58,122 nucleotides of DNA, taken from NCBI GenBank assembly GCA_009103225.1, contig RHPI01003020.1:240724-298845 (forward strand), given 5' to 3'. Positions 1 through 58,122 of this stretch are shown piece after piece (position 1 is the first letter of the stretch; each line of letters begins with the position of its first letter). The notes beneath the pieces are model-generated. The model was not told the origin of the DNA and searched no databases. It was given only the letters and a program-made list of their open reading frames with translations. The DNA comes from Chlorokybus atmophyticus (taxonomy: Eukaryota > Plantae > Mesostigma and Chlorokybus algae). The position numbers were made by a program, and so were the translations under genes.

Positions 1-1005
1 GGGGGAGGGGGGGTCTTGATACTGAGGTGACTATGCAGTCGATGCTTTTGCTATTGACATTTGGCATTGTCGAAGTCCACACATTGACATAGCTGTGCAC
101 AGGGGGCCCACTTCTTCTGCAATGACCACAGCCTATCATTGCACGCCATTGCATACCCATCCATTATCATATGCACACTCTACCCTATCATCATGCACAT
201 GGCCATACGCATGCTCACGCACGCACGCACGCACGCACGTGGTGTGTGCGTGCTGATGCAAGTTGCGCTGCATCACTACGCTCGTCAACACGCTCACATT
301 GTCGTTACCATGGCGCGCCAACGTTGCGTCCACGTCCGTGGCCAGCGATGTCCCTCACAGTTGCACCCATCCCGGCCCGCTGCAACCGCCGTTGCTTCCC
401 ACTCGCGTATCGCCAATGCCCGCCGTTACCGTAACACCGCCACTAAGGCACTTCGCCGCCGTGTATGCAGCACCAGCATCTGCACCCGGCATCCCAGTGC
501 TGCAATTGTCTGAATAGCTGATGCGGATAGCAATTGCATGATAGTGTCCACTATGGTGTTGGCAGTCGTAGATGCAAAGCCGCCCTGCACAGGCTGGACT
601 ACGTAGGTAGTGTGCATGTACCACAGCTCTGCTGTTTGTTCCTATCCTAATGCATGTGTGGTGCAAGCTGAAGGCCATAACATATGGTGTGCACCCCCTA
701 GACAAGTAGCCTTCTAGTGCTAGGCAACTCAACACGTCAGCCTTAGAAGCACAACCACTATCACATGCAGGGCAGCGCCTGCTGCAACACTGTCAACAAC
801 CATATCAGCTACCTGCTTTGTATCAATTGCAGTCTTTGACAAGAAGTGGCATAGACATGTTTCACCATTTGCACATAAATGTAAACGAATGCACTCTGGT
901 GTCCAGGCCTGGGGCTATATATGGGGTTACAGCAGGTTGCAACCAGAGCGCCTACACTAAGCAACAACAGCGCCTACACAAGTAGGTATGTGCAGTAAGT
1001 ACTAG

Positions 1006-2370
1006 TTATGTACAGGACTGGACACCAATACTGCTGGTAACCGCAGCTTGGTTAAACGAGTGACTTGCTTGCTGCTTGACAGTCCAACAGCGCAACGGTG
1101 GTGATGCAGTTGAATTGGCAGCTTCGCTGCCATCTGCTGTGCGGGGGCGCTTGCTGGAGCCCATGCAGTGTAGCACTTCCGCCAAAAGGAGGCTGATTAA
1201 AACTCTTGAAGGCACTACCTGCCTCAGCCCCAGCTAGGTCTTGTACTACCACTGCAACTGCTTCTTCTTCCGCTTGCAGCAAGACGACAGCACGCAAAGC
1301 GCAGCCAACTGCTGCTCGACGTCCCCTGACTCCAACATGCTATTCACAGCGTTGGCAGCGGTAGCAGCGGCAGAGGCTATGATGTTGAGAAGTTCTTCAG
1401 CACAATGCCGCATTAATTGGTCAGTGAACTGCACCAATCTTATGGCCGCCAGTAACCCACCAGCTTTAGCAACTCTCATCACGAGTGCCGCCATAAGTCC
1501 TCGCTAGCTTTGCCAACATGACCAATGATGACTTCAATATAGCCTGGTTGTCTTACTTCAGAAGCTTGACCGAAGCTTCGATATCGCCAGCATCAATCAA
1601 CTTGAGAGCTATGGCTTCTTCACGCACCAGGCTGTAAAGCAATGATGCTGTGAACTGCAATTTGAACGAGCATTCACTCGTTCGCAAATGCTCCACCAAC
1701 GACTTCACATTGTCACGCAATGCAAGTGCAATGTCATGTCAGCAGGCAGTATTGTATCAAACCAGGCTCCTAAGCGTGCGTACAGCAGCCGCCTGCACCG
1801 GCCTTGTTGATTGAGCGGACAACAGAAGCTGAATAATGGGTAGTGCTACGCCAGCTCGGGCAACACTCTGTGCAGAGGAGCAATCTCCTGCCAAGTTGCC
1901 CAGTATGGCCACTGCAGATTCTCTTGGACAAGTGAGTCGCTACTAGCCACCTGGACCTTTGTGCAACTTGACTGAACGAGCTGTAATAGAAGCGGAAACC
2001 CAAACGCGTTCACAGTATCCTGCTGCACAGTCTTGAACTGGAAGGCACTGCACCTGTTTGTGTAGCTTGCCAGGATGCAGGGAGCTTTAAGGATGTCAAC
2101 TTTGCGATATTTGCAGCTGACCTCCTTCACAGAAGCGAGTAAGTCAGGGACGACGCCACCTTCGACCGTCTCCTTTCTGTCATTGTGATTGTCGATCTTT
2201 GCCCTTACGGCACGGAGGATGAATGACAGTAGCCGCGTTTCAGGTCAAGTAGCGGCCTCCTTAGCATGCTGCAAGTCTCCTGACCTTGCTACAGTGTCCT
2301 CCACATGAATGAGGTCGCTCGCAGTGGCATGGCTGGTCGACGGCTTCGATGAAGCGCGCAACTGTGCCAT
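1006..2370 (-). pseudogene. Decayed intron-poor armadillo (ARM)-repeat gene
   Basis: Manual translation from ATG 2370 gives ARM-like helical repeats (VEGGVVPDLLASV, VAILGNLAGDCSSAQSVARAGVALPIIQLLLS, LIDAGDIEASVKLLK, VAKAGGLLAAIRLV). These are broken by in-frame stops at 2245-2247, 1757-1759, 1739-1741 and 1553-1555 and by at least two frameshifts. The 3' limit is approximate. Confidence 0.6.
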
Positions 2371-4102
2371 GGTTGTGCTGGCAGGCTTCAGTAGCTGGCA
2401 CAATTAGTGCTTAGCCAACTTTTCCACTGTCATTGGCAGTTCACGTGGCTCGCAACCGAGGCACTGCTGTTTTCAGACCTACAACCAGCCACAACCAGCT
2501 ATAGCCACATTACAAAAGACATGTACAAGCCCAAACTGCTGATTACCTGTCACAAACGCTACTTATTCCTGCTGCATTAGACAGAAGCAGCCTCCCAACT
2601 ACGGTTACAGTGACAGACCAGAGCAGCAGAACGCAGCATCAATTGCACCGCTTGACGTTGAAGACAGGCAGCTACTACCATAAGTCAGCAATCACATATA
2701 TATGCCCTCTACGCTGAAGCAACACAATACGCTCTAGTGCTTCCGCTACCGTCAGCCTGGGCGACATTCTCACCAACACTCACCAGTTGCAAGCACGCGG
2801 CTATCATCTTGCAGTCGCCGCCCCTGGACCTCACCACCTCTAACAGCCACCGTCACCACGCTCAGGCAGCCAAACAGTTCCACCCCAGCACCAACCGGAC
2901 GGACAGCTTCCCCAGCAACCGCCGCCACCTCCCCCGCCCCTCCCGCCAACGACGACGATGCCCACGCCCTGGTCACCGCCTTTCCCGCCAATCATGCCTC
3001 TTTGCACATTGAAATCGTGTAGTGTCTGTAGCTTATTCTCAATCGAGCGCGAACGGGTGTTAGGCCTAACCGGTCCTGGCCTGAACCGAATGCAGATTGC
3101 ACAACGCAGGCTGTGGGGCTCAGCTGCCTGTGGCATCAGGCTGCTATTCTATGTTGCGATTGCCTGTTGACTTGTCGAAAATTGGCAAGAAGCTGTTGTC
3201 AATGTGCCCGCTTGTCCTTTCCCCAGGCTCTTTGGCTGCATAGCTTGTTGAGCACTGCAGCCAAAGAGCCTGGCGTGGACAACCTCATGCATGCTTTCCC
3301 TCAGACTAGTTGACAGCTCAACTGTCAACCAGTGTACAAACTACAGAGGAGTCCTTCCTGTGCTACTTCGGCAGCGAGACGCGCATGCGCATGCGCATGC
3401 ACAAGCACATGCACGCAGCACCTCTTCCGGCCATTGTCACAAGGAAGACAAGGTCACATGAACAGTGGTAAGGTTACTCTACTGTGCATTGTGCTACGCG
3501 CGCTGGCATGCTAAGCTGGTTGACCAGCTGTCACACGCCTGCTGACAGCGACGGTAGGGCGCATGCTTGCAAAGCGTGCAGCATGGTGACGTGTCTTGTG
3601 TAATCTAGCTGTCACGTCAAGCAGAGACCACCCGACAAGAGTACACCAAATCTGGCGAAGAAATGGCACAGCTGTAACTGTTTCCAAGGCTCAAAGCATG
3701 TGCGCCTTACCAGCGGCAGTAGCACACACAGGCACACAGACACAGGCCGTTAGAAGAAACCAGCGATGGCATCGCACTATCATTGGAATGCTGTGTGCTG
3801 GTGGCAGCGATTGCTGTAGTTGGAATGCTGCTGGTTCATACAGGAGATTGGGTTATACAGGACTGCCCTCCTGTGCTGGAACCAATTGGATCCTGCTACT
3901 TCAGTCCCTTCCCCTGTGCTTGCAATGGGACTGAAAGATCAACTGGAAGCACATTCAATCTCCATGTGTATAAGTATGCTTCTTCTCCCCTGCTTCAACG
4001 GTGCCTCAAAGCAAGACAGGTGGTTTGGGCCTTGGATAGCAGTTTTACCTTCAGTGTCATCAGCCATAGCAGCAGCAGCAGCATCATTGTCAGCACCAAG
4101 GT

Positions 4103-7100
4103 ATGGCGGGATGGGTGTTGGGGTCGCCGAGGGCGGGCGGGAGGGCTTCGTACTCCTCTTTGGCGTCGTCGGCGGGGGCGATGGTGGTGGCCGTCGGCCT
4201 CTTGCTGCTGATAATCACTGTGTCTCAGCAGGAAAGCTTCCATTTCACCGAAGGTATGCAAACGGCTGCAAGATTGTTCAATTGTGCAAGCCTCCATATG
4301 CCTCTTCTTAACAAACCACTTGTTGATGAATCGGGACTTGAAACTCTTGGAGTTAAGCCAAGGCTGCTTGTGTTGTTGTCACAATTTGACTCGCTAATAG
4401 CTGACATGCCTACGTCTGACTTGAGCGTGTTTTAGTCGCTGTTTACTTTGGTGGCTTCACACACATATGGATGCGCACTCGCACACAACAAGTAACCATA
4501 CAGCCACTTGCTGACTTACTCATTGTGTGCCCAGCGTCTGCACCGCTATCTTCCTTATGGCCACTTCGCACCGTCGCCCGGTCTCTCCTCGTGAACACCA
4601 CCAACCTCAACACCACCACCTCGCACCCCAACACAACTCCCACACTATGCCCATTGCCCACTCAACACACCCTTGACCACCAACTGGGCGCACTCTGCCA
4701 TGCCGAGCTCGCGCGTCTGAAAGACTCTCCTCTTCCTGCGGATATAAACGCCAAGGAGCTTGCAAGCGAGATCTCCGCTGCCGACGATGTCGATGAGGCG
4801 ACTGGGCTCAGCACTTCTGAGGCTTGCAGACATGCACGCCGATGGTGTGGACCTGAGGTGAGGTCACAATAGTTCATGCAGAGTGTGCCTCTCCATGTGT
4901 GTCTCTGTTTGCGTGTTTGTGTGTGCGTGCGCAGTTGAGTGTTTGTTGCTTTGACGGACTGACTAAGCCAACTTTCATTGTATTTTTCAGTCAGTGAGGG
5001 TGCCGCTCCAGGTTAATGCGACCGTGGAGACCATTGAGGAGTGCACTGCAGCTGCTGTGAATACGGTGAGTTGATGTGTATCAGTACTTGCACGCACCAT
5101 GACGCTAGCTGACATATTGAGTGTGCTCACTTCCACAGTACTTGAGGAATGAGCATCCAACATACCGTTGCGGTGTGGACGAGTCCGCAAGAGATGCTGC
5201 TCAAGATTCCCGCGCTCTAACGCTTGTGACATGGTAGGATGTCTCCATGTGCGTGCATGTGTGTATGCGCGTGTGTATGCGCGTGTTCGCGCATGTGCTG
5301 GTGCATGCATCAACACTCATGCACTTAGGAGTGCATGTTCATTATGTGTTTGTTACCAAACATGCAGGAAGCTGGACTGGATTGAGAACATAGGCTTGGG
5401 CAACAAGATGTTCATGGCCGCACGGCTGCTGGCCATCGCGAAGGAAACTGGGCGCTTGGCCCTGATGAACAACGAGCCAAGGTTTTGTGTGTCCAGTTGT
5501 TCTGAATGCATGCAGAAGGGTACATGCGAGCTGTTGTCACATGCTTTCAGTGAGGCTGGAAGGTCCAGTCAACTGGCGTCCTTTTGTATGTTGACAGAAA
5601 CGACTGGTGGAAGGAAGTCCTGAAGGTGGTGTTCTGGAAATGGACCCTGTACGACCCCGACAGCATGGAAGCGGTAATACAACAGTACCAAGTATTCATC
5701 AAACATCGTTTGCACATGTTGATTGCTGCCACTTTATTAATTCGATTGTGTTCAATTGTGTTGATCATAGGTGGGATTGGAGTGGAAGGATGTGGGCACA
5801 GACCCCTACTCTGCCGATGCCATCGGATGGAAAGGGGAGCGTGAGGCTGAAGTCTATGGCGTCCCGCACGACCAGAACCTGAGAGTATGTGAATCAACCC
5901 ATGGTTGGTGGTGGACTGTGTTCGTTAACTTAGGGTGAATGTAATGTGTGTGCCTAGGTAGCAGGGTTTGTTCAGTCCTGGAAGTACTTCCATAAGTACG
6001 ATCGCGATGTGTGTGAGGCTTTTCAGCTGCGGCCAAGACACCAGGTGAACTCACTACAATACTACTGTGTGTGTGAGCTTGCGCGCGTGCGTGGGTTTTG
6101 TGTTGGAAGAAGGCGGGGGGTCGTCTTTATACACCCGCATTGTGTGAATATCGTGCGTATGACTTCACTTAATGTTGCCATGCACAACCAAGCAGGCGCT
6201 GGTAGAGGCCAAGCTCAACATGATGTACGCCGCGACATCTTTCCCGCGGCACCTTCCCATAGTCGCCGTGCATGTAAGCCAACAACCTCACTGCTTGCAC
6301 AGGGATGCAACAGGGGATACATCCATGCCAACATGCAACTGCATGCAGGTGAGGAGAGGGGACTACCTCACTTGGCGCGACAACGACGGGGCTATTGTGT
6401 TTATCACACTCGGGCGGGACTACTACCATCGGGCTCTTATGATTCTCGCAGACAGGGCAAGCACTGCAACCATAAATCCAATCTTTATCACATTGTGACA
6501 AGCCCATGTTGTTGTGTAGTTACTGTGTCATATTCATGACACAATACACACAGGTGGGTTCGCTGGACACGCTGGTGTTCATGGTGTTCTCCAATGACGT
6601 CGAGTGGGTCAAACAGCAGTCTTTCTTCCAATCCCTCCGCTACGTGTACTATGTCCCCGCATCCAACGAACCCTGGATTGACATCTACCTGATGGCCCAG
6701 GCAAGGCTCTTGTACTATGCTGGTTTGAGTTTATGTGGGTGGTGGTATTGACAGCACTTGTATCACAACCACATCTACAGGCGCAACACCACATCATTGC
6801 AAACTCCACTTACTCCTGGTGGGGAGCATTCCTGGCGGAGTGTAGGAGGCTATACGACAGATGGTGGAGTATCATCATCAATGAAGATTGTGCGAATGCT
6901 GCTCTCAATATCGGTGAGGCTCGCCGCGACGGCGCCACTGCACAAGTAAGAGCTACACTGTATATGCCCGTGACGCATCACAAAGTTGATGTTGAATGAG
7001 ACGTGGTTCTTGTTCTCACATGCATGTTGATGAGTTTTTCCTCCTCCTCTTGTATCAACACAAGGGTATGGTGATTGCCAACCGCTGGTTCTTTGTCCAC

Positions 7101-7367
7101 CACAACCGCATGGGTTACAAGCCTGGTGACTTTCATCGACCGTCATGGACCGTCATCGATGAGCCACAGCCTTGCCCACAGGTGACTCATGTAATTGTGT
7201 GGTTGCGTTGTAGTGCTGCATGTTTAAACACTGCTGCACGAGTGGTCCATTGACACCTATAGATGTGCTTTCTATAGGGTTATGTTGAGATGCGGGCGTT
7301 CACGGCAACTGAAGAACGCGTGTGTACTCCCGCTTCGTCCAACAGCACCACCACCGTCACCGCATGA
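4103..7367 (+). CDS. Glycosyltransferase family 11 (alpha-1,2-fucosyltransferase-like), type II membrane protein, multi-exon
   Basis: Exon 1 (4103-4253) has a short tail plus TM (AMVVAVGLLLLIITVS) and joins in phase 1 to 4535, which has a CTGAC branch point upstream. The stem is rich in NxT sequons. Spliced motifs typical of GT11: GLGNKMF..A.LLAIA...GR, GFVQSWKYF, VAVH|VRRGDYL, VFSNDVEWVK, LMAQ|AQHHIIANSTYSWWGAFL. TGA at 7365-7367. Confidence 0.9.
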
Positions 7368-8136
7368 AGTAACCCACCATCCAACAAGGACGTGATGAAA
7401 CTTTTGGACATAATTGTTTGTGTGTGAGCGGCCCGCATGCTTCAGTGTGTCCTTGCGGCAAATATGAAACTTGCTGTGCTTGTGCCTGTAAACTAGTAGC
7501 ATAGCGATGTGAAATAATCTTGTACATACAAATGTACTGTTGATTGCTCATTCTTGACCTGAGTCCAAACCTGAGACCTTGACAACATGAAACCTAAGGT
7601 CCCAGTGATGTATTGACATAACCAACAGCAACGGAGAACGTTTGTGCGGGAGCAAGGGAATGGCCCAGCACCAGGTTCATGTATGTATGTTGAGTTCCCG
7701 CATGGCTGTCATTGAATGCGAACATGCATAATACCATACCACACACCCTTACTAGTCATAATGTGCATACAACATATAGTGTGTGTCTATCCTTACTTAT
7801 CCTTACTGTTGTCATGCGCGGCTTGTACTACTTTCTGCAGAAGAAAGCTCCAGCTGGCCTTGCCCGCTCTCAAGGTTCAAACTCCGTGTCTCCTCTATGT
7901 TGCACACTGCACATGTACTGTGTAGAACAAAAAATTACATCGCAACTCTCCTATCCCACATGCACATAACACATACAGTGCCCTTGTGCTGCTGCTCTCA
8001 ATAGCCTTGCATGACGGGTTGCACCATCCATTGCAACAAAGAGAAAGAGAGGAAGGATGCAAGCAGCTTACAACTCACAACAATCTTCAACATGACACAC
8101 AACTCCGCATGTTACCCTAGGTCAATGTTGGCCTGT

Positions 8137-10905
8137 TCAGGGAGTGACGAGGAAGCTCCCCAAGCACACGAGCATGTGGCGGTCCACGGTGAGGTGCGTG
8201 ATCTTGGTGCCTCTGCCGAGGTCTAACGTGACCGACTTGTCGTTGTCGTTGTTGCTGCTGCTGTTGCCAAACCAACCTGATGACGATGAGGTGTTGCGGA
8301 AGCTCAGCTCGCGGCCGCTGTTGCCCAAACTCATCTGCATGACGAGAGACAAGCAAGAAAGGGCCAATGGTTAGGAGTTGTTGGGAGGAAAGACAAGCGC
8401 GTACTTGTGTGTGCCCCAGTGCATGTGTGCGCATGTGCGTGTGCAGATGTCTGCATGCGCGTTGTGCGTATGTGTGCGCTTACATCTACGCGTGCGCGTC
8501 AACAAGCCTCCTCTTGAAAACAGACAGAAAAGTGCAATAGATGTTCCGCACTACAAACACAAATGGACGCCCCAAGTCCTCCGCACACACACGTACGAGT
8601 GCACGCATCAACTACAAACCAACACACATACCCATACACATACCCACACAGCTCCCACACACATCTCCCCTCCCCTACCTTCACGCTGACGTGTCTCGTC
8701 TCCCCACCCTCCCCCGCCACATCCACACCAACCGCCCCCCGCGTCAACCGCACATCCGACGCGCGCGTCCGGTGTGTGTCGTCGGCCAGAAGCTGAGACA
8801 GGAGGCCGTCAAAGAAGCCGGCGGCGAGGGGACTTGACAAACTACAATGGGCGGTAAAAGGGTGAGAGTGATGAGTGAAGTGAGAGATTTGCATGCATGC
8901 ATGCATGCATGTCGTGAGTGAGGATTGAAGGAGTGAGTGGATTCGTGATTGATGTAGCGATGTGGTGATTGATTGTGTGAGTGTTGCAGTGAGTGAATGA
9001 GTGATCGATGAAGTCAGTGAGCGAGTGACGAGGGGTTGTGTGGGTATGTATGGGTAGGTGAGACTAAACCAGTTCATGGACAAGTGGATGAGCGCATGGA
9101 CGAATGCCGCAAGAGTGGAAGAGGAGGAGCAAAACAGGAACAACTACATGATTGACAGGATAGCTGATCTGGACACCCAACTGGTTTATGTGGTGCATGT
9201 CGGATTGTATGTTATCATGGTACAGTGACAAAGCGCATTGTGTGCCAGCAAGAATGATGAGAAAAGACTACTAGCCCAAAATGTTGACGCCAAGTTATAC
9301 AAGATCATGTTATTGTTGCGAGCAACTTGTTTAGCCACGACCAAGCTGTACGTGAGTACAATGTTCTTTTGTTACCGAACACAGCGCATTTCCAACTCAA
9401 GTTTATAACCACCCATTCACATTGGAAAATCATTCCGCGCTGCTCACCTCTGTCGCACGTCGGCTTCTGAAAGCAGTATCCTGGCAGTCACTGTGAACGG
9501 GTGTTTGAGAACCCTGCACGCAAGTAGTAATAAGCGAAGTTGCTAACCACAACACTGAACTTTGTCATCGCGCCCGCGGTTTGTGTAAGAAAGAAAACAA
9601 CACGCTTACTGGCCGCCGGCGAGGCTGTTGAGGTTGATGTCGATCGGACCCGTGCGCAGCGTCACGTTGGATATGCGTATGCCCTGCAAGAGAGTTGTGG
9701 TGGTGGGGTGTGTGTGTGGGGGGGGGGGACATGAGTACACTTGGCTCACACCGCGTGCATATGACAAACAACAACCACCCTGATGATAAACAAACTGGAG
9801 AGAGAGAGAGAAAGGCCATGGATAGGACTCACCTTATAGACAATGGATCGTCCGACAACGCGCACGCCACCGATGCGTCCGGACGACTTGCCCTTGAATA
9901 TCTTCACGTCCAAGTCACGGGACGAGTCCAGCTGTGGGACATCGCGTTGAAACCGGGTCAGTATGCACCATGTTGCCACTGCTATTGCGCCGATGGGAGC
10001 GAAAGGGGATTGCGTGCGTGTGCGTGCATGTACATATGGATGTGCGTGTGCACGCGCACGCTCATTTGTGTGCATATGTGCGTGCACATGCGTGTGAGTG
10101 TGCGCATGCATGTTCGTGTTACATTGAAAACGTGATGACAGACATGTGGCTTTGTGTGTCGCACAATGCATTGAAATGCTGCAACACGATACATCACGCA
10201 AATGTAAGCTGTCGGACACGCACCCATGCGCTCCATAGCGTACGACACCAATGGCACCATCGCATGCATGCTGAAGCTGTTTGTTGCAGTGAGCATGTGC
10301 TCGGTAGAGTTGAGCCAAACCCGTACAAGACAGTGCATGCAAGCTACTGCAACGACCACGCAGCGCAACCAGCCGAATTCTGAACATGTGATACTGAGCG
10401 ATGCTGAGAATGGCTGTGCACATGCTTGGGAGTAAGCGCCCATGGACGCAGCTCCATGTATGCCTATGTACATGTGTCCATGTGCGCGCTTGCACTGGCA
10501 CGCACGCACACACACACACACACGTGTGCATGCATGAGTACCAACGCAATTCAATTCATGCGTGATTGCCATGCCGCCACTGACCTGCGACCGCACGAAC
10601 AGCTGGACCGCTTTGCCCAACACCATGCCCAACACCCCGCTGCCCCTATCCCTCTTGTCCTCCTCGTCCTCTTCCCACTGCTCCTCCCACTCCTCCTGCT
10701 CCTGCTCGAACCCTCTATCCTTGACCGCAGAGACCCGGCACCGCCGCCGCGGCCGCCTGCTCAACGCGGCGGCAGGGAGACCGTCTCTGAGCAAGCTTCT
10801 CAGATGACGACTAGAGTGAGGAGCAGGAGGTGAAGATGCACACGGAGGAGGAAGGCGAGCAGGAGCACGACACAGCAGCGGCGGCGTCAGGCAGGCCGCC
10901 AGCAT
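8137..10905 (-). CDS. DUF2993 / LmeA-like putative phospholipid-binding protein with plastid transit-peptide-like N-terminus
   Basis: Exon 1 (10905-10585) is an A/P/R/S-rich leader followed by VLGKAVQLFVRSQ. Further exons: 9931-9833 (LDSSRDLDVKIF...RSIVYK), GIRISNVTLRTGPIDINL, VLKHPFTVTARILLSEADVRQ, 8841-8679 (SLSSPLAAGFFDGLL) and 8334-8137 (LDLGRGTKITHLTVDRHMLVCLGSFLVTP*). This matches my recollection of cyanobacterial DUF2993 proteins block by block. One internal exon (about 8480-8610) could not be resolved. Confidence 0.78.
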
Positions 10906-11217
10906 TGCCGCCCCGCGAATTGGCGGGGGCTCAACGGCTAGCTGCGCCACGTCAGGCGGCTGGGACGACCGTACACGTGTCAAAAAGCGCAATGCATGCG
11001 GCTTTGTACGTTTGCATGCATGCAAGGTTAGGGTCCTACCCGGTATACACGATGCACTATATCGCGATGACAATTGGCACTTAGCTGATGTATACACATG
11101 TACAATACCAAAAGATACATTGGACGTAGCCAACCTCATGTTACAATAGCCCTCCGCCCCTATAATGAATTGATCTTCTGAGGAGGGACTTCAGGGAGGG
11201 AAGGGGGGGGGGGGGGG

Positions 11218-11340
11218 NNNNNNNNNNNNNNNNNNNNNNNNNNNNNNNNNNNNNNNNNNNNNNNNNNNNNNNNNNNNNNNNNNNNNNNNNNNNNNNNNNN
11301 NNNNNNNNNNNNNNNNNNNNNNNNNNNNNNNNNNNNNNNN
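11218..11340. other. Assembly gap (run of N flanked by poly-G)
   Basis: 123 N between G homopolymers. Confidence 1.
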
Positions 11341-12316
11341 GGGGGGGGGTATATATAGTATACTACGACGACAAGAAAAGCAAATTAAGGCAAGCATGTC
11401 TGCTCAAACAGACCAACAACTCTAACCTTGATTGCTATTCAAGTGCCACATATGCTTTGCACGTGCTGCTGGAGGCATGCATAGGGGCATGACAGGCATG
11501 CAGCATGATTGTTGCATACATCAAGCGTAGACCAATAAGCAAACCGTTTGCTGACCATCAAAAGCAACGTGCTATATGTGCTAGTTTTGCATGCGTGTGT
11601 GTGTTGCTGCTAATTTTGCAAGCATGCGCGCTGGCTTGCGTGTGTGAAAACATGGGGGGAAGGGCGTAGGCGTGCGCGCGTTTACGTGTGCGTGCGCTAA
11701 GCATACACGTATATTATACATATGGCAATAATGCCATATAGACAGAAGTTGTGCCCATACGCGCAATGGTTATCACACGCGTCCATGAGATTAATGCCAA
11801 TCTAAAAATATATACATATGCCATGCAGCATGTTCCTCTTTGAAGGTCCGCTTTAAGCAATTCCTCTGTTTAAAACATGTGTTGAGACGCTTGTTGCTTA
11901 AGTATCGCTTATTGACAAGTTGATAACTTTTTCTCTTCATTTTAATGCAATCTATTTATAATATGTATATAAGAACTTGCACCATGTACGCCCTACATTC
12001 AAATTACGCGTGGCGCTTTATATATAAAACATTGTGGGGCAGCTTGTAACATGTAAATATGATGCATTGCAATATGTACATGTGGCCGAATTGATGACGC
12101 ATCTTGAGCATGGTTGTTAACTGTAAAACTACAAACTGTGCAATTATGCATCATTATCCGATCTCAATACTTATTATAAAAATATGCATGTTTCCTATTG
12201 CAAAGTCATGTCACATTTAATGCACACGATTTGTGCACAAGATTCCTTTTTATATGGCATCTTTTGTACTCAATAGGACTCTTGTCCACACATCTTGCCA
12301 TCAATGTTGGCTCATG

Positions 12317-12491
12317 GCGATGATTGAAAATGTATAAACCAATTACCGGTAGTGCTTCTCAACGCTAGCATTAAATGGTCAATAGACGCGAATCTCTTGG
12401 TCACTGCGATGATTGAAAACGTATCAACCAATTACCGGTAGTGCTTCTCAACGCTAGTATCACATGGTCAATAGACAAGAATCTCTTGGTC
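12317..12491. repeat. Two-copy 89-bp tandem direct repeat
   Basis: gcgatgattgaaaa(t/c)gtat...gaatctcttggtc starts at 12317 and again at 12406, with roughly 88% identity by eye. Confidence 0.9.
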
Positions 12492-12926
12492 TGTGCCAAT
12501 GGCAGGCCGCCATGCACAGTGGGGTACGGAGCTGAGCGACGTGTCTCGCGCGCAACACAATCAAACCCGCAACGGCCCGAACCGTCGCGACGCGCACTAA
12601 ATAACGCGTGGCGCACACCAAGCCGAATAACCATCACGGCTTCTGTCGATATCAACACCTTGTCCCCGAGGATATCCATAGCATAGCCTACACGCAAGTT
12701 GATGTTGGCGTTATGTCCTGATGTCGAGCATCTCATGTATATCGGTAACCGTACGAAATGGTAGGTACAACACAAGACACGCTGGCGGCAATGTTGTCGA
12801 GCTCGTTGGCTACATGGGTGGCGGTGGCGGTGGCGGTGGCGGCAGCGTGGTGGATGGTGGGACTGAATTGCGCGTTGTTGAGGCTGCGTCCGGGTGTTAT
12901 CAAGTCTTGCGGCATGGCTGCTAGGC

Positions 12927-15280
12927 ATGGGGGGTGAGCGAGAGGGTGCGGGCGGGGCCGGGCCGGAGGGGCGGGCGGAGGCGGCGGCGACGCTGGCGGT
13001 CAGAGCTGCTGGCGATCATGCCAGTGCAGATGGGCGCAGAGATGCCACTCATACTGTCGATATTCCCGCCCGCGCTGCCTCTCTCACGTTCACTGAGCGG
13101 CTGGTCGCGGGGGCTGCTTCGCGCGGATTCGCGCAGGTGCGTTACATGGCATCATCTTGAATCAAGATCACTTAGGGTTTCGCTTTTGGTAACAGTAACG
13201 ATTTTCATGTGTTGTCTGTTTAAAAGCAATTGTCCATGACGGAGTAGAGCACTGCACTTGCACTTAGCCGGCCTGCTACTGTACATGTGTGTTGAGACTG
13301 TTCTCGCGCATTGCTCACGTGAGGTAGTTGCTTATGCAGTCCCCAAAGCGTCCTAAATGAACAAGGTTAGGCGATTGTTCTCACAATATGCATTGTCAGT
13401 AACTCGCTGTGACGTGTACATTGTTTTGCGAAGTTCACTGGTTGCAGTTTGCTGTTTTCGTTTCTGCGATGCTGCACATGGACGTACGCCATGAGGGGGG
13501 TTTTCATTGTCAGTTAGTGTCGCACGACTTGAACTACAGTACATACGTCGGTAGAGGTGGGTGTAGTGCACAATTGACATGTCTGTTTGAGTGTGACGCA
13601 CACGCACACGCGCGCGCGCGCGCGTACGCACGCACGAGAACATCCTCATGTTCAATACGCTTGCCATGTGCACAGGCAAATGCATGTGCGCCCACATGTG
13701 TGCTTTCGCATGCACAAACGCCTTTGTGCATGCGTGCATGTGCTCATGCTTTCCTGTGCAGACTTTGTTGCATCCACTCGAGGTGTTGAAGACGTTTGTA
13801 CAGTCTGCGCAGCCCGATGCGGCCTGGCGCAGCGCTCGGAGCGGGCGCGCTCTCCTGCGCGGCATTGGCCCGCAGGCCACGCTGGCCTTCCCTGCTGGCG
13901 CCTTGCAGTTTGCTGCATATGAAGGCGTGTTGGACCTGCTCCGCAACCTGGAACCTGATAACAACGGCAGGTATGCGCACTCTTGTCTGTTGTGTTTGCG
14001 CACTGCCCATGCATTTGTTGAGCTTTGAAGTACTGTTGCTGCATAATCTATTTTGTGCAACCACATGCGTGAGTGCGTGTGCTGACACACTCATAAACAC
14101 AGCACGCGCATATGTGAATACGCATCCATCTGTGCATGCTTGTAAGTTATCAATTTGCACGCTCTGTTGGTGGTTGAGGGCGTTTGAGTGCTCAGCTGGT
14201 CTTTGTTCGGTGTTGTGGGTGATTTGCAGTTTCATATAAAGTGAGGCTAGAGTAAGTTGGTGAACTGAGCGCTGAATGGCATGTTGAACTTGCATTGTGC
14301 ACCAGGGGCTGGCAGCAAGCGCAGAACTTTGGTGCGGGGCTTGTAGCGGGTGCTGCCGGTGCCGTAGGCGCCAGTGTCGTGCGTGTTCCACAAGAAGTGC
14401 TCAAGCAGAGAATAGCAGTAAGTAACCATACAGTACAACCATGTGTTTGTCCTGCGCGCACTACTACACTCAAATAACACCTTCCACCACCTTGGCAGAT
14501 AGGCATATATCCCAACATGCTGCAAGCCGTGCCGATCATGTATCAGCAAGGTGGTTTGCTGGCGTTCTACCGCGGGTTTCAGGCGCAGCTCAGCCGCGAC
14601 GTGCCGTGGAACACACTCTCTTTCTGCTTATACGAGCAGCTGCGCAGCCGCATGAATCGCAGCAATAATACACCATTAACATACTGGCAGTCCCTCGGCG
14701 TGGGTGTGGCTTCAGGCAGCATCTCCGCGGTCCTTGTCACGCCACTCGATGTGGTCAAGACACGCATTATGACCGGCCAGGCCCTCGGCACCAATGTGGT
14801 GGAAGTGGCCGCTGCCATTGCCCGCACAGAAGGAGTGTCCGCACTGTTCAGGTATTTGTTGTTGGTTCGAATGAATGCAGTGTTGGTTCAGGGAGCTGTA
14901 CCAAGCAGCTCAGATATGTGTTTGCGTCTCATGTATCACATATAGTGTGGGGTTGTCGTCTTGTAGGCTTGTAGCTGCTTCGACTCACTCCCACTGCTTG
15001 CAAAGGCACAAGTCTCACATGTTGTTTCTTATGTTGCAGGGGCAGTCTGCTGCGTGTTTTACACTTGGGACCCTTCGCGGCTCTGACCCTCTCTACCTTC
15101 GACTACCTCCGTGTACAAATCCTCGAGCGCAAGCAAGCCGGGGGGCCTGTAGATACCCTTGCGTTGTCCCGGCCTGCTGAGCGGCCCACTCCGACAATGA
15201 ATTGCTGGCGGGAGAGGTCCCGTTGTGGTGACATGTGGTGCACTCAGGTGCTGGAAGCGTGCGAGTACCACTGGCACTAG
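12927..15280 (+). CDS. Mitochondrial carrier family (SLC25) protein, S-adenosylmethionine-carrier-like, 5 exons
   Basis: Three carrier repeats with PX[DE]XX[KR] signatures: HPLEVLKT, VPQEVLKQR, TPLDVVKTR. Also FYRGFQAQLSRDVPW and a C-terminal extension. Stop at 15280. Substrate assignment is from remembered similarity (RVPxEVxKQR) only. Confidence 0.88.
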
Positions 15281-16805
15281 TGAGTGTGTTGTGTATTATA
15301 TTGAAATGGCCTGTAGATAAATAATTGTGGGGTGAGGGTGGTCTATTCTTTGTGCACAGTAAGCCGCATGTGCACCAATAAGTTGTGAGACAACATGAGT
15401 AGGATGGGTGTTGTGTATTTAGGAGGCTGGCCAGGTTTTTCCTTTCTGCTGCTGTTGCTGCTTACTACAGACGGGTGTATGTGTTGGGTACAAGTAAGCT
15501 ACAGTATACACTTAAGAGACAGGAACATTAACCACTGTGCATTTGTGCAGCATGTCAGCCAGACTACTGTTAGCCACGGGGTCTATGTGCATTGGCACGT
15601 CAGTTATACCAAACAAACGCACAAGGCAGACGCAACACAAGCCATGCGCAAGTCACCACAGGTACAGACGCTTCTATTAGGACAGGGTAAGGGCACACAA
15701 ACTATATGCTCTAAGTACGTACCAGTTGGTGAGGAAGCGGAAAGGGATAGACAAAGGACAACAGAAGTTGGGCAAAGAGCTAGACCTGTTGGCGCAGAAG
15801 GTAGAGTCTGCGTGAGAGACAATGAGCTTGCAGGCAGGTGGGCAAGAAGTAGCCCATGACTGCATCGTGCATAGGGTGGAGGGGTCTAGATTATCAGTAC
15901 CCACCATACACATACAGTCAAACAAACAACCATTAACAACTCATTCTCCAACTCATTTAGACTAGGGAAGCTCTGTATGCGAGAGGGTCGTAAGTCAAGT
16001 GCTGTTATGTACCATGTGCTGTGCATAGGTGTTGGTTGGCTGTTATGCGACGGAATGGCATAAGGTATGAGATGTAGGGCAAAGCACCACAAGCAGCAAG
16101 CAAAGCAGATACAAAGACAGACAAGACAGGCAACACTTCAATTATCACAGGGGCTTTACATCTATGTGCTCTAGGCATGCTTGGCTACGTGTGGCGGTGA
16201 AACTGTGAGCCCAATCCTGCACATTTGTACATATCGAGCTTTTGTAAGTTGTGCACGTAGGCAGACATGCCCCGAGGAGAACAACCAGCTGCAACGCAGC
16301 AGATGAAGACTTGACTGTATAACGCTGTACCTGATGACGACCATCATGTGTGATAAAATCTAAGCTGCCTATCAACTTCACGTGTTTGCTTAGCTGGTTT
16401 TGCAACCTTCAACTGCACACCAGAGCTGTACATGCAGCAGTTGATTGCTGGGTGTGTGCGTGTATGCACGAGCCGTGGCTACAGCAGTTATCTGATGGTA
16501 ACCCATTCGTGGTATGGTGACTATTAGCGCGCGTCGTCTGATGTAAACCAGCCCCTGCTGCGTGCATCAGAGGCACATGTATATCACTAAGTGAAGCAGC
16601 CCAATCGGTGCACTGCCTGCTGTAAAATGTTTTCCAACAGAACCCAACCAAACGCAAGCTATACAAATCACCTGAAACTACTACACATCCTCGATTTAAC
16701 CTACTTCCCCAATACAGACCCGACAACTAAACAACTACGCTGCGCTTGAACACAACAAAAGTGTATATCCCAACATTACAACCTGGGCAGACACCACGCT
16801 CTCTT

Positions 16806-18719
16806 TCAGCTTTGCTGCTTAGCAGTGGACAGCTGAGACGCGGCCTCCGAGTCCGTCAACCACATCACGCTGCCGGCCATTGGCCGCACCAGCTGCGCGG
16901 GCAGGCTGCCCCACGCCTGCTCCTCCTCAAGCACCTTGTGAACCATCTCTGCCTTGCCTGCGCCCGCCGCCGCAAAGACAACCTGCCAACAACACAACTG
17001 TGAACAGCAGCATATGAGAGGTGGGAACCAACTGCTAGCGCAGTGTACCAAGTAAGGCATAGAGGGTGTGGCAGTATAGCATAGCATGATAAACAGATAC
17101 AGAAGTGTACAGGTGTCCAGGAGAAAGGCAATTGTGTTGTACTTGACAGTGCGTGACCATCGAACTTGCGCATTGACTTGCAGAGCTAGCAATGGCATGG
17201 CCTATGCTCAGATGTACAGGACAATGCTAGCCTTACCTGGGATGCAGAGTTCAGGACCGGCAGCGTGAGCGTAATCCTCTCTGGTGGCGGCTTAGGCGAG
17301 TCGAAGATGGGTTTGACCCATGCGGTCGACTCCTTGAGCAGCGGGTGGTTCGGGAACAGCGAAGCCACGTGGCCGTCGGGACCCATACCCAATAAGATCT
17401 GCGTGCAACACAACAATGCAGCAGCGCTCAGAGCGGATAGTTCAACCCCAGAGGAATGGAATCCAATAAATCAGATGCACTTATTACCATGTCAAAGCGA
17501 GGGAAGTTGCTCTCTGCAACAGCCAGTGTCCCACGCTTCACAAGGGACCTGCAACATGGGAAAGCACGGGGGGTGAGCCTTAGTACAAATGATATGGCAC
17601 AACGCAGGGGCTGTCTAAAAAATGGCCCCTTTACGCAAGCACTACGTACGGCTGTAAGTGCAGCATCACATACCCTCAACACAATAGGTGCACTTCATGT
17701 GTACCATAACATACTGATTGATAGAACCACAAAGTGTGTACAATAGCACAGATACGAATATATACGAACATGTTTGCAAGCACTGGGCGTGTACATGTGC
17801 ATACACATAGTTACAGCAACAGAGACACGCGCAGACCCACACTCACTCAAACAGACAGAGACACGCATCCACGCATGCATCTGCGCGTGAATGCACAGAC
17901 GTACAGCAGCGTCTCGTGGTATGCAGTTGCTGCCTGATCACAAGGCACGCCCTCCTTTAAGTGGTATATCTGCTCGCGGGGGATGCTCACTTTGGACAAA
18001 AACATGTCCTGCATGTATGCACCAAGCCATGAGCAAAGAAACATCATGACAACACGCAACAAACAACACAAAGAGTGAACACGACGCTCACCCATGCGCC
18101 TTTGTAGTTTGAGTCTTCGGAGGTTAGAGGCACGCACCGCTCATCCGCCCAGAACACGTGCCATTTGGTGAAGTCGCACTGCACTGCGTACGGCGGGTTC
18201 GCTAGCCGGCCGAGCATCTTGATATGGGCACACGCGACACAAAATCAGCTCACTTGTTCTCATACGTTGCACATACATGACAGTAACACACGCGCATGCA
18301 CACACGCGTGCACACGCATGTGCATGTGCACGCACAGCAATACACCAAGACATACATGGAGCATGTACATTGTATGCTAGTAGTATACATATACATAAAG
18401 TCAGTGCATGCATTGATGAGCGGCACTGACTTTGATCTGTGAGCCGCCGGACAGGACGAGCGTGAACACGCCATTCTTAGCAATGGATGCAATGGACGCG
18501 TCCGACACCGCCTTTGCCAAGCCTTCGGCCACCGCATCCGCTGAGTCGAACACCTGTTGAAGGGGGTTAGCGTGTGTTGGGGAGTGTTCACATAGCCAAG
18601 GTATGCGTGTCAGTGGTAATAATTTGAATCACACAAACCTCGACAAGAGCTGACTTGACAGCCTGGTTGCCAAGGGAGGCATTGAGAGGCAGCGTAACGA
18701 CGCTGCGATGCGTCGACAT
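16806..18719 (-). CDS. PGL: 6-phosphogluconolactonase
   Basis: Spliced motifs [32 protein letters not shown]|[43 protein letters not shown] and LPAQLV. A longer N-terminus from ATG 19100 is possible (see findings). Confidence 0.95.
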
Positions 18720-19527
18720 GCTCGCTGTTTGCTGCTTGATTGGAGACAACCCAAACTACGATGTCACAAGCATGGTTTTCAGTAACTCAGCACCTAAGCG
18801 CATCATTCACGCACAGTTGGGGCATGCGTGCAAGAGTGCAAAAGCTCCGTTAGCTGTGGCTGTGCCAGCTGTGCCAGCTGCTCGCTGACGTGACTTTGTG
18901 CGTACATGCAGAAGTGAAGGCGTTGACTGCACGCACATAAGTTTGCGCAAGCTGTCACACCTGATGAGATGGGATGAAGCGGCCTTCAGTGCCAAGGAGC
19001 GAGCGCTTGATTTGGTGCTTCCTTGCCTGGACTGGAAACGCTCCGCAAGCACGCCTCTGGCCGGACACATGGTTGTTGACGACGACGGCATGCATGACAT
19101 GTATAACAAGCATGACAAGCATGCGCAGGCATGGCAAGCATGCGCAGGCATGACAAGATTCCACTCTCAACAACGCACCTCAGCCGCAGCAGCAACGCCT
19201 CGATGCAAGCTGTCTCGGCCGACCACCACCAAGCTTCCCCTGGTACTAGCAGCAACGAAGACACCGCCAACGACACCGCCGCCCATATCACCAACCAAAT
19301 CTACTTGTAAGTGCATTTCCAGCTTTTTGCACACTGCACAGCTAACAAAGCCTCAGCGTGTCCAGGAGCAATCCACTATATAGCTCACCGTGTCCACGCT
19401 TGTTTGATCCGCTGTAGACACGCTTTGGTCTGCCAATCCTAGTGTGAACTCGTTGTGTCTTAAAGCGTGTCCGAAGCTGTCATGCTGTGCTCCGCAGCGT
19501 GTCCAACAGTATACAGCGTAAGCTTGC

Positions 19528-21006
19528 ATGGCGGCGGCGGCGGCGGTGGAGGAAGTGGTGGAGCAGCACGAGGAGGAGCAGGAGGTGTCGTCGTCCTCGT
19601 CGTCAGGGAGGTCGGGGAGGAGAGGGTTTGACTCTAGACAAAGGCGGGCGTGCTGGAACAGGGCGCCGGTTGTGCCTGGGAGACACCCTGACAGGTGTGT
19701 ATGAGCATGAGTGTGCGTGTGCGTGTGCGTGTATGTGTCGGTGTTTTTCCAGTTCGGTTGTGCGAGATAATTACTGTTGAGAAATCGCTGCATGGCTGTG
19801 CATGCGTGCAGGTGGAGGTATGACGCAACGGGCAGTATCGTGTGCTCCAGGCTGGCCAACTGCATGGGGTGCCTCTGCTACGAGTACGACCACATCATCC
19901 CTTACTCCAAAGGTATGCACACATGCTTCACAGCGTGCATAATGTGAATGTTGTTGGTAGTGCGGAATGTGTATTACCTGCACGTAGCTGTACGGCTGGT
20001 CACGCAACACACACACACACATTAGCTATGTCAGCCACATGTGTGCATGGCATGTCACCTATATACACCCATATACACTGCATGCCCAAACCTGCACAGG
20101 CTGTTTGTTCTTGTGTATGTATGCGCATGTTACTTGAATGTATCTCTGCAATGCTGTTGCGGACAGTACAGCTGGCCACGACCTCTCGTTGATGCATGCA
20201 ATGTTTGTTGGAGTTTGCCTGCAACACATGCCCCAAAGGTCGAAACTGGATGTGGGTTGTGTCGCATGCATAGCTCTGCTTGACTCAGCATTGATGCACA
20301 ATGGGCATGTGTACGTCATAGTACGCACACATGCGCAACATGCGCGCACGCACGCGCACGCGTGCGTGTGCTGTGTAACGTGGCAAACATGTGCTGCTCA
20401 GGTGGGCCGAACACGGTTGAGAACTGCCAGCTGCTTCAGACGCGAGTGAACCGGTCAAAGAGCAACCAGGAAGAGCTAACCCAAGAGGACCTGCAGGCAT
20501 ACTCCTGCGCCCTCAAGTTCTCTGGTAGCACTTGTGCTCCACTGCTTTCATTGTAAATACTCACTCGTATACCTATGTGCTCACTGGCTCATTCACTTGT
20601 TTACATTCGTATTTGTATGCATGGCATGCACACTTGCGTAGTGATATGCGTGCGCGCGCTTGTGTGTATGCAGTCATTCCCGGTTGTCAATCAGCAGTCA
20701 CAACTCACAGCTGCTGGGAACTTGACAAAATTCTTTAACAGTACTTACAATTGCTGTCGCTTGTCTGTTCTGTCTTCCACAGATGTGGAGTTGGACTTAG
20801 TCGAGATGGCGGTGTTTGGCAACGTGGAGCGTCCTGGCCTGGTATGCAAGTGCAAGAGCTGGCTGGACTTCGCCAACAGCAACGTGCGAAACAACAATCA
20901 CAACAACCACAACAACCATCGTAAGAAGCAGCAGCAGCAGGAGCTGCCCAACTGCGAGAGCCCGTTTGGCAACTTCAGCAGCGCCGGCTTGAGGACAGGT
21001 AGCTGA
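19528..21006 (+). CDS. Plant-type HNH endonuclease-domain protein, 4 exons
   Basis: Spliced PGRHPDRWRYDATGSIVC...CMGCLCYEYDHIIPYSKGGPNTVENCQLLQTRVNRSKS...DVELDLVEMAVFGNVERPG. This matches my recollection of the conserved land-plant small HNH family (Arabidopsis At1g18680-like). Confidence 0.9.
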
Positions 21007-21456
21007 CACATGCGCACTCTGCGTGTGTAGTTACCATTGCCTGTATTATTGCCTGTATTATTGGCTAGAACTAGTGCGGCCAACATCTTCGTTGGCACGT
21101 GCACATGACCCACCCACACTCGTCAATCGCACACAAGTGTGGGAGTTAGCAATTTTGGTAGTAGCCATGTGCGGTCTGCATTCCCCTGTGGGATATTGAC
21201 CATGTGTGGTTTGCATGGCCTGGCAGTCAGAATATTGTTGCGTGCGTGCATGCGCGCATGCATGCACGTGCGCAGCTGCGTGGTGCTCGCTAGTGTTGAG
21301 CATCTGTCCTCATTGAACATGGCTTGCTGTGCATGAGGTGCGTGCCCGTCTGCACTATGCCCAGTGCGTGTGCGCGTGCGCGTGCGAGGTTATCGCCCTG
21401 CATGGCATATCTGCTGCTTGATGGTCTCAGTATCTCAGATAGACTGGGTTTTATGG

Positions 21457-23160
21457 TCAACACACGCCAGCATTTGTTCTGCTAAGTGCCGTCAGTGTTG
21501 CTGTCATTGCATAGGTATTCTGATGGCACAGGTAATCAAGTATCGGGTTCATCTTCTCAAAATTGCCGAACTGCAAAGCACACCATTCAAGCCTGCAAGC
21601 AGGTGAGAATTCACGCGGCCAGCAGAGAGCAGGCGCTTGCATGTAAAGTACTTCCAAGATATGCATGTTAACACTGGTGTGATGTAATTGATGCCGTTGT
21701 GCAAGCCATGATGGCCAACACGTGCAACATTCCCGCCACATGTTGACTGCTGCGTGTACTACAACCGCACTAGACAAGGTTGATAATTGTGCGCGTATGT
21801 GTGTCACACAACCAAACATACTGTACAAATCAGTTGGGTTACCAGCAATGTCAACAGCATTCCACCCGACAAGCACCACACACACATACCCCTTCATCAT
21901 TCTACATCTACGACTACAAGGCTTGAACCGTCCCGGTCGTGCATGCACACCCAGTTGGCATGTACTGCAAACTTGTGAGTAGTGTTCTTAGGTGTGCGAG
22001 AGTTGGGTTGCGGAGTGGAGCAGAGAAACCCATCCTCCCGCGCGTGAATCAACCAGCGCACTTCACCTGTGGTGCCGTTGCACATCAAGCACGTCATTGC
22101 AAACGGCTTTCGCTCATATAAACACAACACCATATGTCCAGTTGTTCTGCAAGTAGGTCTACTATCTCTCGTGACAGCGAAAACAGTAGCGCCAGTCCAG
22201 GACACCCCAGAAGATGCAGTCCTGGACCATAACGATAGTTGTCTTCCATTGCAATGCTGGGGGTCATCGGATATGACCTTGAGCAAAGCCAAAGCCATGG
22301 GGAGCAGCACCAACTCCTCCTCATTGGTCGCACGACTTAATGACATCAAGTAATCCACTCTGAGGATGCGCTGTTGGGTGGTGCCATTGGACACTCTTAC
22401 ACCACCTTGAGAGTGTGCCCACATCAACGTCATCCGCGTTCAGCGTGACGGACGGCCTGCGGGTAATTTTCCTGTAATAACAATCAAGTAATTAAAGTAA
22501 CGTCTTGAGTTGGCAATGGCAACACCTTAGAATAGTCTAGGTCCGTCCACACCCAAAGTTTGACTTGTCCTCGTCCCAACACACAATTGTGTCGCCATAG
22601 ACAGCCATGACCACCTCCATCATGGCGATACTTCTGCAACGTACAGCACGCTTGATGTCCCACACCTCCAAGCGCAAACAGTTGTGCTTTGGATAACCCT
22701 CAAACACCTCTACAGCCACAAACAGCAGCTCCCCATTCCAGTAAAGACGGGTGTCCAAGTCCCGAGCGCCATCACCATCATCACCCTCACGCAGTGGCCC
22801 ACACGCAATGCTTGAACAGCTGTCATCCAACAGGTTCCACACATGCAGCTCCCGCTCATTACACGCTCTATGCAGGCAGGCCGACACCACGCAGTCAGCG
22901 CCACAGAACGCACGTCCAAGACATCGTTGTTGTCTTTGCCCAAAAGGCAGTTCTCTGTTGGGTGATGTGTGCCCTGCTGCACATTGTCACCAGGTGATGA
23001 ATGCGCGACACTAAAGACCGTGCGCCAATTAGCGAGCCAGCTGGGGTTCTGTCTCCGTCGCTCTGCATACACGGGGTAGTCTCTCTCACAAAACTTCTGC
23101 CAGAGGCTGTCTTGCTTGGATGTTGCCCTCCAGTGCCTGGCGCACAAGCATGTGTGAGAC
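21457..23160 (-). pseudogene. Probably disrupted F-box / beta-propeller-like gene
   Basis: An F-box C-terminal half (CARHWRATSKQDSLWQKFCERDYP...NWRTVF) is followed by propeller-like strands (ELHVWNL, LRLEVWDIK, TIVCWDE, SLVVVDV). These lie in different frames with no credible introns between them, and the F-box N-terminal half is not in frame. Limits are approximate. Confidence 0.5.
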
Positions 23161-25162
23161 TGCGTTCACTGTTGCAGGCAGTGTGTTGTGTTTGCACGCG
23201 AAGAGGTTGGAAGTTTCCAGTTGAAAAGCCTCCTTGCAGCAGCACACTAGCAGTGCAAAGCATAGCACAAAAGCTGTAAGCCGACAACACAAGCTTACAA
23301 CAGCACCAGAGAGGGCAGTCACATCAACAACCCACCCCCACACAATGTTACAAAAGCATGACTGCCTGGACTGCAGCCGGATTAAATGTGCTGTCAGCAT
23401 GGAAGCTTGAAACGGTAGTAAGCTCCCAATGCTATGAGTGTTGATCAAACTTAAGCTTGCCAGCAGTCACTGTCTCTCACGCAACCAGAAGAACTCGCAG
23501 AACAAACCACCTGGATGTCAAGATGCCAAACAAACCAGTACTGAGCCGGACAGTTGTCTGCATGCGTTTGCAAACAACACCCAAACCAGCATAGCGCGTC
23601 TCTTTTGTTCCAGCCAGCAATCCTCCTTACTAGGCAAGCTGAGGGACTGACAACGCACATAGAACGCTGACAGTCACTAAACAAGCAACTCTGCTGTACA
23701 CAAAGATTACAGCAACTGGGCAATCTTAGTCTCTGTGCTGCAAACTTCCCGGCAGACCGCAGAAGCAGCCACAGCGTCTTGCCATCCCGCACTCTCCAGC
23801 ACCAACCTTTGTTCTACGCACTGGCGTCGCCTGTTAACTTACTTCCGCAGGCCTCTTCATCCTGGGTAACTGCCATGCAGGCCTGTCCAAGATTGTTGTG
23901 ATCACATGCGTCCTGTTGCGAGAAAGCTGGACCCGCAAAACTTAGTGTACCTCATGGCCAGTGCCGTTGCCGTAGTGATGATCTACTGTTGTACCCTCCT
24001 CCTCCTCCTCCTCCTCATCTTCGCACTCATCCTCGAGAACAGCGCATGTGGATATTGCTCTTAATCAGTCTGGCCCGAGCACTTCTTGTGCAAGCAAGTT
24101 CATCAATGCCGGCAGGTTGCATCGCTTGGTGCAGGCTTTGACCTCATCAGACAAAGATACGAGTACCCTGGCCGGATCTGTGGTGCTGCTGAGCTTGCTG
24201 GCGGGCAAGGCATGGTTTGTTTGATCAACCTGGCAGACAATATCAACGTAACTCTTAAAGCTCTGGCAAAGGAAGCTGCTGACGTGCCCGTGCAATGGTC
24301 GGTCAAGGAAGCTGTGAAGGTTACTGCGGCTGACCAGAAAGCTGCGACGGCCATAGCAAAAGCAATACCAGCAGCGCCCCGAGTGTGGGTTGACGACAGA
24401 ACAAAGTGCTCTCGCATCTGCCGTTCCTCCCCATCTCATCCGCACACTTTTGGACTGTGTGTCAGTGCACGGCTCAGATGCTTGATAATTCCTGCATGTG
24501 GCATGGTTGTAGGCGATGAGATCGTGTCCGACATGTAGACAGCATACGAAGCAGCGCAAGCCAGTGCTGGCGCACCTCCAGGCGCAGGCGAATGGCTGAC
24601 TGGCAGTCGTTGAATTGGGCTTGCATTCATCGCAAAGGGCAACAAAAAGAAGTGGCAATGTCATCTACCGCAAACAGAAGCCCCCATCCAGTGCTTGTCA
24701 TGCATATGTGATGATATGGTCGTGAAGAGGTGGAGTATGTGTACATGTCAATAAGTGTGACGTGTTTGTCATATACACCTCTTCCATTAAAATCCTTTTT
24801 GCCCGTAGGGGTCACAGCTGTGACCAGCTACATTACTTCTGATGCTAGCACAGTCCCTATATCGCTGATTATGCTGGTCAACAGGCAATGCTGAGAGCGC
24901 ACGTTGAACAGGTATGCTGTGCAGAGGACACGCAAGTGCATGCGTGCTGGACCAGTGCAAAGGCAACTTCTTCGAAAGGGTGCACAGTGATGCACATGGC
25001 AACAAATGACGCATATCATCGGTGATGTAGAACATGCACTGGCAACTGCCAGTGTGCCATGTGGCCATCACATTGCTGTTGAGGCCGCCACTGCCAATGC
25101 CTTACATATGCCTGTACAAACTGTACAAGTAGTTGTAACCTTGAAACAACTGACCTGATTGC

Positions 25163-28496
<3,334 letters not shown>

Positions 28497-30384
28497 ATGG
28501 CAACCGCTTTGGACATGTCGCTTGATGACCTCATCAAGCAGACCAAGAGCAGCCGGGGCGGCGCCCGCGGCGGCTTCAGAGAACGCCGTGGTGGCCGCGG
28601 AGGAGGTGGTGGCCGAGGAGGAGGTGGCGGTGGTCGTGACGGAGATGCAGGCGGGCGTGGGGGAGGCAGGACGCGCAATGCCCTGCGGCCAGCTCCCTAC
28701 AGCTTCAAGGCATACATTGTTTCCTAGTTGCCCTACTTTTGTCGCAGTACCCCCTTTTGCGCGTGCGTCGTCGCTGCTGGTCACTTTCGCCACTTGGGCG
28801 CCTTCGTCACCAGGCTCTATGGCTGGCTGGCTGGCTGGCTCTTCTCGTGGTGGCTGCGGCAGTGGCGACGTTGCTGCTTGCTCAAACAAACGCGTGCTTG
28901 CTCCTGCTGCTGCTGTGTGCTTCTGTCTCTCCTACTCTGCGGAAACGCATCCTTCCCCTCAATCATCACATCTCCTGCAGCGCATTGTCATTAGCGTAGT
29001 AGTTTAGCATGCAGCACGCAGCCTTACACGGCTGCTCTTAATTGCTGAGGACGGGGTTTCTCGGCAAAGACACTGCTCGTATTGAGGCGCTGTTTCGTGA
29101 TGGGCAGCCGCGGAGGACGCCAACGATGGCCGTGGACATGAACCAAGTTTGGCAACACGACATGTACGATGGAGCGCCCGCTGCGGCTGGTGGAGGAGCA
29201 GTCGGGTCCATCCAGACCGGAACGAAGCTTTACATTTCAAACCTGGACCATGGTGTATCCCAGGACGACATCAAGGTGCGCTTCAGGCTGCCAGCTGCGA
29301 CTGACAATTGCGCGACTGTTGAGTTTTGAGTGGCACGTCACCTTTTCGGTGTTGGTGGGCATTGTGGTTTGTGACTGGCTGTGTGTGCTTTGCATGTTGC
29401 ACTGTGCTGCTGGTCGTTGGCTGTTGTTGGGTACAGTAACTTGCAACCAAGCATGTTTTTTTTGTTTAGTTGCCCGTACCCCATATTGGTGCCTGCTCAA
29501 GAGGTCTCTAATCTCCCATTTAATCACATGTTGATTGGTTTTCATGTTGGCTATTGCAAGTTGCAAGTTGGTCTACTGCTGCGCAGCCGCTACAGCTAGC
29601 GTCTTTCATCTTATGCACATCTTCGCCAATGGAGCTTATGGTTCTGGTACGCAGGACTTGTTTTCTGACGTTGGCGACATCAAGCGTTCTTCTTTGCATT
29701 TTGACAAGTCAGGCAGGTCAAAGGTGAGATACCTCTCTTCGCACATGGTCTGCGACAGGTGGTCAATGGTTCATTTCTGACTGTTGTTGTCTGGGCAGGG
29801 TACAGCTGAGGTGGTGTTTGCGCGGAAAGCTGATGGCCTGGCAGCAATGAAGCGCTACAATAACGTGCTGCTGGACGGCAAGCCCATGAAGATAGAGATT
29901 GTGGGCACAAACCTTCCAGCTGCTGGCTCTGGTCGCAATGGAGTTGTTGTTGTGCAAGCCCCTGCGGCTCAACCCATGTGAGTGTTGCGGTGCAGCCATT
30001 GACACAAGGCTGCTGGCACTTTCATGCTGTGTTTATTGCACTGCAGCTGAGTTCCTTGCATCTGATGCTGTGTCCCACTGCAGTCAACTTTACCAAGCTG
30101 GACCTACGCGTCGTGCTGCACCTGCTTTTGCAAGAAGGTACGAAATGGAACTTCGACTGCTTTGTTCTGGTTGCAAACAGAGCTTGAGTAGCTTTGCTGG
30201 GTAATTGACATGTTGCCGTCATAGGGGTGGTTCATCGGGGCGCGGCAGGGGTGCTGAGCGTGGACGAGGTGGGGGTCGGGGCAGAGGGTCAGGTCGTGGA
30301 CGTGGTGGTCGGTCAGCACCACCTAGTGCTGAGGACCTTGATAAGGAGTTGGACACCTACCACACTGCCAACATGGAATCGTAG
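28497..30384 (+). CDS. ALY: ALY/REF (THO complex subunit 4) mRNA export adaptor, 6 exons
   Basis: N-box LDMSLDDLIK, RGG region, WQHDMY, RRM (KLYISNLDHGVSQDDIK|DLFSDVGDIKR...SGRSK|GTAEVVF...AMKRYNNVLLDGKPMKIE), second RGG region, C-box SAEDLDKELDTYH. The first intron donor may be GC (28710). Confidence 0.95.
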
Positions 30385-30908
30385 TTACTAGCCTTGGATT
30401 GAATCACGCTTTTGTTTGACTGTGATTTATCAAGCTTTGTACATTCCTACAGCTGCACGGCACCTTCTGCAAATGCGATGAGCTGGGCTTCCCATGGCCA
30501 TCATGGGAACTGTTGAAGTTGGTTCCAGAGCAGCTTTGGACCTGACGGTGGACGTCACTGTTGGTGCCTGCGCATACACTGCTGCAGCGCCAAGTCTGCT
30601 GGCCTGCATGTTGGGGTGTAGGTGTAAGTATGGTTGTCACCATTATCTTATTGATCGTGTACTAATTGTATCTATTGTATGTATCAACATTAGCAATCGC
30701 TCGTGGCATTGACAGTTGAAAATGTCTTGCTGTGAATGAGCATATGCTGGAGTCCCTTTGTCAAGCTGCTATTATCTCCACCGTTGTCTCTTTGCTTTGT
30801 GCATGATTGTTGCAGTCATCTTGTTGGGGAACTGCCCGGCAGCCGCCTTGGAAACCAGCAAGAAGCATGCATGTTGTATTCTGTTTCAAAGTTGTACCTA
30901 TTCCTGCA

Positions 30909-31029
30909 GATTTCAACCTTTCGTGTGCCCTGCGCTCTTCTATAGAATCGGCCTTACCGCCGCCTGTAGCGATGTGGGGATAAGGTATGCTGTAAGCCGG
31001 GTACTTCGTGCACACGAAAGGTTAAAATC
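30909..31029. repeat. Small inverted repeat (20-bp arms, 81-bp spacer)
   Basis: gatttcaacctttcgtgtgc (30909-30928) versus gcacacgaaaggttaaaatc (31010-31029), one mismatch. Confidence 0.75.
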
Positions 31030-31869
31030 AGTAATAATGGCAATTAGAAATGCATGTTTAGCCACAATCAGTGTATCATGTACATGTATAATGATTAATA
31101 CCATACGCACTTGCATGAATTTGCATCAACTTACCAATGGCAATCAAGTCAACCAAACACTAAAGTAAACATGATGAGATATGGTTATGTTGCCATGCCG
31201 ATAATGCAATGCCGGCCGTGCCATTATAGAGCTTACAACTTGGCAACCGGGCTATTCCTCACATAGACTTAGTTAAACATGCTGGTTAACTTGTGTACCG
31301 ATATCAAACACTGGTAATGATAAGTGTAAATGCGTACACTGCTGCACCTATTGCTCGCACTTGTCACAGCTTCATTTGCGCTTCAAGGTTTGCCAATAGG
31401 TTGTGAACCTATCAGATGCATCAATTTGAGTGCGATGCATGTGCAAGACATGCGCGCGTACACACACAGTTTGGTCGATCACAAAGTGCAATGCGCCATG
31501 AAGTTATAAGCACAACTCTTCAACACACATGGCAAGCACATGCTGATCAGGATATGTCAACACGACGTAGACCCAAAGACATGGATATGGGACGATGGCA
31601 GCAGCTCAGGCAATTGCCCCTTTCCGTTCCTTTGGTACATGGATACAAGTTAGATATGAGGCTACGCTTTAACGACCGCACTATGAGGACAACCTTCAAG
31701 CATATAGCGTGGGAGGTGCTATGTGCATAGGTGCCAATCTCAGCAACCATCCAACCAACACCTTGCAGCTTGAATTAACTCAACTATGAACACATTTGAC
31801 TGGCTTGTGACGATGACACTTACCCAACGCCATGCCAAGCTTGTCATGATACACAATCCAACCCTCCAA

Positions 31870-34800
31870 TCACTTGTTGTTCAATATGGGGTTGACATAC
31901 ACCGGCCAGACGCCCAAATCCGCAGCAACGTAGTGATCGCTCTCAGAAAGATCGTGCGGCTTAAGGGAGTTGTTGATGATGCCGTTCACCTGCAAGCACA
32001 CACGTGAGTGATCGTCAACACCGTCACTCCGATATGAAAGCACCAGCGTTTAGGGGTTGATGTGGTGCAATACGTGACCAGTTTCTAAGATGTAATGAGC
32101 AGGAGTGTCAACTGCTGTACCTGTCGCGTAAATGTGTCATCTTTGAAGAAGTCTGTTACATCCGTGCCGAAGGGGTTTTCAATCTGCACTGCCGTTTCAT
32201 TCAACCCGAAGTAACTCATTGCCAGAAGAGTCTCCACCTGCAGCAGCCATAATCCATTTCCTTATTGACCATTCACACCAGTTCAGTCTCAACATGCTGA
32301 TTGCAGACACGCACCGGGATAGTGAGCCACTCCATTTTGGAGACAAGAGCGCATGGGAATGTGTATACGAGCAGGTTCATCAGCAATGTGCCGATATGTG
32401 CATATAGGGGTGGGAATGGCGTGGTCGCAATCTTCGCAGAACCTAGCACACGCAACGACACTTAGCATAGCAGACTTCATGCCTTAAGTCTCACGAACTG
32501 GAGGTGGCTTACACAACATGCACATCCGTGACATAAAACTTAACACTGACATGGACGGCTGCAGCGCTTGAATTGAAACACACGCACTTGATAACAATGG
32601 TAGCATGAAAGACAGCGATTGAGACAGCCATTGCAGCTGTGCTCAAATTGACAATAACGACCAAAAAATGCTTTGCAGAGCACCACCCACTATCACCCAT
32701 GCAGCCATTGGCTGCTGAAGCACACGCTGCATTAATAATAGTGGGTGATGGTGCATGATGCATTGCTGCGAAAGAAGCTTGCTTGCTTGCTTGTAGTGTT
32801 GTCGGCAACATTGACTTGCGGGTAAAACAAGCGTACGACATCCAGCAGATTGCGACAGGTTGTTAGCGCGGACTGCAGCATGGGTAACATGGCAACCAAC
32901 TGACTACATAAGATGAGCGTTGGCAGGAAATGCATCATTGCAATGACCACACATGATGTGACAGATTACGCATCTTTGTCTCTGACAAACAGTGACACTT
33001 ATTGTGACGTTGTCTGGTCTCTTGTACCACCGTATGAGCCAACACGTGGCAGTTCTTGTGCGTAATGTAGTCTTATTGAAGGGCATACGCACCTTGGAGA
33101 GCAGGAATCATTGCGCTGATCGTATTCTCCAGCATCATCGTCTGCATGCTGCAAGGATGCATATAAACTCAGTACAAGCCAGCGCACGCAATGTAGTGTC
33201 AAACCACTCACCGCATGTCACTGTAGTCGCCGTGAAACAATTGCTGCTTAATGCCCACCTCCAACGCATACTGCACGCAGTCCAACAACCAACAATGCTT
33301 AAGCAAAAGGTGTTACAGCACAGCACAGGCATGTTGACATGATGACCATGCGACTGCTTGTGCAATTGCAAGCATCACAAAACTATGCATGTGAGATGTA
33401 GGGCACCTGCTGCAACCAGCCCATGGCTGTCATGTGTGGAGCAGAGCTTGCCCTTAGCGCAGCCTGCGAGGAACAACATGCTTGCTACATGCGCTCCTCG
33501 AACAGTTCAAGAGTATCGAGCTGCATGCTGGCAGCTGACCTGTTTTGACTTTTGTGCATAAAGAACATACGTGAAGGACATGCGCAAATACATACATACC
33601 ACTTCAGCTAAAGAAGCTTCCTCATATTCCGCTGTGCTGATGTTCATAGTGTCTGACCTGCACACAACTTGCACAAAGTCACATGACCAGATACAGGACA
33701 ACAACACGCGACAACGACGAACGGAGCGACACATGTCGTGTCCTCACTTGGCCAGCAGAAACACCACAAAGGCTCTGAAGAACAACCGCAGGCGTCGTGC
33801 AAACTCCAACCGCGCAAGCGTTTGCCTCTCGCCCCGCCCTTGGATGAAAGAGGAAGCCTACAACAGGACGTTATTTATGCCGAGAAAACTGGGATGAGCG
33901 CATCCAACTCAGGTTGCTTGTGAGCATGATCCTGTTAGCTTGCTGCCACACCTTCGATGAGAAGTCTGCAAGGCTTCCCACAACAGCGCCCAAGTGACTC
34001 CTGCCTTCCCAAAACCGTCTGAACGTGCAACCACAAAGTTTACCACAAGAGAGTTGATGATGCGCAACGGGAACACGATCATGTAACAAACACAACATAC
34101 TATGTACTGGTCATTTTGAGCCTTACGAGTACGCTTGTTGGCTGCGGAAAACTGTGAAGAAAGAAAGCAGTGTGCCCAGGACTGTGTGACCTGTGCTGTC
34201 TATGCTTCCTGCACAGGAGTGATGAGATAAGCAGAGCTATCGTGTTGCACTGTTGTAAAGGTGTAAAGAAAGCAAGTGTTGGTGCTATATGCAAGCAAAG
34301 CAGGCCATCCTTACGTCTCACCAATGTCTGCTTCCGTGTAGCACGTTGCCACTAACAGCGCAATGCCGGAGGCAATCCACACGCGCTTAGATATCCGTGG
34401 CAGGACAGTTTCTTCAAGGTTATCTAGCGGCCAAGCCAACTGCACATACAGCTGCATAATCAGGCAGTAGACGCCTGAAGACATAGCTGACAGGATGCGT
34501 GTGAACGCAACAGTCTGTCCATTGGTGCTTGCTTGTGCGTACCAGAATATGGCAAGCTGGTAAGCACATAACAAACAGCAACAGCAACAGCAACAGCAAC
34601 AAGCATGAGCATCTGAAGGTGCGTGCGCGCACACACACGCTCATGCTCACGCAATGCATGTATGCGCGCGCGTGCACCTGCATATGCTCACGCTCATGCA
34701 TACAGATGCACTACGCATGCAAAAACGCACCAGTGATTCAATAGAGAACGCTGGGGAGGGAGACTCTGCAGCATGATGTCCCAGCGACGCTTGACACGGG

Positions 34801-35344
34801 AGGGTTCCTTTTAAAGATAATCTCGAACGTCTTTTCCAAGCATTTCTGATGCTGAACTGCTGTCCTCTCTACAGTCAAACGACAATGGAAGTTCAAACAC
34901 TGACTCAGCACAACTTGGACAGGCAACATTCTGCATGCATTGCATGAGATTGCACTGACCCTTCGGCCTGCGGTAGTTGTCAACCAGCAGCAGCAGCTTT
35001 GGCGTTTCTGACAAAGCCAAGCACGCCGCCTGTCCACCACCGCAACCTGAAGAGAGCGTAAGCAAGCACATGGCCGCAGCATTGTCGTTTGAGGACGAAT
35101 AAATAGCTCTCTGGCAAATTTAGGGTATCATCAACGAAGGCACAGCGTACAGAATTGACAAAATAGCCCCTTTGGCAAGGCACACCGACAGCATGCCCAT
35201 GAAACAAGGACCACAAAACCAATCTTCCAACCCCAGTCACGGGCAGGACTCGCTGCGTACGTGTCTGCTGCTTCCCACCAGCGCAGCACAGCCAGCTGAC
35301 TCTACGGAGGTCGCCGCCCCCGCTGCCGTCCACGACGACGCCAT
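31870..35344 (-). CDS. Bestrophin-like (UPF0187/bacterial-type) anion channel with transit-peptide-like N-terminus, multi-exon
   Basis: Spliced motifs ETVLPRISKRVWIASGIALLV, HTVLGTLLSFFTVFRSQQAYS|RFWEGRSHLGAVV, RRLRLFFRAFVVFL, APHMTAMGWLQQ, ENTISAMIPALQG|SAKIATTPFPPLYAH..LLVYTFPCALV..WLTIP|VETLLAMSYFGLNETAVQIENPFGTD. All junctions are phase-compatible GT-AG. The N-terminal ~100 aa (MASSWTAAGAA...) are S/A/R-rich and poor in acidic residues. Confidence 0.88.
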
Positions 35345-36802
35345 GCTGCTCACATTGAGCTGAGCAGCTCTGTTGTGTGCTGCTGTTCCGTCACCCGCCA
35401 AAAGCGCTGCTCGCTGGCACAGGCACGTCACCCTCGACACGGACTAGGTGGCTTAACTACCGACGTAGGCACACACAAGCATACACACACATTTGTGGTT
35501 TGTAACAGTGTCATTGGCATTGAAGCAATTGCATCTTGCTTCATGTATGCACGCTGTACCTATGCACACCCTCCGAGGATCAATATGTATGCACATATAG
35601 CATGGGAACACATCTCCCACCAGCCAATTTCAACCATATGTAAGCATTTGCACACATTATCTATGCATATTAAACATGGCCCGATTGTGCATACAACCAG
35701 AGAAAACATATGGATTGGAACATATTATTGTACGTGATATATTTGAGATTAATAAAATGAAAATAGACTTTTTTTGATTGATAATTTTAATTACTCATTA
35801 TCGATAAGTTATATTTAATATAAACAACTCGCAATGTGCACATTGTTGGTGTGCAAGGGAGGCTTAACTGCAAGGCGTGTCTCGCCTTGAGGATGCGTAC
35901 TTATCCAAAATGCGAGTGTGCACATCATGAGAAGGGAGTGGAGCTGCAGGGAGCTGAGCAGCATTTGCGAGTGCGCAATCGAGTTGGAAAAGCTGCAGAG
36001 GGTGCATGCGACAGTGGTGATGAAGTGACAGAGTACAAGAGTTAATGAGAAGGAAGGAAGTATACGGGTGGTCCCCTTAGCTTGGTAGGAGGTGATAGTC
36101 ACTCAACAAGCTTATAGACTAGGATGCATGTACAAGCACACAGCGGTCATAGCTATCAATGTGTTAATTCGCTTGGCTTCTAAGCAAGCATGGTTACGTA
36201 CTGCAAGCATCTAGCCAACTTAAGCAATTGCATACCCCAACAATGAAGAATGCGATTGTGCACGGTATGCAAAGTACTGTGGTGAAAGGGAGATGATATA
36301 GTCCGCAGGTAACGGGGCAGTGGCCACGCCACAAAAGAAGCACGAACGTGCGCAAGCAAAAACCACATTGAGCAGGTTAAAGACACAGAGCAAAGGGTGT
36401 ACAACACAAGGGTTCAAACAACAGCTCACAGTAGTATAGCTCTCGCTCTAAGCCACGTGCACGCGGTTCGCCTACGGATGGTGACATTGAATGTGTTGGG
36501 TGTAACGACGTCGCTTCCGCGCTAATCGGCTTGCGTGCAACTTACCGCCGACCGCTTGCTGAGGGTTTGCTTATAGAAATGTCGATGTTGGCGGCCGCCA
36601 CAACTTTCGCCTCTCATTAGCTGACACCGGGGGTAGTGTCGATGGGTCTTGTAACGATGTCAGCCACCGCGTGAACCGGTTCGACCAATCCTGTTGCTGA
36701 TGGGGGGGCACAAGGGGTGAGGGGGAAATGCATGCCGAGAGTCGTCGTGACATTATGCATACTGAGAGGTTTATGCGCAGCTTGCAGAATGTGCATAGTT
36801 GT

Positions 36803-37053
36803 AACATCGGCGCCTTAACCACTAGACTACGGCAGCAAAAGTCGCTGCCATAGGGAGCTACATGCCTAATATGTCCCATATTATATATATGTTACACTCC
36901 TCCCAACCCATTACCCATGGGGATCGCCCTGCATGAACTAAACACGGCGACTTACCCACGTTATCAATCGAGCTCACTGCGATATGAGACATGTGGCTCC
37001 TCCTATGGCAGCGACTTTTGCTGCCATAGCTTAATAGTTAAGGCGCCGATGTT
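36803..37053. repeat. Inverted repeat pair (~63-bp arms) each containing an internal stem-loop
   Basis: Arm 36803-36864 is the reverse complement of 36990-37053 (about 85% identical). Perfect hairpin CTATGGCAGC-GACTTTT-GCTGCCATAG at 37003-37029. Confidence 0.85.
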
Positions 37054-38816
37054 GCATAAGCAAAGGTTAACCAAATTTTACTTACATTACATTTACGAAG
37101 ATTTCAAAAATTTAAATGGGTCTCATCGCATCATCAGCTGAGATGATGGAATTGCTATCTATTTGCACGGGATCCCCTCATCATCTCTGTAGATACATGC
37201 GGCTTGAAAAACTTTGCTAATGATTCGTAAAACGTAAAAATACATATAAAGTGCCTCACGTTGTATTTTGTTTTGGAGATTGTGGGCCTTGGTAATTATC
37301 AGATTATAACACCAACATCAATGAACTCATTTAACTTTGATGGTCGTATCAGCAAAAGGTTGAATTGTGAAATGATCTTTAAAAGTAACTGTTAAACGTA
37401 ATATCATTTGCACTACAGTATATATTTAATCGCACTCGTGTCACTAGGGTCGTTTGGGGGCAATGCGCACCCCATGGCTAGTACTGCTTCTCTTGCTGAG
37501 GCAAAATGCGACGGTATGCACAAGCGACCCCTGTGGCGGTTTGTTACGGTAGCAAGTGTATGAGCGCTGCATGCAGCAGCGAGCCCATTATAATATCAAG
37601 CAGCTCGAGTCGATCTTCGTCATCGCTTACTTTGTAGTGCAAAGGTATGCTTGTGTATGTTTACTTGAGTGCACGGTTTAACATGCAACACGAATGTCCT
37701 ATTGAGATGTGCACAACACTTTTCATGTATGCGTATGTAAACACACCTCAATACTTAAGTAACACCTTTGTTGTGTCAAGCTTAGCCTTTCCTTGCCCAA
37801 CATGCACTTTTGTTAGTGTGTGTTTAAGTTGTTCAGCACGTCCCCCATCTCCCCCCCCCCCCCCCCCCCCCAACACGATGGGTTGGGACNGACGTGGCTA
37901 TGATTGTGTGTCATACAAGTCGAATAGCGTGAGCAGTCGATTTTCAAACACATTTGCATCAATAACCCTCACATAGGCAAATGCATGCGCGCTTGTAAGC
38001 CACCCCGACCATGCGACCGTTTCTTGAACGATTGAGGATGTGAGAGGTTGCAATTTGCAATGATCTTATTGCGTTGTTGTTTAACAGCAACGTTGGCAAT
38101 GTCTATATAGCACCCCAAGGGGTACAAACTTAACTTAACTTTCATGCGTTCATGCAAGCATGGTCCCTAAGCTGCCAATGATTGCTATTTAACCGTCACA
38201 AACATCATATCTTTAGATCAGATGCTTCTCATCGCGTTGGCGCGTCGCATCACAACGGTAATAGTTGTGTAGCGGGTCCATCAATTGTTTATATCTCTTG
38301 TGTATACCCAACCCGAATGTAAAAATGGGCTCGACGGGCGTACGTAAGGGTTTCCATGACTGTTGTTAAAGTGTCGTGTGATCTTTGACCTTTACCTGAT
38401 GATACCATCAGCACCATTGCACTGCACATTGTAATTTTCTTCAACCATTGATATGCATCACAAGAATTTTCAACATCAATAATTTAACTACAGGGGGAAG
38501 GCAGCAACGGCTCATGCACACTAGGAATGTAGCTATTCATCCAAACACAGCATAGTCAGTGCAAAGGTTATACGCAGGTTATACACATTGAACAAGCTTT
38601 GCCAAAGATGAGGTGCAAACAAGATTATCACACTTGTTTGCATGCTATGTACATGTATTCGTGCGCCTAAGAAGAAAAAGGAAGGCGGTTGCCATATTTG
38701 TTGCCAAATGATGTCGCCACTTCCATGCCGTCGTGTTTCTTGCGCAATTAGAACAGTGACTCACATGTGTTATAACCAGCCATTCGCCTGCGAATCGGGG
38801 TAAGCCGGTTGGCATT

Positions 38817-39605
38817 GATGCTGTCGACATAAGCATGTGCTGTCCATACAAAACCGTGCACTATGTGAAAGCAGCTATAGGAACCAAGCACTATGCAGGC
38901 CAAAGCACTGGCCTTGGCATGTTCAATTTGCTAATGCAGTGAGTTCTGCACCTTGCATAGCATGCATTACGGAGGGGTCTTGCTGTCTATATGAACTGTG
39001 AAATTGCAATGGCAACAGTCTAATGGCCTACCAAGCATTCAACAAGTCCTGACTGCAAAGACCTCATGGGTTCTACAAGATTGGCCTTGATGGCAAGAGT
39101 AACAGTTCTCAAAAGGCAAGAAAAGAGAAACTAACGGAGAAGATCATCCATCACATCCAGAACCAAAATCGCATGACTGCCTACAACAAGCCTGTAGAGA
39201 GGTGCGACAGCTTGCTGCCGCCTGCTGTGTTGTGAGATAGCTTGTTGCCTGCAGTCGGTAGTCATGCGAGTTTAGTTCTAGATTGGATGGATAACCTTGT
39301 TCGTCAATTTCTCTTTCTTGGCCTTGGAGCTACTGTCACTCTTGCCACAAAAGCCTTGTCTTGTGAAACCTGCGGGGTCTTTACAGCAAGGACTTGTTGA
39401 ATGCTTGATAGCCTGTCAGACTTTTGCCACTGCAATTGCACAGTTAACACAATCGGCAATCTCACCGACTATGTTAACCCCTCGGTGACGTATGCTATGC
39501 AAGGTGCAGAACTCACTGGCTTTGGCATGTTGCTTGGTTCCTCCAGCTGCTTGCACATGGTTAACGGTTCTGCTGGACAACACATACTTATGAGGACAGC
39601 ATCAT
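38817..39605. repeat. Long imperfect palindrome (~370-bp arms, ~50-bp spacer)
   Basis: About 38817-39190 aligns by eye to the reverse complement of about 39241-39605. Shared blocks include ggaaccaagc, cagtgagttctgcaccttgcatagcat, caagcattcaacaagtcc, aaagagaaa and cgcatgact. Confidence 0.85.
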
Positions 39606-40030
39606 GTGATGACATCGAGATGTACTACTACATGGTGAACGGTTCTGCGTGGACAACGCATGCTTATGGGGAGCATCATTGTGATGACATTGAGATGTAC
39701 TACTGCAGCTGCTTGCACATGGTAAACGGTTCTACATGGACAGCACATGCTTACGCACATGTGGTTCTGCCTGCCTGCCTACCTTCTAGCAGAGCCTGTA
39801 GTGCTTGCATGCAGAAGAGAGTACCGTTGCTAGGCGGTTGTTGCAAGCACGCCAGCAACCGGAGCAAACATGTGCATGCACGCGCTCACCGTGCATGCGT
39901 GCAAGCATGCAACTGTAACTGCACTTTGTGAGTGAAAACAGAGCACAGGTGCATGCATGCAAGCACTGTACCCTCTGCTAGAAGGCAGGCAAACAGGCAG
40001 GCAGAACCATATGCATGACACATGTGCGTA
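39546..40030. repeat. Approx. 2.5 tandem copies of a ~75-85 bp unit followed by a second inverted repeat
   Basis: The unit acatggt.aacggttct...gatgacat.gagatgtactact recurs in 39546-39760. About 39750-39822 is the inverted copy of about 39955-40030 (gttctgcctgcctg...ccttctagcagag...agtgcttgcatgca). Confidence 0.8.
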
Positions 40031-41109
40031 TGTTCTGACGTCAAACGCCTCGCTTTTTACCTGCCGGTGGTGGTGGTGGTGGTGGTGGGTGTGGGGTGGG
40101 TGATGTGTGCGGGTTGGGGGTGGGGGTGGGGGCTTACCTTCACCTGTCGCAGACGCCATGATCTTCAGGAGGATCCCAGCCAGGCGACCACCTTCGCCGC
40201 CGGCAATGCCGTCAATGCCAAGACGCCGGCACGGTACGGCACGGCCAGGATGCGTGCCACCCGCCAGCAGCAACGGTAAGAAGGACACCACCGCCGCCGC
40301 CGCCGACAATGACGACTGCCCTCAAACACGACAACAGTGTGGAACGATTTATCCAACTTGCAAGCACAGATACCGGTGACATCATCCAAACAGGCGCAGC
40401 GTCATAGATGCATGCACGACTTCAGGATGACATTGAAGTGCTGGAGGAGGCGGGGCTGGCACCCACATCAGACTTGCATGTAGGCAGCACAGCTTTGCCT
40501 GCAGTACGCCCTCGCCAAGGACACCCAGCCGGGGGCAAGGTCCCGCATGGAGGCTCTCGCTGCATCCCCTGCCTAGGCTGGACGTCAGGGCTGGGATATG
40601 TTACTACAACCAAACAATGCTGTTGCGTGATGGTAGTTATTGTTAGTATATACATCAACCTCACACGCAACATCTATGCTTGTTTGCACAATGCTGCATC
40701 CAAACAAGCAGTTAGTCCTGGTTGTTAAGGGGTGTTGTTCCTAACTTTGTTCAAGACGTTGTGATGACTCGTTGATGAGTCAATGATGACGCTTGCACAA
40801 AAAAAGTACCAAGTCATGATAACATCTCTGAAAAAAACGACTTGGTCATTGCTTCAGGACGCAACAAGTCACTGAGCTCACTTGGAAGACAGCAGAACAG
40901 CTGCAGGAAAGCTTGATGATCATGATCTCCAGACCACACGCAACAACCTGGCCTGCCTAAGTCCATGGAAATTGCTATGCTTGAACATAGCTACCCTCTC
41001 ACCTCTCACAACATCTCTGTACATGTGCTACGCAGCCAACCAAATAACCTATGTACACTATGTACTTGAAGGCATGTACACTCGCGTGCAGACAATTCAC
41101 ACCCAATTG

Positions 41110-42452
41110 CTACTGCTGCTGCTCCTGCTGCTGTGAGGGTGGCGGTATGCGCGACGGCCCTCTGTTGGCGGTCTTTTTTGGCAGCAAGAATGCGTGCACA
41201 TGCGGCAGCATGCCTCCCTCAGGCATTATGGCGTCGTTGAACAGCTGCGAAAGCTCCTCGTCATTGCTCACCTGAAAGTGTAAGAAAGCACTTGTGAGTG
41301 CCAGTCAGAGTTTCATCTGCTCCTTTCTGATTGTTAGCTGGCTTCGCTCAGCGTGCATATGCTGCTGGCCTGGAAGCAACAGACAAGCCACCTAGTAGAC
41401 ATTTGTGTTAACATGCATGCACACAGCGAAGTGTTGCAGCAGTTGAAACACTAACCGCCCAGCCAAGCTTGACGCTTGACAGAGCCTTTGTCAACCTGAG
41501 GTGTCATGTTGTGTTCAACAAGCGCCTTGGCTGACCCAACTTGCACGCATGCGCATGTGTGTTGGGGTATGACGTTGCACTGACTGTAATTGGTTCTGCT
41601 CAGAACTCGGTTCAGCTGAGCTTCGCTTGAAAGTTGCGTCAATAACTGTCGGACATTTGTGATCGAGTGAGCAACTCAGCCTTAGAAACACGATGTGCAT
41701 CATACGGCCTGCGGTCCAGTTGAGGTTACTCACGGCGAGTAGGATGTGGCGTGGTTGGATAATGTTCTTGCCATGCTGCTTAGCAGCATCTCCAGCAAGG
41801 TCCAGCACCTCAGCCGCGAGGTACTCCAGCACGGCCGCCAGGAAGACTGGCGCACCAGACCCCAGCCGGTCCACCTTCGGGACCAGCGGCGGCGGATCGA
41901 CGGGCTCCTTCAGGTACCGGGCGATCCTCCCGACTGCGCACATGTGTGTGCGTGCGTGGGTGCATGTGTGCATCCACATGATGCATGCATATGTGCACTG
42001 TGGGTACGCCTATAGGTGCGGGTAGATACCTGACTGCGTGAGGGCATACATGTGTGCATGCATGCGTAGGAGCATGTTTGTTGTGTCAGAGCATGCGTGT
42101 GTGCAGAATGAATACAGACACTGAGACTCAGCTTGATCTGAACGCAAGTAGTGTGGCATGAGAGCCTCCTGCACCTGGAAAGATGAGTCCAGCTTTCTGC
42201 TGTCTGCGCACAGGTCTGCGCCTGCGTCTGCCACCGGACCTGCCTTCGTCAGGGAGTTGCATCTGCAGATCTTCTGGTGAGGGCTGATACTCTGTATCCT
42301 CCTGATCCTCCATATCCTCGGGGCTCTCGTCCTTGTTCGCCTGCTGGTCCTTCTGCTTGTCGTCAGTTTCATCAGCTAAACGTGACCGTTTTCCCGGTGG
42401 CGGATAATCCTGCAATCGTTGTGTGATTTGCATATGCACGCACACACGCACG

Positions 42453-42502
<50 letters not shown>

Positions 42503-42628
42503 CTGTGCTGTCCCTGCTTCCATTTCTTTGGTGTTGGTTGTTGTGGTTGTTGTGGTTCTCCTGTACGTTGTCGTATCTCCCTCTGTCTCTGGCCCCGCAG
42601 GTGCCGTGTGCTCCGCCTCGTCCTCCAT
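41110..42628 (-). CDS. Highly divergent histone H2A variant (240 aa, 4 exons)
   Basis: Exons 42628-42503, 42409-42175, 41933-41734 and 41271-41110 are all GT-AG and phase-compatible (723 nt). Core: [10 protein letters not shown]|[67 protein letters not shown]|[33 protein letters not shown]. Confidence 0.92.
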
Positions 42629-43774
42629 TGTGAGCTCGTCCTTCTCAGACGCTATGTTCTTGTTTTAACCCTTTGTGAGACTTCAGCCAAATGGCACAAG
42701 TGTTGCTGTTGCTGCTTGCGTTTAGCTAAGTTAACAAGACATGCAGTCTTTGTACATGAAGATGACCTGCGCTCTGGAAGTTTGGGTTGCACCCATTCGG
42801 TCTTCTGGTGTGCATGCACGAAGACTCTGGCCGCCAGCACTAAAGCTACGTGTGTTTCTGAAGCCATGCATGGGCTTACAAAACAACCGAAAGGACAGCT
42901 GAGCTTAACACCGTGTTGCCAAGAAACCCCCCCGAGCTGAGTCGTGCGTTGCAAGGCAAAAACTCTGGTTCAGTCTTACAACAACAACGACACTACCGAC
43001 CGGTAGATGTTATTGTTGCCATGACAACCGTTGCATAAGCGGTGCTCTCAAATGAAGCGAAAACTTAGACTGCACGCAAGGCCAGTAGTGCATGTTGGCA
43101 TGCATTGGCCTTGAGCTGCATGCAAGTTGTTGACAACTTCCCATGCATGCATGGCATGCATGGGCACCGCCACTGAGACTCACTTGCACAGCAGCATGCA
43201 AGGCCCTTTGCAAGACCAACCAACCCCAGCTACCTGCGTTTGACAGAGACCCTCTCTCCTCGAGTAGATATTCACCCCTTTAGCTTCCAGATTTTCTTCT
43301 CCTGGGCCAAGTCATTCCATCCTTTCTCTCATGCGCTCCCCCCTCCCTCTCCTCCTCCTCCTCCGCCGCCGCCCATAGGCCATATGAAAGACACAAGAGG
43401 GCCTCTGTGTTCTATGAATTCCATTGGCCCTGCCATGCATGCTCCACAGGTATATGTAGCCAGTTACTTTGATTAAAATGCTTGTGAAATGAGGTACGCA
43501 AGGAAGCAAGCAGGCTGGCTTCTTTCATTACTATCAGAACCTCAGCACGCTGAGGCTGTAAAGATCAAGTGCCAGTGAGTTGAGTATCCTCTTTCAGAGT
43601 AGTTCGTTGCTTTGAGTCGCATTCACACTTTCGTGCTGCATGGTGAGCTACGCTGTGCTGTCTGAGGGTAGACCATAGGGGCAAGGGGGCCGCCCGCTTG
43701 CCATTCTTGCAAGCAAAGCAAGCATAACAAAAGGACAGCGCAGCCGCTTGGACAGGCCAGCAGCTGCTCATATA

Positions 43775-44544
<770 letters not shown>

Positions 44545-46888
44545 GTTTTTGAAGCGCCCGTCGTTGGGCTCAGTCGCGTACATGGTGTTGTCATTGTCAC
44601 TACTCCTGCTGCTGTTGTTGGTGTTGGCACTATGTTGGTGTTGATGCTGCCGCTGATGGTTGTGGACTTGTACGTGCGTGCGTGCGTGCGTGCGTGCGTT
44701 GCTTGTGATACTGGTACTGTTCCATATCAAGTTGCTGCTGCTGCTGCTGTTGCCTGAGAGGTGCCACTGTTGCTGATGACAGGTCGTGCGGGCATTGCTA
44801 CTGATAGCAACAGTGCAACTGACTTGGGCTGCTGGATCATCAGAGACCGAGAGAGAACCCATTCGACTTCAGCTAGCTGCAACGCTCTCGGTTGGTACGG
44901 CATTATGCATCGGTGTATGTGATTTGCAATCTGTGTGAACAGCTTTCATAGTCAACCATGTAAGCTGTTGCAGAAGACTGTCAGCCCAGATCACAAGCGC
45001 GTTCGGCGTTCTCATGGCGAAGTCTTTCACTAATGCGGTCGCTGTGGCACGCACTGAAAGGAGACCTGCCAGGCCCTCCATTAATACGGTATTGGAATTG
45101 TCTCAGCAGGTCTGAGCAAATGTAATATGTCAGGTGGCTTGCCATCAAGTATGCTTGTGCAGTGATAGGCAGGGTTGACAGTACGTAGCTTGGTGTGACG
45201 CTGTCGCTGTTAGTGTATGAGAGATTTTGGGTGGCTTGCCATCAAGTATGCGTCATCCTCAAAGGTACCATGCCGGCAAAGCAACTGACTGCTTGCAGCA
45301 CATGTGACATGTGCATACGGGCGCAACCTGCCTAACAAACATGCGAGCATTATGTAGTCTTCAGGTTGCCTGCTGCTTTCTACTGCCTGCCTTGCCACGC
45401 ATTGCATATAGAAGCACATAGCATAGCATTCGTAGAGGCTTTGGTTGTAAGCAATTGTTTTTGCCTGCCTTGTCTGCTATTGCTGCTTGTATTACACAGC
45501 TTCCGTGTGAGATGCATGTTGTGGCTATGGCTTGTACCCTGTTTTACCACGGCTGCAACCAAAGCATGCGGCCACAGTTTCCTTGTGTATAACTCCGTAT
45601 AGACAAGCAGGGCAAGCATTGTCGTTGTCGTTGTCACGTGGCCTGCCCCTCTAGCATTTGATGCAACATGCCCCTAGCCCCCTAGCTTAGCCCTTTGAAA
45701 GTTGATGAAATTTGGGTTTCTGTTTGTGCGGCTTTGCTCGTCCTGTGGCGTGCTTATGTACGTCTGCCCCCTGCCTGCGCTGCCTTGTTTCTACCCGAGG
45801 GTTCCAAAAACCTGAAACCTAAATGTTGAGTGTCCTAGTCTTGTCTGTTGAGCATTGTATGAGCTTTCCAAATGATTCAAGTCGCACTCACACACAACTA
45901 GCACAACACAGACAAGCAGCCAGGACACCAGCACGCGCAATCAAATCAACGCAGGGGCGTAGCTGATGCAGTGCACTAGCCAAGTGCGTGCAAGGATTGG
46001 GGGTGAGAGCGGGGGGGCAAGGCAAAGCAGGCAAGGCAGCAGTGCACCATCTGTGGTCACGCAGATACAGGCATTAGGCCGGTGGCTTCAGGCAGGCAGG
46101 AGGACGACAGCAGCAAGACAGCAGCAGGGCGGAGGCGGAGGGAGTCGGGGTGTGGTTGTGCTGTGAGGTGCAGACGCCACCACAGCCGCCATAGCAGGGC
46201 TCGCATAATTGTAAGACCCATACTGAGACCCGTAGTGAGTGCCGATGGTGTTGCAGAACATCTGGTGGCTACCAGCATGCATATGTGGCCGAGACAGAGA
46301 AGATCTGTCTCGGCCACATATACAACGCTGCTTGTGCTTGTGCATACTTAGGCGCGTTGGTGATTTTCGCATGCTTGGACATACGCGCTGGACACTATAA
46401 ACACGTATGACCACTGTGGCCACTGTTGGCATGCCATACCCAACTACATGCTACATGCCATACCCAACTACATGCTTCCCACATGATCATCATATCGCAA
46501 TACACCCACATCACTGCATGTATCATCTGCTGCTGCGCCAGTTGGACATACAAACTGGAACTATCCTTGTGCAGCTCAAGTGAGCGTACAAACTGTCATG
46601 TGCTTGCACCCAATGCAGTTTGTGCTGCAGCATGTGTGGTACAGTATGTTGCATACATGCACACAAGCCAAACTTGAAGGACAACATGCAGGTATCTGTG
46701 TACCTGGTAGCTCTCCAAATACAATGGCCATCCGCATGCATCACTATGTAACCATGTTGTGCAGGTGAAGAAAATCCAACATTTGGCACATGTGGGTCGA
46801 GCTGCATGGCACAGTCGCACAGTCGATGTCTCACTCAACATTCTGACTGCGTATAACGGCTCTATTGCAGGGTCAGGAGATATAAGTC

Positions 46889-49800
46889 TCAAGACGCTCG
46901 CTGAGAACTGTTCTGCACAGACTGAGTTGACCATGAAGCACCGCGTGCTGGTGCACCTCTGAGAAAGTTGCTGTCAGACGCAATATTCTCCAGCAACACG
47001 TCATCGATGCCAATGCGCTCCTTCACCTGTAGATGCCACCACATTAACATCACGCAGATGGCGAACGCGTGTGACCTTGCTGACTACAACAGAGTCTGCA
47101 TATACCTCAAGCAGCTTGGACTCCAATGCTTCCACTGTGCGTCGTGCATCTTCGACCTGCCGCTCCAGGCACTTGACGTGCGAAGATGACGAACCGCCGT
47201 TGCCATAGGACAACAAGCTTGAGGACATGTCTGGCAGCACGGATGATGAACCCAACCATGGTAGCTGACTCCGCATGCTGTCTAGCAACGACGACATGCC
47301 TGCTCCGGTCTTCTCAGACCAGCCGCACAGCAGATCCGTGACCACACTGTTGCTTACGGCACCAGAGGAGCCATAAGCTACTGCCGCTGCTGCCACAGAT
47401 CGCAGAGCAGCCACAGCTTCAGTCACATCTGCAGTGTTTGCAGCTGCCATAGCTGCAGCTACTGCTGACCTGTTCAGGCAGGTGTCAATATGAGCAATCT
47501 GGACAACTGACGGACTTGTACAACTACAGTAATCGAAATAGTCTACTTGAGTTACCTGATGTCTTCTTGGGTCGCAGCTGCTGTAGTGCTGTTTGAACGC
47601 GACCGTTTCTGCTTGTTGTCTGTCTCGCGTCGAAGATTTCCATTGGCAGTGGGTGCATCGAGAGTTTTGGCAATGTTGCTGTTCACCACGCCACCAGGCT
47701 GAGAAGACTGCTCAGCAAATTGCAGGGTTGCGCTGGCAGGAGCTTTCATTGAAGATGATGATACTGCCTTGTCAACTACTCGGCTGGCTGGGCCATTGCT
47801 GTGCACAGCTTTGGTATTAGCGGAGCTGTTTGCAACAGCAGCTGCTGCCTGCTGCTGCAACAAAATGGCAGCGTCTCCTGGTAGTGCCAACTTCACACCA
47901 GTCGTGAAGTCCTCGTCGCGACCCAAAGAACCGCCAGATGACTTGCTAAGTTTCTTGGATCGTAGTCTCTCGGCATCCTTCTCCTTATCCTTTTCCTTAT
48001 CACGCCGATGCTTTTCAGCCTCTTCATCACGACGTTTCCGCTCAGCTGCAGCGGCCTTTTCAACCTTCTCCCGCTCACGTCGCAGCTTCTTTTCGCGCTT
48101 GCGGATCACCTTCTACACACCACATGCGCCTACTGTCAGCATACATGACCAGCATCACTGAACTCAAAACGCATGGTTCGGCTGCATACCTTCTGGTCTG
48201 CTGTGAGCTCACCACCCGCCAGGTGATCATCATCATCAGGTACGGATGTGGCGTCCAGAGCTTCTTGCTCATCATTCTGCGATGTGTCATCGCCATTTGC
48301 CAGACTGCCATCTGTCTCGGGACTACCAGGTGACACCGTAGACGCTCCTGAGCTCAGCTGGTAAGGATGTTCAGCACTGTGGACACGCTCAAGGGCGCCA
48401 TTGCGCCAACCTTCAGGAGGCATGTCTGTACTGGAAGTTGACATGCCTGGTCCAGGCTGCATACCCATCCAAGGGTTGCCGCGCGTCAAAGATGGGCCAC
48501 TGGTCAGGCTGGGGTTAGGCCAAGTGGCCGCGGTGTGTGGGTGCTGATTGTGGATGCTGTGGCTCTGCCCTGGAACTGCGGTCTGTCCATTGCTGGCAGC
48601 TAGGAACTGAGCAAAACCTCCAGCTGCTACGGCCTGGCCAAAAGGTCCACTGCCAAGCTGTGGGTAACTTGTGCTGGCAGGTGCAGCACCGTTACCAGCA
48701 TTGCTTGACGAGGGCGCAGTGCTACCCATGACAAATCCTCCGACCAACCCAGCAAACGCATGATTCCCATGATTCTGACTTGGACCTGGACCGAAAAGCG
48801 ATGGTTGAAAACCTGGAGGGGGTGTGCGTCGTGCTGTTGTTGGTTGTAATTGCTGTTGTTGCAGAGGCTGTGGGTGTGCTTGATGTGAAGGCTGTGGTTG
48901 CAGGGCAGATATGGAGGTGCCAGGTGCAGGGTAAGTCTGCGGCCCTGCTAACCAATTCAGTTGATTGACTGCCTGCGTGCCATGAGGAGTAGCTGCTAGA
49001 TTCCCAGGGTCATATGCCTTTCCCGCACCCATGATGGCAGGATCCACAAAACTGTTGCTACCAAAAAGCCCTGATGCTGGGCGTATGCCAAAATCCAACT
49101 GCCGTGCAGCAGCTGGCCCTGCGGGTTGTTTCACTCCTAATGCTGAGAACAATGCTGACATGTCCACGCTTGCACTGCCATTGCCCTGGACATTTGGTGT
49201 TGCAAACCCAGGGGGTCCAGTAGACACCGGTCTTGCGGGTGCAAACCCAGGAGGAGCTGGCTTCGCAAACCCTGGAGGGACTGCACAACAGGCAGTGAGG
49301 AAGATGCAACCCAAGCAAACTACTGCTTCCTAACAAGCAACCAGGCAGCTGAGCCCTGCACACCTTGACTTATGTGCATACAACATCAGGTACTTCTGCA
49401 ATTGCAAAAACTCACCCGAAAGTCTTGTTGCCGCCGAGCGCTCCAATTCGGACACTGTCATTGGTGGTGCTGTAGGCTTCAGTATAGGAGATATTGGGGC
49501 AGAATGCTGGGTTGAGCTTTGCTCAAAAGTGATGCTCACATTCGGCAGCATGGCACGAAGGGACTGATGCCAACTTTCTAAGCTCGCAGCGGGTTGTAGG
49601 GCTGGTTCAATTGAGGGTGTGCGCGAGGATGCTGATGTGCTCTGACCAGCCCTGCTTGGCCTGCCATCCACACCTGGTGTTTCCTCAGCATCCCCACGTG
49701 CAAATGTAAATCGTGACTGCCTTGCAGGTTTTGCTGCTAACGACAGATTGGCAGCAAGCCGGCCTGCCTCAGCGGAGCGGATGCCAGCAAGGGCAGTAGC

Positions 49801-52650
49801 ATGTGGCAAGGTAGAGCCCTCAGCCCACGGATCAAAGTCCAGGTCAAGGATGTCCTTAAACAGGTCTTGTGCATCCTGTTCTTGATCGATGTCATCGGCT
49901 GGTTCCACAGGCACTGTGTTCATGTACCCCCCAAGACGCGACTGTGCTTCTGTAAAAGGCGAACCTTCAGGATTACTCAATGGATGAAAGTCTCTTAATG
50001 CATCAGGCACTGCTGCCAAGGCTGGTGATAGGGGTGGTGGAGGTGGTAGGGGAGAGCTCGCAGGTCCTGACCAAGCAATCTGGCGATCGGACTCTTCTTC
50101 CAACCCGATTGTCTGTGCAATCTCGCGATCTTCCCAGCTATCGACCTCCTCCTCCTCAAGAAGTTGCACCTTGCTGCTGGTGCGGACAGGCCGCTGTGGT
50201 GATGCCGGTTCTGCTGTACTTGTCTGAACTTCAAGCTGACTTGGTTCAGGTGCAGAACTAGCCTCTGCAGGGGTGGCAGAGGCAGGCTCAATCTCCGCAG
50301 AAACATCTAAGCGCGCTGTCTGGGAAGGTACCCGCTGTATGCTTGCATGTGATGCTGCGACCTTGCCTGGAGGCTCAGCAGCCACGGCAGCAAATAGTGG
50401 TCTGCCGGATGAGCTTGCAGCAGGCTGTGTAGATCGTGTTGGTGGTGTGCTGGGTGTATTGGAAAGCAGAGAAATGGAGGCAGGGCGAGGACCTGTGGTG
50501 CCTGATGAAAGCGGAATGCGAGTTGTCATAACAGGTGCAGGCGGTCGAGCAGCATGAGGACCCCACACAGGCTGCGTGATTGGTGGGTTGGCAGGTCCCG
50601 GAGGTGCCGGTGGTGATACTCGCTTTCCTCGGCCTGCTGCCGCAGGAGGCGGTGCTGCTGCAGCTGCCTTCGCAGCGAGCGACGCTTTTGCTCCCCAGGA
50701 CGACGTTGGTGGTAAGCTAATCGGTGGTACAGCAGACGGTGTCAAGGCCGCAGTGTCAGCTTGCTGAGGTGGACCTTCAGATCGCCCTCCTCGTGATGTT
50801 GAGTGCGTGGCCTCATGAAAATTTTGATGTTTGCTGCCAAATCGTGCCAACATTTCCTCCTTAGTGAAGCTGTCTTCTTCCACGCCAACGTCATGCAGGT
50901 ACAAGCAATCCGGATTGTTACAAGGCACATGCCGCAAAAAAGCATTGCAGTACTTTGTCGTGCCAAAACAAGCCCTGCAGCAATGCGTATTCAGAAAATC
51001 GGTCACACGCATCCACGGCCAACCTGACACAGTATCAAACCCAACGTGATGCACACAACTTACCGGACAAGTCTGCCTTGGTGTATAGTGCCATCTATGG
51101 CTGCTATGCACGCCATTGCATCTTCTTCCCGTGCAAAGGTGACATAAGCACTGCCACCGGGAGCAGAAGCAGCAAAGGGGAAATTATTTCCCCGGTTAAC
51201 TGCTATCTTCAAAATCTTCCCAAATTGGCCAAAGTGCTCATGCCTTCTCAACACCTGACAGCATGAGCATTGGACACAATTACAGATTGGACGCATTCCT
51301 CTGTTGCACTTCCAGTGTATATATATGCCAACAGCATGGAAGACTCAATACACGCAGACAGTATGCTGCAACCGTGTGACATTGTGAACTAAGCATGCAA
51401 GACAGTGTTACCTCTTCCAAACAATCTGATGGCGCCAACCCGACAACATAAACCAGGTTCCGTTGTATGACACGCATGTTGCTCAAATGTTTTCGCGAGG
51501 CAGAGACTTCCGATCGCTCTTGCTTCTCTTTTTGCTTCTTATCGTTGATGATCTTTTGCAACCTGCTCAACGCAGAACCAATGTTGAATCTCAGGACATG
51601 GCGATACCACAGCAACTAGACACATGGCAAGATACTTACTGCTGCGGATCTGGAGCACTTGTGTTTATGTTGTCCAAGTCATAAGGCGTGCGGCAAGCTG
51701 GGCAGCGAGCGGTTGTGTAGTCTTTGTTCGCAATCTCAACAATTTGATGCCAGCACCACAGACAAATCTACAACACAAACACAGCAAGTACAGGTTGAAT
51801 AGAGAGCACCTGCACTGTAATGCTGCGCTGCTGAACTCACCAAGTCCCGCAATTTACACAGCAATAACGTTTTGTACTCATCTTTTTATGTACTCGTCGA
51901 CCAGTACCGCACATGTACTGTTCAATTGCACTGCTTGCGGGCTACATAGTTGCTAACGGCATTTCTAATTGCATTCAAGGGTGTTCCGACAACCACTCAT
52001 ACAGGGAGCTAGTATGCTGCATGCATGCACAGAAGCTCCCGGTATGAGGCCCAATTTCCGTCTGTACCAGGCCAAGTCAGCTTCAATTGCGCCAGTACAG
52101 GTTGCAAGGGTCCACGATAACACGGCACAACTGGTTGTACGTACTGCTTGAACAAGTTGGACACGGACCCTGGGCCCAATGCAGCAAGCTGCATGACTTG
52201 TGCACAAAACCTGTGGGGCAGCGCTGGAATGCTGGTGAAGCAGCTAGCACGCAATGAGTTTGCTGACCAGCTTGCAACGACCAAGTGGCTTAAATTAGCT
52301 TCTACCAAGGCCCAGCCGTTGCCGTAGAGGCTTCACTGCTGAGATTGGCGACCACACATCAAGCAATGCTGGATCGGCCTTGTTTTGTCAGATAAGCAAG
52401 ACTTCATTGTACAAGAGAAACGCTGCTGTTCAAACGGCAGGCTTCCTTCAATCGCAGAGTTGTCGCTCTTCTTGATGTGCGGAGCAATGACCATCAATAT
52501 ATGGTCATTGCTATGACCATCCACAGCGTCAGCACAGCTGCTTCTCGTGCTCACCTGATAGCCGCATTTGCAAGGCAGAAAATGCTTGTCCGTAAGGTCA
52601 AGATCCTCAAGGCAGAGAGGGCACTGCTCCTGCTCGTCCGCGTAGTCCAT
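46889..52650 (-). CDS. NOT4: NOT4/CNOT4 RING-RRM-C3H1 E3 ubiquitin ligase of CCR4-NOT, with long C-terminal extension
   Basis: CPLCLEDLDLTDKHFLPCKCGYQ|ICLWCWH..RCPACRTPY, RKHLSNMRVIQRNLVYVVGL, FGQFGKILKI, SAYVTF, ACFGTTKYC..FLR..PCNNPDCLYLH, DILDLDFDPW, RQSRFTFAR and PPGF repeats. TGA at 46889-46891. Confidence 0.95.
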
Positions 52651-53247
52651 GTCTGCTGAGCTTTGTTCACTAAATTGAGTGTGCTGAAAAGAACCCCTTC
52701 TGCTGATCCGCAGCAAATTACTCTCTGGTCAATAGCAAGCCTCGACACCTCAGCCTCCTACCTCGACCTCCTACGACCACGTCCTCCGACACCGCCGCCG
52801 CCGCCCGCCTCGACAGCTGGTTTTCTAGGGTTAGGGTTTCATGCTCCGAACTGCTTTTGGTGGAAGGGGAAAACATAACAAAACTCTGCAAATGCATAAA
52901 CGGCATGGAGAATATCGTTACAACGAGATGTAGTCGTAACTGCCTGCAGCGGCCATTATACAATGCATGCATTGACTGGTCAAGTAGCCAGTTGAGCCAC
53001 GCGCAGTGTTCTGTCTGCAGGACATTTGGCATAGCCCGGGATGCAAGGGAGACGTGCGCACAGAGTGGCCGTTGGATGAAGCGTGTGGGGTGAATGGCAT
53101 CATAATGCCGAGGAGATGTAGTCTTACACCTGGACGCGTGCTCCCTGGCTGTAAGAAAGGCGCTGACTGGGGCTCCGCCCTGGCTATAACCTCAAGCCCT
53201 ATTTGCCATGCTTATAGCCAGGGAGGATTGAGGCTAAAGGCGGTGCC
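52651..53247. promoter_or_regulatory. Putative bidirectional promoter / 5' UTR region NOT4-SWC4 with telo-box
   Basis: 597 bp between divergent ATGs. TAGGGTTAGGGTTT at 52826-52839. Confidence 0.6.
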
Positions 53248-55631
53248 ATGGCGGATGTCAAGGACGTTCTGGGCGTCGCCAGGACGCCTGCTGTGCCCTC
53301 GGCAGAAAAGAAGAAGGCGCCCAAGGAGCCCGTCAAAAAACCTGAAGGGATCCATAGAGAGGTAGCAGCAATTGGTGTGTCTGGCAGCTACTAAGACAAT
53401 GGCAGCTTTTGGGTGTGCAATGGATGCTCACAATTGCGTCATTGTGCATGCGTACGTTATGTACGTGCAGTCTCAGTATGCTGTCGTTGCTCCTGTGTGC
53501 TGAGAGCACAGTATTGTTGCTCTGCAGGTGCTTGCACTCACAGGAGGCGTGCCTCCAATTGTGCCCGCTGTTGATGTGAGAAAGAGGGCTCCAACTCAGA
53601 AGGTACGCGCTGCATTTTACATCTAGTGAATCTACGAACACGGCTTATCTGCACGACACGGCTTGTTATAGCTTGCTTTGCTTGCAAGTGGCTTCAGCCA
53701 CAAGAGCAGTGCGACATTTGTACATGCACTCACTTGTAATCATCACTACCTGTGTGCCTTCAACGTCAATGCACTTCACTGCTGTGTCCAAGCTTGCGTC
53801 TCGGTAACTTTGCTTGTTGTATGCAGGTTTCCTGGCAGTGGTTACCTATTTTGTCATCTGCTCGCACGGACGACCTCAAGATTTATCACTGGGTGCGCAG
53901 TGTTGCCCATACCCACATTGTCAGGCCGCACTATTACTGTAGTTAAGTCGTTTGCTCTTTGCACTGTGACTTGGCAAGCACACCGTTGAAGGCAGCCGTG
54001 CAGCTCTGCATACGAACGCTGTTGGATCTGCCGCTAAGCTGTTGCTGGCAGACAAGGCTTGTGGATAGCCACCAGTCGACCTCAGACTACCCATTTGCCA
54101 AGTACAACCGCAAGATTGAACTGATAGAGTATGCCGACCATGAGTATGCGGAGTGCGGGCTTGACAGCGACCCATCATGGACGAGGGAGGAGACAGATCA
54201 CCTGCTGGACTTGTGTAGACGCTTCGACCTTCGGTTCACCATCATCGCGGACAGATGGGAGTTTCGCGAGCGGTCTGTTGAAGACCTGAAAGACAGATAT
54301 TACTGGGTTGCGCGCAAAGTACGCTTCTGCGGAAGTGTGAGATTGGACAGTAGCAGGCTTGCAGCTTGTGTTGGATAAGAGACAACTGTGCGTTTGTTCA
54401 TGTAGGTTTTGGACAGCAGAGCATCTATCAAGCCAGAACTGTTGGAGCATGCAGTTTTTCGAGAGCCCTACAACTCACAGCAAGAACGAGAGCGGAAGCA
54501 GGCGTTGCAGGTGCTTTGGACACGCACCCGCCAACAAGAGCGTGAAGACGCAGAGGTCTGGTTGACACGCTTGTGGCAGCTTCAGTTATATATACTGGCT
54601 GGGCAAGCTGTTTACGAGTACAATGCCATATGTCATGCACACAGCACGCAGCGCCATGAAGTCCTGCCACGTAAAGGCCTGATGTTTCGCTGTATGGCAG
54701 GTCTTGGCCGAAGCCAAAGCAATACAAGATGCGCGTAGAGCACAGGCAGAGGCCAGTGGCGCCACTGTGGTAGAGGAGGGTGATGAAGCTGGCGCTGCAC
54801 CAGACAAGGCGGCAGCCACCAAGTGTGGAGCAGGAGTGTACTTGAGAGGAGCACGTTTGGCTCAGAACATCACGCAGTCTGCACAGGTCAGTTGTGGGCT
54901 GCTTTCGTTCAACATGCAGCATAAGTTGGCATGCATGTATAGCATATGACCGCATGCAAACCATGTGAACCATCAACACTGTGTCCAAGCACATGACGCT
55001 CACTGTTTGGTCCAGATTGCTGGCTCTCGCGTCGCCAAGAGGATGGAGCAAACGCTTGAGGAACTTGGGGTACGTAATGTTTTCAACCACATCTTGACCT
55101 GGACTTGCGCATACACACAGCACCCTGCTGTATGACCAAGGGTGCAGTCTGCATGCACGGCGCACCCTACAAGTTTGTTGTCTTGGGTTGCTCTTCTTTG
55201 GCTCTGCTGATTTTGCACTCCATTGTTTGGTCAATGTCTTGTGCACGTTACTGACACAAGCGCATTATCAGGTACCAAAGATAAAGACACCAACAGAACA
55301 AGTCTGCAAGGAGTATCTGACGCTAAGGTCGGAGATCATGGCCATGCTGGAGTTGCAGAAGCAGGTGCTCAGAAAAGAGTCGGAGCTTGCTGCTCTGCGG
55401 GACAATCCTGCCGCAGAAGTGCCCGCGACTCCCGCGACACCCAAGGGTTCCGTGTTTGCGGAGAGGAGAGATCGCTTCGGCCGGTTCATTGGAGCTGCTG
55501 CCGGTGACGGAGCAGTGCCGGTCAAGAAGACAGACCACAAGCGTAAAGCGCCTCCAAAAGCCGTGGAGCCTGTTGCGGCGTCTCCGCAAAACATGAAAAG
55601 GGCACGGAAGGCACGGGTTCCGGATGATTAA
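53248..55631 (+). CDS. SWC4: SWC4/DMAP1/EAF2, SANT-domain subunit of SWR1 and NuA4 complexes
   Basis: MADVKDVLG, KKPEGIHRE|VLALTGG..PIVP, WQWLP..SARTDDLKIYHW, DYPFAKYN, WTREETDHLLDLCRRFDLRFTIIADRW..RSVEDLKDRYY, YN.QQERERKQAL, GVYLRG, PTEQVCKEYLTLR. TAA at 55629-55631. Confidence 0.95.
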
Positions 55632-56287
55632 CCACTGTTGGCATGTGCTGCCTGGGCACTTGTACATAGCACTGCAGGCCACAATGTTGCACTAGCGCCT
55701 GGCTGTATAGATCCTTGCATTGATGCCTACCTTGGCTATTGGCTATCACAAACATGGCAGGTTCAATTTAGGCAGTTGTAGCCCAACTTAAAGCAAAACA
55801 TGTAGACATACCATACATGTCCGCTGGTAGGCATACATGCCTTCTGCACGCATCACTCACATGCACCTTCTTCCTATGCACACAGCAACGCAATAGGCAG
55901 CTATAGACATCGCATTGTACGCAAAAGACGTTGAAGATGATGTCAGGAGCTTCAAAGAGATTTTGCTTTGGAGATGGACAAGCACTGCAGCACAACGCAA
56001 TAAAGCAATCACATCCGGTTGTGCAGCTGCGCATTTATTAAAGTACTTTTGAACTTGACGAGCATCAGGGCTCCATGTTCATCAATATCTTCATACATGT
56101 CTGCGTGCAACTTGGTGAATACGCGTGCGCAGCTCGGTATTTGTTATTTGTCCAAGCATTGTTGTTTACAATATCTAAACATTGAGTATGTGGTAAATGA
56201 AAACTATCATACAGAACAACATTCATATTGCTACCTTTGTCTCTCCCTTTTCCTTGATTGTACTTCGTGTGTGTGTGTGGGTGGGGG

Positions 56288-56596
56288 CTGTAAAAGGCGA
56301 ACCTTCAGGATTACTCAATGGATGAAAGTCTCTTAATGCATCAGGCACTGCTGCCAAGGCTGGTGATAGGGGTGGTGGAGGTGGTAGGGGAGAGCTCGCA
56401 GGTCCTGACCAAGCAATCTGGCGATCGGACTCTTCTTCCAACCCGATTGTCTGTGCAATCTCGCGATCTTCCCAGCTATCGACCTCCTCCTCCTCAAGAA
56501 GTTGCACCTTGCTGCTGGTGCGGACAGGCCGCTGTGGTGATGCCGGTTCTGCTGTACTTGTCTGAACTTCAAGCTGACTTGGTTCAGGTGCAGAAC
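56288..56596. repeat. Apparently identical 309-bp copy of NOT4 coding segment 49950-50258
   Basis: Same sequence and orientation. The copy ends exactly at a single N (56597). Confidence 0.95.
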
Positions 56597-56709
56597 NCGC
56601 TAAGAGCAAGCAGTTTACTACATCAACCGTAACGCTATGGGGGCTGGCTAGTGTTATGTGCAAACAAGCAGGTTGGGAATGCTGCAAATAGCTTGCGCGG
56701 CAGCTGTAC

Positions 56710-57255
56710 CTGCAGAGTATGGCGTATGTACCGAGGGACATGTAGAGGAAGGTTAGGCCCCGACCCAGACCAATGTCCATTAGCACCACAATACGACCGG
56801 CCCTCTCGCCGCTAGTCGTTTGCAGTTTCGATATACCCCTGCCATTCACAACTCACAATGGCTACATGCCATGTTATTAGCCGTTGGACACATGCATGCA
56901 CACACGAAGTCCACTATTACAAGCAGTTACCGCGGGCATGAAATGCTCCCTATCACTGTGTGCACATACACATACACACTTACCTCACTTATCACACTTA
57001 TCAGTACTCACCCCACCTGAAGTGTTGTTGCAGCTGATGCAATTGCCCGAAGCAAGTGTCTGCAAGTGCTATTAAACACAAACCCAGGCCTCAACCATAT
57101 GACAGCTCGCAAATGAGATAGCATTGTTTTGGAGTTGTACCCCATAGCCTGCATGTCGTCTAAGAGGCGAGTGATATCTTCCAAGAAGAAGTGAGTATAA
57201 TATGTGGACAGCCTTGAAACTTTCTTTCGTTTGAAACCCATAGCTTTGTAAAGCA
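56710..57255 (-). mobile_element. Possible spliced tyrosine-recombinase fragment (Crypton/DIRS-like), truncated
   Basis: DITRLLDDMQAMGYNSKTMLSHLRAVIW resembles the integrase core-binding helix pattern. A phase-2 intron (GG|gtgagt...ggcag|G) joins it in frame to ERAGRIVVLMDIGLGR, which resembles the first catalytic-Arg box (XerC RDRAMLEVMYGAGLR). This is motif resemblance only. Confidence 0.35.
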
Positions 57256-57720
57256 CTGTGAGACAACAGTATTCTGCTTCGTGGCCCTTGCAATGCTGGA
57301 CGCTTGGTGGAGTGCTCACATGATATGGACTTGGGCGAATGCAGGCTCTTTTATGCACCTACCTTGGCATTATGATCGGTGCATATATATACAGATATTT
57401 ATGTATATATATATATGTTATATCGCGCGTCTTATATTTACGCCTTGTTATGGACGTATAGAATAACAAACGTTACGCACTCATACCTTGTATTCTGTGC
57501 ATTTCACGCCCAAAGGGCTGGCAAAAGTCACTTTCGGTTCTTTACTTATGTAGTAAGAGGGACTAAGTGTCAGGAGAGAGGGTGTGCCCCTCCTCCCTTT
57601 AATCCCCTACCCCAACACCACCACCAGCCTCGCCGCCGCCGCCGCCACTGCCGGGGCAGTTGCCAGAGCAAAAGATCCTCTGGCTATGGCGGCCGCTGCG
57701 TTAGCAGCGCCGCCATGCAG

Positions 57721-57872
57721 CTGATATCAACATAAGACTCATGTCTCATGTCGATATCAGTGTTATAGTTAAGTAACACTACATTAGGGCCTTAACACTA
57801 GGTTAACGGCCCTAATAAGGCTTAATAGGCTGTATAATCCCGTTGGGACCCTTATTTAATCCTAAATAAGGG
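57721..57872. other. Cluster of five adjacent short hairpins
   Basis: CTGATATC...GATATCAG (57721-57760), AGTGTTA..TAACACT (57759-57780), ATTAGGGCCTTAAC-ACTAG-GTTAACGGCCCTAAT (57783-57816), TCCC-GTT-GGGA, and CCCTTATTTA-ATCC-TAAATAAGGG (57849-57872). Confidence 0.85.
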
Positions 57873-58122
57873 CGGGGAACCTTTATGGAGGTAGCACACC
57901 GTTACATTCCCCCCCACTTAGGTTTCAATGTCCTCATTGAAGGGTTAGCAAAGCCTCATCACGAGTCACATAACGAAAGCAGTGAGAGAACCAGGGCCGA
58001 AGCGGTAAAGATGTCTGCCAGCACCCTTTTACCGTTTGCGTGTGGACACAGTACTCCAGTACCCCCGAAGAACCTCTTGGCAGTTGGTAAGATTCCTTTC
58101 GGGCTCCCATGTATTGTGTTCA

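Follow-up and report, generated by a model that had tools for sequence, protein, structure and literature searches.

The window analysed here, a stretch of 58,122 nt from Chlorokybus atmophyticus (contig RHPI01003020.1 of assembly GCA_009103225.1), carries on its minus strand, at 41110-42628, a histone H2A gene whose four proposed exons join into a 723-nt coding sequence, i.e., 240 aa followed by a TAG stop. Its three introns (93, 241, and 462 nt) are all of the GT..AG type, which makes six canonical splice sites, and the reading frame holds no frameshift. An intact four-exon, 240-aa frame had been claimed in an earlier note on this DNA, and the claim holds: splicing out the three GT..AG introns gives an open frame, and exons 2-4 agree with a public gene model, referred to below as P0001, from Met75 onwards. 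The best explanation for the locus is that Chlorokybus (the strain behind the JGI Chlat1 assembly) has here a nuclear gene that is both real and intact. Its parts are listed below from the 5' end of the gene, except that the two loops of interest follow the exon that encodes them.

42503..42628, minus strand: putative exon 1, residues 1-42 of the 240-aa model, with the ATG at 42628-42626 and a Thr run
42410..42502, minus strand: intron 1 of the 240-aa model, 93 nt, GT..AG, largely a (CT)n microsatellite, in frame and stop-free
42175..42409, minus strand: exon 2, with the acidic N-tail, the Met at 42313-42311 (start of the public model), an Arg cluster at 42188-42235, and KAGLIFP, the alphaN motif
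41934..42174, minus strand: intron 2, 241 nt, GT..AG, phase 1, between FP and VGR
41734..41933, minus strand: exon 3, with alpha1, L1, alpha2, L2, and the start of alpha3; site of the Pfam Histone and PDB H2A matches
41881..41901, minus strand: L1 insertion VDPPPLV, seven codons, within the 17-aa L1 segment 41857-41907
41758..41781, minus strand: divergent L2 KQHGKNII, in which RDNKKTRI has lost its near-invariant D, N, K, and R, the Arg having become Ile
41272..41733, minus strand: intron 3, 462 nt, GT..AG, phase 0, between LLA and VSNDEEL
41110..41271, minus strand: exon 4, with the last part of alpha3, alphaC, the docking domain, LLPKK, and a C-tail rich in Pro/Gln, followed by the stop codon TAG at 41110-41112

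The start of the protein is the part of the model that calls for most care. P0001 (eukprot jgi/Chlat1/4608, Chrsp290S00320) has 166 aa and is 100% identical to residues 75-240; splicing of intron 2 yields its sequence exactly. It begins at the internal Met75 (42313-42311), so that exon 1 is left out along with the leading 32 codons of exon 2, and because the public model starts there, residues 1-74, including exon 1, the Thr run, and the PGKRSR motif, are unsupported. The exon 1 frame is open from its ATG, which stands in a good start context (ACAATGG), with an in-frame TAA 13 codons 5' of this codon; the region is of low complexity, the donor of intron 1 is weak (GTTCTC), and an ORF runs continuously through that intron from 42628 to 42128. 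Products of 240, 271 (intron 1 retained), or 166 aa are possible, and the true N-terminus may be either Met1 (42628) or Met75 (42313). The acidic stretch, Thr run, PGKRSR motif, and Arg cluster that had been described for the N-tail are all encoded; its proposed length of 113 aa, on the other hand, hangs on an exon absent from P0001. A 39-aa tail made of the acidic stretch and the Arg cluster is the safe minimum, and a 113-aa tail is possible but unsupported. The database and fold tests were run with P0001 or single exons as the query. The two sequencing runs informative for the locus consist of low-coverage DNA, with contigs extending across introns (e.g., 41512-41761). "RNA" runs with a share of 0.08 most likely match the (GA)n repeat only and were left out of the analysis.

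P0001 scores above the gathering cutoff for both Pfam families of H2A, with 31.1 bits for Histone (PF00125, cutoff 26.4) and 40.7 bits for Histone_H2A_C (PF16211, cutoff 20); the latter match covers residues 118-149 and positions 1-32 of the 35 in the profile, and exon 4 alone gives 43.8 bits with the same family. The closest sequence matches in the PDB are H2A chains (E about 1e-35; plant chains 1e-33 to 1e-35), aligned end to end and interrupted only where a gap of 7 residues faces VDPPPLV of L1. AlphaFold2, provided with an alignment of 103 sequences, returned for P0001 a model of mean pLDDT 73.9 with the helices of an H2A, namely alphaN (37-41), alpha1 (47-55), alpha2 (73-99), alpha3 (107-116), and alphaC (118-123). 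L1 (56-72) is modelled as coil, with block-mean pLDDT values of 79 (residues 51-60) and 66 (61-70), and the ten-residue blocks from 71 to 120 have means of 90-98; in the docking domain of this monomer model pLDDT is 52-60, such low values being usual for an H2A folded alone. Foldseek searches with the model retrieved nucleosomal H2A chains only, at target-normalised TM scores of 0.75-0.85. Its Pfam matches and predicted fold make the protein a genuine H2A, as the earlier note had it.

The 7-aa Pro-rich insertion in L1 occurs in none of the roughly 250 other H2As that we fetched. Between the "LK" of alpha1 and GAPVY there are 17 residues in P0001 and exactly 10 in all the other pattern-matching H2As among 268 fetched, which bears out the earlier count of 17 versus 10, and the inserted residues are the sole fold positions of P0001 without an aligned column among 102 H2As. 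P0091 and P0103 are the only other fetched H2As with added L1 sequence, which in both resembles an unspliced intron. A hidden 27-nt GT..AG micro-intron was considered as the source of the insertion and rejected: its excision would leave L1 two residues short, and it would be far shorter than the three introns of the gene (93-462 nt). L2 reads KQHGKNII (41758-41781) and the docking stretch ends in LLPKK, including PKK, both just as described before. Two other descriptions needed slight correction: the acidic patch (E, E, D, DEE) is indeed retained, with one position changed from E to D (LDLAG), and the C-terminal end is Q-rich as reported but finishes ...SQQQEQQQ, with three final Q and not four. 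On the alignment, the features serving H2B pairing and H3-H4 docking (fold core, acidic patch, docking domain, and the LLPKK lysines) are kept.

The rest of the fold has diverged strongly, and not evenly. P0001 keeps 18 of the 19 columns that are invariant in 102 other H2As and matches the consensus at 2 of the 11 most variable ones; by our own arithmetic, keeping at least 18 of 19 has a p near 1e-3 if an identity of about 60% is spread evenly over sites. At columns conserved at 90% or more, it differs at 15 of 64; among the other H2As, the median number of such differences is 0 and the highest is 11. These changes, in P0001 numbering, are Q44I, G57P, Y66K, Y77F, E91D, N95D, D99Q, N100H, K101G, R104I, T128I, I129M, V134M, N137H, and I138V. 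Overall, changes to the protein concentrate in the loops, the docking surface, and the tails, sparing the invariant core. R104I, aligned to KKTRIIPRH, removes what we take to be the L2 arginine that enters the DNA minor groove in canonical nucleosomes. The charge is also unusual: the fold of P0001 has 11 K+R versus 12 D+E and a pI of 6.46, compared with 8.13-10.57 (median 10.13) for 102 other H2As; for the complete protein, the pI is 6.4 in the 166-aa form and 5.0 in the 240-aa form, whereas in the others it is never below 9.47. The net-acidic fold and the replacement of the L2 arginine by Ile, the most striking oddities of the protein, had escaped the earlier note. In a maximum-likelihood H2A tree, P0001 falls in no supported clade and sits on the second-longest branch, its end branch counting 2.98 changes per column versus a median of 0.23 (13x). 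It groups there with P0248, which we treated as long-branch attraction since both branches are long.

An open frame is weak evidence that such a gene is functional, because in a neutral simulation 23% of fold-length sequences at 60% identity were still stop-free (p about 0.23). The locus could be a silent or decaying H2A duplicate, under relaxed constraint, which has not yet acquired a stop and makes no functional protein. The pattern of changes argues against this, with 18 of 19 positions kept in the invariant core and the changes clustered in loops, tails, and docking surface; so do the six canonical splice sites out of six, the lack of any frameshift, and the clean in-frame 21-nt insertion, which is atypical of decay. 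The GC3 of the fold exons (0.75-0.76; 0.57 in exon 1) lies well above the overall GC of the introns (0.50-0.53), which also fits poorly with decay. Yet P0001 has the second-longest branch of the tree and more near-invariant changes than any of the 102 H2As, its lost basic charge and L2 arginine resemble loss of function, and the runs covering the locus are DNA contigs across introns only. On balance, we regard a decaying duplicate as unlikely.

The same acidity could point to an expressed protein with an H2A fold and no place in the nucleosome, for example, a soluble partner or decoy for H2B, or an adaptor acting via its acidic tail and patch. The docking domain (Histone_H2A_C, 40.7 bits) and LLPKK, relevant only in a nucleosome, are kept, as are the DNA-contact arginines of alpha1 (GRIAR) and L1 (the R in DRLG), and the R5 cluster would lie close to DNA; all of this speaks against such a role, and we are aware of no soluble protein derived from H2A that retains docking domain, LLPKK, and DNA-contact Arg. 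What the idea does account for is the acidic pI of the fold and of the whole protein, outside the range of the 102 compared H2As, together with the missing DNA-contact residues of L2 and a long acidic N-tail akin to the acidic stretches of histone chaperones; a net-acidic histone minus its minor-groove arginine might bind DNA too weakly to be nucleosomal. A non-nucleosomal role seems to us quite unlikely.

The earlier note had called the gene lineage-specific and outside the described classes, and our searches agree, as no close relative appeared among 1.84 billion representative proteins, 5.8 billion proteins, or metagenomes. A word search of the 5.8-billion set with the exon-3 region returned a single 100%-identical match, P0001 itself, and nothing else above the level of ordinary H2As. 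Likewise, phmmer against the 1.84 billion representatives gave the self-match of P0001 (360 bits) and no orthologue, with nothing but P0001 above ordinary-H2A level; among the matches listed, ordinary single-domain H2As reached at most 130 bits, at 46-60% identity. Nine higher-scoring phmmer matches were set aside: they are tandem or duplicated H2A models that score twice (two matched stretches each), and not relatives. Among the 150 best relatives of P0001, none exceeds 434 aa, which means that a giant H2A present in this protein set would be no nearer to P0001 than an ordinary H2A is. A metagenome scan with peptide patterns, among them the peculiar features of L1 and L2, confirmed four ordinary H2As only (40-55% identity), and the L1 insertion was found in no protein of Mesostigma or other algae in the public data searched. 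An exact protein lookup among the contigs on record showed no other contig carrying it. A full-text literature search turned up no publication dealing with H2A or histone variants of Chlorokybus, and a recent survey of algal H2A variants leaves out streptophyte algae (PMC12459048). The best explanation, from these comparisons, is that the gene would be a species- or genus-restricted, fast-evolved paralogue of the green-lineage H2A.

Replication-dependent histone genes have a conserved 3' stem-loop, are usually intronless, and lie in clusters. The present gene has three introns, and a search of 40300-43200, which takes in about 800 nt downstream, gave no match to Rfam RF00032, the histone 3' stem-loop, with E up to 10; it should be said that the stem-loop is a general hallmark that may not be that of Chlorokybus. 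In the flanks examined, no other histone ORF lies beside it. Because of its introns, the lack of a histone 3' stem-loop match, and its solitary location, the gene is probably replication-independent.

The upstream neighbour on the same strand resembles an ordinary CNOT4-type gene with a C3H zinc-finger motif. We rejected the possibility that the H2A exons are the last exons of this gene, given that the CNOT4-type ORFs are 4.4 kb away, beyond a 1.2-kb microsatellite, and that an in-frame TAA precedes the ATG. On the other side, 1-2 kb downstream of the H2A gene, there is a cluster of inverted repeats at 38830-40013. This cluster might suggest that a transposon took up the histone gene and carries it as cargo; however, no repeat pair flanks the gene on both sides, none of the 14 long ORFs in the window matches transposase, helicase, or reverse-transcriptase families, no second copy of the gene was present in the databases searched, and the same-strand upstream neighbour looks like an ordinary CNOT4-type gene. 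We consider transposon cargo very improbable.

Taken together, we lean, without great assurance, towards a functional H2A variant that is confined to Chlorokybus, is probably replication-independent, and forms nucleosomes of a labile or self-sorting kind. Such a protein is predicted to enter nucleosomes as an H2A-H2B dimer. The longer, Pro-rich L1 would change or block the L1 contact between H2A and H2A', the replacement of Arg by Ile and of Lys by Gly in L2 would cost basic DNA contacts and loosen the wrapping near the dimer, and the net-acidic fold together with the acidic N-tail would weaken DNA binding. In plants, the stability of nucleosomes is governed by L1 and the docking domain, and most of them are homotypic for the type of H2A (PMC6125630). 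The expected outcome would be labile, probably self-sorting nucleosomes, either homotypic only or with a single copy of the variant. The R5 cluster, just before alphaN, where the N-tail passes DNA, may compensate in part by gripping DNA, a role modelled on the Arg-rich tails of mammalian short H2As. With the acidic patch and LLPKK kept, readers of the nucleosome surface and H2A ubiquitylation could still act. Self-chaperoning through the acidic tail, forbidden homotypic nucleosomes, and a stage-specific role, all raised in the earlier note, are speculation. More tentatively, and as something we find possible rather than probable, the gene would encode a net-acidic H2A (pI about 5-6.4) that is expressed and resides in chromatin, whose lengthened, Pro-rich L1 bars pairing with ordinary H2A, so that the protein marks a separate class of loosely wrapped nucleosomes, and it would be part of a burst, specific to the genus, of histone variants with extended N-termini; if this were true, it would be a new, nameable class of H2A variants in the earliest-branching streptophyte lineage.

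H2A variants are distinguished by L1, the docking domain, and the tails, which set nucleosome stability and sorting (PMC6125630). The 7-residue extension of L1, the lost L2 arginine, and the acidic fold together exceed anything in the about 250 H2As compared. If the protein is expressed and bound to chromatin, it would serve as a natural experiment in how much change is open to the H2A-H2A' contact and to the charge of a histone, as well as an addition from a streptophyte alga to the few lineage-specific H2A variants; if silent, it would merely be a decaying duplicate.

How, then, does the protein compare with the variants already described? No placement in a described clade was found, be it H2A.X, H2A.W, H2A.Z, H2A.E/O, H2A.N, the short H2As, or macroH2A, and motif tests on the C-tail, alpha2, L1, and docking domain confirmed that the signatures of H2A.X, H2A.W, and H2A.Z are absent, as noted earlier. 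In place of the C-terminal SQ[E/D][F/Y] motif of H2A.X, there is an SQ followed by Q, 8 residues from the end, and no hydrophobic last residue; the 20-aa C-tail is devoid of SPK and, thus, of the KSPK(K) motif of H2A.W. The protein ends 20 aa past LLPKK with no further Pfam domain, which sets it apart from macroH2A with its C-terminal macro domain, and it keeps the acidic patch, full docking domain, and LLPKK, which sets it apart from the short H2As (H2A.B/L/P/Q). H2A.Z is recognized by a LEYLTAEVLELAGNA signature in alpha2, a one-residue L1 insertion, GDEELD, and the lack of one residue in the docking domain (PMC12459048). The alpha2 of P0001 is without this LEYLTAEVLELAGNA signature, its L1 is longer by 7 residues and not by 1, it has NDEEL and not GDEELD, and its docking domain aligns ungapped with canonical H2A. 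The algal variants H2A.E and H2A.O have the H2A.Z-type alpha2 signature, to which H2A.O adds an SQ motif (PMC12459048); both the signature and a terminal SQ motif are absent from the Chlorokybus protein. The long N-tail recalls H2A.N, but the alphaN (RRQQKAGL) and the strongly diverged fold do not.

The best relatives are canonical or H2A.X-type H2As of green algae and land plants (e.g., Arabidopsis HTA13 and H2A.6; PDB 8j91 and 8kcb), with 55-60% identity in the fold. They have in common with the Chlorokybus protein the alpha2 motif, an acidic patch with NDEEL, a docking domain, and LLPKK. Compared with canonical H2A, the Chlorokybus protein has an L1 longer by 7 residues, 15 near-invariant changes, and an acidic pI, and its gene has three introns and no 3' stem-loop; it also differs from canonical and H2A.X-type H2As by an acidic N-tail with an Arg cluster (39 or 113 aa) and a Pro/Gln C-tail without SQEF. 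H2A.Z is similar in being replication-independent, in having its identity set in L1 and the docking domain, and in an L1 longer than the canonical one, although the H2A.Z sequence used as tree outgroup did not attract P0001.

The mammalian short H2As (H2A.B, H2A.L, H2A.P, and H2A.Q) also have an Arg-rich stretch directly before the fold, and the likeness extends to a fast, lineage-restricted evolution and to the labile nucleosomes expected here. In the short H2As, the acidic patch is missing, and both docking domain and C-tail are cut short. The Chlorokybus protein, unrelated to them by descent, keeps acidic patch, docking domain, and C-tail.

The brown-algal H2A.N (Rousselot et al. 2025) has a tail about 30 aa longer than usual and a QSLRA alphaN, with a canonical-like L1, alpha2, and acidic patch, and was not found in the genomes of green or red algae searched in that study (PMC12459048). 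It resembles the Chlorokybus gene in being algal and lineage-specific, with a long N-tail and a location outside histone clusters (PMC12459048), and differs from it in that the alphaN of the latter is QQKAG and its fold is highly diverged. Finally, the H2B of Giardia lamblia has a six-residue insertion at alpha1/L1, with which nucleosomes still form but wrap only about 125 bp and have a reshaped acidic patch (PMC9396995). This is another histone, from another lineage, and that organism's only H2B, which makes the analogy a structural one alone; as such, it is a case of the partner histone carrying an insertion of comparable size in a loop at the L1/L2 site of DNA contact.

The divergent H2A gene (minus strand) is flanked by the following features, given in window coordinates:

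38830-40013, nested inverted repeats, densely packed, together with spaced direct repeats
43600-44860, roughly 1.2 kb of (GA)n/(CT)n microsatellite, with an N or assembly gap inside
47001-51111, the upstream neighbour of the H2A gene, a row of long ORFs on the minus strand (593, 392, 185 and 149 aa)

On the 3' side, the repeat set is found some 1.1-2.3 kb beyond the stop codon of the H2A gene; its inverted-repeat arms measure 27-101 nt and are 77-90% complementary, it also contains 75-87-nt spaced direct repeats, and it may represent a foldback or MITE-like element. On the 5' side, the microsatellite is found 1 kb upstream of the gene and is of the same repeat type as that in intron 1 of the 240-aa H2A model. 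Further upstream, in the first ORF of the neighbouring series, a zinc-finger-like motif of the C3H type (...NPDCLYLHD...) is reminiscent of CNOT4/NOT4, and the 185-aa piece is itself a highly charged, helix-like K/E/R stretch; Pfam returned no family match for the ORF pieces of this series.

Two algal-type H2A models from the databases, P0091 and P0103, bear 50-90 extra residues precisely at L1. In both, this extra sequence has the appearance of an unspliced intron, so that certain H2A genes seem to have an intron within the L1 codons. The seven-residue L1 insertion of the Chlorokybus H2A might, on this comparison, derive from imprecise intron loss or from a splice-site shift at an intron site of this kind.

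One predicted protein of the representative library, P0246 (331 aa), has an acidic N-tail followed in tandem by an H2A fold and an H2B fold; this may be either a naturally occurring H2A-H2B fusion or a gene pair merged into one model.

Two further H2As, P0248 (137 aa) and P0243 (156 aa), sit on long branches. Both have a docking stretch resembling "IIPE(G/S)G", and their likeness to P0001, the public Chlorokybus model of our gene, is probably due to convergence or long-branch attraction. As in P0001, the L2 arginine is replaced in P0248 (KKKIIKPRH).
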